Below are positions 1 to 64,000 of a DNA stretch of 64,000 bases, one piece after another. Within the stretch, counting starts at the first letter, position 1. Every line of letters begins with the position of its first letter. The translations under genes were made by a program, and so were the position numbers. This DNA is from Winogradskyella sp. 3972H.M.0a.05. GTDB taxonomy: Bacteria; Bacteroidota; Bacteroidia; Flavobacteriales; Flavobacteriaceae. The DNA lies in NCBI RefSeq assembly GCF_040493455.1, contig NZ_JANFDA010000001.1, positions 483,283 through 547,282 of the forward strand. Reading direction: 5' to 3'. The notes below the pieces were generated by a model. It searched no databases, was not told where the DNA came from, and worked only from the letters and a program-made list of their open reading frames with translations.

Positions 1-612
1 GAGCATTTTGAAGAAGGCTATGTGTTTAACGGGTTTTTAACTGAGAAAAAGATTGAACGTCCTCTCAAAGTAAAATTTGAAGCCTTCACAGTATTTGTTG
101 ACGAAATGAAACGAGATACTAAAGCCATAAAGAACTCAGAAAATCCAGACTCTAAAGCATTCGAAGTAAAGCTAGGCAAAAGCCCAGAAGGTAGGTATAT
201 TAAGGTAAAGCACCACCAAGGGTATAGAACCATTCAGGTGTTTCAAAGACATCAAAATCGATTGACTTTAGTGAACGGTAAGACCGAGTGCGATCTTAAG
301 GAATATGATCAATACAATTCTAGTTGGAAGCCTTTGAAGATGCTACCAAGGTCGAATAACATTTTTAAGACTCTGGTCTTTGATAAAGAAGATTATAAGC
401 GATTTTCTGAAGTCGACATGAAGGAATTAAAGACCTATGTTAAGGAACATTGTGGTGAGGACTGGAGCAAGCTTATAGAAACATCAAAATCAATAGAAGA
501 TAAAGTTATAAAGGTTAATGCAAGTCAGATTCAGTTGAGAGTTCTTATGACCGATATCGATGGCTATAAAACAGAAAAGATTATCTCTTTTGAATTGCCT
601 GCAGAGAATTAA
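1..612 (+). CDS. hypothetical protein; 5'-partial because the frame is open from base 1 and in frame with ATG at 22
   Basis: Open frame from the window edge; no recognisable motifs; K/E-rich. Confidence 0.45.
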   Translation, partial: EHFEEGYVFNGFLTEKKIERPLKVKFEAFTVFVDEMKRDTKAIKNSENPDSKAFEVKLGKSPEGRYIKVKHHQGYRTIQVFQRHQNRLTLVNGKTECDLKEYDQYNSSWKPLKMLPRSNNIFKTLVFDKEDYKRFSEVDMKELKTYVKEHCGEDWSKLIETSKSIEDKVIKVNASQIQLRVLMTDIDGYKTEKIISFELPAEN

Positions 613-689
613 TATGATTCGTTTTTGATAGTGTTAAGCAGTAATATGGATGCATTGCGCAAAAATATTACTGCTTACTCTTTTACAGA

Positions 690-1244
690 TTACCTTAAAG
701 GAAACCCTTTTGCAGCCCACCAAGGATGTGTTTCAATAACCAAGCGGCCAGCTTTTACCATAGGGTCTAGATTTGCTAAACTATCTGCCATTTTTTGAGT
801 GGGCACATTGTAAATCGTAATCCCTCTTATCTCACCATCGTCACCAAAAGGACCAGAAATATCTGCATAACCTTCTTCGTACATTCTTGCAAGATGTGTC
901 ATATGAGCAGCTTGAAGCGTTGCTTTTTCTTCTTCACTCTGTGAGCGACTAGGTCCAGACTTTAAAAAGGCAATGAAATATTGTTGCATAAGAATGGTAT
1001 CCTGGGTTTCTTCATCAACAAAGTCCATAACCTGAAACCCTTTTTCGGTCAATTCTTTTTTAACTTGAGCCATAGATTTATGATCAGCATCGTTGTCATG
1101 ATGATGTTTTTCACCATGATGTTCATGTTCAGACTTGTGCTCATGTTTATGGTGTTTGTCTCCATCATGCTCATGAGTGTGCTCTTTATGCTTGCATCCA
1201 ACAATGCATATAGAAAGCAATAAAGTAAATAGAATGGTTTTCAT
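690..1244 (-). CDS. histidine-rich lipoprotein with C-terminal alpha/beta-barrel (YciI/Dabb-like) domain
   Basis: Lipoprotein-type signal (LLSICIVGC). A long HEH/HHH-rich stretch (HEHDGDKHHKHEHKSEHEHHGEKHHH) suggests metal binding. Confidence 0.55.
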   Translation of the reverse strand: MKTILFTLLLSICIVGCKHKEHTHEHDGDKHHKHEHKSEHEHHGEKHHHDNDADHKSMAQVKKELTEKGFQVMDFVDEETQDTILMQQYFIAFLKSGPSRSQSEEEKATLQAAHMTHLARMYEEGYADISGPFGDDGEIRGITIYNVPTQKMADSLANLDPMVKAGRLVIETHPWWAAKGFPLR

Positions 1245-1264
1245 TATGTGAGGTTTAAGTTAGT

Positions 1265-1735
1265 TTATATCCAAGTTGTATAAGGTATTTTGCTCAAATG
1301 AGAATTATAATACCTGATGTCTCCTGTTACTTCATCACCTAGCCAAGCGGGTTTAACAAAAGACTCGTCTTCAGAATTGAGCTCTATTTCTGCGATAATC
1401 AAACCTTCGTTAGCACCATAAAACTCATCTATCTCAAAGGTATGTTGTTCTTTTTTAACTAGATATCTTGTTTTGTCAATTTTAATAGGCTCACACAATT
1501 CGAGTAAAGCTTCAGCATCTTCTACCGAAATTTGTTTTTCCCACTCAAAACGTTTTAGGCCATCTTCAGAGGACTTTCCTTTTACAGTAATAATCCCTTC
1601 ATCGCCTTTTATACGAATACGAACAGTACGTTCAGGATCTGTGTTTAGAAAGCCTTGTACAATACGAATACTTTTATACGCTTCATCTCTGTAGGCATTG
1701 GAGTTCACCAAAAATTTTCGTTCGATCTCTATCAT
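1265..1735 (-). CDS. CYTH (CyaB/thiamine-triphosphatase-like) domain protein
   Basis: N-terminal EIERKFLV motif (the ExExK signature of CYTH domains); about 156 aa. Confidence 0.75.
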   Translation of the reverse strand: MIEIERKFLVNSNAYRDEAYKSIRIVQGFLNTDPERTVRIRIKGDEGIITVKGKSSEDGLKRFEWEKQISVEDAEALLELCEPIKIDKTRYLVKKEQHTFEIDEFYGANEGLIIAEIELNSEDESFVKPAWLGDEVTGDIRYYNSHLSKIPYTTWI

Positions 1736-1764
1736 AAACTAAAATATCTATTGCCTAAATTTAC

Positions 1765-2868
1765 ATGATGTCACTCGATATACCAATACGAAAAATTATT
1801 CATGTCGATATGGATGCTTTTTATGCATCCGTAGAACAGCTAGATAATCCTGAATTAAAAGGTAAACCTATTGCTGTTGGTGGTGGTGGAAAGCGAGGCG
1901 TGGTAAGTGCTGCAAGTTATGAAGCACGAAAGTTTGGTGTTAGAAGCGCGATGCCAGGCGCCCAGGCCAGACGAAATTGTCCGGATTTAATTTTTGTGCG
2001 ACCGCGTTTTGAGCGTTATGCCGAAATCTCTAAACGAATCCGAAAGATATTCTACGATTATACCGATTTGGTAGAACCCCTATCTATGGATGAAGCCTAT
2101 CTAGATGTGACAGAAAACAAAAAGGGAAATCCAAGTGCAACACTAATTGCACAAGAGATACGACAACGCATTTTTGATGAGGTACAGCTTACAGCCTCAG
2201 CAGGGATTTCAATAAATAAATTTATAGCCAAAGTCGCGAGTGATTATAACAAACCCAATGGACAGAAAACCGTGAACCCAGAAGACGTTTTAGAATTTCT
2301 TGAAGGCTTGGATATTCGAAAATTCTATGGTATTGGTAAGGTCACCGCAGAGAAAATGTACCAACTAGGGATTTTTACAGGAAAGGATTTAAAATCTAAA
2401 ACAAAGGATTACTTATCTGAGCGTTTTGGGAAATCTGGCCGTTATTATTACTATGTGGTGAGAGGGATTCATAACAGTGAAGTTAAACCAAATCGTATCC
2501 GAAAATCTCTGGCTGCCGAACGCACCTTCAGTGAAAACCTGTCTTCTGAAATTTTCATGCTTGAAAAACTTCAACATATTGCCCAAGAAGTATCGAAACG
2601 TTTGAATAAAAGTGAAGTAGCTGGTAAAACCGTGACGCTAAAGATTAAGTATAGCGATTTTTCGCTTCAGACTAGAAGCAAAACATTACCCTATTTTATC
2701 AGTGACGAGGGCATTATACTAGAAACCGCAAAAGAATTGCTCTATCAGGAGAAATTAAAAAACTCAGTAAGGTTACTGGGAATTTCGATGTCAAACCTCA
2801 ACACCGATAAACCTTCAAAAGAAAAAAAAGAAGAGCCTGTTAGTGTTCAGCTAAAGTTTGATTTTTAA
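1765..2868 (+). CDS. dinB: DNA polymerase IV (Y-family translesion polymerase)
   Basis: IHVDMDAFYASVE and SMDEAYLDVT motifs; about 367 aa. Confidence 0.9.
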   Translation: MMSLDIPIRKIIHVDMDAFYASVEQLDNPELKGKPIAVGGGGKRGVVSAASYEARKFGVRSAMPGAQARRNCPDLIFVRPRFERYAEISKRIRKIFYDYTDLVEPLSMDEAYLDVTENKKGNPSATLIAQEIRQRIFDEVQLTASAGISINKFIAKVASDYNKPNGQKTVNPEDVLEFLEGLDIRKFYGIGKVTAEKMYQLGIFTGKDLKSKTKDYLSERFGKSGRYYYYVVRGIHNSEVKPNRIRKSLAAERTFSENLSSEIFMLEKLQHIAQEVSKRLNKSEVAGKTVTLKIKYSDFSLQTRSKTLPYFISDEGIILETAKELLYQEKLKNSVRLLGISMSNLNTDKPSKEKKEEPVSVQLKFDF

Positions 2869-4307
2869 AAACTACAACTTGTAATTTCGGTAACCCTTAG
2901 TGTATTTACCATACCTTTATCTTGTATTGGCATAGCAGCAAGGCTGATAAGCATGTCACCCTCTTCTAAATACCCTTTTTTGCATGCAATAGCGTTTACA
3001 TCCTCTATGGTTTCATCGGTGCTTACAAACTTGTCATAGAAGAATGCTTTTACGCCCCAAAGCAAATTGAGTTGAGTAAGGATACGTTTGTTAGATGTAA
3101 ACACTAGGATATGGGCAGATGGTCTCCAAGCTGAAATTTGAAATGCAGTATATCCACTATTAGTCAAAGTCGAAATCGCTTTAGCGTTAATTTCGTTAGC
3201 CATATGAGCTGCATGATAACATACTGACTTGGTAATGTAACGTTTGGTTTTAATATGTGGAGGTGCTTGTGGTACTTGGATTAGGTGTGAATCTTCAACA
3301 CTTTTAATAATATTAGACATTTGAGTAATCACCTGAACAGGATATTGTCCAACAGAGGTCTCTCCAGATAGCATTACAGCATCAGCTCCATCCATGACAG
3401 AATTGGCAACATCGTTTACCTCCGCTCTGGTAGGCGTAAGGCTACTAATCATGCTTTCCATCATCTGTGTAGCAATAATCACAGGGATTCGGGCACGCTT
3501 GGCTCTAAGTACTAATTGTTTTTGAATTAATGGTACTTCTTGAGCAGGAACTTCAACACCCAAATCACCTCTTGCAACCATTAAACCATCACAATACGCA
3601 ACAATCTTGTCGATGTTTTCTACTGCTTCAGGCTTTTCAATCTTAGCAATGATTGGAATTTTATGCTCACTATGTTCTTTAATTAAGTCTTGTAACTGAA
3701 TAAGGTCATCGGCATGCCTAACAAAGGATAATGCAATCCAATCCACATTTTGACTAATAGCAAAAATGGCATCTTTAACATCCTTTTCAGTTAAGGCTGG
3801 TTGAGAAATAGCTGTATTTGGGAGGTTAACACCTTTCTTAGACTTTAAAGGACCTCCTTGTATTACTTTAGCTTTAACTTCAGATTTTTTATCTGTAGAA
3901 ACAACTTCAAAAATTAGTTTACCATCGTCTAGCAAAATGCGTTCACCTGGTTTTGCATCTTGAGGGAAGTTGTCATAAGTCATATAGACTCGTTGCTTGG
4001 TACCTTCAAAAGGAGCTCCAGTTGCAAAGATGATTTCATCACCTACATTAACAACAATATCACCCTTCATCACACCAACACGCAACTTTGGCCCTTGAAG
4101 ATCTCCTAGTATTGCAGCATTGTAACCAAATTCATCATTGAGCTCTCGTATCATGGTCATGCGTTCTATAACATCGTCATAGTTGGCATGCGAAAAATTA
4201 ATTCTAAATACATTAACACCTTCATCCAACATTGCTTTCAAAGTTTCCTTTTTGCTTGTTGCTGGACCTAGTGTAGCTACTATTTTGGTTTTCTTACGAT
4301 TTGGCAT
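2865..4307 (-). CDS. pyk: pyruvate kinase
   Basis: KTKIVATLGP N-terminus and MVARGDLGVE motif; 480 aa. Confidence 0.9.
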   Translation of the reverse strand: MPNRKKTKIVATLGPATSKKETLKAMLDEGVNVFRINFSHANYDDVIERMTMIRELNDEFGYNAAILGDLQGPKLRVGVMKGDIVVNVGDEIIFATGAPFEGTKQRVYMTYDNFPQDAKPGERILLDDGKLIFEVVSTDKKSEVKAKVIQGGPLKSKKGVNLPNTAISQPALTEKDVKDAIFAISQNVDWIALSFVRHADDLIQLQDLIKEHSEHKIPIIAKIEKPEAVENIDKIVAYCDGLMVARGDLGVEVPAQEVPLIQKQLVLRAKRARIPVIIATQMMESMISSLTPTRAEVNDVANSVMDGADAVMLSGETSVGQYPVQVITQMSNIIKSVEDSHLIQVPQAPPHIKTKRYITKSVCYHAAHMANEINAKAISTLTNSGYTAFQISAWRPSAHILVFTSNKRILTQLNLLWGVKAFFYDKFVSTDETIEDVNAIACKKGYLEEGDMLISLAAMPIQDKGMVNTLRVTEITSCSF

Positions 4308-4310
4308 AGA

Positions 4311-4787
4311 CTAAAAAATTAAATTGTCTTTAGACTTTAAAGAATCTACCTCTACAGAATAAGTTGTAATTATCTGTGGGATATTTTGAAGCTTTCCGAT
4401 AATCAAACGACTGTTAATACTATTCGATTCATGGGAAATCTTAATGAGGTAATCTACATTCTTAAGCTCAGGGATTAACTGATACGTCTTATAAACTCTG
4501 TCGGTTTCGAATAAAGAACCTGAACTTTGCAAACTCTCCTCTTCGGTTTTACATTGATTGGCTATGAGATTCCAAGTAACAAATTGACTAGTGTTCTCCC
4601 ATTCGTAAATTGGATATGAAGCAGCAAAATAATTGTAGTCTAGATCCTTCTCTTTTCGTTCTAGCTTTAGGTCTAGATATTGGTTTAATAAATAAGCCAA
4701 TCGATAATCCTCTATTCTACAATGAACTGCAATGAGAGTATACGATGCGTCATAAAAATCGTCAACAAGTAGCTTGTGCAACGCCAT
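4311..4787 (-). CDS. conserved hypothetical protein downstream of pyk
   Basis: ORF only; contains IPEL...VDY-like segment. Confidence 0.45.
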   Translation of the reverse strand: MALHKLLVDDFYDASYTLIAVHCRIEDYRLAYLLNQYLDLKLERKEKDLDYNYFAASYPIYEWENTSQFVTWNLIANQCKTEEESLQSSGSLFETDRVYKTYQLIPELKNVDYLIKISHESNSINSRLIIGKLQNIPQIITTYSVEVDSLKSKDNLIF

Positions 4788-4920
4788 AACCTTTTGTCAT
4801 TGAGGTGTAAATATAGCACATTAGTAGTAGTTTACTCTCAAGATTTTATTAATGTTTGGGAGATAATGTTACGAAATCGTTATAGTAGTATAACTTTTAT
4901 GATAAGCTAATAAAGAAAGG

Positions 4921-5664
4921 CTATATAACTTTGGAAATTTGATGCTGAAACGCAAAGAATGCACGTTTAGAAGCCTTTTCTTCTGCCTTCTTTTTTGAAG
5001 TTGCTCTGGCTTTGGCAACAACTCTATCGTTAATAGAAAGTTTTACCGAAAAGTGTTTTAGGTCATCATTACCAGTGTCTTCGTAGACGTTATAATTGAA
5101 TGTGTTTTTTTCTTTTTGACACCATTCAATGAGTAAGCTTTTATAGCTTATCACTTTACCTTCGAGCTTTTCTATATCTACGTGAGGATTGATAACTCTA
5201 TCAAAGATGAACTTTTCACAACTTTTATAACCCTTATCTAAAAAAATAGCACCAACCAAAGCTTCAAAAAGGTTACCGTGAATATTATTTCCAAAATTCT
5301 GAATAGGGATATTGGATTCTACATGATCAATCAAATTGAGCTCTTTTCCCAATTCATTGAGGTGCTCTCTACTGACCACTTTAGAACGCATTTTGGTGAG
5401 ATACCCTTCGTCGCCATGAGGAACTTCCTCAAAAAGATAAGACGCTATTACTGCGCTAAGCATAGCATCTCCTACAAACTCTAAACGCTCGTAGTTGAGC
5501 GCGTTACCCATTTTGTCCTTTATATTCATCGAACGGTGAGTAAACGCTTTTACATAGAGGTCTTTATGCTTTGGTTTGAAGCCAAGAATCTTTTCGAGAT
5601 GTAAAAAAAAATTCCCGTCTTTAGTAGAACGGGAATTTTTCAATATGTTACGAATGAATCTCAT
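4921..5664 (-). CDS. rnc: ribonuclease III
   Basis: ERLEFVGDA catalytic motif; C-terminal dsRBD-like K-rich tail. Confidence 0.9.
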   Translation of the reverse strand: MRFIRNILKNSRSTKDGNFFLHLEKILGFKPKHKDLYVKAFTHRSMNIKDKMGNALNYERLEFVGDAMLSAVIASYLFEEVPHGDEGYLTKMRSKVVSREHLNELGKELNLIDHVESNIPIQNFGNNIHGNLFEALVGAIFLDKGYKSCEKFIFDRVINPHVDIEKLEGKVISYKSLLIEWCQKEKNTFNYNVYEDTGNDDLKHFSVKLSINDRVVAKARATSKKKAEEKASKRAFFAFQHQISKVI

Positions 5665-5671
5665 TCGGGGT

Positions 5672-6922
5672 CTAGTCTATTTTCTTGAATAACACACAAG
5701 CATTGTGTCCGCCAAAACCAAATGTATTACTCATAGCAACTTTAACGTCTCGTTTTTGTGCCTTGTTTAATGTTAAGTTCAACTCAGGATCTATATTTTC
5801 ATCAACTGTAGAGTGGTTTATTGTTGGAGGCACGATACCATGCTCAATACTTAAGATTGATGCAATGGCTTCAATAGCTCCAGCAGCACCCAACAAGTGA
5901 CCCGTCATAGACTTAGTCGAATTAATATTAATAGTCTTAGCATGATCGCCAAAGACTTCTGTAATTGCTTTCAATTCTGCTACATCACCTAGTGGTGTTG
6001 AGGTACCATGAGTATTGATATGATCAACATCTTCAGGTTTCATGTTAGCATTTTCTAAACAATTACGCATTACAGCCATAACGCCAATACCTTCAGGGTG
6101 AGGAGCCGTCATATGATGTGCGTCAGAAGATAAACCTCCACCAACGACTTCAGCATATATTTTTGCACCTCTAGCTTTAGCATGCTCATACTCTTCAAGA
6201 ATAATAGCACCAGCACCTTCACCAAGTACGAAACCATCTCTGGTTGCGTCAAATGGTCTTGAAGCCGACTCAGGGCTCTCATTTCTTGTAGATAAGGCAT
6301 GCATGGCATTAAATCCACCCATTCCAGCTATAGTTACAGCAGCTTCACTTCCACCTGTAACTACTACATCACAATGTCCTAAACGAATATAGTTTAGCGC
6401 ATCGATCATAGCATTGGCAGAAGAAGCACAAGCTGATACTGTAGTATAGTTTGGTCCCATAAATCCATTTTTAATGGAAATATTACCAGGAGCAATATCA
6501 GCAATCATTTTTGGGATAAAGAAAGGATTAAACTTAGGAGTTCCGTCTCCTTCAGCAAAGTTTAGTACCTCTTCTTGAAAGGTCTCTAAACCTCCAATTC
6601 CTGCACCCCAAATAACACCGACTCTAAGCTTATTTACCTCATCTAGGTTAAGATTAGCATCAGCAATAGCTTCATCTGAAGCAACCATTGCATATTGCGT
6701 AAACTTATCCATTCGACGAGACTCTTTTCTATGAATAAAGTCGGCGACATTAAAGTTTTTTACTTCGCAAGCGAATTTGGTTTTGAACTTTTCAGTGTCA
6801 AAATAAGTAATAGGTGCAGCACCGCTCTTACCATTAACAAGACCATTCCAATAATCGTCTTTGGTATTCCCGATTGGCGTCAAAGCACCTAAACCAGTTA
6901 CTACAACTCGCCTTAATTCCAT
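5672..6922 (-). CDS. fabF: 3-oxoacyl-ACP synthase II
   Basis: VVTGLG N-terminus; active-site Cys region (SACASS); HxxH...GH motifs; 416 aa. Confidence 0.9.
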   Translation of the reverse strand: MELRRVVVTGLGALTPIGNTKDDYWNGLVNGKSGAAPITYFDTEKFKTKFACEVKNFNVADFIHRKESRRMDKFTQYAMVASDEAIADANLNLDEVNKLRVGVIWGAGIGGLETFQEEVLNFAEGDGTPKFNPFFIPKMIADIAPGNISIKNGFMGPNYTTVSACASSANAMIDALNYIRLGHCDVVVTGGSEAAVTIAGMGGFNAMHALSTRNESPESASRPFDATRDGFVLGEGAGAIILEEYEHAKARGAKIYAEVVGGGLSSDAHHMTAPHPEGIGVMAVMRNCLENANMKPEDVDHINTHGTSTPLGDVAELKAITEVFGDHAKTININSTKSMTGHLLGAAGAIEAIASILSIEHGIVPPTINHSTVDENIDPELNLTLNKAQKRDVKVAMSNTFGFGGHNACVLFKKID

Positions 6923-6934
6923 AAAAAATGTGAC

Positions 6935-7168
6935 TTATTTTGCGTCTTCTATATAAGAAATAGCTTGACCTACTGTTGCAATGTTTTCAGCTTGATCATC
7001 TGGAATCTGGATATCGAACTCTTTTTCGAACTCCATGATCAATTCCACTGTATCCAAAGAATCTGCTCCTAAATCATTAGTGAAGCTTGCTTCGGTTACG
7101 ACTTCGTTTTCATCAACACCTAATTTATCAACGATAATCGCTTTTACTCTTGATGCAATGTCTGACAT
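6935..7168 (-). CDS. acpP: acyl carrier protein
   Basis: [14 protein letters not shown] phosphopantetheine-attachment motif; 77 aa. Confidence 0.92.
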
Positions 7169-7358
7169 AATCTTTTAATTTTTAAGTTTTAATTAGGTGG
7201 CAAAAATAAAAAACTTTATTGTAATAAACACCTTTGCGTACAAATTGTGCCTATAATTTACTAAAAATATAGATTCAACAATTTTTTATTTTACCGTCTA
7301 ATTGTAAATTATTATTCTTTTTTTTGTTTTCGAACTTTCGTAGCACTGATATCTAAAC

Positions 7359-7928
7359 ATGAAACGTATTGTAATTTTTGCTTCCGGTTCCGGAACTAAT
7401 GCTGAAAATCTGATTCGGTTTTTTCAAGAAAGAGATGACGCTACAGTGTCCGCTGTGTTGACTAACAATCCTCATGCCAAAGTTTTAGATCGATGTAAAA
7501 AACTAAAAGTCAGCGGGTTGTCATTCAATAGAACAGCGTTTACAGGCACTCATGATGTGCTAAATATCCTGAAAAGTATTCAACCCGATTTGATAGTATT
7601 AGCTGGATTTCTATGGAAATTCCCTGAAACTATGCTAAACGAATTTCCAAATAAGGTTATTAATATTCACCCAGCCCTGTTACCTAAGTACGGCGGAAAA
7701 GGGATGTATGGGAAGTATGTTCATGAAGCTGTTGTTGCTAATAAAGAAGCCGAAACAGGAATAACAATACACTACGTTAATGAACATTATGACGAAGGGG
7801 CGATTATTTTTCAGGCAAAATGCTCAGTAAATACTTCTGATACAGCTGAAGATGTAGCTGCTAAAATTCATGAGCTAGAAATGGAACACTTTCCGAAAGT
7901 AATGGCGAAGTTGTTAGGTGAGCAATAG
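7359..7928 (+). CDS. purN: phosphoribosylglycinamide formyltransferase
   Basis: IVIFASGSGTN N-terminus and INIHPALLP motif. Confidence 0.85.
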   Translation: MKRIVIFASGSGTNAENLIRFFQERDDATVSAVLTNNPHAKVLDRCKKLKVSGLSFNRTAFTGTHDVLNILKSIQPDLIVLAGFLWKFPETMLNEFPNKVINIHPALLPKYGGKGMYGKYVHEAVVANKEAETGITIHYVNEHYDEGAIIFQAKCSVNTSDTAEDVAAKIHELEMEHFPKVMAKLLGEQ

Positions 7929-8033
7929 TTCTCGATACTTCACTTCGAGCATTATTGACTTGTTTAAGAATGTATCGAGAAGTAGTTTAAAATCAATAAT
8001 GATATGTGCTTGAATTAGGTTCAAGATTATAAA

Positions 8034-8675
8034 ATGAGTAAAAAGAAGAAGAAATTCTATACCGTTTGGAAAGGACACCATACAGGAGTCTTTGAAACTT
8101 GGGAAGATTGTAAGGCACAAATCACAAATTTTGAAGGTGCTCAATATAAATCCTTTACTACGTTTGAAGCTGCTAAGAAAGCGCTGAAAGGAAATTATAA
8201 AGATTATATTGGAAAAAGTAAAGTCTTCAAAAGTGAACTCACTGAAGAACAACTTAAGAAAATTGGAAAGCCAAACTTTAACTCAATTAGTGTTGACGCA
8301 GCATCTTCTGGAAATCCTGGTAAGATGGAATACAGAGGTGTAGATACCAAAACCAAAAAACAAATATTTATTCAAGGCCCATTTGAAGAGGCTACAAATA
8401 ATATAGGTGAATTTTTAGCCATAGTACATGCTTTAGCATTGTTAAAGCAAAAGGATAGTGACCGAATTATCTATACTGACTCCAGAACCGCTATGAGTTG
8501 GGTGAAAAAGAAAACCTGCAATACCAAACTTGAACGTAACAATAAGAATAAACCAGTTTTCGACCTTGTAGATCGTGCTATTAATTGGCTAAACAACAAT
8601 ACGTATAGGACTGTTATCGTAAAATGGGAAACCAAAGCTTGGGGAGAAATCCCAGCTGACTTTGGAAGGAAGTAA
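8034..8675 (+). CDS. rnhA: ribonuclease HI with N-terminal hybrid-binding (viroplasmin-like) domain
   Basis: KFYTVWKGHHTGVF...FEAAKKAL HBD motif followed by an RNase H fold with a D/E/D catalytic pattern. Confidence 0.8.
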   Translation: MSKKKKKFYTVWKGHHTGVFETWEDCKAQITNFEGAQYKSFTTFEAAKKALKGNYKDYIGKSKVFKSELTEEQLKKIGKPNFNSISVDAASSGNPGKMEYRGVDTKTKKQIFIQGPFEEATNNIGEFLAIVHALALLKQKDSDRIIYTDSRTAMSWVKKKTCNTKLERNNKNKPVFDLVDRAINWLNNNTYRTVIVKWETKAWGEIPADFGRK

Positions 8676-8677
8676 AG

Positions 8678-9286
8678 TTAATTACGCCACTTTACCCAAA
8701 CAATCATCGAAACATTATTCACGTCACCATTACCATCATCGATAATTCTACCGTTAATAAAATCTCCGGCCGAAAAATCTATATTCAAAGAACTATTCGT
8801 ATACTCAGAAGCTGAAGTTGTTACCGTAGTTGCTGAATTTGTAGTATTTCCATTTCTTACCTGGATAGAAAACTCTTTAGATTGAGCACCATTGTTAGAA
8901 TTCGACTTTACGGAAACATAAGTTATAGTACCATCAAAAGGCATTAAATAACCAGAACGGTTATTGTTTTGATTACCAACAGTTCTTAAATTGGTGTCAT
9001 CAGCTCCTCCTGACCTCCCAAGCTGTAAAGGTGTAACCTCTACACTAAGCCATTTGCTACGAGTAGCATCATACATAAAAAGCTTGTCGCCAATAACAGC
9101 AATTTGCCCTGTAGTATTTCCAGTAGGAGAAGATTGAGGATTTAATTCAAGAGCAGGAATGCCAGTATCAGTAGTTTCAATTTCTAATTCGGCAGTAGGA
9201 TCAGTGGTACCTACACCAACTTGGGCAGATACGGAATAACATGTAAAAAATAACAGAAAAAAATAAATAGCCAGAAGGTCTTTCAT
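8678..9286 (-). CDS. hypothetical secreted protein
   Basis: Signal peptide (FFLLFFTCYSVSAQ); T/N/S-rich; no known motifs. Confidence 0.45.
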   Translation of the reverse strand: MKDLLAIYFFLLFFTCYSVSAQVGVGTTDPTAELEIETTDTGIPALELNPQSSPTGNTTGQIAVIGDKLFMYDATRSKWLSVEVTPLQLGRSGGADDTNLRTVGNQNNNRSGYLMPFDGTITYVSVKSNSNNGAQSKEFSIQVRNGNTTNSATTVTTSASEYTNSSLNIDFSAGDFINGRIIDDGNGDVNNVSMIVWVKWRN

Positions 9287-9423
9287 GATATAACAGATTT
9301 AGGGTTATACTATGATTAGAATGGCTATTACAGCAAAAGTACTAAAAATAAGCTTCAACTAAAAACAAGCTTTTGTACAGAATAAATTTTGAGTAAATTT
9401 GCACTTCATTTCAAAACGCTTTT

Positions 9424-10350
9424 ATGAGCAAATTAGTGATTGTCGGAACTGTAGCTTTCGACGCTATCGAAACACCTTTTGGTAAAACAGATAAGATTCT
9501 TGGAGGGGCAGCAACATTTATAGGTTTAGCAGCATCACAGTTTAAGGTAGATTCATCAATAGTATCTATTGTAGGTGGTGACTTCCCACAGGAATACTTA
9601 GACTTGCTTTCCGACAGAAACATTGACATTACTGGAGTAGAAATCGTTAAAGATGGAAAAACGTTTTTCTGGAGTGGGTTGTATCATAATGATATGAATT
9701 CGCGCGATACTTTGGTTACAGAGTTAAATGTATTAGCAGATTTTGAACCAGTGGTTCCAGAAGCCTACAGAGATGCAGAAATTGTAATGTTAGGAAATTT
9801 ACATCCACTAACGCAGCTTAGCGTTATTGAGCAAATGACCACTAAACCAAAAGCAATCATTTTGGACACCATGAACTTTTGGATGGATAATGCTTTGGAA
9901 GACTTGCACAAGGTTATGAAGCATATCGATGTGATTACAATCAATGATGAAGAAGCAAGACAGCTAACAGGAGAGTATTCACTTGTTGTAGCGGCCAGAA
10001 AGATTCATGAAATGGGGCCACAATATGTGGTTATTAAGAAAGGTGAACATGGTGCTTTACTATTTCACAAGGATAATGCATTCTATGCACCAGCATTACC
10101 TCTAGAAGAAGTTTTTGATCCAACAGGAGCAGGAGATACTTTTGCAGGAGGTTTTGCAGGATATTTAGCAAGAACAGGAGATACTTCTTTTGAAAATATG
10201 AAGAACGCAGTAATCTACGGTTCAACCTTGGCATCGTTCTGTGTTGAAAAATTTGGAACACAACGAATGGAGACACTCAAGGCCGATGAGGTACGCAAAC
10301 GTCTCCAGCAATTTAAGAATCTAACACAATTTGAAATAAAATTAACGTAA
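9424..10350 (+). CDS. PfkB-family carbohydrate kinase
   Basis: GGAATF near N-terminus and DPTGAGDTFAGG C-terminal ribokinase-family motif. Confidence 0.75.
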   Translation: MSKLVIVGTVAFDAIETPFGKTDKILGGAATFIGLAASQFKVDSSIVSIVGGDFPQEYLDLLSDRNIDITGVEIVKDGKTFFWSGLYHNDMNSRDTLVTELNVLADFEPVVPEAYRDAEIVMLGNLHPLTQLSVIEQMTTKPKAIILDTMNFWMDNALEDLHKVMKHIDVITINDEEARQLTGEYSLVVAARKIHEMGPQYVVIKKGEHGALLFHKDNAFYAPALPLEEVFDPTGAGDTFAGGFAGYLARTGDTSFENMKNAVIYGSTLASFCVEKFGTQRMETLKADEVRKRLQQFKNLTQFEIKLT

Positions 10351-10353
10351 CGA

Positions 10354-10386
10354 AACGCGCTCTAAAATGGAGCGCGTTTTTTTATT
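10354..10386 (+). terminator. Rho-independent terminator
   Basis: aacgcgctc-taaaatg-gagcgcgtt hairpin followed by a T7 run. Confidence 0.75.
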
Positions 10387-10409
10387 ACAACAACCCATTA
10401 TAATCCAAA

Positions 10410-20577: not shown

Positions 20578-20928
20578 TTATGTTTCACGTTTTACAAGGG
20601 CATAATAATCGCCATCTAGCGGTAAATATCCTTGATCGTATACGAAGTAATAAATAGCTCCTGCTTTTGTAGTGTAAATGCTTGTAAAATAATTGAAATC
20701 AAAGCCATGTTCTATGAGCTTGCTTCTGGAAACTTTCTTTTTCTGATTTGGATTGAGAACCTCCAGTATGCGGTAGTTTTTTCGTAAGCGATTATTAGTA
20801 TTTCTAATGAGATTTTTACTGTCTTTATTGATGCGATTATTGTGAGTGTTTCGACAACCATCGCTGCAAAACTTTTTATCTATTCTGCCAACAATCTTAG
20901 TACCACACTCAGGACATTTTTTTTCCAT
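20578..20928 (-). CDS. zinc-ribbon domain hypothetical protein
   Basis: CPECG...CSDGC four-Cys ribbon at the N-terminus. Confidence 0.55.
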   Translation of the reverse strand: MEKKCPECGTKIVGRIDKKFCSDGCRNTHNNRINKDSKNLIRNTNNRLRKNYRILEVLNPNQKKKVSRSKLIEHGFDFNYFTSIYTTKAGAIYYFVYDQGYLPLDGDYYALVKRET

Positions 20929-21460
20929 AATTATCCTTATTTAATTCGTACCAGTTTACTTCTATATCCTCATAGAGAAACTTGTTTACAAACTGTAATC
21001 CAATCTTCTGTAAAACTATATTCGATGCAATGTTTTCTATTTCAGCGGCGCCATAAATAGTATCATATTGCATTACCTTAAAACCATAATCCATAGTTGC
21101 TATTGCTGACTCTGTTGCATAACCTTTGCCCCAATATCTAGGAATGAAACGATACCCTACATCAATAAAATTATCGAATCCGTTGAGTATTTCCTTTTCG
21201 CCTTGATTTAGTTTTAGTCCAGACCAACCTATGAATTCACCAGAAGATTTTTCTACAGCAGCAAAACGACCAATACCACGTTCTGTATACTGTTGTCTTA
21301 CAAAGCGTATGCCTTCAAGAGCTTGCTCCTTAGTACTTATAGGTTTATTGCCTAGGAATTTGTGCACTAATGGGTTTGAATCTAACTCAAACATTTCATT
21401 GATATCACTTTCTAATAGCTCTCTTAAAATTAACCGTTCAGTTTCTATAATAGTACTCAT
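20909..21460 (-). CDS. GNAT-family N-acetyltransferase (RimJ/RimL-like)
   Basis: Acetyl-CoA-binding segment RYWGKGYATES. Confidence 0.75.
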   Translation of the reverse strand: MSTIIETERLILRELLESDINEMFELDSNPLVHKFLGNKPISTKEQALEGIRFVRQQYTERGIGRFAAVEKSSGEFIGWSGLKLNQGEKEILNGFDNFIDVGYRFIPRYWGKGYATESAIATMDYGFKVMQYDTIYGAAEIENIASNIVLQKIGLQFVNKFLYEDIEVNWYELNKDNYGKKMS

Positions 21461-21988
21461 CTATTTATGTAGTATAGAAATGTAGGCCTCCCATGGACCA
21501 ACATCTTGTTTGTATTGCTTTGCCATGACTCTTGCAATTTGAGCAATGTGCCCAAGATCGTGTGTCACCCAAGTTGCTAATAGCTGGCCAAGTGTAACTT
21601 CACCAAGTTCTGGGTGGATAGCCTTTAAACTAAATTGAGATTCAGTAATATTTAATGCTTTTAGTTGTTCAAGGTTTTGTGACCGGAGTTCTGAAAACTC
21701 ACCCAGCAAATTGTGTAATGACTTGCCTTTAGAGTTTTCAAATTGTGCAAACCTATCGAACGGTTCAAAAGTATTATTATCCCCCTGTTTAAGTATAATG
21801 TCTAGGCGTTGCATCCAGTCTGTTTTTTCCCCATGAATAAGATGCCCAACAATATCGTAAGCATTCCAGGTTTCACTACCTTCATCACAAAAAATCCAGT
21901 CATCAGATAGATTGTATAGAAAAGCATGTAAGGTTTTTGGTGTCTGTTGCAAAACTTCAATGGCCTTCGATATAGTTAATTTCATCAT
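21461..21988 (-). CDS. DinB/YfiT-like putative metal-dependent hydrolase family protein
   Basis: Three conserved His: HAFLYNL near the N-terminus, VGHLIHGEKTD in the middle, VTHDLGHIAQI at the C-terminus. This is the DinB_2 superfamily pattern. Confidence 0.65.
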   Translation of the reverse strand: MMKLTISKAIEVLQQTPKTLHAFLYNLSDDWIFCDEGSETWNAYDIVGHLIHGEKTDWMQRLDIILKQGDNNTFEPFDRFAQFENSKGKSLHNLLGEFSELRSQNLEQLKALNITESQFSLKAIHPELGEVTLGQLLATWVTHDLGHIAQIARVMAKQYKQDVGPWEAYISILHK

Positions 21989-22150
21989 AATGTGAAGATA
22001 AAGATTATTCGTTTACAAACGAATTTAAATAGGTAACTACCGACTATTTTTTCAGTTGCGTTGCATCTTTGCCTTGTCGAAACATAAGAGCCTGATTACC
22101 GTTAGGACGTTTCGATAGTATTAACTGTTTAACCTTAAAATTTTAAAATT

Positions 22151-22477
22151 ATGAACACGCTAAGAAACAAAGTACAGTTGATTGGACATCTAGGACAAGA
22201 CCCAGAAATCATTAACTTAGATAATGGTAGAACACTAGCTAAATTCTCCATTGCTACCAATGAAAGCTACAAGAACGCAAATGGTGAAAAAGTAGAAAAC
22301 ACCTATTGGCACAATATAGTAGCTTGGGGAAAGACGGCAGAAATTGTAGAGAAATATTTAGCCAAAGGAAAAGAAGTAGCCGTAGAAGGAAAATTGACAA
22401 ATCGCACCTATGAAACCAAAGAAGGTGAGAAACGATACATCACAGAAGTAGTTTGCAACGAATTGTTGATGCTGTAA
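22151..22477 (+). CDS. ssb: single-stranded DNA-binding protein (short form without acidic tail)
   Basis: OB-fold SSB signature LIGHLGQDPE...NTYWHNIVAWGK; 108 aa. Confidence 0.85.
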   Translation: MNTLRNKVQLIGHLGQDPEIINLDNGRTLAKFSIATNESYKNANGEKVENTYWHNIVAWGKTAEIVEKYLAKGKEVAVEGKLTNRTYETKEGEKRYITEVVCNELLML

Positions 22478-22501
22478 ATCACTTCGATATTATATAACTA
22501 A

Positions 22502-22534
22502 AGAAGCCTGATTTTTCAGGCTTCTTATTTTTTC
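22502..22534 (+). terminator. Rho-independent terminator
   Basis: agaagcctg-atttttc-aggcttct hairpin plus T-run. Confidence 0.7.
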
Positions 22535-22601
22535 ATAACTTTATAAGACTCCTAAGCATAATTAATTCACACACGTTTATTAATCATAAAGATTACATGT
22601 T

Positions 22602-23270
22602 ATGCTGTCGGATACATTAAAAATTGCCTTTGGAGAACTTGGACAAAAAGAAATTCCCGGTTCAGATCACAACGAACGAATTTTAGAATACCAAGAAATG
22701 ACTGGCCTCAATTTTGGCACAGATGAAGTTGCCTGGTGCAGCATTTTTGCAAATTGGGTAGCATTGCAAGCCGATTTGCCGATGTCCAATAGTGCTATGG
22801 CACGTAGTTGGCTCAATGTTGGTCACAAAACGACTTGGCCTCAACCCGGTGATATTGTTGTGTTTTGGCGTAAGAAAAAAAATGGCCCTTTTGGTCATGT
22901 TGGTTTTTTTATTGGTTATACCAAAAGTGGTAAGTCTATCTATTGTTTGGGTGGTAATCAAAGTGATGAGGTAAATATTCAAACCTTTAATCTAGATAGG
23001 ATATTAGAGTTTAGAAGTTTAACCGATAATCTAGATGATTCACTAACCATACCAACAGGATATCTAAGAAAAGGCGATAGTAGCGAAAATGTAAAACTGC
23101 TTCAAAAGATTTTAATTCAGCTAAATTATCTCAGCGGAAGCACTGATGGCATTTTTGGTTTGCAAACAGAAAATGCACTAAAAGCATTTCAAGGAGATAA
23201 TCAAATCACTGTAGATGGTATTTACGGAAGTGAATCCAGAAATGTGATAGAGTCTATTTTTACGAGTTAG
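22602..23270 (+). CDS. TIGR02594-like putative peptidoglycan hydrolase with C-terminal PG-binding domain
   Basis: N-terminal conserved region (GELGQKEIPGSDHNERILEY...VAWCSIFANW). C-terminal PG_binding_1-like repeats (DGIFGLQTENALKAFQ). Confidence 0.55.
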   Translation: MLSDTLKIAFGELGQKEIPGSDHNERILEYQEMTGLNFGTDEVAWCSIFANWVALQADLPMSNSAMARSWLNVGHKTTWPQPGDIVVFWRKKKNGPFGHVGFFIGYTKSGKSIYCLGGNQSDEVNIQTFNLDRILEFRSLTDNLDDSLTIPTGYLRKGDSSENVKLLQKILIQLNYLSGSTDGIFGLQTENALKAFQGDNQITVDGIYGSESRNVIESIFTS

Positions 23271-23440
23271 GCAACTTTCTTTATAAGATCAAAACAAGGA
23301 CATTTTTTACAACGCTTGCTTTCAGACTTCTTATATTTTTTACAGCACTTAGACTTACACTTACCCAAGACCTCACAGCCATTGGCTTTTAAGGTAAGAA
23401 TACGTTCAGTTTTAAGTTGCTTGTCTTTCTTTTTGCCCAT
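23267..23440 (-). CDS. 58-aa Lys/Cys-rich small protein (not in the ORF track)
   Basis: ATG to TAA frame encoding MGKKKDKQLKTERILTLKANGCEVLGKCKSKCCKKYKKSESKRCKKCPCFDLIKKVA. Eight Cys arranged as pairs. Confidence 0.35.
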   Translation of the reverse strand: MGKKKDKQLKTERILTLKANGCEVLGKCKSKCCKKYKKSESKRCKKCPCFDLIKKVA

Positions 23441-23503
23441 TGAGGAAATTCAAAATCTGGGCAAAAATAGTTATTTTAATTGAATCTAAATAAAGTTTAA
23501 CAA

Positions 23504-24028
23504 TTATTCTGCTGCAGGATTGATTGCGGCAGAACTTACTACAGTGAGCTGCTGTATATCACGATCAAAAAGATATAATCCTCCCTTATCATCACCAATC
23601 ATGTTTATTTTATCTAGGATAGTCCTAGCCATTGCTTCTTCTTCGATTTGTTCAGAAACATACCATTGTAAGAAGTTATGTGTTGCATAGTCTTTTTCCT
23701 GAAGCGTAATATGAACCAGCTCATTGATACTTGCAGACACAAATGTTTCATGCTCTAATAACTTTTCAAACATCTCTTGAAACGAATTGAAAGTTACATT
23801 TGGAGCAGAAAGGTCAGATATATGAGCATGACCGCCTCTTTCGTTAACGAACTTTACTAATTTCAGCATATGATCACGTTCCTCATCAGATTGATCATAC
23901 ATAAAATTGGCAACACCTTCAAGACCTTTTACTTCGGCCCAAACTGCCATGGCTAGATATATTTGAGAAGACTCAGCTTCGATTCGTATTTGCTTATTAA
24001 GTGCAGATTCTATGGTTTTGGATAACAT
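23504..24028 (-). CDS. ftnA: non-haem ferritin
   Basis: Ferritin di-iron ligands (E...EXXH) in IRIEAESSQIYL and EERDHMLKL. Confidence 0.85.
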   Translation of the reverse strand: MLSKTIESALNKQIRIEAESSQIYLAMAVWAEVKGLEGVANFMYDQSDEERDHMLKLVKFVNERGGHAHISDLSAPNVTFNSFQEMFEKLLEHETFVSASINELVHITLQEKDYATHNFLQWYVSEQIEEEAMARTILDKINMIGDDKGGLYLFDRDIQQLTVVSSAAINPAAE

Positions 24029-24142
24029 ATTCTCGATTTTTAATCAAAAATACTGAATAAATGATAAAAATTATCTGGTCTTCCGCTATTTAGAATGACT
24101 TCTAATATGTGTTTATTATTTTTATATAAAAGCACAATAACA

Positions 24143-26728
24143 ATGTCGGTACAGCCAAAATTAGTAAGGTTCAATGAAAATGTTCTAGCGAAGTATCAGA
24201 TCTACAATAGCATCTTTATGACATTACCATTTTATGCTATTACAAAGACAGGCGTGTTGCTTCCATTGTTTCATGAAACATGTGAAAAAGGATTTGCAAG
24301 AGGTGATGATCCAACAACTATTGTTCAGACTTTTTTTGAAAAATATCAGGGAAGGCGAGATAAAGAGAGTCAAATAAAACTACTGTTCAGGTTTATACAA
24401 TACATCGAACGACAAGTCGTATTGTTTGATGCCATCGAAGACGCTGCATTTCCTGTTGTAAATAATATGGATGGTATTGGTACACTGAGAAACCTGAAAG
24501 AGAATGCCACCTCAGAGGGTAAATTAAATACCTTAATAAAATACCTCAATGAGTTTAAAGTAAGAATTGTGCTTACAGCACATCCAACCCAGTTTTATCC
24601 AGGCTCAGTGTTGGGTATTATAACAGACCTCACAGAAGCCATTAGGAAAAATGATCTTTTACTTATCAATGATCTTCTGGCTCAGCTTGGAAAAACACCG
24701 TTTTTCAAAAAGAAAAAACCAACGCCTTACGATGAAGCCATAAGTTTAATTTGGTACTTGGAACATGTGTTTTATAATTCCTTCGGAAAGATTTTCGATT
24801 ACATTCAACATAATATTTATGATGACATCGAGATGCCAAATGAAATTATCAATATAGGATTTTGGCCAGGAGGAGATAGAGATGGAAATCCTTTCGTAAC
24901 ACCAGACACAACCATTAAAGTTGCCTTGAAACTGAAGCAAGCTGTTTTAAGAAATTACTATAAAGACATTAGAAGACTAAAACGAAGGCTTACTTTCAGA
25001 GGTGTTGAAGAACATGTAATTGCTTTGGAGCAAAAACTCTATAATGCCAGCATTAGTCCAAATGCTAAAAGTGCAATTACCTTAGAAGAATTTACTTCTG
25101 TTCTAGAAAACATAAGATCCGTTGTTGTAGAGCAACATCAATCCCTGTATCTTAAAGACATTGATAGTGTAATTAATAAAACTAAACTCTTTGGGTTTAG
25201 GTTTGCTACCTTAGATATAAGACAAGATAGTAGAAAGCATGATGAGGTATTTCAGGATGTGGTAAAAACACTTCAAAAGAAAAAAACCAGAATATTTCCT
25301 GAGAATTTCACAAATCAAACACCAAAGCAACAAGTAAAAACACTTTCAAAAGTAAAAGGTAAGCTAGATATTAATTGGTTTAAAGACGAGTTCACTATCC
25401 GAACCTTAAAAACAATGCAAGCCATTAGAGAAATTCAAGAATCTAATGGAGAACAAGCAGCCAATCGTTACATTATAAGCAATAATCAAACAGCGGTAAA
25501 TGTAATGCAGCTTTATGCCATGTTAAAGCTTGTATCTTTTGAGGATGAAATGACTGTTGATATTGTTCCACTCTTTGAAACGGTACCAGACTTAGAAAAT
25601 GCAGCATCTGTAATGGAGGAGCTTTACTCTAATGTAGAATACCGTAAGCATCTGGAGCAAAGGGGAAATAAGCAAACCATAATGTTAGGGTTTAGTGATG
25701 GAACCAAAGATGGCGGATACCTTATGGCCAATTGGGCAATATTTAAAGCTAAGGAAGAACTCACCAAAGTGTCGAGAAAACATAAAATAGCTGTTGTATT
25801 TTTTGATGGCCGTGGTGGTCCACCAGCACGAGGCGGAGGCAAAACACATAACTTCTATGCATCACTTGGGCCAACGATTGAAGACAAAGAAGTACAACTC
25901 ACTATTCAAGGGCAAACGATTAGTTCAAACTTTGGAACCTTAGCGTCTTCTCAATACAATATGGAACAATTGATAAGTTCAGGTATTTTGAATCGATTGT
26001 CGGACACCAATCAAAAACTGTCCAGGTCAGATAAGTCCGTAATGAATAGTTTAGCGAAAATAAGTTATGAAACCTATACCAAGTTTAAGCAACACCCAAA
26101 TTTCTTGGGTTATTTAGAACGTATGAGTACCCTTAAGTACTATGCTAAAACCAATATTGGTAGTAGACCATCAAAACGAGGCACATCAAATGAGTTGGTG
26201 TTTTCAGACCTTAGAGCGATTCCTTTTGTGGGAAGCTGGAGTCAGTTAAAACAAAATGTTCCAGGGTTTTTTGGCGTAGGAACGGCTTTGGAATACTATG
26301 AAAAGAAAGGCGAGTTTAAAAAAGTAAAACAGCTTTATAAAAACTCAAGCTTTTTTAAAACACTAATCGAAAACAGTATGATGTCATTGAGCAAATCCTT
26401 TTTCGATCTCACCAAATACATGGCAGAAGATGGAGAGTTTGGTGGATTTTGGATGCTTATCTATGAAGAATACAAATTAAGCAAACAACTTATCCTTAAA
26501 CTAACAGGCTATAATGAACTCATGCAAGAAGAACCAGCAGGTAAAGCATCTATTGCTATAAGAGAATCTATTGTATTACCACTACTGACCATTCAACAAT
26601 TTGCATTAAAGAAAATCCAAGAACTTCAAAAACAAGAAAATATTGATGCAGAAGAGTTAGAAGTTTATGAAAAAATAGTGACTAGATCACTGTTTGGCAA
26701 CATTAATGCAAGTAGAAATTCGGCATAA
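24143..26728 (+). CDS. ppc: phosphoenolpyruvate carboxylase
   Basis: VLTAHPTQ and FDGRGGPPARGGG signature motifs. I moved the start to the internal ATG (MSVQPKL), because the 16 upstream residues do not look coding. Confidence 0.9.
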   Translation: MSVQPKLVRFNENVLAKYQIYNSIFMTLPFYAITKTGVLLPLFHETCEKGFARGDDPTTIVQTFFEKYQGRRDKESQIKLLFRFIQYIERQVVLFDAIEDAAFPVVNNMDGIGTLRNLKENATSEGKLNTLIKYLNEFKVRIVLTAHPTQFYPGSVLGIITDLTEAIRKNDLLLINDLLAQLGKTPFFKKKKPTPYDEAISLIWYLEHVFYNSFGKIFDYIQHNIYDDIEMPNEIINIGFWPGGDRDGNPFVTPDTTIKVALKLKQAVLRNYYKDIRRLKRRLTFRGVEEHVIALEQKLYNASISPNAKSAITLEEFTSVLENIRSVVVEQHQSLYLKDIDSVINKTKLFGFRFATLDIRQDSRKHDEVFQDVVKTLQKKKTRIFPENFTNQTPKQQVKTLSKVKGKLDINWFKDEFTIRTLKTMQAIREIQESNGEQAANRYIISNNQTAVNVMQLYAMLKLVSFEDEMTVDIVPLFETVPDLENAASVMEELYSNVEYRKHLEQRGNKQTIMLGFSDGTKDGGYLMANWAIFKAKEELTKVSRKHKIAVVFFDGRGGPPARGGGKTHNFYASLGPTIEDKEVQLTIQGQTISSNFGTLASSQYNMEQLISSGILNRLSDTNQKLSRSDKSVMNSLAKISYETYTKFKQHPNFLGYLERMSTLKYYAKTNIGSRPSKRGTSNELVFSDLRAIPFVGSWSQLKQNVPGFFGVGTALEYYEKKGEFKKVKQLYKNSSFFKTLIENSMMSLSKSFFDLTKYMAEDGEFGGFWMLIYEEYKLSKQLILKLTGYNELMQEEPAGKASIAIRESIVLPLLTIQQFALKKIQELQKQENIDAEELEVYEKIVTRSLFGNINASRNSA

Positions 26729-27362
26729 GGGAAAAATTAAATTTGGATTTCTAAAAAAAATAATAGCATATTTGTACCACAAATGATAAAAACAATAGTA
26801 CATAGAGCACCGATTTCGCTGAATTGCAAGCGAGATTACCAAGGAATGAGTGAATTATTCGCTTGGGAGAGGACGCTATGTGACTATTTTTAATCGTTTT
26901 TTGAGAATGAATTAAACCAAAAACTGAATATAGTTACAAGCGTCCAAGAAATTGGGCGCTTTTTTTATGAAAAAAATTGATAATATTTTGAAGATAAGTT
27001 TTAACATCTAAATAAAGGCACTTGAAAAGTAAGCAATTGGGAGACAGACTATTGCCAAATTACTTGAGAATCTGCGACTAAGCGGACAGGGATTCCTATG
27101 CTTGAAATTAAACATAATTAGTTGATAATCAATAAATTAAATTAAAATTTTTCTTGTGTAATTAAAATTTTCATTTCATATTTGCACCATCAAAAATTGA
27201 TAACAAAACAAGACGTGATAAAATATTTACAACATATGCCCCATACTCAATATGAGTTTTGCTCGCCGAAAATTTTTGGCGCAGTGAATAGTGAAGCCGA
27301 TTTAAAAATAACCGAAAGGGAGAAAAATAAATGTATATCAGTATAGGCATATATGATATATA

Positions 27363-27403
27363 AAAACAAAAGCATCTCCCAAAAAGAGATGCTTTTTTTA
27401 TGC
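27363..27403 (+). terminator. Rho-independent terminator in the ppc-to-tRNA intergenic region
   Basis: aagcatctc-ccaaaaa-gagatgctt hairpin followed by a T7 run. Confidence 0.6.
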
Positions 27404-27436
27404 GTGTTCTTTGACATTTTGAAAACCAAACATAAT

Positions 27437-27509
27437 TGACGTATAGCTTAGTCGGTAGAGCAGGGTGCTTTTAACACCAAGGTCGTGAGTTCGAATCTCG
27501 CTGCGTCAA
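27437..27509 (+). tRNA. tRNA-Lys (anticodon TTT)
   Basis: Manual cloverleaf: acceptor tgacgta/tgcgtca (U1:A72), D-arm gctt-agtcggtag-agc, anticodon loop cttttaa, T-arm cgtgagttcgaatctcgc. Confidence 0.8.
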
Positions 27510-27515
27510 CAAATT

Positions 27516-27588
27516 GGGGATATAGTTTACCAAGCCAAAACAGTGGGTTTGCAACTCGCAGTACGGAGTGTAAGTCTCCGTGTCTCCA
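27516..27588 (+). tRNA. degenerate tRNA-like gene (anticodon-position TGC, Ala-like); probable pseudogene
   Basis: Cloverleaf can be drawn (acceptor ggggata/tgtctcc, loop tttgcaa). The D-loop lacks GG, the T-loop is tgtaagt, and the anticodon stem has two G-U pairs. Confidence 0.4.
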
Positions 27589-27593
27589 CAAAA

Positions 27594-27665
27594 GATATTG
27601 TAGCTCAATGGTAGAGCAGGCGGCTGTTAACCGCCAGGTTGAAAGTTCGAGTCTTTCCAATATCG
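27594..27665 (+). tRNA. tRNA-Asn (GTT)
   Basis: Acceptor gatattg/caatatc, anticodon arm ggcgg-ctgttaa-ccgcc, T-arm ggttgaaagttcgagtcttt. Confidence 0.85.
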
Positions 27666-27668
27666 CTA

Positions 27669-27742
27669 GACAAGGTGGCTGAATGGTTAAAGCGGCAGTC
27701 TGCAAAACTGTTTTTTTATGAGTTCAAATCTCATCCTTGTCT
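27669..27742 (+). tRNA. tRNA-Cys (GCA)
   Basis: Acceptor gacaagg/ccttgtc, loop ctgcaaa, T-arm atgagttcaaatctcat. Unusual T6 run in the variable region. Confidence 0.75.
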
Positions 27743-27754
27743 CAAAAAAAATTA

Positions 27755-27897
27755 GGGAATGCGTCCAAGTTGGAGAGTGGAGCCAGTCTGACTAGAGCTT
27801 GCGACTGAGCGAAACCGATTTAAAACAATAGAAATGATTGAGTTAAAAACTGGTGCTTCGGTTGAATAGGTTCGAAATGCAGAGCATTCATGAGCAC
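27755..27897 (+). other. non-canonical tRNA-like gene A: type-II-like 5' part with an approximately 55-nt anticodon-loop insertion and the derived 3' module
   Basis: Acceptor-like gggaatg; D-stem tcc/gga with a 12-nt GG-containing loop. Anticodon stem ccagt (27783) pairs with actgg (27849) across 62 nt. The 3' end is aggttcgaaatgcagagcattcatgagcac. Confidence 0.4.
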
Positions 27898-27949
27898 AGC
27901 GATTCAAAAACTAAAATCAAGCGAACTAATCCTATGATTCCCACAACAA

Positions 27950-28021
27950 GCATCTATAGTGTAATTGGCAACATAGTAGATTTCCAATCTACAGTTTCGA
28001 GTTCGAGTCTCGGTAGGTGCT
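27950..28021 (+). tRNA. tRNA-Gly (TCC)
   Basis: Acceptor gcatcta/taggtgc, loop tttccaa, T-arm tcgagttcgagtctcgg. Confidence 0.85.
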
Positions 28022-28031
28022 CATAATACAC

Positions 28032-28103
28032 GCGCTTATGGTGTAATGGCTAGCATCTGAGTCTCCAAAACTTAGGGTTGAGGTTCAAGTCCTTATGGGC
28101 GCG
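28032..28103 (+). tRNA. tRNA-Trp (CCA)
   Basis: Acceptor gcgctta/tgggcgc, D-arm gtgt-aatggcta-gcat, loop ctccaaa, T-arm tgaggttcaagtcctta. Confidence 0.85.
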
Positions 28104-28110
28104 CAAATTA

Positions 28111-28240
28111 TATCTATGGTGTAATTGGATAGCACAAGAGATTTAGCTCACAGACTAATTATTATAAAATGTGGAGTTCCTGAATGCTTCGCATTTCTAA
28201 TCTCTAAGTCCGAGTTCGAAATGCTTTGCATTCATGAGTT
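28111..28240 (+). other. non-canonical tRNA-like gene B: tRNA 5' part with a 52-nt anticodon-loop insertion (possible mature loop tttctaa, Arg-TCT) and the derived 3' module
   Basis: D-arm gtgt-aattggata-gcac as in Trp/Gln. Anticodon stem agaga (28137) pairs with tctct (28201) across 59 nt. The 3' end is gagttcgaaatgctttgcattcatgagttc. Confidence 0.4.
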
Positions 28241-28292
28241 CTTATTTATCAAAATAATAATATGACGAACTAACCTTGGTAGATATACATCT

Positions 28293-28364
28293 GGTTCATT
28301 GGGGTAATGGATATCCTTCCCGACTGTCTCTCGGGAGATACGAGTTCGATTCTCGTATGAACCG
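28293..28364 (+). tRNA. tRNA-Asp (GTC)
   Basis: Acceptor ggttcat/atgaacc, loop ctgtctc, T-arm acgagttcgattctcgt. Confidence 0.85.
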
Positions 28365-28369
28365 CAACT

Positions 28370-28451
28370 GTGCTCTGTTACCATAAGATATGGTGCTGGG
28401 TTCTAAAAAGGGAAGTATAAGGGGCCATTTTCTTTACAGAGCACATTTTTT
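28370..28451 (+). terminator. terminator-like structured element: perfect 9-bp stem enclosing a 57-nt substructured loop, followed by a T6 run
   Basis: gtgctctgt...acagagcac then attttttaag. An internal hairpin ccata-aga-tatgg is present. Confidence 0.45.
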
Positions 28452-28466
28452 AAGAGATTATTCAAT

Positions 28467-28548
28467 GGAAGGGCAATTGGTGGTGGCCACAGTCTTGAAA
28501 ACTGTTCGGAGCTAACGACTCGTGTGGGTTCAACTCCCACCTCTTCCG
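28467..28548 (+). tRNA. tRNA-Ser (TGA), class II with variable arm
   Basis: Acceptor ggaaggg/ctcttcc, anticodon arm acagt-cttgaaa-actgt, variable arm about 18 nt, T-arm gtgggttcaactcccac. The D-arm is poorly defined. Confidence 0.65.
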
Positions 28549-28801
28549 CTACATGGAGGGTAGGCAAATACTGGTTCGTTGCGCTCGTTTGCTAAACAAG
28601 TCCGTGAGAAATCCGGTGAAGGTTCAAATGCGAAGCATTCACGAATACCTATTTATTGAATAAGTATTTAATGAGTAACTCCTTTATCCTCCGCAAATCT
28701 GGGAATAGAACAATTGGCTGTTTACTCGCTTTGGATGCGAGAGGTTGTAGAGCCTGTGCCGAACTAGATTCGGTATTCGAGTCCTACTTCTCAGACGAAA
28801 T

Positions 28802-28928
28802 GCTCCATTAGCATAGTGGTTTAGTGCATTCGGCTTTAACTCACTGACGCATATTTAGGAAATTGGTTTCGTTGAATTCGCAAACTCATTTCTACCGAAA
28901 GACAAGGGTTCGATTCCCTTATGGAGTA
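28802..28928 (+). tRNA. tRNA-like gene with a 54-nt insertion in the anticodon loop (mature loop could be ctttcta for Glu-TTC, or ctttaa-a for anticodon TTA)
   Basis: Acceptor gctccat/atggagt, D-arm gca-tagtggtttag-tgc. Anticodon stem ttcgg (28829) pairs with ccgaa (28895) across 61 nt. Normal T-arm aagggttcgattccctt. Confidence 0.5.
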
Positions 28929-28935
28929 CAAATTT

Positions 28936-29007
28936 TGAGGCATAGCTCAGTGGTAGAGCGTCACGCTTACATCGTGATTGTCATAGGTTCGATCCCTATT
29001 GCCTCAA
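28936..29007 (+). tRNA. tRNA-Val (TAC)
   Basis: Acceptor tgaggca/tgcctca (U1:A72), D-arm gctc-agtggtag-agcg, loop cttacat, T-arm ataggttcgatccctat. Confidence 0.85.
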
Positions 29008-29012
29008 CATAA

Positions 29013-29085
29013 TGAGATATAGCTTAACTGGTAGAGCGCCGCTCTGATAAGGTGGTAGGTTTAGGTTCAACTCCTAATATCTCAA
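29013..29085 (+). tRNA. tRNA-Ile (GAT)
   Basis: Acceptor tgagata/tatctca, loop ctgataa, T-arm ttaggttcaactcctaa. Confidence 0.85.
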
Positions 29086-29095
29086 CTAATAATAA

Positions 29096-29168
29096 TGAGA
29101 TGTAGCTTAATTGGTAGAGCATCGCTCTCATAAGGCGAAACGTCTAGGTTCGAGTCCTAGCATCTCAA
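29096..29168 (+). tRNA. tRNA with CAT anticodon (elongator Met or lysidine-Ile2; not initiator-like)
   Basis: Acceptor tgagatg/catctca, loop ctcataa. The anticodon stem lacks the 3 G-C pairs of an initiator. The body closely resembles the adjacent tRNA-Ile. Confidence 0.8.
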
Positions 29169-29174
29169 CAATTT

Positions 29175-29249
29175 ACAGGAATGGCGAAAATGGCAAACGC
29201 ACTCGACTTAGACTCGAGGTATCTGAGAGTTCGAATCTCTCTTCCTGTA
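29175..29249 (+). tRNA. class-I-shaped tRNA with Leu anticodon TAG (no long variable arm)
   Basis: Acceptor acaggaa/ttcctgt, D-arm gcg-aaaatggcaaa-cgc, perfect anticodon arm ctcga-cttagac-tcgag. Only 6 nt lie between the anticodon stem and the T-arm gagagttcgaatctctc. A73 is present. Confidence 0.6.
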
Positions 29250-29253
29250 CTAT

Positions 29254-29327
29254 GCTCCACTAGCCCAAATGGCAGAGGCATCAGTCTTAAACACTGAGTA
29301 GTCCAAGTTCGAATCTTGGGTGGAGTT
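29254..29327 (+). tRNA. class-I-shaped tRNA with Leu anticodon TAA (no long variable arm; U73)
   Basis: Acceptor gctccac/gtggagt, anticodon arm tcagt-cttaaac-actga, 5-nt variable loop, T-arm ccaagttcgaatcttgg. Confidence 0.6.
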
Positions 29328-29333
29328 CAACAA

Positions 29334-29410
29334 GCTCATGGTGTAATGGATAGCATTCAAGGCTACGGACTTTGAGGTATGGGTTCGAAATGCAAAGCAT
29401 TCACGAGCTC
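29334..29410 (+). other. non-canonical tRNA-like gene D: tRNA-Arg(ACG)-like body whose T-arm is replaced by the derived 3' module
   Basis: Acceptor gctcatg pairs with cacgagc. D-arm gtgt-aatggata-gcat, anticodon arm caagg-ctacgga-ctttg, then aggtatgggttcgaaatgcaaagcattcacgagctc. Confidence 0.45.
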
Positions 29411-29459
29411 AAATTTATCAAAATGATTATGAGGCGAGCTAGTCCTATTGAGCTTACAA

Positions 29460-29531
29460 TAACCTGTAGTGTAATGGTTAGCATTCAAGACTTTGACTCT
29501 TGAGGTAAAGGTTCAAATCCTTTCAGGTTAT
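29460..29531 (+). tRNA. tRNA-Gln (TTG)
   Basis: Acceptor taacctg/caggtta, D-arm gtgt-aatggtta-gcat, loop ctttgac, T-arm aaaggttcaaatccttt. Confidence 0.85.
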
Positions 29532-29533
29532 CT

Positions 29534-29606
29534 GGTGTCTATAGTGTAACGGCTCGCACGAGAGATTGTGGTACTCTAAGATTAGGTTCGACTCCTAATA
29601 GACACC
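29534..29606 (+). tRNA. tRNA-His (GTG) with encoded G-1 paired to C73
   Basis: G-1 then gtgtcta pairs with tagacac then C73. Loop ttgtggt, T-arm ttaggttcgactcctaa. Confidence 0.8.
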
Positions 29607-29612
29607 CAAAAT

Positions 29613-29685
29613 GGAGCAGTAGCAAAGTTGGTCAATGCAGCAGATTGAAGTTCTGACGATATAGGTTCGATTCCTGTCTGTTCCA
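29613..29685 (+). tRNA. tRNA-Phe (GAA)
   Basis: Acceptor ggagcag/ctgttcc, loop ttgaagt, T-arm ataggttcgattcctgt, A73. Confidence 0.8.
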
Positions 29686-29689
29686 CAAA

Positions 29690-30256
29690 TTTTCATGAAT
29701 TTTTAATTACGCAAAATCATTGCGTAATAGAAATTCACCTTTGTATCAACATTTACCGATAAAGGTAGAATTACGTTCATTGAAATTAAATGAAGTCAAA
29801 GTACTTCATTATAGAAAGAAATCGTCATTAGAAATAATGACGGGGCGGCTTATCGTCCTTAGATAAACTTGGCAACAAGGATAAATCTGCTTGCAGGCAC
29901 TGCGAGTGGAGACTGTTTTCTCTAGAGATCAGTACAGGTAAGCAAGCAACTAACATAAATCATAAAAAGCTAGGGGCAACCGCTGAAGCAAATTAGGATT
30001 TATAGCCAATATTTTTGGAGGCTTGAGGTGGAGACACCAACAGGAAAAGTTGTAGTAATAGGTTACGTATAGGTCATCCAACCTTATGGAGCGTGTTGCA
30101 GTATTAGAGGTACCCGACAAGAAATTGTTCGGTAGCTCAACATACCGTGTGCTGGGAGGCACACAAAGAGAAGGTTGGTATTTTGTAGGCCAAAATCTAC
30201 GGAGCCATTTCCGAAGCCCTTCTCTTAGGCCAGACGATAGTCTATCTCCAACAAAA
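29690..30256 (+). ncRNA. ORF-free structured RNA candidate (hairpin-dense, locally GC-enriched); identity unknown
   Basis: No ORF above about 115 aa and none with a plausible start or composition. Multiple perfect hairpins (ttacgcaa-aatc-attgcgtaa; cgtcatta-gaaa-taatgacg with a GNRA loop; gtag-gccaaaat-ctac; ccgacaag-aaatt-gttcgg). GC is well above the flanking sequence. Confidence 0.35.
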
Positions 30257-30831
30257 TGGGGATATAGCTCAAGTTTAGAGCATTGTATTTTTAACACAAA
30301 GGTTGACTTTATATCTTAAATGCAAAAGACTTCGGACATTACAGCAGCTAGTAGTTGCCTAAACCTATTGAAACATATAGGATGGTAGAGGTCGCAAACC
30401 TATACCATGTGGTGAACATTCTAGTAGGCCGCCTCAAGAGAGGACGCCTATGAATGGTGGGGGAGCCAACCCTCGTAATTGCAAAGCGTGGCCGTAGAGC
30501 CTCTATGCAAGCCAAGTCTAAGTCGCCGAACAGCTGTAATGTAATTAGGCATCGGACAAGTACGTGATTCCCTAAGCGATGGGAAGAGCGTGGAAAACCA
30601 AGGAAGGGCTACGGCTATAATCTTGGGAAAGTTTGTCTACAAGCGGAGGTATTCTCAGCACGCTTTTTTTAAAAATATCAAGCTGGTCTTGTTGCGTGTT
30701 TCTGTATAGCACCATTGTATAGAAGATTGCAGGGATGTATTATGCTTCTATATGCAACTAGACTTGAAGGTTTGGGTTTATCCAAAAAACTCCACCAAAG
30801 TTCAGTGTGGGTTCGAATCCCACTATCTCTA
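30257..30831 (+). other. split tRNA-like gene: intact 5' half (acceptor, D-arm, anticodon arm with loop tttttaa) separated by about 500 nt of structured sequence from a T-arm plus acceptor 3' half; either an intron-containing tRNA or two pseudogene fragments
   Basis: 5' half ggggatatagctcaagtttagagcattgtatttttaacacaa at 30257-30299. 3' half gtgggttcgaatcccac-tatctct-a at 30807-30831. The acceptor halves pair with 2 G-U. The intervening sequence is ORF-free and hairpin-rich, with an internal T7 run at about 30675. Confidence 0.35.
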
Positions 30832-30833
30832 AC

Positions 30834-30941
30834 GGGATATGGCGGAATGGTAGACGCACTAGATTTGAGGTCTAGCGGACAGATGACATTCTCAAAAAAT
30901 GTCTCTTTTAATGTTGCCGGTTCGACTCCGGTCATAAGCTC
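30834..30941 (+). other. degenerate Ser-like (TGA) tRNA-like sequence with an approximately 42-nt variable region
   Basis: D-arm gcg-gaatggtaga-cgc, perfect anticodon arm ctaga-tttgagg-tctag, T-arm ccggttcgactccgg. The acceptor pairs poorly. Confidence 0.35.
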
Positions 30942-30957
30942 GAGAGTAATCTCGCTG

Positions 30958-31025
30958 GCTTTTGTAACTCAATGGTAGAGTACTACGCTGTTAACGTAGC
31001 AGGTCATTATAGACCACTAAAGCCG
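30958..31025 (+). other. degenerate second Asn-like (GTT) tRNA-like sequence with an aberrant T-arm
   Basis: Acceptor ggctttt/taaagcc (6 bp), anticodon arm ctacg-ctgttaa-cgtag. T-arm reduced to ggtc-attata-gacc. Confidence 0.35.
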
Positions 31026-31451
31026 ACCATCTTTTAAAACTGGTCTCACAGCCTGTCACGCTGAAAAAATTGACAAAAAGTGTTGGTTGCCAATTGGCCT
31101 ATTGTATAATACTATTAGTGTTCAATAAAAGGCAATCTCAACATTACCTTGACCTGTTGATTTGTATTGCTCTAAGCAATGACTTTTAGCAGAACGATTA
31201 GATGACATTTTAGAACACCTACTTGTTCTAAAACAACTCTTAGAGAGCTGCGAAAAACTTATTGTAGCAAGCAATACTATGAATAGGTCCGTAATGAAGT
31301 GATGATTGGTAATCGCACTTTTTTAAAGAGAAATAAATTTTTAAAGATAAACTCAGATGCTAAAGTTACTTGTGCTTTAGCATTAGAGCAGGCATAGCCT
31401 CCGTTACAGGAATTGCCGCAAATTAATGTTTAATCATAAAAACTAAGAACA

Positions 31452-32549
31452 ATGAAACAAGTAAGAATTAATGCAGGAAAAGTTGGTTTGGTCTTCAAAA
31501 AAGGGGATTACCAAAAAGTATTGACGCAAGGTAAATACTGGTTAGGCTTTGGACAAGATGTTTATATCTATGACTTAGCCAAGACATTCCACGCTCCCAT
31601 AGCATTAGAGCTCTTAGTAAAGGATAAAACCTTAGAGGCTATGTTGGAGGTTGTTGAGGTAAAAGATAATGAACTGGTATTGGTGTTTGAAAACAACATT
31701 TTAAATACTGTATTATCTGCCGGAAGATATGTGTACTGGAAAGGTTTGGTAGAGCGCGAGTTTACAAGAGTAGACTTAAGCAAGATCGATATTACAGAAG
31801 ATATTGATAAAGCGTTATTCAGCAAGTATGAATTGAATAAGTACATCAGATCTTTTGAAGTCGCTACTCATGAAAAAGCAGTACTTATCATTGATGATGT
31901 GTACGAAAAAACACTTGGGCCAGGTATCTATCGTTTCTGGAGAAACGATACTTCAATTAAAATTGCAAAAGCAGATTTACGTCAATTACAATTAGAAATT
32001 GCAGGTCAGGAATTGTTGACTAAAGACAAGGCTGCTATTCGTATCAACTTTTACACTCAGTACAAAGTAACAGATATTGAAAAGGCACTTTTAGAGAACA
32101 AGGACTACGAAAAGCAATTGTACATTGGAATGCAATTAGTATTGCGTGCTTATGTAGGTACATATACTTTGGACGAACTTTTAGAACGTAAGGATAATAT
32201 TGCCGAGGCTGTATTAGAAGACGTAAAAGAGTTAGCTTCAAAGTTAGGTATCACAGTATTGAACACAGGTATTAGAGATGTAATCTTAACAGGTGAAATG
32301 AAAGACATCATGAACCAGGTACTTGTGGCTCAAAAGAAAGCCCAAGCTAATATCATTACTAGACGAGAAGAAACAGCTTCGACTCGTAGCTTGTTAAACA
32401 CAGCAAAGTTGATGGAAGAAAATGAAATGTTATACAAGTTGAAAGAGATGGAGTATGTTGAAAAAATTGCTGATAAGATTGGTGAAATTACAGTTTCTGG
32501 TCACGGAGGTGTAGTTGCACAATTGAAAGAGATTTTCTCTGGAAAATAA
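31452..32549 (+). CDS. SPFH/band-7 (stomatin/flotillin-like) domain protein with an unknown approximately 190-aa N-terminal domain; no TM helix
   Basis: The C-terminal approximately 170 aa is SPFH-like (AIRINFYTQYKV...NTGIRDVILTGEMKDIMNQVLVAQKKAQANII...). Confidence 0.65.
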   Translation: MKQVRINAGKVGLVFKKGDYQKVLTQGKYWLGFGQDVYIYDLAKTFHAPIALELLVKDKTLEAMLEVVEVKDNELVLVFENNILNTVLSAGRYVYWKGLVEREFTRVDLSKIDITEDIDKALFSKYELNKYIRSFEVATHEKAVLIIDDVYEKTLGPGIYRFWRNDTSIKIAKADLRQLQLEIAGQELLTKDKAAIRINFYTQYKVTDIEKALLENKDYEKQLYIGMQLVLRAYVGTYTLDELLERKDNIAEAVLEDVKELASKLGITVLNTGIRDVILTGEMKDIMNQVLVAQKKAQANIITRREETASTRSLLNTAKLMEENEMLYKLKEMEYVEKIADKIGEITVSGHGGVVAQLKEIFSGK

Positions 32550-32568
32550 GGTGGTGTATTAATTAGTT

Positions 32569-32598
32569 GCGCGAGTCTATGGACTCGCGCATTTTTTA
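32569..32598. terminator. bidirectional Rho-independent terminator between convergent genes
   Basis: gcgcgagtc-tatg-gactcgcgc hairpin followed by attttttatt. Confidence 0.8.
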
Positions 32599-32600
32599 TT

Positions 32601-33809
32601 TTAAAAGAATTTAGAAATTGAAAACCTTAAGAAACTGTCTTCGCTAAAGTTTGAAAGGATAAATTCATTTCGATCAATACTACTGAAAATTCGAGCTTCA
32701 ATTTCTGCGGTCCAAGTGCTTCCAAAACGCCTTGATGCTTCTAAACTGAAAATCTTACTACTAGATTCTAGATCGGCAATACCACCAATTAAAATAGAAG
32801 TATCCTGAGTGTCATTGAAGGCGATTCGACTTCCGAAGAACACATCATTTTGTAATGCATTTAGAGCTAATTCGTCACGATCATCATAAAGATATTCACC
32901 CAATAAACCAATATCTAAACCATTACCATCAATATTACTGAAGGTGTATTCCAATCCTGCCACAAGTGCAAAAAAGTCTTGTGCTTCAGCAGAACGGTAA
33001 ATCGATTCAACCTTCCACAAAAATGCATCATGTGTTACCTGTAAGTCCAATCCTGTTTGATTGATGACAGGATAAAAAGCATTAATATTTCCTTGATTAT
33101 CAAATGTGAACAATGGTTCTCTACCATTGCCGTAAAAATGCGAAAGCCCAATGTCGAAAGCTCCAAAATAATGAGACCACCTTACGGCAAAATCTTGTCG
33201 CCATTCTTCAGCACCACTTTCGTAAGTCAAATCATCTTTATCTATAACTATAGGGAAACGTAGTCGACCTTCTTCTCCGGCAAATGTTCTTTTTCTATGA
33301 TATGGTAAATAGAAAAAGTCAAAGTTTCCGAAGCTATTGGTTGTAATGGTAAATTGTACCATTGGTTGCCCAAGCTTTTCTTCACCATCAAAAGATTCTA
33401 CAGCATCGGTTTGATTGATAATATCTACTAAATGGTTGCTTTCTGTAACACCCCAATAAATCTTTTTCAATCCTACACTAAGCTCCCAATTGTTTTTAGC
33501 TTTTTGGTAATAGAGTTCTCTAATATCCCAATGCGTTCGTGGGTCATCTTGATCGAGCCTGAAGAACCCTGTAAAGTTTATGCTTTCATAACCTTTGTTC
33601 CATTCAACACTATACTCTGGTCGAAATGCAATAGAAGGAAAATGGTCTTTTTGATTTTGAAAAGCCGCGTCGTTATAGAAGTAACGATACTCTGCTTCAA
33701 TTTCTAACTCAAAATCATCAACAAGATCACTCTTTGATTCTTCCTGAGCAGTTATAGATATTGATAAAAGAATTGCAAAAGTGAAAAGGACTCTTGAATA
33801 ATAGTTCAT
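32601..33809 (-). CDS. putative outer-membrane beta-barrel protein
   Basis: Signal peptide; alternating amphipathic beta-strand pattern; C-terminal ...RFSISKFF with terminal Phe. Confidence 0.55.
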   Translation of the reverse strand: MNYYSRVLFTFAILLSISITAQEESKSDLVDDFELEIEAEYRYFYNDAAFQNQKDHFPSIAFRPEYSVEWNKGYESINFTGFFRLDQDDPRTHWDIRELYYQKAKNNWELSVGLKKIYWGVTESNHLVDIINQTDAVESFDGEEKLGQPMVQFTITTNSFGNFDFFYLPYHRKRTFAGEEGRLRFPIVIDKDDLTYESGAEEWRQDFAVRWSHYFGAFDIGLSHFYGNGREPLFTFDNQGNINAFYPVINQTGLDLQVTHDAFLWKVESIYRSAEAQDFFALVAGLEYTFSNIDGNGLDIGLLGEYLYDDRDELALNALQNDVFFGSRIAFNDTQDTSILIGGIADLESSSKIFSLEASRRFGSTWTAEIEARIFSSIDRNEFILSNFSEDSFLRFSISKFF

Positions 33810-33939
33810 TTGTTTAAGAATAAAAGCAATACCGATTAGTCACTGACACATGTAAACTAAATCAACCAACCATCGTTTGTATCATCTAAAAAAATAGAAG
33901 CTGCAACTAATGGTATTGCTTATTGCTATTAAGGGGTTA

Positions 33940-34710
33940 TTAGTTTCCGGCGCGTTTTAAGGCTACCTGTGTAAAATCTTCATCTGTTAAGGCCACATCA
34001 AAATCGTAATCCGAAAATTGTAAAATAGTCTCCTTATTACTTTGATGGTTTACCATTGTAAATGTGCTTGCTCTCCAGAACTTGTTCTTGTAAAGCTTAT
34101 AATCACTGTATGTAAGTGTTTTTAAGAGCGCATTTTTGCGGTCATAAAACTCAGCTTTCTCAATTCTGTAACCTTTGTTTTTATTGTAGGTCACAATTCT
34201 TCTGGTGTAACCAGATTTAGGGTCTACCGGATCTTGTTCCACAATAAGTAAATCACCTTTTTCTTCTAAAAACTTATAGGTATATTTCTCAACTTCTTGT
34301 GATGATAAATCTTCGTAAGCAAACTCACTCCCTACAAAAGGACCAGATTTATTGTTCGATGAGATACGCTTCACACGCTTTATTGACGGTAGGAATAACC
34401 ATTGGTCATCCGATCCAACTTTGTGAGTAAACGTTAGTGTTGAGGTACCTTTTACATCCTTTGGACTATTAAAGACGATCAACGATTTATCCCCATCTTC
34501 GGTTAACTCAAGTGTTTTTGTAGTGAGTAAACGTTCGCTGGTTTGACCATTTTTGTTCTTCAAGATCATCTTTAAGTTCACGGTAGAACTTCCAAATCCT
34601 AAATCGGCTTGTTCCGCTGCTTTAGCAACTTCTAGACCTCTTTCTTCAGCAGATTGAGCGTTGATTCCCAAAGCTGTCGATAATGCTATTATAAAAGCTA
34701 TTTTCTTCAT
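33940..34710 (-). CDS. LolA-like outer-membrane lipoprotein-sorting / lipid-carrier-like protein
   Basis: Signal peptide; about 256 aa. Directly downstream of an MMPL-type exporter. Confidence 0.6.
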   Translation of the reverse strand: MKKIAFIIALSTALGINAQSAEERGLEVAKAAEQADLGFGSSTVNLKMILKNKNGQTSERLLTTKTLELTEDGDKSLIVFNSPKDVKGTSTLTFTHKVGSDDQWLFLPSIKRVKRISSNNKSGPFVGSEFAYEDLSSQEVEKYTYKFLEEKGDLLIVEQDPVDPKSGYTRRIVTYNKNKGYRIEKAEFYDRKNALLKTLTYSDYKLYKNKFWRASTFTMVNHQSNKETILQFSDYDFDVALTDEDFTQVALKRAGN

Positions 34711-34730
34711 TTTTATTTGTTTTAATTGAT

Positions 34731-37106
34731 TTATTTATCTAATGCTAGTTGTGCAGTTCTCTGTTTCTCTTTGGCGTCTTCCTTTTTACTCGTTAAGATT
34801 AATAATGATGGTAAAAGGATGAAATCTATGATTAAAGCTGAAAGAATAATCGTTACAGTAATCCTTGCCATGTAGCTGTTTAGTGCAAATGATGAGGTAG
34901 ACAATACTGCGAATCCTGCTAAGAGTACAATCGTTGTGGTTACCAATGCTTTTCCAACAGTTTCAAAAGCATAAACCACTGCTTGTTTTGAGTCGTAGCC
35001 AAGTTCTCGTTTGGCTCTTAGGAACTTACTCATAAAGTGTACTGTATCATCTACAATAATCCCTAAGGTCATTCCAAAAACGATAACCATACCAGTGTTT
35101 ATCTGTCCTTTGTACAATGCCCAAATACCGAATCCAACAAGAACTGGCGTAACGTTTGGAATGATACTCAGCAATCCAAGTTTAAAGTTTCTAAGCGCTA
35201 CCATTAACACCAATGAGATTAGGATCAAGGCAATAATATTTCCTTTGAACATGCTATCCGCTTGTCTAAATCCTAGCTTAGAGAACATCAATGTTGGGCT
35301 CACACCAATAGCATGCATAGCTTCTGGTGTATTGTTTTTCAACCATTCTTCTCCACGTTTCGAGAATGCAATCATTTCTGCACTCGATACATTTTCTATG
35401 GTCGCAGTTACTCTGGTTTCAGATTTATCAACATTGATCTGGTTGTTTAAATCTAACCCAAACGGTAAAGACAGTTCATATAGCAATAAGTACTGAGCGG
35501 CTTCTTCTCGATTATCAGGCACACGGTAATACGCTTCATCATCGCCATGCATTGAGCGATTTACTCGTCTGGCAACTTCACTAAAAGCATTAACATGAAT
35601 AACTTCTGGTTGTTCATTCAACCAATCTTCAAAATCATTTAGGTTTTTAAGATATTCAGGGTTATTGATACCGCCACTTTCTCCACTACCAATAGAGTAT
35701 TCGATATTATAAATTCCAGTAAGATTTTCACTGATGTAATCTGTATCACTTCTAAACTCTACTGATTCATCAAAATAGTTAATGAACTCATCATTGAACG
35801 TGTTCTTAGTTGCTAAAAATGTCAATGCTGAAATCACCAACACAGAAATGATCGTAAGGTTTACTGGACGTTTAACTACAAAGTTCCCTAAAGAGGTATA
35901 CCACCCAACTTTTTCTTTTGTGGCTTCTTTTTTCGCTTTGGTTTTCACAGGTAACACTGCCATAAGCGCAGGTAGTGTAGTGGTTGAATATAAGAATGCC
36001 ATAAGCATACCAAATGCTGTAATATTACCTAAGTCCCAGAATGGAGGCACGTCTCCAAAGTTCATGGTTAAGAATCCGATGATAGTTGTTAAACTTGTTA
36101 TGAATACTGGCATGAAGTTTAATCTCAAGGACTCAGTTAGTGCATCAAATTTGTTCATGCCATCCTTACGCATTTTTTGCAGCATGGTGATGAGGATGTG
36201 AATACTATCTGCAACTGCTAGCGTAAGAATCATAGTAGGGAATACCGAAGAAGGTGGTGTTAGTTTAATTCCCATAAGCCCAACGAAACCGACTGCGCTC
36301 ATTATTGAGAACATGACTACAACCAAAGTGGCTATTGTGCTATATATGTTTCTTGTAAGAATGAACGTAGTTAGGATTACAATGATGAGCATCACCATAG
36401 TCAATGCCAAATCTCTCATTGATGCCTCAAAGAACGCTGTGTTCAAAGGCACTAAACCAGAAGAGTGAACTTCGAAGTTTGGGTTTTTCTCTTTGAAATT
36501 AGAGATCATATCTCTAACAAAGGCAGTTACTTCAGGGATTTCCGTAGCACTATTTTCTCCAGGTAGTCTTACTGTGATATTTACAGCAGTAACACTTCCT
36601 TTTTCGTTGATAATTCTGTTAACCAATAAAGGTTCTTTTAATGCAATATCTTTTATCTCTGTAATTTCCTCTTCGGTTTTAAGTGAGGACTCATAGGATA
36701 AATCATCAACATATAGATCGTCACCTTCAGCTCTTGTATGTTGAAAGTTTGTAATCGCATCTACTCTAGAAGAGTATGGTGTATTCCATGCTTCTGCAGT
36801 GAGTTCTTCTATAGCGACTAAATTGTCTTTGGTAAAGACATTGCCATTGGAAGGTGAGAGGACGAGAATAACATTATCGTCCTTAGTATATTTTTCTTGA
36901 AGCGCATCAAAGGCTTCCAACTCTGGGTTTGACTTGCTGAAAAATACGTGATAATCACCATCGAACTCCATATTGCCTTGAGAACCGAGTCCCATTGCAA
37001 GAATTAGTGTCGCAACAATGACAGCCCATTTGCGCTTTATGATAAATTCTGCCCATCGTTTGGCAAAACGATTAGAAGCATTTCCCATTCTTTTTAGTGC
37101 ATTCAT
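34731..37106 (-). CDS. RND-superfamily exporter (MMPL/HpnN-like), 12 TM
   Basis: 791 aa; two blocks of 6 TM helices separated by periplasmic domains; MMPL-type architecture. Confidence 0.8.
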   Translation of the reverse strand: MNALKRMGNASNRFAKRWAEFIIKRKWAVIVATLILAMGLGSQGNMEFDGDYHVFFSKSNPELEAFDALQEKYTKDDNVILVLSPSNGNVFTKDNLVAIEELTAEAWNTPYSSRVDAITNFQHTRAEGDDLYVDDLSYESSLKTEEEITEIKDIALKEPLLVNRIINEKGSVTAVNITVRLPGENSATEIPEVTAFVRDMISNFKEKNPNFEVHSSGLVPLNTAFFEASMRDLALTMVMLIIVILTTFILTRNIYSTIATLVVVMFSIMSAVGFVGLMGIKLTPPSSVFPTMILTLAVADSIHILITMLQKMRKDGMNKFDALTESLRLNFMPVFITSLTTIIGFLTMNFGDVPPFWDLGNITAFGMLMAFLYSTTTLPALMAVLPVKTKAKKEATKEKVGWYTSLGNFVVKRPVNLTIISVLVISALTFLATKNTFNDEFINYFDESVEFRSDTDYISENLTGIYNIEYSIGSGESGGINNPEYLKNLNDFEDWLNEQPEVIHVNAFSEVARRVNRSMHGDDEAYYRVPDNREEAAQYLLLYELSLPFGLDLNNQINVDKSETRVTATIENVSSAEMIAFSKRGEEWLKNNTPEAMHAIGVSPTLMFSKLGFRQADSMFKGNIIALILISLVLMVALRNFKLGLLSIIPNVTPVLVGFGIWALYKGQINTGMVIVFGMTLGIIVDDTVHFMSKFLRAKRELGYDSKQAVVYAFETVGKALVTTTIVLLAGFAVLSTSSFALNSYMARITVTIILSALIIDFILLPSLLILTSKKEDAKEKQRTAQLALDK

Positions 37107-37270
37107 AATTTGATTGTTTAGTTGACCAGTCGATTATATAATGTCCTGGTTTGATTAATGATTTGTTTTAGTTTTTTATGTCTATAACGATTCGAAATGA
37201 TCAATTGGGGACAGAATTTCTAACATTCTTTTTATAATTGACCAGTCGTCTATGATTAATTCAAAAAAAA

Positions 37271-37867
37271 TTATTTCAAAAGAACTTTTCTTATCATCGT
37301 CATAAAATTGTCGATAGGATAAGAACTATTCATGTTTTTCATACTTGTCATAGAGCCTTTTCCAGCATCTTCTATAAATGTGGCAAGATCTCTGGCTTCT
37401 ATAGTATTGTCAATTTCTCCATAGTCTTGAGCTTCCTGAATCACTTCAGTAATTAAATCAATAACCATTTGCTCTTTGTTATGGATGGCATTTCTTATTT
37501 TTTCACTATGCTCAGCCATTTCACTACCAAGGTTGCAGGCCATACAACCCATACGACATTCCATATCGTTTTTGAGCATATTGTATCTAAATTCGTGGAA
37601 ATCTAGAAGACGTTGCTTAGGAGAGATACTCTTATTAAGTAACACTTCCTTAGCAGGAGTAAACTGAAGATTAAAGTAACGTTCTATTGCTTTTGCTGTA
37701 AAGTCTTCCTTACTGTCAAAATAAAAATAGAAAGATCCTTTAGGGATTCCTGCAGCCTTTACAATGTCATTTACACTAGTAGCATTGTAACCTTTAGACC
37801 ATAACAAAGGCACGCCTTTGTCCAAAAGGGCATCTGCTTTAATCTCGTGTTTTAAGGTTTTTGACAT
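37271..37867 (-). CDS. TetR/AcrR-family transcriptional regulator
   Basis: N-terminal HTH (NATSVNDIVKAAGIPKGSFYFYFDSKED). I moved the start to MSKTLKHE. Confidence 0.75.
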   Translation of the reverse strand: MSKTLKHEIKADALLDKGVPLLWSKGYNATSVNDIVKAAGIPKGSFYFYFDSKEDFTAKAIERYFNLQFTPAKEVLLNKSISPKQRLLDFHEFRYNMLKNDMECRMGCMACNLGSEMAEHSEKIRNAIHNKEQMVIDLITEVIQEAQDYGEIDNTIEARDLATFIEDAGKGSMTSMKNMNSSYPIDNFMTMIRKVLLK

Positions 37868-37963
37868 TATAAATTTTTTACGAGGCAAAAATATGACCAC
37901 CCGTCTAGTAAATCCAAATTTTAGATGTTAAAATTTTTTTAACGAAGTTCTAAGCTCAGTGTT

Positions 37964-38860
37964 TTAGAGGGTTTGGAAGTGCTTTAGATATTCTGATTCA
38001 ATAATATCTGGAGTAGATTTTGGATTATATATTGCTGAAGAATTAATGCATAGTCCAGCGACTATGGTTGCATACTGCAAACATTTTAAGGTGTCATGAC
38101 CTTTTGAATAAGCGTATAAAAATCCTGAAAAGAACGAATCGCCAGCACCGTTTGCATTCAACATGTTGTAAGCATCAATAATCGGAACGTTTAACCACTC
38201 GCCTTTTTCATTTATTGCAGAAGCACCATACTTTGCATGAGTACACACCACCAGTTTTTTACCGTTTTTGATTTGTTGCTCCATGAACGATTTATAGTCT
38301 TTTAGATTATCGGAACTAAGGAAGATATAATCTGCTGCTTCGATAAAATCTTGATGATAAGGATTACCTAAATCATAATCGTGCAAGTCTGTCCAAATAT
38401 CTTTTAGTAAAGCCTTGCAAATTGGAAGCAAATTTCGACAGTAGTTAGAAATATTAATAACTGCATAATCTGTCTCATTTATTAGCGCTTCGAATTTAGA
38501 ATAGTCAATATTGGGTTTATCGGAACTAGGGTTCATGAAAATAGATATGCGCTCACCTTTATTATTCATGATATTGAGGTGACGCTCCGTGCCTTGAGGA
38601 TCTCTGTCTGTGATTAAGTTTAGGTTTGGGTGTTGTAATTCAGTTTTTACCTGTTTTCCCAAAGTATCGTCACCAATTAAAGCATGAAACGTGGTTTTGA
38701 AGCCCAAATGCGAAAGTGCTAAAGCTTTACCAGCTCCTGTATTACCCAAGGTTTCGTCAAATTCGCAATGATGAATGGTTTGTGGAATCGATTCTGGAAA
38801 TTCATCTAGTGTAATCACCGAATTCCAGGATGCTCCACCACAAGTGAATACTGTTTTCAT
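37964..38860 (-). CDS. PfkB-family sugar kinase
   Basis: GNTGAGKA near the N-terminus and NANGAGDSFFSGF C-terminal motif. Confidence 0.7.
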   Translation of the reverse strand: MKTVFTCGGASWNSVITLDEFPESIPQTIHHCEFDETLGNTGAGKALALSHLGFKTTFHALIGDDTLGKQVKTELQHPNLNLITDRDPQGTERHLNIMNNKGERISIFMNPSSDKPNIDYSKFEALINETDYAVINISNYCRNLLPICKALLKDIWTDLHDYDLGNPYHQDFIEAADYIFLSSDNLKDYKSFMEQQIKNGKKLVVCTHAKYGASAINEKGEWLNVPIIDAYNMLNANGAGDSFFSGFLYAYSKGHDTLKCLQYATIVAGLCINSSAIYNPKSTPDIIESEYLKHFQTL

Positions 38861-39705
38861 AATACTGCATTTAATTGTCTATACGTTCTCGGACTCATGT
38901 GCTTTAATTTATTAAAAGTTCTATTAAAATGACTTAAGCTTTCAAAACCACAACTAAAGGCAATTTCTTGAACCCTCATATTGGTGCTTACTAACAAATG
39001 ACAAACACGTTCGATTCTGGTTTGATTTAAAAATGAAATAAACGAATGACCAGAGTGCTTTTTGAACCATCTACAAAATGATTGAGGCACCATATGAGTG
39101 AATTCTGCTAATTGATTTACACTCAATTTTTGATCGAGATGATCCAGAATATAATTAGTGGTTTTTGATATCTTGGTTTGAGACCCCTCAGTGTAAAATC
39201 GATTTAGATAATCTTCAGAAGCTAACGTTTCTGTGTCATTGTCTTCTATTAAATTTTGAAGAATTTCTATGAGTGCACTAAGACGAGATATTGGCGACAA
39301 TGCTTCGAACGCAATAATCTTCTTAATCAATTCATCCTTGGGTTTAGAAAAATGAATGCCTCGTTTTGCGTTTTCAAAAAGTGTTCTGAAGGTATTGCAC
39401 TCAGGAAAATGTTCAAATAGATTTTTATCAAATTGAAATACATAAGCTTCATGGTTTTTAATACCATTCTCTGTAATGCTAACCCAATGATGAGGTAAGT
39501 TTTCACCAACTAGAATCAGATCAAAATTTGAAAACGAGCTAATGGAATCACCAACGAACCGAGTGCCTTCCCCCTTTGAAATTAAAGTTAATTCGAGCTC
39601 CGGATGATAATGCCAAAAAGGAGTGAACACCGTGTTTTCATGTTTAAAAAAATGAAAGGAACGTTTGGTGTTTTTTATGTCAATATGTTCTAATTCGGGC
39701 TTCAA
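38857..39705 (-). CDS. AraC-family transcriptional regulator (cupin-type sensor plus HTH)
   Basis: C-terminal AraC HTH (SVNQLAEF...FSCGFESLSHFNRTFNK). Confidence 0.8.
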   Translation of the reverse strand: MKPELEHIDIKNTKRSFHFFKHENTVFTPFWHYHPELELTLISKGEGTRFVGDSISSFSNFDLILVGENLPHHWVSITENGIKNHEAYVFQFDKNLFEHFPECNTFRTLFENAKRGIHFSKPKDELIKKIIAFEALSPISRLSALIEILQNLIEDNDTETLASEDYLNRFYTEGSQTKISKTTNYILDHLDQKLSVNQLAEFTHMVPQSFCRWFKKHSGHSFISFLNQTRIERVCHLLVSTNMRVQEIAFSCGFESLSHFNRTFNKLKHMSPRTYRQLNAVL

Positions 39706-39840
39706 AACAACCTATTATTAACAGTTTAGTCAATTAAAAATATTAAATAAAGTTTAGATATGCATAGTTTTGGTTAAATTTCGTAAAAGTACTATCACGT
39801 TCAAGGTATAATTTTGAAATCGAATTAAACCTTTAAAACT

Positions 39841-40647
39841 ATGATAGCTACTGACATTCTTGACACACCATACACACTTTCGGCAGAACAGGTAGAGTTT
39901 TATAAAGCTAATAAATTTATTAAGCTGAAAGACGTCTTAGACCCAAGTACTTTAGCACATTACAATGCTGTTATTAGTAATAAAGTTGATGAACTCAATG
40001 ATGTTGATGTTCCTTTGGAAGAGCGTTCAACCTATGGTAAAGCCTTTCTTCAACTTTTTAATCTTTGGCTACAAGATGAGGTTATTAAAGAGTTGGTTTT
40101 TAGTAAGCGTATTGCAAAAATTGCCGCAGACTTAATGGAAGTTGAAGGTGTTCGTTTGTATCATGACCAAGCTTTATTTAAAGAAGCTGGAGGAGGTATT
40201 ACACCTTGGCATGCAGATCAGCATTACTGGCCATTGGCAACGGATAAAACCATTACGGCTTGGATTCCTTTACAAGAAACACCATTAGAAATGGGGCCAT
40301 TAGAGTTTAGTGCGGGGAGTCATGAAATAATGGAAGGGAGAGAGTTATCGATTAGCGATGATAGTGAAGCTCAGATTGAGAAACGGTTAAAAGTCACTGA
40401 TTTTGAGCACATCATTGAGCCTTTCGATGCAGGCGAGATTAGCTTTCACTCAGGATGGGTATTTCACCGAGCAGGCGCTAACACTACAGATACGATGCGA
40501 AAAGTGATGACTATAATCTACATGGATAAAGATATGATCTTAAAGCAGCCATCCAATGATGGTCAAAAAGACGATTGGGAAAAGTGGTGTAAGGGTGCAA
40601 AAGTAGGTGAAGTTATTAATACGCCTTTAAACCCTGTTTTGTATTAA
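39841..40647 (+). CDS. phytanoyl-CoA dioxygenase (PhyH) family Fe(II)/2-OG oxygenase
   Basis: PWHADQ ... H ... FHRAG-type His-x-Asp...His arrangement. Confidence 0.7.
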   Translation: MIATDILDTPYTLSAEQVEFYKANKFIKLKDVLDPSTLAHYNAVISNKVDELNDVDVPLEERSTYGKAFLQLFNLWLQDEVIKELVFSKRIAKIAADLMEVEGVRLYHDQALFKEAGGGITPWHADQHYWPLATDKTITAWIPLQETPLEMGPLEFSAGSHEIMEGRELSISDDSEAQIEKRLKVTDFEHIIEPFDAGEISFHSGWVFHRAGANTTDTMRKVMTIIYMDKDMILKQPSNDGQKDDWEKWCKGAKVGEVINTPLNPVLY

Positions 40648-41471
40648 TGGATTTAAGGTATTTATATCCTTTTTGGGGAAGCGAGCATCTAAACGCATCT
40701 GACTTTCTGGCTTTAGTAAAGGCTAAAGGTTTTGATGGCATAGAAATTAATGTTCCTAAGGATTCAATTTTTGAAACCAATTTTTATGATGCATTAAACA
40801 AGGCTAGAAGCTTTAATCCTAACTTTACTTGCGTGCTTCAACAGGTGTTTGGAGTTAAAATTGAAACCCCAGAAGCTTACACTTTAAAAGTTATAAGGCG
40901 TCTTGAAGATATGGTTCATTATCGACCTAACTTTATCAATTCCCACACAGGAAAAGACCACTATAGCTTTGATGATAATTGCCGAATCATTGAAGCTATT
41001 GAAAACTTTTCAATACAACATAACATTCCGGTATATCACGAAATTCACCGAGGGCGATTTACGTTTCATTCAACAACAACATTAAAATATCTTGAAAAAT
41101 TTCCAGAGCTAAAACTGGTTGGAGATTTTTCGCATTGGTGTGTGGTTTCAGAATCTTTGTTACAAGATCAACAAGAAGCAATTCAAAAAATAATCCCACA
41201 CGTTTCTCATTTACATGCAAGAGTAGCCACAGAGCAAGCATCACAAGTCAACAGTCCATTTGCCCCAGAATGGGCAGATCACTTAGAGCGGTTTGCGAAC
41301 ATTTGGCAAAATACAATCTCATACCACAGTGATAAAGAACAATTCACCATCACACCAGAGTTTGGACCATTTCCTTATATGCCGCAAATGCCATTTACGC
41401 AAGAGCCTTTAGCGAATCAAGAAGAAGTAAATACCAAAATGAGAGATTACTTAATAGCACGATTAAAATGA
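40647..41471 (+). CDS. sugar phosphate isomerase/epimerase (xylose-isomerase-like TIM barrel)
   Basis: GFDGIEINVP N-terminal motif; about 274 aa; start overlaps the upstream stop. Confidence 0.65.
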   Translation: MDLRYLYPFWGSEHLNASDFLALVKAKGFDGIEINVPKDSIFETNFYDALNKARSFNPNFTCVLQQVFGVKIETPEAYTLKVIRRLEDMVHYRPNFINSHTGKDHYSFDDNCRIIEAIENFSIQHNIPVYHEIHRGRFTFHSTTTLKYLEKFPELKLVGDFSHWCVVSESLLQDQQEAIQKIIPHVSHLHARVATEQASQVNSPFAPEWADHLERFANIWQNTISYHSDKEQFTITPEFGPFPYMPQMPFTQEPLANQEEVNTKMRDYLIARLK

Positions 41472-43546
41472 AAAAGGCAATTATTTCTATAGTAGTTTTT
41501 ATAATCTTCTTTTCATGTAAAGAAGACAAAACCAATTCTCAAGGTGAAGATTTTACTGAAAATGTCAATAAGGTAGCATCAACGATTATTGACGACAGCG
41601 GCCAACTAACATTTTTTGATAACCCAACCAATGCGATAGCAGCAAAGTTTGAACAATTCCCGACAGGAAGCGTAAAGCCCAAAGGATGGATTCTGAATAT
41701 GATGAATGAGGATTTAGAGCAAGGTGTTGTAGGTGCTTTAGATGAGCTTTACCCTGGAATAAAATCCGATGATTTATACAATACGGCTCGACGAGGCGGT
41801 ATGGAAGATATTCCAGAAATGGGCGATTTGGTGCTTACAGGAGCAGCGTGGGAAAAATCGATTATGTGGTGGAACGCGGAAACCATTGGCAATTGGTGGG
41901 ATGGTTTTATACGACATGCCTTTTTGACCAATAATACTGAAGCCATTCGGCAGTCTCACGATATTATTAGTAACCTATTAGCATCGCAAGATGACGATGG
42001 ATACATAGGCATTTATAAACCCAATCTGCGCTATCAGCACGATGGGTCTAATGGAGAACTTTGGGCGCAGACAACCGCCTATAGAACGATGTTGGCATAC
42101 TATGAATTGACCAATGATGAGAAGGTTTTAAATGCAGTTGAAAACGCTATGAAGGTTACTATGAATAAGTATGGTGAAGGCTCAAAGAATCCGTTTTATT
42201 TAAAAAATGCTTTTGGAGGCGTGACACATGGTTTAATGATGACAGATGTTTGTGAAACCTTATATAGAATCACAGGAAACCAATCCTATCAAGATTATGC
42301 AACTTATTTGTACAAAGCCTTTTCGACATACTCAATAAATCGTTCTTTCAACGATTTGCGCTATCCTTATTTAAAGGAAAAAGATTCTTTGTTCGAAGGT
42401 CATGGTGTGCATACTTACGAGCATATAAGAACCATGGTCAATGCATATTACAATACAGGGTATTCAGAATTAGAGAATGCTTATGGTAATATGTTAGCTA
42501 AACTTGAGCCTTGCATATTGCCAAGTGGTGCTGGTCATGGTAATGAATGGATTCTTAAGATGGAAGCTCACCCAACCAATACAAGTAGTGAGTATTGCAC
42601 TTTGTTGGAGTTGCGTAATTCTTACGGAAGTCTTATTCAAAAAACAGGAGATGTAGCTTTTGCAGATGCAGCAGAAAAACTCACGTATAATGCCATGTTG
42701 GGATTCAGAAACAAAGGAGGTACAGCAATAACTTATGGTAAGGCAGATAATTGTTACGTGTTAGATGGGCATCATCACGAAAATGGAGAGGCAAAAGCAG
42801 ATCCACGTTACAAATATTCACCAACACATTCCGAGCCAGCAGTATGCTGTGTGCCAAACTATGGTAGAAACTTCACGTATTTTTTAGAGCAGATGTATAT
42901 GAAATCTGAAGATGGTATCGCTATTACTATGTATGGGCCATCACAGATAAGCGCCAATATAAAAGGATCAAATATTAAGATTGAACAGCAAACTAATTAT
43001 CCTTTATCTGAAGAGGTTAAAATTGAACTGTCTTTAGATAAACCTACACGATTTGCTTTGTATTTACGTAAACCAGAATGGACACAAAACAGTACTTTCA
43101 ATTTGGAAGATGCAGACATAAAACTGATAGATGGTTATTATAAAATTGAAAAAGAATGGCAACTTTCAGAATCTTTTACGATAACATTTCAAAATGAAAC
43201 TCAACAAAACATAACCAATAATGGAGAGTATTATTTGCAACGAGGACCTATAGTGTATGCTTATGAAATTCCACATAGGGAAGACATTATAAAAACATAT
43301 TCAGATAAGAAGTTTGTAGACTATTATTGCTTTCCTGAGCGTGAAGATTATAAAGATTTAGTATTGCCAAAGGATTCCAAGTTTGAATGGACTACCAGTA
43401 AAGAATCTGTGTCATTTTATAATTCTGACACGTACTTGGAAGGACATTTGTATAATACAAAAAATAAAGAAGCTCAACCTGTGAAACTTATCCCTATAGG
43501 AAAGACAGTACTTAGGAAAACCACCTTTTCAAAACATTCTCACTAA
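41468..43546 (+). CDS. lipoprotein glycoside hydrolase, GH127/DUF1680-like (putative beta-L-arabinofuranosidase family)
   Basis: Lipobox (FFSCKED); about 690 aa; E...CC pair (EPAVCCVPNYG) resembling the Cys-Zn catalytic centre of GH127. Confidence 0.45.
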   Translation: MKKAIISIVVFIIFFSCKEDKTNSQGEDFTENVNKVASTIIDDSGQLTFFDNPTNAIAAKFEQFPTGSVKPKGWILNMMNEDLEQGVVGALDELYPGIKSDDLYNTARRGGMEDIPEMGDLVLTGAAWEKSIMWWNAETIGNWWDGFIRHAFLTNNTEAIRQSHDIISNLLASQDDDGYIGIYKPNLRYQHDGSNGELWAQTTAYRTMLAYYELTNDEKVLNAVENAMKVTMNKYGEGSKNPFYLKNAFGGVTHGLMMTDVCETLYRITGNQSYQDYATYLYKAFSTYSINRSFNDLRYPYLKEKDSLFEGHGVHTYEHIRTMVNAYYNTGYSELENAYGNMLAKLEPCILPSGAGHGNEWILKMEAHPTNTSSEYCTLLELRNSYGSLIQKTGDVAFADAAEKLTYNAMLGFRNKGGTAITYGKADNCYVLDGHHHENGEAKADPRYKYSPTHSEPAVCCVPNYGRNFTYFLEQMYMKSEDGIAITMYGPSQISANIKGSNIKIEQQTNYPLSEEVKIELSLDKPTRFALYLRKPEWTQNSTFNLEDADIKLIDGYYKIEKEWQLSESFTITFQNETQQNITNNGEYYLQRGPIVYAYEIPHREDIIKTYSDKKFVDYYCFPEREDYKDLVLPKDSKFEWTTSKESVSFYNSDTYLEGHLYNTKNKEAQPVKLIPIGKTVLRKTTFSKHSH

Positions 43547-43547
43547 C

Positions 43548-45182
43548 ATGAAACGCAAACTATATTTTATCGCATTATCAGCTGTATTGGTTTTTGCTTA
43601 TGGCTGTAAAGAAAATTCTGAAGAAACTGAAAAAGTTGACGAAGCTATTAATTGGAATAATGAGATTATATACCATGTCATGCAACGCAGTTTCTATGAC
43701 AGTAATGGCGACTTGCATGGTGACCTTAATGGCTTTGTCGAAAAGTTGGATTACTTAAAAGAGCTTGGAGTTACTACAATATTGTTTACGCCATTATACG
43801 AATCGGGTTTTTACCATAATTACTTTCCAACCAATTACGAGAACATTGACCAAGAGTATGGCACAAAAGAAGATTACATCAATTTTGTAAAAGCGGTTCA
43901 TGAAAAAGGACTGAAGTTTTTAATGGATATGGAAACGCAGTATGCTCAAAGTGGTAATATTTGGTTTGATGATTCTTATAAAAACCCGCAATCAAAGTAT
44001 TCAGATTTTATCTATTATTCAGATTCTCTAAATGTGTATCCAGAACAAATCTTTATGCCGTCTAGATCGCCTATGTATGATTTTACTGCTTGGCCAGGAG
44101 ATAAGCATAACATTGTGTTTCTAGACCTTAATAATGAAAGGGTAAAACAATGGATGACTGATTTCTATGTGTATTGGGTAGATCCAAACAAAGACGGCAA
44201 TTTCGATGATGGTGTAGATGGGTTTAGAATAGATCACATAATGGATGACTTGGATTATAAAGGGTTGTTTACCAATATGTATCAAGACTTCTGGAAGCCA
44301 ATATTCCAATCTTGTAAAGCAGTAAACCCAAACCTTTTCGTTTTGGGAGAGCAGTCCAACTGGAATGAGTATGGCGAATCCATGGTTACAAAAAGTGGAG
44401 CTGATGCCGCATTTAGTTTTCCGTTACGCTTTGCAATTGCAGGAGAAGAAGGCACACACGACATGTATATAGATCCGGCTTCAAATGGCGTGAAGATGGA
44501 ACCCAGTCGCATTCACAATGTTGTAAAAGAAAGCTTGTCGCGTTTTACGGATAGTACATTTACAGTCAATTTTTTAGAAAATCATGATACCGCACGATGG
44601 GCTTCAGTAGTCAATAACAATGAAGGACAAAAGCGAATCGCCTCAGTTTTAAATGTCTTATTACCAGGAATCCCTTCAATATATTTCGGACAAGAACTAG
44701 GTCTTACCGGACAAACTCACGAATGGGGAAGTGATGCCAACCATATTCCGGTTAGAGAAGCTTTCCCTTGGACCGCAAACCAAACCGATTCTGGGAATGC
44801 ACTTTGGTATAAGGATACTGGAGAATGGTGGGATTTATCGTTTTGGAATACAGATGCGATACACAGGTTCAGTCTAGAAGCTCAAAAAAAAGATAAAAAC
44901 TCCTTGTGGTACCATTATCAAAAACTCATTTCTATTAGAACCAGAAACAAAGCGTTTAGACTCGGAGATTATCAACCTTTGTTTATAGGTATAGAAGGGC
45001 TCATTGGATTCAAAAGGACTTATGAAAATGATAGAGTATTTGTATTCATTAATACTACAAATACAGCTATTGAACTTCCAATTGAAGGAGAAACACTAGG
45101 CAATATGTTGTACCAGAATGGAACTAAGAACCAGTCAGGTACTTTAGTGATTGAACCTAACGGATTTTACATCTCTCAATAA
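43548..45182 (+). CDS. GH13 alpha-amylase-family glycosidase (lipoprotein)
   Basis: GH13 regions: DGFRIDHIMD (region II), LGEQ (region III), FLENHD (region IV). Confidence 0.75.
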   Translation: MKRKLYFIALSAVLVFAYGCKENSEETEKVDEAINWNNEIIYHVMQRSFYDSNGDLHGDLNGFVEKLDYLKELGVTTILFTPLYESGFYHNYFPTNYENIDQEYGTKEDYINFVKAVHEKGLKFLMDMETQYAQSGNIWFDDSYKNPQSKYSDFIYYSDSLNVYPEQIFMPSRSPMYDFTAWPGDKHNIVFLDLNNERVKQWMTDFYVYWVDPNKDGNFDDGVDGFRIDHIMDDLDYKGLFTNMYQDFWKPIFQSCKAVNPNLFVLGEQSNWNEYGESMVTKSGADAAFSFPLRFAIAGEEGTHDMYIDPASNGVKMEPSRIHNVVKESLSRFTDSTFTVNFLENHDTARWASVVNNNEGQKRIASVLNVLLPGIPSIYFGQELGLTGQTHEWGSDANHIPVREAFPWTANQTDSGNALWYKDTGEWWDLSFWNTDAIHRFSLEAQKKDKNSLWYHYQKLISIRTRNKAFRLGDYQPLFIGIEGLIGFKRTYENDRVFVFINTTNTAIELPIEGETLGNMLYQNGTKNQSGTLVIEPNGFYISQ

Positions 45183-45191
45183 GCTCAAAAC

Positions 45192-46745
45192 ATGGAACAA
45201 TTAGACATTATCATATTAGTTGCGTACTTACTCGTTATCGTAGGTATTGGGATATATCTATCACGAAAGGAAAGTACAAACGCTAAGGATTACTTCTTTG
45301 CTAGTAATATTTTACCATGGTGGGCAATTGGAGGCTCTCTGATTGCTTCAAATATTTCGGCCGAACAATTTATTGGGATGTCTGGTTCAGGTTATGTTGT
45401 TGGATTGGCGATTGCTTCCTATGAGTGGTTGGCAGCTTTAGCCTTATTGTTAGTTGCTAAATTTTTTCTTCCGGTTTTTATAAAGAATGAAATTTATACC
45501 ATGCCTCAGTTCTTGGAAAAACGATTTGACAATCGCGTCAAAACTGGTATGGCGATTTTCTGGTTATTCTTATTCGTGTTTGTAAACATTACCTCTATTC
45601 TTTACCTCGGAAGCTTAGCATTAAAAACACTATTGGGCATTCCGCTTTGGCTTGGTATTATTGGTTTAGTGTTGTATTCAGCTACCTTTTCAATTTTTGG
45701 TGGACTCAAAACAGTAGTTTGGACAGATGTAGTACAGGTAGTGGTGTTGATTATTGGAGGGATTATAGCAACCATAATGATTCTCAATGCTATTGATAGT
45801 AATATCATAGAAGCTTTGAATCAGTTATACCACAAAGCACCAGATAAGTTCGATCTCATCTTAGATAAGTCCAATCCAGAATATAAGAATCTTCCAGGAT
45901 TGAGTGTGCTTATAGGAGGAATTTGGGTGGCGAACCTTTATTATTGGGGAACGAACCAATATATTATCCAGAGGTCTTTAGCTGCTAAAAGCTTAAAAGA
46001 AGCTCAACTTGGAACCGCATTTGCTGCATTAATGAAGTTATTGTTGCCATTTATCGTTGTCCTTCCTGGAATTGCAGCGTTTGTGTTGGATGCACCAATT
46101 TCAAAACCAGATGAAGCCTACCCATGGATTATTAATAATTATGTGATTATTGGATTCAAAGGGCTTGCTATAGCTGCATTGATTGCTGCTATTGGGTCCT
46201 CGTTGAGTTCTATGGTGAATAGTACATCGACAATTTTCACATTAGATATTTACGAACCTTTTTTGACTAAGGCAAAAGAGAATGTTTCTCAAAAACGTTT
46301 GGTTAAAGTCGGAAAGATGTCTTCGGCAGTTGCTTTGATTATTGGTGCAATTGTGGCACCATTATTAGGGAATATAGACCAAGCATTTCAATTTATACAA
46401 GAATACACAGGCTTTATTAGCCCAGGAGTCGTAACGATTTTTGTTTTAGGGTTATTCTGGAAAAAGATGTCTTCTAATGCTGCATTGTGGAGTGTGATTT
46501 TATCGTTTCCGTTTTCAATATTCCTGAAGTTTTTATTTCCAGAGTTACCATTCATGAATCGTATCGAAATTGTTTTTGCATTGTGTATGGTGGCTTCAAT
46601 AGGAATATCAATCATTGAAAGCAAATATGAGAAGGCAAACTATTTTTACAACCCAAAAGGACTATTCAATACATCATTAAAATTTAATGCCTTAGCCTTT
46701 ACTACTATTGGAATAATAACCGTAATTTATTCATTGTTTTATTAA
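45192..46745 (+). CDS. sodium:solute symporter (SSF family)
   Basis: 13-14 TM helices; SSF-like GGxxWxNLYYWGTNQYIIQR segment. Confidence 0.85.
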   Translation: MEQLDIIILVAYLLVIVGIGIYLSRKESTNAKDYFFASNILPWWAIGGSLIASNISAEQFIGMSGSGYVVGLAIASYEWLAALALLLVAKFFLPVFIKNEIYTMPQFLEKRFDNRVKTGMAIFWLFLFVFVNITSILYLGSLALKTLLGIPLWLGIIGLVLYSATFSIFGGLKTVVWTDVVQVVVLIIGGIIATIMILNAIDSNIIEALNQLYHKAPDKFDLILDKSNPEYKNLPGLSVLIGGIWVANLYYWGTNQYIIQRSLAAKSLKEAQLGTAFAALMKLLLPFIVVLPGIAAFVLDAPISKPDEAYPWIINNYVIIGFKGLAIAALIAAIGSSLSSMVNSTSTIFTLDIYEPFLTKAKENVSQKRLVKVGKMSSAVALIIGAIVAPLLGNIDQAFQFIQEYTGFISPGVVTIFVLGLFWKKMSSNAALWSVILSFPFSIFLKFLFPELPFMNRIEIVFALCMVASIGISIIESKYEKANYFYNPKGLFNTSLKFNALAFTTIGIITVIYSLFY

Positions 46746-48134
46746 TTGAAACCTTATCACATGAGACAGATAGCACTTTTATTTATTTGTATAGCCGTTT
46801 TGAGCTGTAAAAAGAAAACCAAAAAAGAAGCAGAAACTGTAGTCGCCGAAAACCCTAACATTATCTTGTTGGTAGGTGACGATCAAGGCTATCCTTACTT
46901 TGGTTTTATGGGGGCTGATTATGTCCAAACACCAAACATGGATGCTCTAGCTGCTAGTGGAACGTTGTTTACGGAAGGTTATGTGCCGCAAAATCATTGT
47001 AGACCGTCGTTGCAAACACTAATGACAGGAACATTGCCAATTGATTATGAACAGGAAGTTAATCAAATGGTAATAGATACCCTTAACAGTCAAAGAATTC
47101 CATATCAAGATTCAGATCAATGGGCAATAGGCTTTAAACACCACGCCATGAAATACTTTCAAACGCTTCCGAGGATTTTGGCAAAAGAAGGCTATAAAAG
47201 TTTTCAAGGCGGGAAATGGTGGGAGTTCAATTATCAAAATGGAGGCTTCGATGAAGGGATGACCAAAGGTTGGAAAGAAGAAGACAAAGGCAAAAATGAC
47301 TGGTTCTTACAATTTATGGGAGGTGATGGAAGACAACTCGCTAGGGCGACCATGCAACCAGTGTATGATTTTATAGATAAGTATAATGAGCAACCATTCT
47401 TTATTTGGTTTGCACCAGAATTACCACATTATCCTTTTGATGCTCCAGACAAATATTATAATATCTACAAGGATGAAGATATGACAGAATCTGCTAAACG
47501 TTACTACGCAAACTGTACATGGTTTGATGATGGTGTTGGTGAGTTGGTAAGATACCTTAAAGAGAAAAACGAATTCGACAATACACTTTTTGTGTATGTC
47601 AATGACAATGGCTGGGAACAAGAACCACATCAGGAGTTTAGACACGATTCCTTGCGTTGGCATAATGGAGGCGACAAAGGCAAACTGTCAGTATATGATC
47701 AATCCTTTAGAACACCAATTATATTTTCATGGAAGGACAAAATCAAAGCAGGGGCTAAGTCCAAAGCTTTGATGCATAGTGCTGATATACCTGCTACAAT
47801 TCTGGATTATATCGATGTTGAAGTTCCTGAGAATTATTTTGGAAGATCTTACAAGGAACTTATAGAAGACACCAATAAAGTTGACCGAAATATTATCGTC
47901 GGAAAAGCAACTCAGATGCGTTCAGAAGATGATATGATGGGAATGAAGATTGAAGCCTATTGGGCGAGGACTAATGATTGGTTTTTTCAATGGAACTTAA
48001 CCACTGAAACTATTGGATTATTTGATATGAAAACAGATCCTGGTAATGATAATAATTTAGCTGAAGCGAATCCAGAAAAGGTTAAAGAGTTTCAGAATAA
48101 AATAGAGGCATGGAAATTAGAAAGATCCAAATAA
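46746..48134 (+). CDS. sulfatase-family protein with a non-canonical active-site motif (C-R-P-S-L instead of C-x-P-x-R)
   Basis: LLVGDDQGY metal-ligand N-terminus; HCRPSLQTLMTG at about 46995-47030. Confidence 0.75.
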   Translation: MKPYHMRQIALLFICIAVLSCKKKTKKEAETVVAENPNIILLVGDDQGYPYFGFMGADYVQTPNMDALAASGTLFTEGYVPQNHCRPSLQTLMTGTLPIDYEQEVNQMVIDTLNSQRIPYQDSDQWAIGFKHHAMKYFQTLPRILAKEGYKSFQGGKWWEFNYQNGGFDEGMTKGWKEEDKGKNDWFLQFMGGDGRQLARATMQPVYDFIDKYNEQPFFIWFAPELPHYPFDAPDKYYNIYKDEDMTESAKRYYANCTWFDDGVGELVRYLKEKNEFDNTLFVYVNDNGWEQEPHQEFRHDSLRWHNGGDKGKLSVYDQSFRTPIIFSWKDKIKAGAKSKALMHSADIPATILDYIDVEVPENYFGRSYKELIEDTNKVDRNIIVGKATQMRSEDDMMGMKIEAYWARTNDWFFQWNLTTETIGLFDMKTDPGNDNNLAEANPEKVKEFQNKIEAWKLERSK

Positions 48135-48135
48135 C

Positions 48136-49749
48136 ATGAACAAACTACTTTGGATATTTGTGTTTGGCCTTTCAATATTAGGCTGTAAAGAGAAGGAAGA
48201 ATCCTTGCGTGCAAAGCCAAATATTGTCTTTATCATTACAGATGATCATGCTTACCAAGCACTAAGCGCTTATGACGATAAGCTCATTAAGACACCACAT
48301 ATAGATCGATTGGCTAATGAGGGTATGCTATTCAATAGAGCTTTTGTTACTAATTCTATTTGTTCACCGAGTCGTGCTGTGGCTTTGACTGGTAAGTTTA
48401 GCCATCTCAATAGTGTTAGGGATAATCTAGATGTATTCGATACCACTCAAGTAACATTTCCAAGATTGCTTCAAGGTGCAGGTTATGAAACTGCTATCTA
48501 TGGGAAATGGCATCTCAAATCTAAACCCAAGGGATTTGATTTTTGGGAAGTATTGCCAGATCAAGGCCATTATTATCACCCAGAATTTTTAACTCCAGAC
48601 GGAGACATAAAAACAACAGGCTATGTTACAGATGTAATTACAGACAAAGCCATTCATTATCTAGATTCGTTGAGAGATACTAATAAGCCGTTCATGCTTA
48701 TGTACAATCATAAAGCACCTCATAGACAATGGTGGCCTTCTATGCACGACTTGGAAGATTTCAAATACAAAAAGATACCAGTGCCTGAAACATTGTTTGA
48801 TGAATACAAGACCAAAAGTAATGCTTCAGCAGAAGCAGAAATGCGCATCGCAGACCATATGGCATTAACCATGGACAATAAGATTGCACCAGAAATTTTG
48901 GAGAAATTGGATTATGAAGAATTCTTGGGTTGGTACTCGAGTAGTTACACGGAGCGTTTCAACCGATTAACCAAAGAAGAGCAAGAGCAATGGCTTAAGG
49001 TTTACGGACCCATCAATGAAGATTTCCAGCAAAATACACCAAAGGGAAAAGCTTTAACGCTATGGAAGTATCAACGCTACATGGAGGATTATCTTGGCGT
49101 GATAAAAAGTGTGGATCGCAACATTGGGAGATTGTTGGATTATTTGGATGAAAATGACCTTACTGAAAACACAATTGTAGTATATACTTCTGATCAAGGA
49201 TTCTATCTAGGGGAACATGGTTGGTTCGATAAACGCTTCATGTATGAAGAATCGTTTAGAACACCTTTATTGATTAGATATCCTCAGTCAATTGAAGCAG
49301 GTACTGTAAACTCTGATTTAGTTCAGAATATAGATTTTGCTCCAACAGTTTTAGACATTGCTGAGGTTGACATCCCAGAAGATATACAAGGACTTAGTTT
49401 ATTGCCATTGTTTGAAGGAAATAATGCCAATTGGCGAGATGCCTTGTATTATCATTATTACGAATATCCAGGAATCCATATGGTGAAACGTCATTATGGG
49501 GTAAGAACGGCACAACACAAACTCATTCGTTTTTACTATAATACTGAAGCATGGGAACTTTATGATTTAGAAAAGGATCCCCAAGAACTAAATAATGTAT
49601 ACGATTCACCAGAATATAAAACAGTTCAAGAGCAATTACACAAGAAGTTGCAAGAGCTGAGAGTTCAATACAAAGATGATTCCGATAGCCTTAATCTTCA
49701 ATGGATACAAAGTGATATTGAACGTTTAAAAAGTCTTGGATGGTATTAA
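48136..49749 (+). CDS. arylsulfatase-family sulfatase (canonical)
   Basis: FIITDDHAY and CSPSRAVALTGK formylglycine motif. Confidence 0.85.
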   Translation: MNKLLWIFVFGLSILGCKEKEESLRAKPNIVFIITDDHAYQALSAYDDKLIKTPHIDRLANEGMLFNRAFVTNSICSPSRAVALTGKFSHLNSVRDNLDVFDTTQVTFPRLLQGAGYETAIYGKWHLKSKPKGFDFWEVLPDQGHYYHPEFLTPDGDIKTTGYVTDVITDKAIHYLDSLRDTNKPFMLMYNHKAPHRQWWPSMHDLEDFKYKKIPVPETLFDEYKTKSNASAEAEMRIADHMALTMDNKIAPEILEKLDYEEFLGWYSSSYTERFNRLTKEEQEQWLKVYGPINEDFQQNTPKGKALTLWKYQRYMEDYLGVIKSVDRNIGRLLDYLDENDLTENTIVVYTSDQGFYLGEHGWFDKRFMYEESFRTPLLIRYPQSIEAGTVNSDLVQNIDFAPTVLDIAEVDIPEDIQGLSLLPLFEGNNANWRDALYYHYYEYPGIHMVKRHYGVRTAQHKLIRFYYNTEAWELYDLEKDPQELNNVYDSPEYKTVQEQLHKKLQELRVQYKDDSDSLNLQWIQSDIERLKSLGWY

Positions 49750-49807
49750 TAAAAAAGCTCCCAATATTGGGAGCTTTTTCAACTTTCAATTAATCTAACA
49801 AACAAAC

Positions 49808-50191
49808 CTACTTTACAGTTAAAGTATATTGTGGTGTTGGGTTCAAAGGGCAGAAGTATATGTACTCCCCTTTTTTCAACTCAGTAACTTGAGACTTTTC
49901 AGCCTTGTTGTTACCTACAGCTTTAGTAACATAAGCTGTCTTAATATGGTTTTCTGGCTTTGATGCATCTTTGCCTTTAGGAACTAATACAAATCCTACA
50001 TCGTGTCCTACATTATTATTGGATATTTCAAAGATGTAATTTCCTTCTTTTAGTGTTACACTTTGTTGAGTGAATTCACCTTTTGTTTGTTCAAAAGACA
50101 CAACTTTAGCGTCTTTCATCATTTTGTCTTGAGCATTAACATTAAATGTCAATCCTACGAATAGTGCGATAATTGCAATTACTTTTTTCAT
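49808..50191 (-). CDS. hypothetical secreted small beta-rich protein
   Basis: Signal peptide; 127 aa; no metal-ligand pattern. Confidence 0.45.
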   Translation of the reverse strand: MKKVIAIIALFVGLTFNVNAQDKMMKDAKVVSFEQTKGEFTQQSVTLKEGNYIFEISNNNVGHDVGFVLVPKGKDASKPENHIKTAYVTKAVGNNKAEKSQVTELKKGEYIYFCPLNPTPQYTLTVK

Positions 50192-50219
50192 TTTGTATAA
50201 AAATTAAGGTTAATTATTG

Positions 50220-50573
50220 TTATGCGTGGTAATAGCGTTCGTTGATAATTTTGCCATCTTTCCACTGTGTTCTATTGACTTGTTCAAATCTGTGATGCTG
50301 ACCATCATTGGTTTTGAATTCCATTACAGCTTCATAGTAAGATACATCTCCAGCGATAGCGATATTGTTTATGTCGTATCTAATGAATTCTGTAACGGTT
50401 TCTAACAATTCTTTTTCAGCAATGATGCATACTTCTTTTCCTTCTTTTGGTGTATTATTGGCTTCTTGTAAAACCACATCATCATCTAGATATTTATCCA
50501 TTGCTTCAAGGAATTGCCCTTTGCCTAAAAGGTCTTTAAGGTCAGCTAGAGCATGTTCTATAGTTGCGTTCAT
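50220..50573 (-). CDS. NTF2/SnoaL-like fold protein
   Basis: 117 aa; pattern typical of ketosteroid-isomerase-like small proteins. Confidence 0.5.
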   Translation of the reverse strand: MNATIEHALADLKDLLGKGQFLEAMDKYLDDDVVLQEANNTPKEGKEVCIIAEKELLETVTEFIRYDINNIAIAGDVSYYEAVMEFKTNDGQHHRFEQVNRTQWKDGKIINERYYHA

Positions 50574-50589
50574 TTTTTGATATGATTTT

Positions 50590-51138
50590 TTAAACGGTTT
50601 GAGCTTCTAATGGTTGAGCTACTGGAAAATCTACAGGAATTTGAGTAGTTGAGTGGATGTAATTAGAGATGGTTTTATCACCTACTAAAGAGATTACATC
50701 AATTAAATTTCCTTTATCGTATCCTGCATTAAAGAAAGCCTCAACAGTATCAGCATCAGTTTTTCCTCTAGTTTCAGTAATGTTTTTAGCCAACTTAGCT
50801 AAAGCATTCAACTTAGTATCTGACGTTGAGTATCCTCCTCTAAACTCTAAGATTTGATCATCTGAGAATCCGTTCATTTTTCCGATTGCTGTGTGAGCAG
50901 ATAAACAATAGATACAATCGTTCACTTGACTCACAGCAAGATTCACAACTTCTTTTTCTTTAGCAGAAAGTGATGTCTTTGCTCCAGAGAATGTTAAGTA
51001 GTTTTCTAGTGCTGTGTCGCTATAAGCGTAAGTAGCATAAAGGTTTGGGACAAATCCAAGTTTTCCTTTTAAAGTGTCAAAAATTGCTTGGTTATTTTCG
51101 CTTACTTGGTCTCTAGTTGGTACATTAAATGTGCTCAT
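50590..51138 (-). CDS. carboxymuconolactone decarboxylase / AhpD-like peroxidase-related protein
   Basis: CIYCLSAHT (CxxC/H AhpD-core motif). Confidence 0.75.
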   Translation of the reverse strand: MSTFNVPTRDQVSENNQAIFDTLKGKLGFVPNLYATYAYSDTALENYLTFSGAKTSLSAKEKEVVNLAVSQVNDCIYCLSAHTAIGKMNGFSDDQILEFRGGYSTSDTKLNALAKLAKNITETRGKTDADTVEAFFNAGYDKGNLIDVISLVGDKTISNYIHSTTQIPVDFPVAQPLEAQTV

Positions 51139-51419
51139 AATTTCTATTTTTTTAAGTATTAATTTTTATTTATTGAATATTTATATGTGGCTTCTCACTA
51201 TCACAATAGAAGTCGTGAATGTGTTTTTGCTCACAATGCGTTTTAGGACTTATAGTATGTTCTATCCTTTGTTTTCCTTTTCTGAAGATTTCAATAAGAT
51301 TGAAAATCGAGGTATGTTTTACATTCATCTTTACCTTGTTTTAATTTTACATTGCAAAGATGCGACTGAAAACAAGGCTATAGAATGGTGAAACTTCCTT
51401 AGCGCTTGTCAATTTTTCC

Positions 51420-52286
51420 CTAAGCGGTTGTTTTGAGCTGTTTTTGGAACTGAGAAGGCGATAATAAAGTGTGTTTTTTGAATAATCTACTTAAGTGTGA
51501 AGCGTCTTCGAAACCGATATCATAAGCAATTTCTTTTGCAGATTTATCGGTATACATTAATTGACGCTTTGCTTCAAGAATGATGCGTTCATGAATAATC
51601 TTGAGTGGACTCTTCTTGAATTTTGCAAATGTATTAGATAAGGTTTTGGGAGATTTGAACAACTTATCCGCATAAAAAGAAACACTATGCTCTTGTTTAA
51701 AATGTGCATCCACCAAAACATTGAAATGCCTCAGCAGATCTATTTTAGATTCATGCGTTCGTAATGTTTCAGAATTATTTTTAAGGATTCGAGTTGCTTT
51801 TATCATGAACCTCGCCATAAGCATTCTAAGCATTTCAGCCTGTATGTTATCCTTGGTTTCCAATTCATCTAAGAACACATTATGAAGGAAGTCGAATTTT
51901 TCTTGCTCTTTTTTATTCAGACTAATAATAGGGACAAAATCATTTCCAAAGAATAATAAACCAACACAACCGACTTCTTTGTCATGATCTTTGATACAAT
52001 AAAACTCTCTGTTAAACTGATATACGATAATGTCTTTCCCTTTTTTGTATTGAAAGTTTTGAATTGGCGTTAATGCCAGAATTTTATTAGCCTCCAAAGT
52101 GAAAGGAATTCCATCTACTTCAATTTCGGCATCAGAACTTGTGGTCCAAATAAATGTGAAAAGCCCAATAGGCTTTGTAGTTTGAAAGTTTTGTAGTAAT
52201 GTCTCGTTGGCTACATTTAAGATAGCTCCTGTGCTAAATTCTCTGAATTCTTTTGTCATGTAGAGGTTGTCAATTTTTCCCAACAA
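51420..52286 (-). CDS. AraC-family transcriptional regulator
   Basis: C-terminal HTH (KEIAYDIGFEDASHLSRLFKKHT). Confidence 0.75.
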   Translation of the reverse strand: MLGKIDNLYMTKEFREFSTGAILNVANETLLQNFQTTKPIGLFTFIWTTSSDAEIEVDGIPFTLEANKILALTPIQNFQYKKGKDIIVYQFNREFYCIKDHDKEVGCVGLLFFGNDFVPIISLNKKEQEKFDFLHNVFLDELETKDNIQAEMLRMLMARFMIKATRILKNNSETLRTHESKIDLLRHFNVLVDAHFKQEHSVSFYADKLFKSPKTLSNTFAKFKKSPLKIIHERIILEAKRQLMYTDKSAKEIAYDIGFEDASHLSRLFKKHTLLSPSQFQKQLKTTA

Positions 52287-52299
52287 ACCTTACAGTGTT

Positions 52300-53202
52300 T
52301 CAAAAGAAAATCTCTTGCGCTAGTCTGTAGGTATTAGCATGTGCCTCTACAATAATTTTAATATCAGGAGAGTAGCCTCCTCCCATGGAACACATTACAG
52401 GGATGTTTTGGTCTTTGCAGGTTTGCAGTACAAAACGATCTCGCTCTTTACAGCCTTCTATAGATAAGCCCAGTTTTCCAAGCTTATCCGAAGCAATAAT
52501 ATCCACGCCACTTAGGTAGTATATAAAGTCGGGTTGCTCCTGTTGGATGAGTCTGGGTAACATTGATTTCAGTAATTTTAGATAAGTCTCATCATCTGTA
52601 TCATTGTCTAAGGAAATATCTAAATCGCTTTGTTCTTTTTTGAAGGGGTAATTACTCTTACCATGCATAGAAAAGGTAAATACTGAAGCATCATTCTGAA
52701 AAATCTCGGCGGTACCATTACCTTGGTGCACATCAAGATCAACAATCAGAATTTTTTTAACCAATCCTTTTGCTTGAAGGTATCGTGCACCTATTGCTTG
52801 ATCGTTCAGTAAACAAAATGCTTCACCTCTGTCTGTATAGGCATGATGTGTGCCTCCAGCAATATTCATGGCGATACCGTGTTTTAAAGCGAATTCACTA
52901 GCTTTTATAGTACCATCAGCAATGATTACTTCACGCTCTACCAGAACCTCACTCAATGGAAACCCAATTTTGCGAGCAGCACTTCGATCTAGCGTTATGT
53001 TGACCAAATCATAATAATACTCAGGAGTATGAACGTTAAGAATATGCTTGTCATTAGGTTTTTCAGGCTCAAAAAAATTATCTCTAGTACAAGTACCTTC
53101 ATGGAGGAGTTGCTCAGGGAGCAATTCATACTTTATCATGGGAAAACGATGTCCTTCAGGTAAAGGATGTTTGTAGATTGGATGGTATGCTATTTTGAGC
53201 AT
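52300..53202 (-). CDS. histone-deacetylase-family (AcuC/Aph-like) deacetylase
   Basis: HDAC zinc-site motifs (DLDVHQGNGT, GGGY). Confidence 0.8.
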   Translation of the reverse strand: MLKIAYHPIYKHPLPEGHRFPMIKYELLPEQLLHEGTCTRDNFFEPEKPNDKHILNVHTPEYYYDLVNITLDRSAARKIGFPLSEVLVEREVIIADGTIKASEFALKHGIAMNIAGGTHHAYTDRGEAFCLLNDQAIGARYLQAKGLVKKILIVDLDVHQGNGTAEIFQNDASVFTFSMHGKSNYPFKKEQSDLDISLDNDTDDETYLKLLKSMLPRLIQQEQPDFIYYLSGVDIIASDKLGKLGLSIEGCKERDRFVLQTCKDQNIPVMCSMGGGYSPDIKIIVEAHANTYRLAQEIFF

Positions 53203-53293
53203 GATATTAACGCCTTAAGAATATGATAATATAAAAAGGGACTACGATTCGTAGTCCCCTAAATTATATCTTTTCATTGATCTACGCTAATGC

Positions 53294-54562
53294 TTATTGC
53301 TTGACTATCTTTTTTGTTAAACTAGCCCCAGTCTCATTATCCTTAATAATTAAGAAATACATCGCATTTCCAAGATTTTTTAGATCATTAATGTTTATTT
53401 CACCATTTTGAACATTATAAGAATTGTTGTAAACAGCTTTTCCGTTAATATCTACGATACTGACATCAAAATTGGAATAAGAACCGTTTTGGAGTTTTAT
53501 TTTTATACTAGAAGTAAACGGGTTAGGGAAGACCTCCAAATCATTTACTGTAAGCTCATTTACACTGAGCAAAGAACCGCATATAGTCCAACCCATATCT
53601 TGCATAAATCCTAAAGTTACTAGACCAGGATCATGCATTGCTTCCCCCGATGCAATAGATGGTGTCATTAATGAGTTTGGATGCCCGGCAGGGTAAGTAG
53701 TTTCATCCCAATGACTGTAACTAGAGCCTTGTTGGAAAACAGTAGGCGCATATGTTTTTGGTTGTATGTTGTTATTTTGAGCTGTTGCTTCAGCACTATT
53801 ACAAAATAGGTTATTACTAGTAAGTTGATTGCGTAATAAAATAGAAGGATCTGGATATGCTAAGATAGAAATCCCAAAGTTATTTTCAATAAATTGATCC
53901 CATATACTTACAAAACCTCCAGAGTTTCTTATTGCACCTTCATTATTATTGTTTACAGTTCCAAAGCCAGAGATTCCCAACCCATGGCCTAATTCGTGTA
54001 AAACTACAGAAACAAAATCGATTTGATTAATAGGAGGGTTGCCATCTAAGCCAAAATAAAAGTTAGCAATATTGCTAAAAGTGGCATTAATGTCTACAGA
54101 GTTATCACCTCCAATTTCCGAGCCAGTGATTTTTTCGGCTAATGCAGCAGGGTAAAGTGTATTTTCAGGAATTTCATCACCAGTAAGCGGAAAAAGCCCA
54201 TTAGGTCCAGCACCACCCAAAACACCAGGTGGGAGAGAGCTAAAGTTGGCATTTACAGTGATTGGTACAGAAGATTCTAAAGAGTGTTCCCATATACTTA
54301 CTGCAAACTCAAAAGCAGCTTGAGCTTCAGCAGTAAAGCCGTTGTAGATAACATTAATTGTAGAACAAGGTGTATCGTTAGCCATTCTTTCTTGTAAGGC
54401 ATTTGACCTTAGTACTGATACTTTCTTTGGAGTTGGATTTGCATAATAGGTACAAACGTCTCTATCTAAATAAAAAGGTTCAGTTCCTGGAGTTACCTGC
54501 ACTTGTGCAAGAGAATAGAAGGTTATGCATAATACTATAAGCGTAAGTAGATTTCGTTTCAT
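53294..54562 (-). CDS. secreted zinc metalloprotease with T9SS C-terminal sorting domain
   Basis: Signal peptide; HELGHGLGI zinc-binding HExxH; C-terminal approximately 80-aa beta-sandwich tail typical of Por/T9SS cargo. Confidence 0.65.
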   Translation of the reverse strand: MKRNLLTLIVLCITFYSLAQVQVTPGTEPFYLDRDVCTYYANPTPKKVSVLRSNALQERMANDTPCSTINVIYNGFTAEAQAAFEFAVSIWEHSLESSVPITVNANFSSLPPGVLGGAGPNGLFPLTGDEIPENTLYPAALAEKITGSEIGGDNSVDINATFSNIANFYFGLDGNPPINQIDFVSVVLHELGHGLGISGFGTVNNNNEGAIRNSGGFVSIWDQFIENNFGISILAYPDPSILLRNQLTSNNLFCNSAEATAQNNNIQPKTYAPTVFQQGSSYSHWDETTYPAGHPNSLMTPSIASGEAMHDPGLVTLGFMQDMGWTICGSLLSVNELTVNDLEVFPNPFTSSIKIKLQNGSYSNFDVSIVDINGKAVYNNSYNVQNGEININDLKNLGNAMYFLIIKDNETGASLTKKIVKQ

Positions 54563-54734
54563 ATAAAAGAATTTTTTAGATTAAGGGACTTTTTTGTAAT
54601 AAAAGTACTACAAAAATAAAAAAATACTTTTTAGGATCTCAAAAAAATGGTGTCAATGAGTGTTAACTAGTGTTAAACAGAGATGTAATATGAAAAGTAT
54701 TATGCTGAAGATTAGTTAGATAATATTGACTTAT

Positions 54735-56792
54735 TTAACTAATCTTCAACCCATTAGAAGTTTCAACAGAGTTATCTGGATTCACAAATACCAATTGACC
54801 TTCAGGTGTTTCGGTCATTAAAATCATGCCTTCACTTTCCACACCTCTCAAGGCTCTTGGTGCAAGATTCACCAAAACAGTTACTTTTTTTCCGATAACG
54901 TCTTCCGCTTTATAACTTTCAGCAATACCAGATACAATGGTTCTAACATCAATTCCAGTATCCACTTTTAAAACGAGAAGCTTCTTGGCCTTTGGCATTT
55001 TCTCCGCTTCGAGGATGGTACCGACTCGGATATCTAACTTCGTGAAATCATCAAAAGTAATGGTATCCTTTTGAGGTTCAACAGTAGCATTGGCAGCTTC
55101 ATTAGCTTTTTTGCTAGCCTCTAACTTATCTAATTGTGCTTGGATGTCTTTTTCTTCTATTGGTTTGAATAATAGTTCAGCTTTTCCTTCTTGAAGTTTA
55201 TGACCAGAAGGAAGTAGAATATCTTTAGTTGCAACCTCTTCCCAAGAATTACCATCACTATTCAAGATTGACTTCAGCTTATTTGAAGTAAATGGTAACA
55301 ATGGTTCACTGAGTATAGCTAATGCAGATGCTATTTGAAGCGCAACGAACATGATTGTTTTTACCCGTTCAGGATCATCTTTAACTTTTTTCCAAGGCTC
55401 TTCATCTGCTAAGTACTTGTTTCCTAAACGTGCAAGATTCATAAGTTCTTGACTTGCTTCTCTAAAACGATAACGTTCTATAGAACTAGCAATCACGGCA
55501 GGATAGGCTTTAACTGCTGTTAAAGTATCTTCATCTATTTTAGTAAATTCTGAAGGCTCAGGAACTTCCCCATCATAGTACTTATTAGTGAGTACAGCCA
55601 CACGATTAATAAAGTTTCCGAAGATGGCAACCAATTCATTATTGTTCCTAGCTTGAAAATCTTTCCAAGTAAAATCATTGTCCTTTGTTTCAGGTGCATT
55701 AGCAATTAAAGCATAGCGCAATGCATCCTGTTTCTCAGGGAAATCTTCTAAATACTCATGTAACCAAACAGCCCAATTTTTTGAAGTTGACAATTTATTG
55801 CCCTCCAAATTCAAAAATTCATTGGCAGGGACATTATCAGGTAAAATATAACTTCCTTCAGCCTTTAGCATCGATGGGAAAATGATACAGTGAAATACAA
55901 TATTATCCTTACCTATAAAGTGTACAAGTTTGGTGTTTTCATCTTTCCAGTAGTCTTCCCAGTTTTTACCTTCGCGTTCTGCCCATTCCTTTGTAGCAGA
56001 AATGTAGCCGATAGGAGCATCGAACCAAACATACAACACCTTACCTTCTCCTCCTTCAACAGGAACAGGAATTCCCCAATCCAAATCTCTGGTTACGGCT
56101 CTTGGTCTTAACCCATCATCGATCCAAGATTTGCATTGTCCATACACATTTGGTTTCCAGTCTTTTTTATGCCCTTTTAGGATCCACTCTCTCAAGAAAT
56201 CTTCATGCTTATTTAAGGGTAGAAACCAATGTTTAGTTTCTTTAAGTGTAGGTGTGTTTCCTGTAATGGCTGATTTTGGATTTATAAGATCTGTAGCATT
56301 ATGACTTGTTCCACAGTTTTCGCATTGATCGCCATAAGCTTCTTCATAACCACATTTTGGACAGGTTCCTATAACAAAACGATCTGCTAAGAATTGTTTT
56401 GCTTCTTCATCATACAGTTGTTCGGTAACTTCCTCTACAAATTCATGCTTGTCATATAACGTTTTGAAAAATTCTGAAGCAGTATCATGATGAATCTTCG
56501 CAGAAGTACGCGAATAATTATCGAACGAGATTCCAAAATCTTCAAAAGACTGCTTTATGATAGCATGGTATTTATCAACGACATCTTGTGGTGTGACACC
56601 TTCTTTTTTTGCTTTGATGGTAATTGGCACACCATGCTCATCACTTCCGCAAATAAAGGCAACATCTTTACCAATTAAGCGTAAGTACCTTGCATAGATA
56701 TCAGCAGGCACGTATACACCAGCTAAGTGACCAATATGAATTGGACCGTTGGTATATGGAAGTGCTGCTGTTATGGTATATCTGTTCGACAT
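54735..56792 (-). CDS. metG: methionine--tRNA ligase with C-terminal EMAP/tRNA-binding domain
   Basis: [11 protein letters not shown] (HIGH), CPKCG...CENCG zinc knuckles, KLSTSKN (KMSKS). I moved the start to [13 protein letters not shown]. Confidence 0.9.
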
Positions 56793-56849
56793 AATATTCA
56801 TCTTTTGAGGGCACAAAAGTACGCATTCTTAAAGGGATAAGGAAAAAAA

Positions 56850-57884
56850 ATGTACTTTTACGATATGTCCAAATATGCCTTTTTAATATCTGTTGTATGT
56901 TGCTTTTTTTTCTTCGGAATGAATACAGCTACGACACAACAAAAAGACTCTGAAAACACAAACACCTTGATACAGCCACCATATCTAAAAGCAGGAGATA
57001 CCGTTGCGATTGTTGCACCATCTGGAATTTTAATTAATCGTGAAGATGAAGTAGATCAGGCTAAAGCTCTGCTAAAAAGTTGGGGGTTGAATGTGGTTGT
57101 AGGGCAACATGTCTTCAAACAAAACAACCATTTTGCAGGAACTGATGATGAACGTTGCGAAGATTTGCAAAACGCGATGGATGATACAACTATTAGTGCT
57201 GTTTGGTGTGCCAGAGGCGGTTATGGAACTGTTAGAATTTTGGATAAGATTGATTATACCAAATTCAAAGAAAAACCAAAGTGGCTCATAGGGTATAGCG
57301 ATATTACTGCATTGCACAATCAATTGCATAACGAAGGGTTTGAATCTATCCATGCTTTGATGTGTACAAGCCTTACTAAGGATTTGAGTAAGATAAAACC
57401 AGCGATTGACACCTTTAAAGATGCACTTTTTGGAGCGTCTCTGTCTTATACTTTAGAAGGATCCACCTTAAATAAATCAGGAACGGTTAGTGGACAACTA
57501 GTAGGTGGAAACCTTACGCTATTACATACCATGCTGGGTTCCGATACATCTATAGATACCTCTGGAAAAATTCTCTTTATAGAAGAAATTGGTGAATATA
57601 AATATCATGTCGATCGTATGCTGCAAACCTTAAAGCGTGCGGGCTATTTCGATAACTGCAAAGGCGTTCTGGTTGGGGATTTTACCAAAATGAAAAAGAA
57701 TAACACTGCACTTTGGGGAAGCTCCATAGAACAACTCATCGTCGATGCACTTTCGGAATATGACTTCCCAATTGCCTTTAACATGCCTGCTGGACACGAA
57801 AGAGATAATCGTGCTATGATTTTGGGTAGAGAGGTTGAGCTAAAATCAGGAAAAGACCAATCAATACTAACCTTCAAAAATTAA
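56850..57884 (+). CDS. LD-carboxypeptidase (peptidase S66, LdcA-like)
   Basis: GYSDITAL catalytic Ser motif; about 344 aa. Confidence 0.8.
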   Translation: MYFYDMSKYAFLISVVCCFFFFGMNTATTQQKDSENTNTLIQPPYLKAGDTVAIVAPSGILINREDEVDQAKALLKSWGLNVVVGQHVFKQNNHFAGTDDERCEDLQNAMDDTTISAVWCARGGYGTVRILDKIDYTKFKEKPKWLIGYSDITALHNQLHNEGFESIHALMCTSLTKDLSKIKPAIDTFKDALFGASLSYTLEGSTLNKSGTVSGQLVGGNLTLLHTMLGSDTSIDTSGKILFIEEIGEYKYHVDRMLQTLKRAGYFDNCKGVLVGDFTKMKKNNTALWGSSIEQLIVDALSEYDFPIAFNMPAGHERDNRAMILGREVELKSGKDQSILTFKN

Positions 57885-57886
57885 GA

Positions 57887-58246
57887 TTGGCAAAACACAC
57901 TGAACTTGGTAAAAAAGGCGAGCAGTTAGCTGTAAACTTCTTAGTTGAAAAAGGATATGACATACTAGAACGCAATTATCGATTTGATAAAGCCGAAGTC
58001 GATATCATAGCACAACAAGGTGAAATACTTGCAATTATTGAAGTAAAAACAAGATCTACTTCAGATTTTGGAAACCCTCAGGATTTTGTAAAACCCAAGC
58101 AAATCAAAAACCTCATAAAAGCGGTTGATGAGTATGTTAATGTCAATAGTCTTGATGTCGAAGTACGATTCGATATTATTGCTATCGTAAAACAAAATAA
58201 TGATTTTGAGATAGAGCATCTAGAAGATGCATTTTATCATTTTTAA
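57887..58246 (+). CDS. YraN-family (UPF0102) endonuclease-like protein
   Basis: ELGKKGEQLA...EVDIIA...IIEVK motif pattern; 119 aa. Confidence 0.75.
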   Translation: MAKHTELGKKGEQLAVNFLVEKGYDILERNYRFDKAEVDIIAQQGEILAIIEVKTRSTSDFGNPQDFVKPKQIKNLIKAVDEYVNVNSLDVEVRFDIIAIVKQNNDFEIEHLEDAFYHF

Positions 58247-58353
58247 AACCGACTTTGACCCTTCTGTATGAACACTGAGCGAAGTCGAAGTGTGATGCAA
58301 AACCCTTAAAATGTCATATAGATTCCTGCCTGCGCAGGTATGACAAATAACTT

Positions 58354-59493
58354 TTACCCTATGGCTTGCTCTAGGTCAGCAATAAGATCATCTACATCTT
58401 CAATACCAACACTCAAGCGAATCAAAGCATCTACAACACCTGTTTTCTCACGTTCTTCTTTTGGGATACTAGCATGTGTCATACTTGCTGGGTGACCAGC
58501 CAAAGACTCCACGCCACCGAGAGATTCTGCTAAAGTGAATATCTTAAGCTTCTCAACTATTTTAATTGCGTCTTCGTAGCTGTTGCCTTTAGTTACAAAA
58601 GAAATCATCCCGCCAAAATCGTCCATTTGTGCTTTAGCAACATCGTGGTTAGGATGACTTTCAAACCCTGGCCAATATACCTTTTCAATCTTAGGATGAG
58701 ACGCTAAATATTCTGCAATGACTTTTCCGTTTTCGCTATGGCGTTGCATTCTAATATGTAGTGTTTTTATACCTCTCAGCATTAAGAAACTGTCTTGAGG
58801 TCCTGGAACACCACCGCTTGAGTTTTGAAGAAATGCTATTTCTTCAGCCAAATCATCATCATTTACAACCAACGCACCCATCACCACATCACTATGGCCA
58901 CCAAGATATTTTGTAGCAGAATGCATCACGATATCAGCACCAAGATCTAATGGTCTTTGTAGATAAGGTGTCGCAAAAGTATTATCAACTCCTAGTAAAA
59001 TATTATTGGCTTTAGCAACTTCTGAAGCAGCTTTGATATCAATAATATTCATCATTGGATTTGTAGGTGTTTCAACCCAAATCAGTTTCGTATTCTCATT
59101 GACATAAGAAGCTATCTTATCGGCGTTGTCCATACCAATAAAGTGAAACTTAATACCATATTTAGAAAACACTTTGGTAAAAAGTCTATAGGAACCACCA
59201 TAGAGGTCATTAGTAGAAATGACTTCGTCACCTGGCTTTAACAGCTTTATTACAGTATCAATGGCTGCCATTCCAGAGGCAAATGCAAAACCATGCTTAC
59301 CATTTTCTATACTTGCAAAAGAATTTTCTAAAGCCTTTCGTGTTGGATTGTGTGTTCTAGAATATTCAAACCCTTTATGACCGCCAGGTGTACTCTGAGC
59401 ATATGTTGAGGTTTGATAGATTGGAGGCATCACTGCACCATAAGCCTTATCGTGTTCTTGTCCTCCGTGTATAGTTTTAGTATTAAATTTCAT
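58354..59493 (-). CDS. PLP-dependent cystathionine gamma-synthase/beta-lyase family enzyme
   Basis: Cys/Met metabolism PLP motif (MHSATKYLGGHSD), Lys-bearing. Confidence 0.8.
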   Translation of the reverse strand: MKFNTKTIHGGQEHDKAYGAVMPPIYQTSTYAQSTPGGHKGFEYSRTHNPTRKALENSFASIENGKHGFAFASGMAAIDTVIKLLKPGDEVISTNDLYGGSYRLFTKVFSKYGIKFHFIGMDNADKIASYVNENTKLIWVETPTNPMMNIIDIKAASEVAKANNILLGVDNTFATPYLQRPLDLGADIVMHSATKYLGGHSDVVMGALVVNDDDLAEEIAFLQNSSGGVPGPQDSFLMLRGIKTLHIRMQRHSENGKVIAEYLASHPKIEKVYWPGFESHPNHDVAKAQMDDFGGMISFVTKGNSYEDAIKIVEKLKIFTLAESLGGVESLAGHPASMTHASIPKEEREKTGVVDALIRLSVGIEDVDDLIADLEQAIG

Positions 59494-59567
59494 AAATCTT
59501 ATTGTATCAGCGCAACAAATTTAATTTTAAATTCGTTGTATTCAAATCTTAGAGGTACCTTTAGACG

Positions 59568-60308
59568 ATGTTTAACAAAAAACCTATCAACAGCATTTTT
59601 AGAGTAGCAATTTTACTGCTTTCGTTAGCACTCTTTTCATGTAAGAAGGAAATAAACATTGCGTTTTCAGAAGAAGCTATTGCTTCTGTAAAAGGTGCTG
59701 AAATCACCATCCTGTATCCCGAGGCGGAAGGGAACACACCTGCAGTTTCCAAAATAAACAAGGTTATAGAAAATCATGTGGTGAATGCGATTAGTTTTTC
59801 TGAAGAAGAACTAACGGATGTCCATTTGGCTGATGCTGTTAAGACCTTCAACACAGAATACGAACGATTCAAAGAGGAATTTCCAGATAGTGCACAAGAG
59901 TGGACTGCTTCAGTAGAAGGAGAAGTCATCTATCAATCTCCAGAGATTATTTCGGTAGCTATGAATACCTATTTAGATACTGGAGGCGCTCATGGGAATG
60001 ACAATATCACATTTCTGAATTTTAATGCTGAAACAGGAGACTTACTTAAGAATGAAGATATTCTGAAGTTAAATGATAAATTAACTGAACTTGCCCAAAA
60101 ATATTTTGAAGAAGAAGTTAATGCTGAAGATGCTTCAATTAAGGATTACTTTTTTGGTGAACCATTTCATCTACCTGCCAACATAGGGTTTACAGAAGAA
60201 GGAGTTGTATTTCTGTACAATGTCTACGAAATTGCTTCGTATGCCCAAGGCTATACAGAATTTGTGATTCCTTTCTCGGACATAGATTCGTTTTTGAAGG
60301 TTGAATAA
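59568..60308 (+). CDS. DUF3298/DUF4163 (RsiV-like) lipoprotein
   Basis: Lipobox (LALFSCKK); LDTGGAHGN motif typical of DUF3298. Confidence 0.55.
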   Translation: MFNKKPINSIFRVAILLLSLALFSCKKEINIAFSEEAIASVKGAEITILYPEAEGNTPAVSKINKVIENHVVNAISFSEEELTDVHLADAVKTFNTEYERFKEEFPDSAQEWTASVEGEVIYQSPEIISVAMNTYLDTGGAHGNDNITFLNFNAETGDLLKNEDILKLNDKLTELAQKYFEEEVNAEDASIKDYFFGEPFHLPANIGFTEEGVVFLYNVYEIASYAQGYTEFVIPFSDIDSFLKVE

Positions 60309-60360
60309 GATATAGATTTACTCAGAATACCGTTTCTTTGTAGTCTATTTAAGATTCAAA

Positions 60361-60714
60361 ATGAAAAAAATATATTACCTCAAAACATGTAGCACTTGTA
60401 TTCGTATTCTGAAAGAACTCAACCCATCAGACGACTACATTCTCCAAGACATAAAAAATGAACCCATTACTGTAAAGCAATTGGACGAAATGAAAGCACT
60501 TTCAGGGAGTTATGAAAGCTTATTCAGTAAAAGGGCAAAACTTTATAAAGAGATGGATTTGAAGAATCAAAATCTAGTTGAGGAAGATTACAAGCACTAC
60601 ATTTTGGACCATTATACATTTTTGAGTAGACCAGTAATGATTGTAGATGATCAAATTTTTATTGGCAATTCCAAGAAAAATGTGGAAGCAGCAAAACTAG
60701 CAATGCATGTTTAA
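60361..60714 (+). CDS. ArsC/Spx/YffB-family thioredoxin-fold protein
   Basis: N-terminal YYLKTCSTC redox motif; about 117 aa. Confidence 0.7.
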   Translation: MKKIYYLKTCSTCIRILKELNPSDDYILQDIKNEPITVKQLDEMKALSGSYESLFSKRAKLYKEMDLKNQNLVEEDYKHYILDHYTFLSRPVMIVDDQIFIGNSKKNVEAAKLAMHV

Positions 60715-61609
60715 TCGGAAGCTGGCATTAATTGCTGTTTTTTTGGTACAGCTGCTTTATGGGTTTAACTATACGTTTGCCAAAATTGTTATGAATGGCG
60801 GCTACATAAAACCATTTGCATTTGTAATCTTACGTGTAGCAGGCGCAACACTATTGTTTTGGTTATTTGGTCTGTTTTTCAAATCAGAAAAAGTTGAGAA
60901 GAAAGACTATTTGCAGTTTTTCTATGCAGCAATTTTTGGGGTAGCGATCAATATGCTTTTATTCCTCAAAGGATTAGAGTATACCTCACCAATACATGCT
61001 TCAGCTATTGTAACTAGTACACCGATTATAATATTAATTCTATCATCAATATTACTAAAAGAACGAGTCACCAAGCTGAAAATATTGGGTGTATTTCTTG
61101 GGTTTTGCGGAGCCATAGTTTTAACTATTTATGGAAAATCTCCAAGAGCAGCAGATAATGTTTTACTTGGAAATACCTTTATTTTTCTGAACGCGATTTC
61201 ATACAGTATTTATATAATTTTGATTAAGAGGCTTACAGCTAAGTACCATCCATTTACGTTTATAAAATGGTTGTTCCTATTTGGTTTGGTATTAGTCATT
61301 CCTTTTGGTTATGGTGAATTAATGGAAATCCAATGGGAAACATTCACGCCATACATTACTTTTTCCGTAGCATTTGTAATAATAGGAGCCACTTTTGCGA
61401 CTTATATATTGAATCCATTAGCACTAACCAAACTAAGGGCTTCGACCGTTGGCGCATTTATCTATCTACAGCCAGTAATAGCAGGAATTTTTGCTTTGGT
61501 CATGGGAATCGATGGCATAGATAGTGTTAAAATTATCGCAATGCTTCTAATTTTTGCTGGCGTATACTTAGTTTCGTTTAATCCTAAATCTAAACTTAAA
61601 TCAACCTAA
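60707..61609 (+). CDS. DMT-superfamily (EamA) transporter
   Basis: 10 TM helices; duplicated EamA-like halves. Confidence 0.8.
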   Translation: MFNRKLALIAVFLVQLLYGFNYTFAKIVMNGGYIKPFAFVILRVAGATLLFWLFGLFFKSEKVEKKDYLQFFYAAIFGVAINMLLFLKGLEYTSPIHASAIVTSTPIIILILSSILLKERVTKLKILGVFLGFCGAIVLTIYGKSPRAADNVLLGNTFIFLNAISYSIYIILIKRLTAKYHPFTFIKWLFLFGLVLVIPFGYGELMEIQWETFTPYITFSVAFVIIGATFATYILNPLALTKLRASTVGAFIYLQPVIAGIFALVMGIDGIDSVKIIAMLLIFAGVYLVSFNPKSKLKST

Positions 61610-62784
61610 TGGGACAGTTGACAGCTTCTTTTTTTGATCACATCGATGATATTGATTCCAAACATTGGGATAGTTTGGGTTGCTGTGATAATACTTATTA
61701 TACTCCAGAATTTTTTAAAGCTTTCGAACTAGCTCATGATGACATAGAGTTTAAGTACATCATTATTTTTAGAGGAGATGAGGCAATAGCTTTTGCGAAT
61801 ACACAAATCGTTACCATTAGCATTGAAACGATTACTAAGAATATCAAGATTTCGGACACAATAAAGCGCAACATCAATAACTTTTTCAATAAGAATAGCC
61901 CACGTATTTTATTTTGCGGTAATGTCTTTTTAAGTGGAGAATATGGTACATTTTTGAAAAAAGGAGAGGATAAGGAAGAGACTTTCAAAGCGATAGCCGA
62001 TGCTGTAAAAGAGCTTTATAAACCCAATAGAACTCTCAATGCGATTTTCATAAAAGACTTCAAGCAAGAGTCACTTTATATTACAAACTCCCTAAGATGC
62101 TATGACTATATCCCTATGAAGGTAGAGCCCAATATGATTATCTATCTCAAAGAGGAGTGGACAAGTTTTGATGATTATAAAAATGCGCTTAAGTCTAAGT
62201 ATAGGGTGAAAGCAAACAAAGCTGATTCGACTAGTAAAAGTCTCAAGGCAAAGTTGTTCACTCCAGAATGTATAGAACGATACAAAGACCAGCTGCAAGC
62301 ATTGTATGAGAATACTATTTCTAATTCCAACTTTAATGCCCAAGTCTTAAACCTTAATACCTATACACACCTTAAAGCCTTTTTTGGAGATAAGTTTATT
62401 GTGAAGGGTTACTTCTCAGATGATAAACTGGTAGGTTATCTATCTGCGATGGTCAATCAAGATAATCTAGATGCTCATTTTATAGGATTAGATTATAGTT
62501 TGAATAAATCACATGCTATTTACCCCAGAATTCTCAACGACTATGTACGTCTTGGCATTGAACATGGTTCTAAACGCATCAATTTAGGTAGAACAGCTTC
62601 AGAAATAAAAAGCACATTGGGTGCTCTACCTGAAGATTTAACATGCTATATAAGACATAGAAAAACGATTCAAAATCAATTGATGAAACCATTCATTAAG
62701 AATGTGCAGATAAAGTCTTATAAGCAGCATCAACCGTTCAAAGAAAACTCAAGCACAAAAAAAGAGGCCAAAACAGCCTCTTAA
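61609..62784 (+). CDS. putative FemAB/BioF2-like GNAT-fold acyltransferase
   Basis: About 391 aa; architecture like the Acetyltransf_6 family; weak motif evidence only. Confidence 0.45.
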   Translation: MGQLTASFFDHIDDIDSKHWDSLGCCDNTYYTPEFFKAFELAHDDIEFKYIIIFRGDEAIAFANTQIVTISIETITKNIKISDTIKRNINNFFNKNSPRILFCGNVFLSGEYGTFLKKGEDKEETFKAIADAVKELYKPNRTLNAIFIKDFKQESLYITNSLRCYDYIPMKVEPNMIIYLKEEWTSFDDYKNALKSKYRVKANKADSTSKSLKAKLFTPECIERYKDQLQALYENTISNSNFNAQVLNLNTYTHLKAFFGDKFIVKGYFSDDKLVGYLSAMVNQDNLDAHFIGLDYSLNKSHAIYPRILNDYVRLGIEHGSKRINLGRTASEIKSTLGALPEDLTCYIRHRKTIQNQLMKPFIKNVQIKSYKQHQPFKENSSTKKEAKTAS

Positions 62785-62807
62785 TGTCTTTGTTGTGTTT
62801 ACTCAGA

Positions 62808-63242
62808 TTATACCCAAGCGTTAATTAATCCGCCCATTAAACCAGCAGTTAAAATCCAATATCCGACATTGATAGCCACATACTTAAATGATTTTTGCTC
62901 AAATAACGCATTGGTCGCAAAAGCAGGAAGAATTGTAAATACAGGTAAAAATGCACCATGAAGCAATCCATGTTTGAAGGTCATAAAGGCAGGAGTACCG
63001 TGAAGGTCATCTGGTGGTGCTCCTCCAGTAAAAACTTCAATGTTTAAGTAAAAAGCAAGAATAAATGCAAATACCACACACAAACCATAAGTTTTTACAG
63101 GGTTCATTTGTTTTGCCTTTTCCATGGTCATGCCAGACTCTTTCATCCAAGCCTTTCCAAAAAGAGGACCATACCATACAAAACCAGTAGCTAGAGGAAT
63201 TAAGGCAGCCACTACAAGAGCAAGCCAATTAATGTGTTCCAT
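62808..63242 (-). CDS. DUF1761-like small membrane protein
   Basis: 4 TM helices; 144 aa. Confidence 0.5.
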   Translation of the reverse strand: MEHINWLALVVAALIPLATGFVWYGPLFGKAWMKESGMTMEKAKQMNPVKTYGLCVVFAFILAFYLNIEVFTGGAPPDDLHGTPAFMTFKHGLLHGAFLPVFTILPAFATNALFEQKSFKYVAINVGYWILTAGLMGGLINAWV

Positions 63243-63290
63243 TATAGATTAAAATTTAAAAGTTAGTGGCTTCAATTTACAAAATTATTT

Positions 63291-63767
63291 TTAGTGCAGA
63301 TTTACTGGACGCTTGCCATGACTGCGCGTATCCTCCTTTGTAAGCACTTTAAAATCATCAGATTTTGGGAATTTATTCGTTAATTCTAAAAGCTCTTCAG
63401 GCAGGCCGCAAAGCTGTCTTTGTTTTAGATCAATAAAAGCTCCCATTACGTCACAAGTGGCTAAATTTTCGCCCTTAGAATTGTAAAAATTGTGTGTAAA
63501 CCTAAAGAACATCCCATCTTCACTTAGACCCGATAATTGTAAGCTAACTCTAACAGGTCTCCCGATAAAAGATTCTTTAAAGTAATAGATGTTTTCATAG
63601 AACATTACAGGTCCAAGATTGTGGCTCACCATTTCATTGAGTGAAAAGCCATATTCTGTAAAAAAGGACATTCTGGTATGACTCATAAAGTTTATATAGG
63701 CCGAATTGGCTAAATGACCATTGGCATCAATATCGCTCCAGCGAATTTCAAATTCTTTTAAATACAT
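63291..63767 (-). CDS. acyl-CoA thioesterase (4HBT/YbgC-like hotdog fold)
   Basis: WSDIDANGHLANSAY motif. Confidence 0.75.
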   Translation of the reverse strand: MYLKEFEIRWSDIDANGHLANSAYINFMSHTRMSFFTEYGFSLNEMVSHNLGPVMFYENIYYFKESFIGRPVRVSLQLSGLSEDGMFFRFTHNFYNSKGENLATCDVMGAFIDLKQRQLCGLPEELLELTNKFPKSDDFKVLTKEDTRSHGKRPVNLH

Positions 63768-63893
63768 TTCTTGTGTTTAGGTAGTCACAAATTTAAAACT
63801 TCTATTTGCTTTTCAAGGATGGTTTCGATACAATTACTTCACTATAACTGTGCGTTTTTGCTTACCTTTGCGCAACATTTACAATTAGTGTCT

Positions 63894-64000
63894 ATGATAC
63901 AATCCATGACAGGTTACGGAAAATCTGTGATTCAACTACCAACAAAAAAAATATCGATCGAAATAAAATCGCTCAATAGTAAAAACCTCGATCTCAATAG
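63894..64000 (+). CDS. YicC-family stress-induced protein (3'-truncated by the window end)
   Basis: MIQSMTGYGKS N-terminus characteristic of YicC. Confidence 0.7.
   Translation, partial: MIQSMTGYGKSVIQLPTKKISIEIKSLNSKNLDLN

What the first reader, a model, noticed from the sequence alone, without database searches (positions are those of the whole stretch)
29690..30831. About 1.1 kb of ORF-free, GC-enriched, hairpin-dense sequence inside the tRNA array, bracketed by a tRNA 5' half and a tRNA 3' half
- This is the only long stretch in the window without a credible ORF. The 115-aa and 77-aa track ORFs overlap on opposite strands and have no start context or sensible composition.
- GC is much higher than in the AT-rich intergenic regions, and the sequence is full of perfect hairpins, several with GNRA or GAAA loops.
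- A tRNA 5' half at 30257-30299 (acceptor ggggata, D-arm, anticodon arm with loop tttttaa) has its matching T-arm/acceptor (gtgggttcgaatcccac-tatctct) 500 nt downstream at 30807-30831. That is the geometry of an intron-containing tRNA.
- Segments resembling the P7-forming R/S elements of group I introns are present: gactt near 30320 with aagtc near 30520, and ggagactg near 29918 with gatagtctatc near 30240.
- Alternatively, the 570-nt upstream part (29690-30256) could be an independent large ncRNA of the kind known to sit beside tRNAs (GOLLD/ROOL-like).
Basis: partly seen in the sequence, partly recalled or inferred. Interest (0 to 1): 0.8.

Follow-up and report, generated by a model that had tools for sequence, protein, structure and literature searches.

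The report
GOLLD RNA gene in tRNA array
The ORF-free stretch is a gene for GOLLD, a known giant bacterial RNA that assembles into hollow cages, sitting at the end of a chromosomal tRNA gene array of a flavobacterium; it is not a tRNA interrupted by an intron.

Summary
Window 29823-30664 (+) is a GOLLD RNA gene. Rfam's GOLLD model matches 30166-30664 end to end (130.4 bits, E=1e-35, below the curated 150). The 326 nt upstream form a separate structured domain: 92 pairs, 43 with compensatory changes across 20 homologues.

The element is a clean presence/absence block between tRNA-Phe and a conserved ~160-nt element. It occurs in 17 of 80 syntenic Flavobacteriaceae loci.

It lies in the GOLLD linker and is the relic of a tRNA-like module. 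In relatives this module reads T-arm, acceptor 3' strand, (A)CCA, acceptor 5' strand, D-arm, anticodon arm. That is the circularly permuted, YrlA-like order. Its partner strand lies 9 nt upstream (30243-30249). The window copy has lost the T-arm.

The "3' half" (30807-30830) belongs to the separate 160-nt element, found in 78 of 80 loci with or without GOLLD. It pairs with the strand just downstream of it. Distal pairing is not conserved (3.6/7).

The intron reading is rejected; the GOLLD-like alternative is right in kind but wrong in extent. A published GOLLD alignment already holds a sequence of this type. The downstream chain of closed-acceptor tRNA-like modules is the more unusual by-product.

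The parts
29775..29786 (+). Conserved motif GTTCATTGAAAT about 50-65 nt upstream of the GOLLD body. It may be a promoter or a processing signal; its role is unknown.
   Evidence: Present at the same place in nearly all GOLLD-bearing loci. It recurs in front of the 160-nt element in L057, L059, L061, L066, L067 and L092.
29789..29810 (+). Hairpin AATGAAGT-CAAAGT-ACTTCATT in the GOLLD leader.
   Evidence: Read from the sequence. Homologues have a hairpin of different sequence at the same place.
29823..29842 (+). Hairpin 'P0' (CGTCATT-AGAAAT-AATGACG) abutting the first GOLLD helix. It is the likely 5' end of the structured RNA.
   Evidence: Covaries in homologues: CGTCATC/GATGACG in L024, CGTCATTT/AAATGACG in L061, CATCA/TGATG in L002. 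The terminator scan picked it up as a stem on the opposite strand.
29840..30165 (+). GOLLD 5' domain: 14 helices, several with GNRA loops.
   Evidence: RNAalifold on 20 homologues gives 92 pairs, 97.2% of cells paired, and 43 pairs with changes on both sides. Shuffles give 22.3+-2.6 (0 of 500 reach the observed value) and slid controls give 4-16. The first 50 nt resemble the 5' end of GOLLD env-38: a hairpin with loop GCUUAU, AGAUAAA, a GNRA hairpin, GGAUAAA.
30166..30664 (+). GOLLD conserved 3' domain (Rfam RF02032, model positions 1-416).
   Evidence: cmscan gives 130.4 bits and E=1.1e-35 over the full model; the gathering score is 150. The homologue in L009 gives 138.6 bits and E=9.6e-38.
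30166..30227 (+). First helix of the 3' domain (model positions 1-62; P14 in the cryo-EM numbering). The linker follows it.
   Evidence: Alignment to the model. An 18-nt core, AGAAGGTTGGTATTTTGT, is invariant in 18 sequences.
30228..30327 (+). Variable linker, expected to be the cage-interior loop. It carries the relic of a permuted tRNA-like module.
   Evidence: Corresponds to the unpaired stretch of the Rfam model. Kretsch 2025 (PMC12286853) reports that the env-38 linker is disordered inside the cage and that linkers sometimes hold tRNAs.
30243..30249 (+). Acceptor 3' strand TATCTCC of the linker module. The T-arm that precedes it in relatives is deleted here.
   Evidence: Homologues read CTAGG-TTCGATT-CCTAG then TATCTAA-A-CCA at this place. 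The window has a gap of about 16 nt there.
30258..30264 (+). Acceptor 5' strand GGGGATA.
   Evidence: Forms 7 of 7 pairs with 30243-30249. Across 16 homologues the own-partner mean is 5.19 of 7, against 3.60 for cross-sequence partners; 1 of 10000 shuffles reaches the observed value.
30267..30281 (+). D-arm GCTC-AAGTTTA-GAGC. Its loop has lost the GG found in relatives (AATTGGTA).
30283..30299 (+). Anticodon-like arm TTGTA-TTTTTAA-CACAA.
   Evidence: tRNA model, 28.3 bits. The loop sequence is not conserved among homologues, and the arm is absent in L018, L021, L024, L059, L061, L066 and L067.
30337..30345 (+). 5' strand of the long-range GOLLD pseudoknot (CATTACAGC).
   Evidence: Bracketed as a pseudoknot in the Rfam model. 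It pairs with 30533-30541 and covaries: CATTGTAGC/GCTACAATG in L009, CACTGTAAT/GTTACAGTG in L006.
30533..30541 (+). 3' strand of the pseudoknot (GCTGTAATG).
30664..30670 (+). Run of 7 T after the last GOLLD hairpin; the likely 3' end. It is only weakly terminator-like.
   Evidence: A T-run of 4-9 follows the element in most homologues. The terminator scan did not call it.
30672..30806 (+). Not part of GOLLD. This is the structured 5' part of a separate element conserved across the family. It has a long-range stem enclosing two hairpins, followed by another hairpin.
   Evidence: Present in 78 of 80 syntenic loci. Across 47 sequences it has 40 pairs, 24 with changes on both sides.
30807..30839 (+). 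Not part of GOLLD. T-arm GTGGG-TTCGAAT-CCCAC (30807-30823), strand TATCTCT (30824-30830), loop AA, complementary strand CGGGATA (30833-30839).
   Evidence: Across 78 loci the own-partner mean is 6.28 of 7, against 3.63 for cross-sequence partners. There are 43 distinct words and 0 of 5000 shuffles reach the observed value. Adjacent canonical tRNAs give 3.04 of 7.

Best explanation
Window ~29823-30664 (+ strand) encodes a GOLLD RNA. It lies at the 3' end of a chromosomal tRNA gene array in a Flavobacteriaceae genome, near Winogradskyella.

Shown here:
- It has the family's two-domain build: a lineage-specific, covariation-supported 5' domain (29840-30165) and the conserved 3' domain (30166-30664), including the long-range pseudoknot.
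- A variable linker (30228-30327) follows the first helix of the 3' domain.
- In this flavobacterial lineage the linker holds a tRNA-like module in circularly permuted order: T-arm, acceptor stem closed by a loop that often reads ACCA, D-arm, anticodon-like arm.
- The window copy has lost the T-arm and the D-loop GG, so only a relic remains.

Inferred from published GOLLD structures, not tested here:
- The RNA is transcribed with or just after the tRNAs.
- It folds without protein and self-assembles into a multimeric hollow cage.
- The linker, with its tRNA-like relic, faces the interior of the cage.

The cellular role of GOLLD is unknown for the whole family. My best guess is that the cage sequesters or presents tRNA-shaped RNA, or factors that bind tRNA, in step with expression of the tRNA array.
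For: - Rfam GOLLD matches end to end at E=1.1e-35. The L009 homologue matches at E=9.6e-38.
- The pseudoknot strands are complementary and covary.
- The 5' domain has 92 pairs, 43 with compensatory changes; 0 of 500 shuffles reach this.
- The folding z-score is -6.3.
- The 5'-terminal motifs and the 3'-terminal GGUAUUCUCAG match GOLLD env-38.
- 17 of 80 syntenic loci and 8 metagenome contigs carry homologues at 74-83% identity. Identity roughly tracks host divergence, being lowest in the loci with the most divergent SPFH protein.
- The element is a clean indel relative to L001.
- The overlapping ORFs are not conserved.
- The literature reports GOLLD in tRNA arrays, tRNAs or pseudo-tRNAs in its linker, and nanocage assembly: PMC12286853, PMC6582537, PMC12990946.
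- The published GOLLD alignment contains ABHI01000002.1 with the same linker sequence.
Against: - The score (130.4 bits) is below Rfam's gathering cut-off of 150, for the window and for L009 alike.
- One model hairpin (positions ~303-318) is missing and another region (~233-270) is replaced.
- There are no expression data, and no promoter or terminator was recognised.
- Homology of the 5' domain to published P1-P13 is shown only for its first ~50 nt. Global alignment to env-38 is uninformative, at 44% identity.
- Oligomerisation is untested for this lineage.
- There is no phage context, unlike many GOLLDs.
- Loss of the T-arm in the window shows that at least the linker module is decaying in this genome.
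Confidence: 0.93

Rival explanations
1. Split or intron-containing tRNA. The 5' half at 30257-30299 and the T-arm/acceptor at 30807-30831 would be exons of one tRNA, separated by a ~500-nt self-splicing, group-I-like intron.
For: GGGGATA and TATCTCT can form 7 pairs, 2 of them G-U. The sequence between them is highly structured.
Against: - No intron family matches at E<=10.
- The intervening sequence is the GOLLD 3' domain.
- The break would lie at the variable-loop/T-arm junction.
- The 3' piece exists in 78 of 80 loci, most of which have no GOLLD and no 5' piece. It has its own covarying partner just downstream.
- Distal pairing averages 3.6 of 7 in 14 GOLLD loci, against 5.6 of 7 for the local upstream strand.
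- Relatives have a T-arm of their own upstream of the 5' half.
Confidence: 0.01
2. Inactive GOLLD relic. The window copy would be a decaying pseudogene left after the lineage stopped using GOLLD, as suggested by the patchy distribution (17 of 80 loci) and the deleted T-arm.
For: - It is absent from the closest relative, L001.
- The window has lost the linker T-arm and the D-loop GG and carries an extra ~20-nt insert after the anticodon-like arm.
Against: - Outside the linker, the window copy keeps all 14 helices of the 5' domain and the full 3'-domain model, including the pseudoknot.
- Changes relative to homologues are largely compensatory.
- The linker is the part of GOLLD known to be variable and disordered.
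Confidence: 0.05
3. Two-piece GOLLD. In relatives with an intact module and a 7-bp closed acceptor stem, RNase P would cut in the acceptor loop and the 3' strand would be trimmed to CCA. GOLLD would then function as two RNAs held together by the tRNA-like domain. This would parallel two-piece tmRNA and M. smegmatis YrlA.
For: - The acceptor stems are 7 bp long, and the loop begins ACCA or ACC in several homologues.
- M. smegmatis YrlA, which has a 7-bp closed acceptor stem, is cut by RNase P and receives CCA in vivo (PMC4201824).
- Weak hits to the YrlA and permuted-tmRNA models fall on these modules.
Against: - There are no end-mapping data.
- Pairing in the GOLLD linker module is imperfect (mean 5.2 of 7), and the module is degenerate or partly deleted in many loci.
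- The window copy lacks the T-arm that RNase P recognition relies on.
Confidence: 0.12
4. Protein-coding region, using the 115-aa or 77-aa ORF.
For: Both ORFs are open in the window.
Against: - The 115-aa frame carries 3-12 stops in all 17 homologues.
- The 77-aa frame is open in only 2 of 17.
- The substitution pattern is that of base-paired RNA.
Confidence: 0.01

Closest known systems
GOLLD RNA (Rfam RF02032; Weinberg et al. 2009; cryo-EM of env-38 in Kretsch et al. 2025, PMC12286853)
   Same: - A full-length match to the 3'-domain model, including the pseudoknot.
- A separate, structured, more variable 5' domain.
- A total size of ~0.83-0.85 kb (env-38 is 833 nt).
- A variable linker after the first 3'-domain helix.
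- A location next to tRNA genes.
- The shared terminal motif GGUAUUCUCAG.
   Different: - It scores below the Rfam gathering cut-off, lacks one model hairpin and has one region replaced.
- It is chromosomal and syntenic across a bacterial family, with no phage genes nearby.
- The linker module is in permuted order.
Mycobacterium/Mycolicibacterium GOLLD inside tRNA arrays, with an embedded tRNA or pseudo-tRNA (PMC6582537; Morgado 2020 as cited in PMC12990946)
   Same: GOLLD lies inside a large tRNA gene cluster and has a tRNA-like sequence in its linker, which is apparently not expressed as a separate tRNA.
   Different: - There the embedded tRNA is in normal order. Rows AP024266.1 and QMEV01000001.1 of the published alignment read D-arm, anticodon arm, T-arm.
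- Here the order is T-arm, closed acceptor, D-arm.
- Those arrays are regarded as horizontally acquired. This one is syntenic in 80 Flavobacteriaceae genomes.
YrlA (bacterial Y RNA-like) tRNA-mimic domain (Chen et al. 2014, PMC4201824; Wang et al. 2018, bioRxiv 10.1101/312249)
   Same: - The same order of elements: variable arm, T stem-loop, closed acceptor-like stem-loop, D stem-loop. It is described as resembling a circularly permuted tRNA, possibly derived from a dimeric tRNA precursor.
- The conserved T-loop, D-loop GG and U8/A9 are present.
- The Rfam YrlA model gives weak hits on these modules.
   Different: - There is no Ro60/TROVE gene within ~10 kb on either side and no Ro-binding helix.
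- Scores are far below the YrlA cut-off (24-32 bits against 69).
- The modules are embedded in GOLLD or chained in tandem, rather than forming a ~110-nt stand-alone RNA.
ROOL RNA
   Same: A large ornate RNA found near tRNAs and in phages that forms a nanocage with an interior linker.
   Different: No ROOL match in the window at gathering score or at E<=10 in 29300-31200. Its sequence and fold are unrelated.
Permuted (two-piece) tmRNA genes and permuted tRNA genes of Cyanidioschyzon
   Same: The T-arm and acceptor 3' strand (with CCA) are encoded upstream of the acceptor 5' strand. There is a weak tmRNA_permuted hit in L009.
   Different: There is no tag reading frame, ARAGORN calls no tmRNA, and bacteria have no known BHB splicing machinery. 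Processing is unknown here.

Membership tests
GOLLD RNA (RF02032) | Match to the covariance model of the conserved 3' domain at or above the curated gathering score (150 bits). | tested here: inconclusive
   130.4 bits, E=1.1e-35, model positions 1-416 all covered. L009 gives 138.6 bits. This is overwhelming for homology but below the curators' cut-off. A sequence of this flavobacterial type (ABHI01000002.1) is included in the GOLLD alignment of Kretsch 2025.
GOLLD RNA (RF02032) | Long-range pseudoknot of the 3' domain. | tested here: met
   CATTACAGC (30337-30345) pairs with GCTGTAATG (30533-30541). Compensatory changes are seen in L009 and L006.
GOLLD RNA (RF02032) | Two-domain build: a conserved 3' domain plus a less conserved, structured 5' domain, ~800 nt in all. 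| tested here: met
   The 5' domain (29840-30165) has 14 helices and 43 covarying pairs. Total length is 842 nt (29823-30664). Its first motifs resemble the env-38 5' end. Helix-by-helix correspondence to P1-P13 was not established.
GOLLD RNA (RF02032) | Variable linker after the first 3'-domain helix, sometimes holding a tRNA. | tested here: met
   The linker is 30228-30327 and varies from 58 to 111 nt among the homologues. It holds a tRNA-like module.
GOLLD RNA (RF02032) | Genomic association with tRNA clusters and/or phages. | tested here: met
   It lies immediately after tRNA-Phe, the last of the 14 tRNA genes that ARAGORN calls in the array; Rfam adds three more tRNA matches in the array region. 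No phage association was found.
GOLLD RNA (RF02032) | Protein-free assembly into a closed homo-oligomeric cage. | not testable with these tools
   Needs in-vitro transcription plus mass photometry or cryo-EM.
Intron-containing tRNA / group I intron | Match to a group I (or II) intron model; conserved P3-P8 core. | tested here: not met
   No intron family appears among the 15 hits at E<=10 in 29300-31200.
Intron-containing tRNA / group I intron | Exon halves that form one tRNA, conserved in homologues. | tested here: not met
   Distal acceptor pairing averages 3.6 of 7 over 14 loci. The 3' piece is present in loci that lack the 5' piece.
YrlA-type tRNA mimic (for the linker module and the downstream modules) | Order T stem-loop, closed acceptor-like stem-loop, D stem-loop, with tRNA-like T-loop and D-loop. 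| tested here: met
   Own-partner pairing is 6.28 of 7 (n=78), 6.13 of 7 (n=62) and 5.19 of 7 (GOLLD linker, n=16), against ~3.6 for cross-sequence partners. Adjacent canonical tRNAs give 3.04 of 7. In the window's GOLLD copy the T-arm is missing.
YrlA-type tRNA mimic (for the linker module and the downstream modules) | Ro60-binding helix and a neighbouring rsr (TROVE) gene; Rfam YrlA score of 69 or more. | tested here: not met
   Pfam shows no TROVE domain among the 10 flanking proteins scanned. YrlA scores are 24-32 bits. These are therefore not filed as YrlA; only the topology is shared.

The most novel reading that the evidence does not exclude
Flavobacteriaceae carry, at the end of their tRNA array, a family-wide structured RNA that I did not find described. 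It consists of a ~135-nt covarying 5' domain followed by two or more tRNA-shaped modules. In each module the acceptor stem forms between the strand after one T-arm and the strand before the next D-arm, so the stem is closed (YrlA-like, circularly permuted topology). The GOLLD of this lineage has the same kind of module in its cage-interior linker. If RNase P opens these 7-bp closed acceptor stems, as it does in M. smegmatis YrlA, two things would follow. The downstream transcript would become a non-covalent chain of tRNA-sized pieces, each paired to its neighbours. GOLLD would become a two-piece RNA displaying a CCA end inside the cage.
Probability: 0.25. Interest if true: 0.75.

Novelty: new member of a known kind. 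Interest (0 to 1): 0.42.

Why it matters
GOLLD is one of the few natural RNAs known to build a protein-free cage larger than a ribosome, and its function is unknown.
- A lineage that is chromosomal, syntenic across a cultivable marine bacterial family and naturally present or absent between close relatives offers a tractable genetic system. Most other examples are phage-borne.
- Standard annotation would miss this copy, because it scores below the Rfam cut-off.
- The permuted, closed-acceptor tRNA-like module in the linker bears on the idea that the cage interior holds tRNA-shaped cargo.
- The neighbouring conserved chain of such modules suggests that tRNA mimics independent of Ro60 may be more common than is known.

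Tried and rejected
- **Phage origin.** BLASTN (distant mode) of 29690-30831 against 50,697 phage records found nothing.
- **Viral contigs.** Exact-motif scans gave 2 and 117 hits. None was homologous by nhmmer, and the counts fit chance.
- **Other metagenome hits.** 16 further contigs that share the motif (14 metagenome, 2 viral) contain no GOLLD at gathering score.
- **Global alignment to env-38.** Only 44% identity, uninformative; only the local terminal motifs are comparable.
- **Group I or II intron, RNase P, tmRNA, ROOL, HEARO.** No hits, or only fragmentary T-arm hits.
- **Sigma-70 promoter and intrinsic terminator scans.** No enrichment, and nothing flanks the element. Bacteroidota promoters are not covered by the tool.
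- **Ro60/TROVE neighbour** that might explain the YrlA-like modules: none found.
- **Literature not held.** Weinberg 2009 (PMC4140389) and Morgado 2020 (PMC7549688) could not be read. I therefore cannot exclude that the permuted order of the linker tRNA was noted there.
- **Literature searches** for GOLLD with 'permuted', and for tRNA-like elements in flavobacterial tRNA arrays, returned nothing relevant.
- **The ~205-nt tRNA-like element** seen beside GOLLD in relatives is absent from the window.
Full report
**Observation**

The region is non-coding and strongly structured.
- No ORF of 130 aa or more lies between the PEP carboxylase gene (end 26728) and an SPFH/Band-7 gene (start 31452).
In 17 homologues the 115-aa frame always carries stops (3-12), and the 77-aa frame carries stops in 15 of 17.
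- GC is 0.40-0.52, against 0.27-0.33 in nearby spacers.
- The + strand of 29823-30670 folds at -277.5 kcal/mol, against -233.5+-7.0 for shuffles (z=-6.3).
- ARAGORN finds 14 tRNA genes at 27437-29686, all on the + strand.
- At gathering thresholds Rfam reports only tRNAs in the window, and none of them within 29690-30831.

**Identification**

With E-value reporting, the Rfam GOLLD model (RF02032) matches 30166-30664 (+) over all 416 model positions. The score is 130.4 bits and E=1.1e-35, under the curated cut-off of 150. The same search lists no intron, RNase P, ROOL or HEARO family at E<=10.

A weak tRNA hit (28.3 bits) at 30258-30317 falls inside the unpaired linker of the GOLLD model.

The literature fits this picture.
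- GOLLD RNAs exceed 800 nt. They have a conserved 3' region and a variable 5' region, lie near tRNA islands and form a 14-mer cage.
- Their linker is disordered inside the cage and sometimes holds tRNAs (Kretsch 2025, PMC12286853).
- Mycobacterial GOLLDs sit inside tRNA clusters and contain a pseudo-tRNA or tRNA-Phe (PMC6582537; PMC12990946).

**Comparative data**

The SPFH protein retrieved 80 syntenic loci from Flavobacteriaceae genomes. The best is a Winogradskyella MAG at 89% amino-acid identity. Flanking genes are ordinary chromosomal genes: GNAT, DinB, CHAP, ferritin, PEPcase, Band-7, LolA-like, MMPL and TetR. No phage gene and no TROVE gene is among them.

BLASTN and nhmmer of 29690-30831 against these loci gave two separate results.
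- 17 loci carry a homologue of window ~29770-30680 at 74-83% identity, in the same place.
- Nearly all loci (78) carry a homologue of window ~30670-30830, whether or not they have the first block.

In the closest relative (L001), tRNA-Phe is followed within 5 nt by that second element. The GOLLD block (29687-30671) is therefore a clean presence/absence difference.

GOLLD identity is lowest (74-79%) in the Maribacter-like loci, whose SPFH protein is also the most divergent (74-75%). It is higher (79-83%) in the closer genera. This suggests long residence with repeated loss rather than recent transfer.

Eight more homologues came from metagenome contigs, at least some of them marine. None came from viral contigs or phage genomes.

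**Anatomy of the GOLLD gene**

*5' domain.* In an alignment of 20 homologues, the 326 nt upstream of the Rfam match (29840-30165) fold into 14 helices.
- There are 92 pairs, and 97.2% of cells are paired.
- 43 pairs have changes on both sides. Shuffles give 22.3+-2.6 (0 of 500 reach the observed value), and controls with partners slid by 1-3 columns give 4-16.
- Its start resembles the 5' end of the cryo-EM construct env-38: a hairpin with loop GCUUAU, AGAUAAA, a GNRA hairpin, GGAUAAA (sequence; alignment).

*Leader.* A further covarying hairpin (29823-29842) abuts the first helix. A conserved motif, GTTCATTGAAAT (29775-29786), plus a variable hairpin lies upstream.

*3' domain.* It keeps the long-range pseudoknot (30337-30345 with 30533-30541), which covaries in L009 and L006. 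It ends in GGUAUUCUCAG...CGCU followed by a run of T (30664-30670). One model hairpin is absent and one region is replaced.

L009 scores 138.6 bits, so the whole lineage sits just under the Rfam cut-off. A sequence of this type (ABHI01000002.1) is nevertheless present in the GOLLD alignment published with the cryo-EM paper.

**The 'tRNA 5' half'**

In the homologues the linker reads as follows:
- T-arm: CTAGG-TTCGATT-CCTAG.
- A 7-nt strand, for example TATCTAA.
- A, often followed by CCA.
- 2-6 further nucleotides.
- A complementary 7-nt strand, for example TTGGATA.
- TA.
- D-arm: GCTC-AATTGGTA-GAGC.
- An anticodon-like arm.
- The conserved GOLLD sequence GCAAAAGACUUCGG.

This is a tRNA in circularly permuted order, with the acceptor stem closed by a loop.

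The two strands covary: TTGGATA/TATCTAA, TCAGGA/TCCTGA, GTTGATA/TATCTAC. Own-partner pairing averages 5.19 of 7, against 3.60 for partners taken from other sequences, and 1 of 10000 shuffles reaches the observed value. Relatedness of the sequences inflates such tests.

The anticodon loop is not conserved, and the arm is absent from seven of the 17 genome loci and from some metagenome copies. The module is therefore not a decoding tRNA.

In the window the T-arm is deleted and the D-loop has lost its GG. What remains:
- TATCTCC (30243-30249), pairing 7 of 7 with GGGGATA (30258-30264).
- The D-arm.
- An anticodon-like arm.

Other GOLLD lineages in the published alignment have the linker tRNA in normal order. 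I found no text that remarks on the permuted order. Two key papers could not be read.

**The 'tRNA 3' half'**

The T-arm at 30807-30823 ends a separate, family-wide element.

Its first ~135 nt (30672-30806) form a long-range stem enclosing two hairpins, followed by another hairpin. Across 47 sequences there are 40 pairs, 24 with compensatory changes.

After the T-arm comes a 7-nt strand, a loop of 0-24 nt, the complementary strand, TA (TG in the window) and a D-arm. A second T-arm, closed stem, D-arm and anticodon arm then follow.
- Module 1: own-partner pairing is 6.28 of 7 (n=78, 43 distinct words), against 3.63 for cross-sequence partners.
- Module 2: own-partner pairing is 6.13 of 7 (n=62), against 3.81.
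- In both, 0 of 5000 shuffles reach the observed value.
- Pairing in normal tRNA order (the strand before the D-arm with the strand after the next T-arm) is only 3.02 of 7.

As a control, 671 canonical tRNAs in the same loci pair 6.89 of 7 with their own 3' strand. For 482 adjacent canonical pairs, the 3' strand of one pairs only 3.04 of 7 with the 5' strand of the next. The effect is therefore not the trivial 'dimeric tRNA' artefact that Chen et al. warn about.

In the window, TATCTCT (30824-30830) pairs with CGGGATA (30833-30839).

Across 14 GOLLD loci the distal pairing averages 3.6 of 7, against 5.6 of 7 for the local strand.

**Closest known for the modules**

The order T, closed acceptor, D is that of the YrlA tRNA mimic. 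YrlA is described as resembling a circularly permuted tRNA and as possibly derived from a dimeric tRNA precursor. M. smegmatis YrlA, which has a 7-bp stem, is cut by RNase P and receives CCA (PMC4201824; bioRxiv 10.1101/312249).

Rfam's YrlA and permuted-tmRNA models give weak hits on these modules. There is no Ro60 gene nearby and no Ro-binding helix, so I do not file them as YrlA.

**Mechanism**

Shown:
- Homology to GOLLD.
- A two-domain covarying structure.
- The position and make-up of the linker.
- The chromosomal, syntenic and patchy distribution.

Inferred from the family:
- Protein-free assembly into a cage with the linker inside.

Speculative:
- The interior tRNA-shaped module recruits or mimics tRNA ligands, or is opened by RNase P to give a two-piece RNA.

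In the window itself the module is a relic, so any such role would rest on the GOLLD body alone.

**Verdict**

This is a real feature of a known family, and the lineage is already present in a published alignment.

Interest is moderate, for three reasons. The GOLLD copy falls below the annotation threshold in a tractable chromosomal setting. Its linker module is permuted. It has an unexpectedly conserved neighbour made of closed-acceptor tRNA-like modules.

Noticed in passing
window 30672-31035 (and L001-L080 at about 9230-9600): A conserved structured element follows the tRNA array in 78 of 80 Flavobacteriaceae loci. It has a ~135-nt covarying 5' part followed by two tRNA-like modules with closed acceptor stems. 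In the window, module 1 has T-arm 30807-23, a3' 30824-30, a5' 30833-39, a Leu-like D-arm 30842-57 and an anticodon-like arm 30859-75. Module 2 has T-arm 30906-22, a3' 30923-29, a5' 30948-54, D-arm 30957-71 and an anticodon arm 30973-89. No Rfam family reaches threshold over the element as such (within it Rfam calls only a tRNA at 30958-31024), and I found no description in the searched literature.
   Followed up: partly
window 30958-31024: Rfam calls this a tRNA (36.9 bits, truncated T-arm). Its 5' strand GCTTTTG can pair 6 of 7 either with the upstream strand CATAAGC (closed-acceptor reading) or with the downstream CTAAAGC (normal reading). Which pairing forms is unresolved.
   Followed up: partly
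window 31003-31053: A block conserved in most loci (consensus CCACCAAAGCTTATCATCTTGTAAAACTGATAG, then a hairpin such as GCAGTC-CGTCACA-CTGC) follows the tRNA-like modules. It may be the 3' end of that RNA, or a leader of the SPFH gene.
   Followed up: no
window 26739-27188: About 450 nt downstream of the PEP carboxylase gene are conserved at 67-81% identity in nearly all syntenic loci, yet hold no ORF of 60 aa or more that looks conserved. A terminator-like hairpin lies at 26938-26961. There is no Rfam match above threshold.
   Followed up: no
window 27516-27588, 28467-28547, 28802-28928, 29332-29387: Non-canonical tRNA-like genes lie inside the array and ARAGORN does not call them. One tRNA-model hit spans 127 nt, implying an insert of about 55 nt. 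One is a sub-threshold tRNA-Sec-like hit (38.4 bits against 47). One is a truncated copy (16.7 bits). The gaps in the array (for example 28366-28801) contain blocks conserved in other loci.
   Followed up: no
L009 8870-9105; also L012, L014, L024, L034 downstream of GOLLD, and L057-L067 and L092 upstream of GOLLD: A ~205-nt element has a perfect 7-bp acceptor stem (ACCTCTT/AAGAGGT), a D-arm and a T-arm, but ~130 nt in place of the anticodon and variable region. It is absent from the window.
   Followed up: no
L009 9761-9830: The Flavo-1 RNA motif matches at 41.8 bits (cut-off 42) just upstream of the SPFH gene. It was not seen at gathering score in the window.
   Followed up: no
window 29775-29786; L057, L059, L061, L066, L067, L092 downstream of GOLLD: The motif GTTCATTGAAA(T) recurs ~50-65 nt upstream of GOLLD. 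In some loci it also lies just upstream of the 160-nt element. It could be a promoter or a processing signal shared by these RNA genes.
   Followed up: partly
L001, L002, L009, L061 (arrays at about 5000-9230): Array composition differs between genera, from 6 to 16 tRNAs called. The arrays include oddities such as tRNA-Tyr(ATA) and genes with abnormal anticodon loops. Encoded CCA is rare in canonical array tRNAs (4.9%). It is more frequent at the start of long acceptor loops of the closed modules (5 of 26 and 7 of 17).
   Followed up: partly
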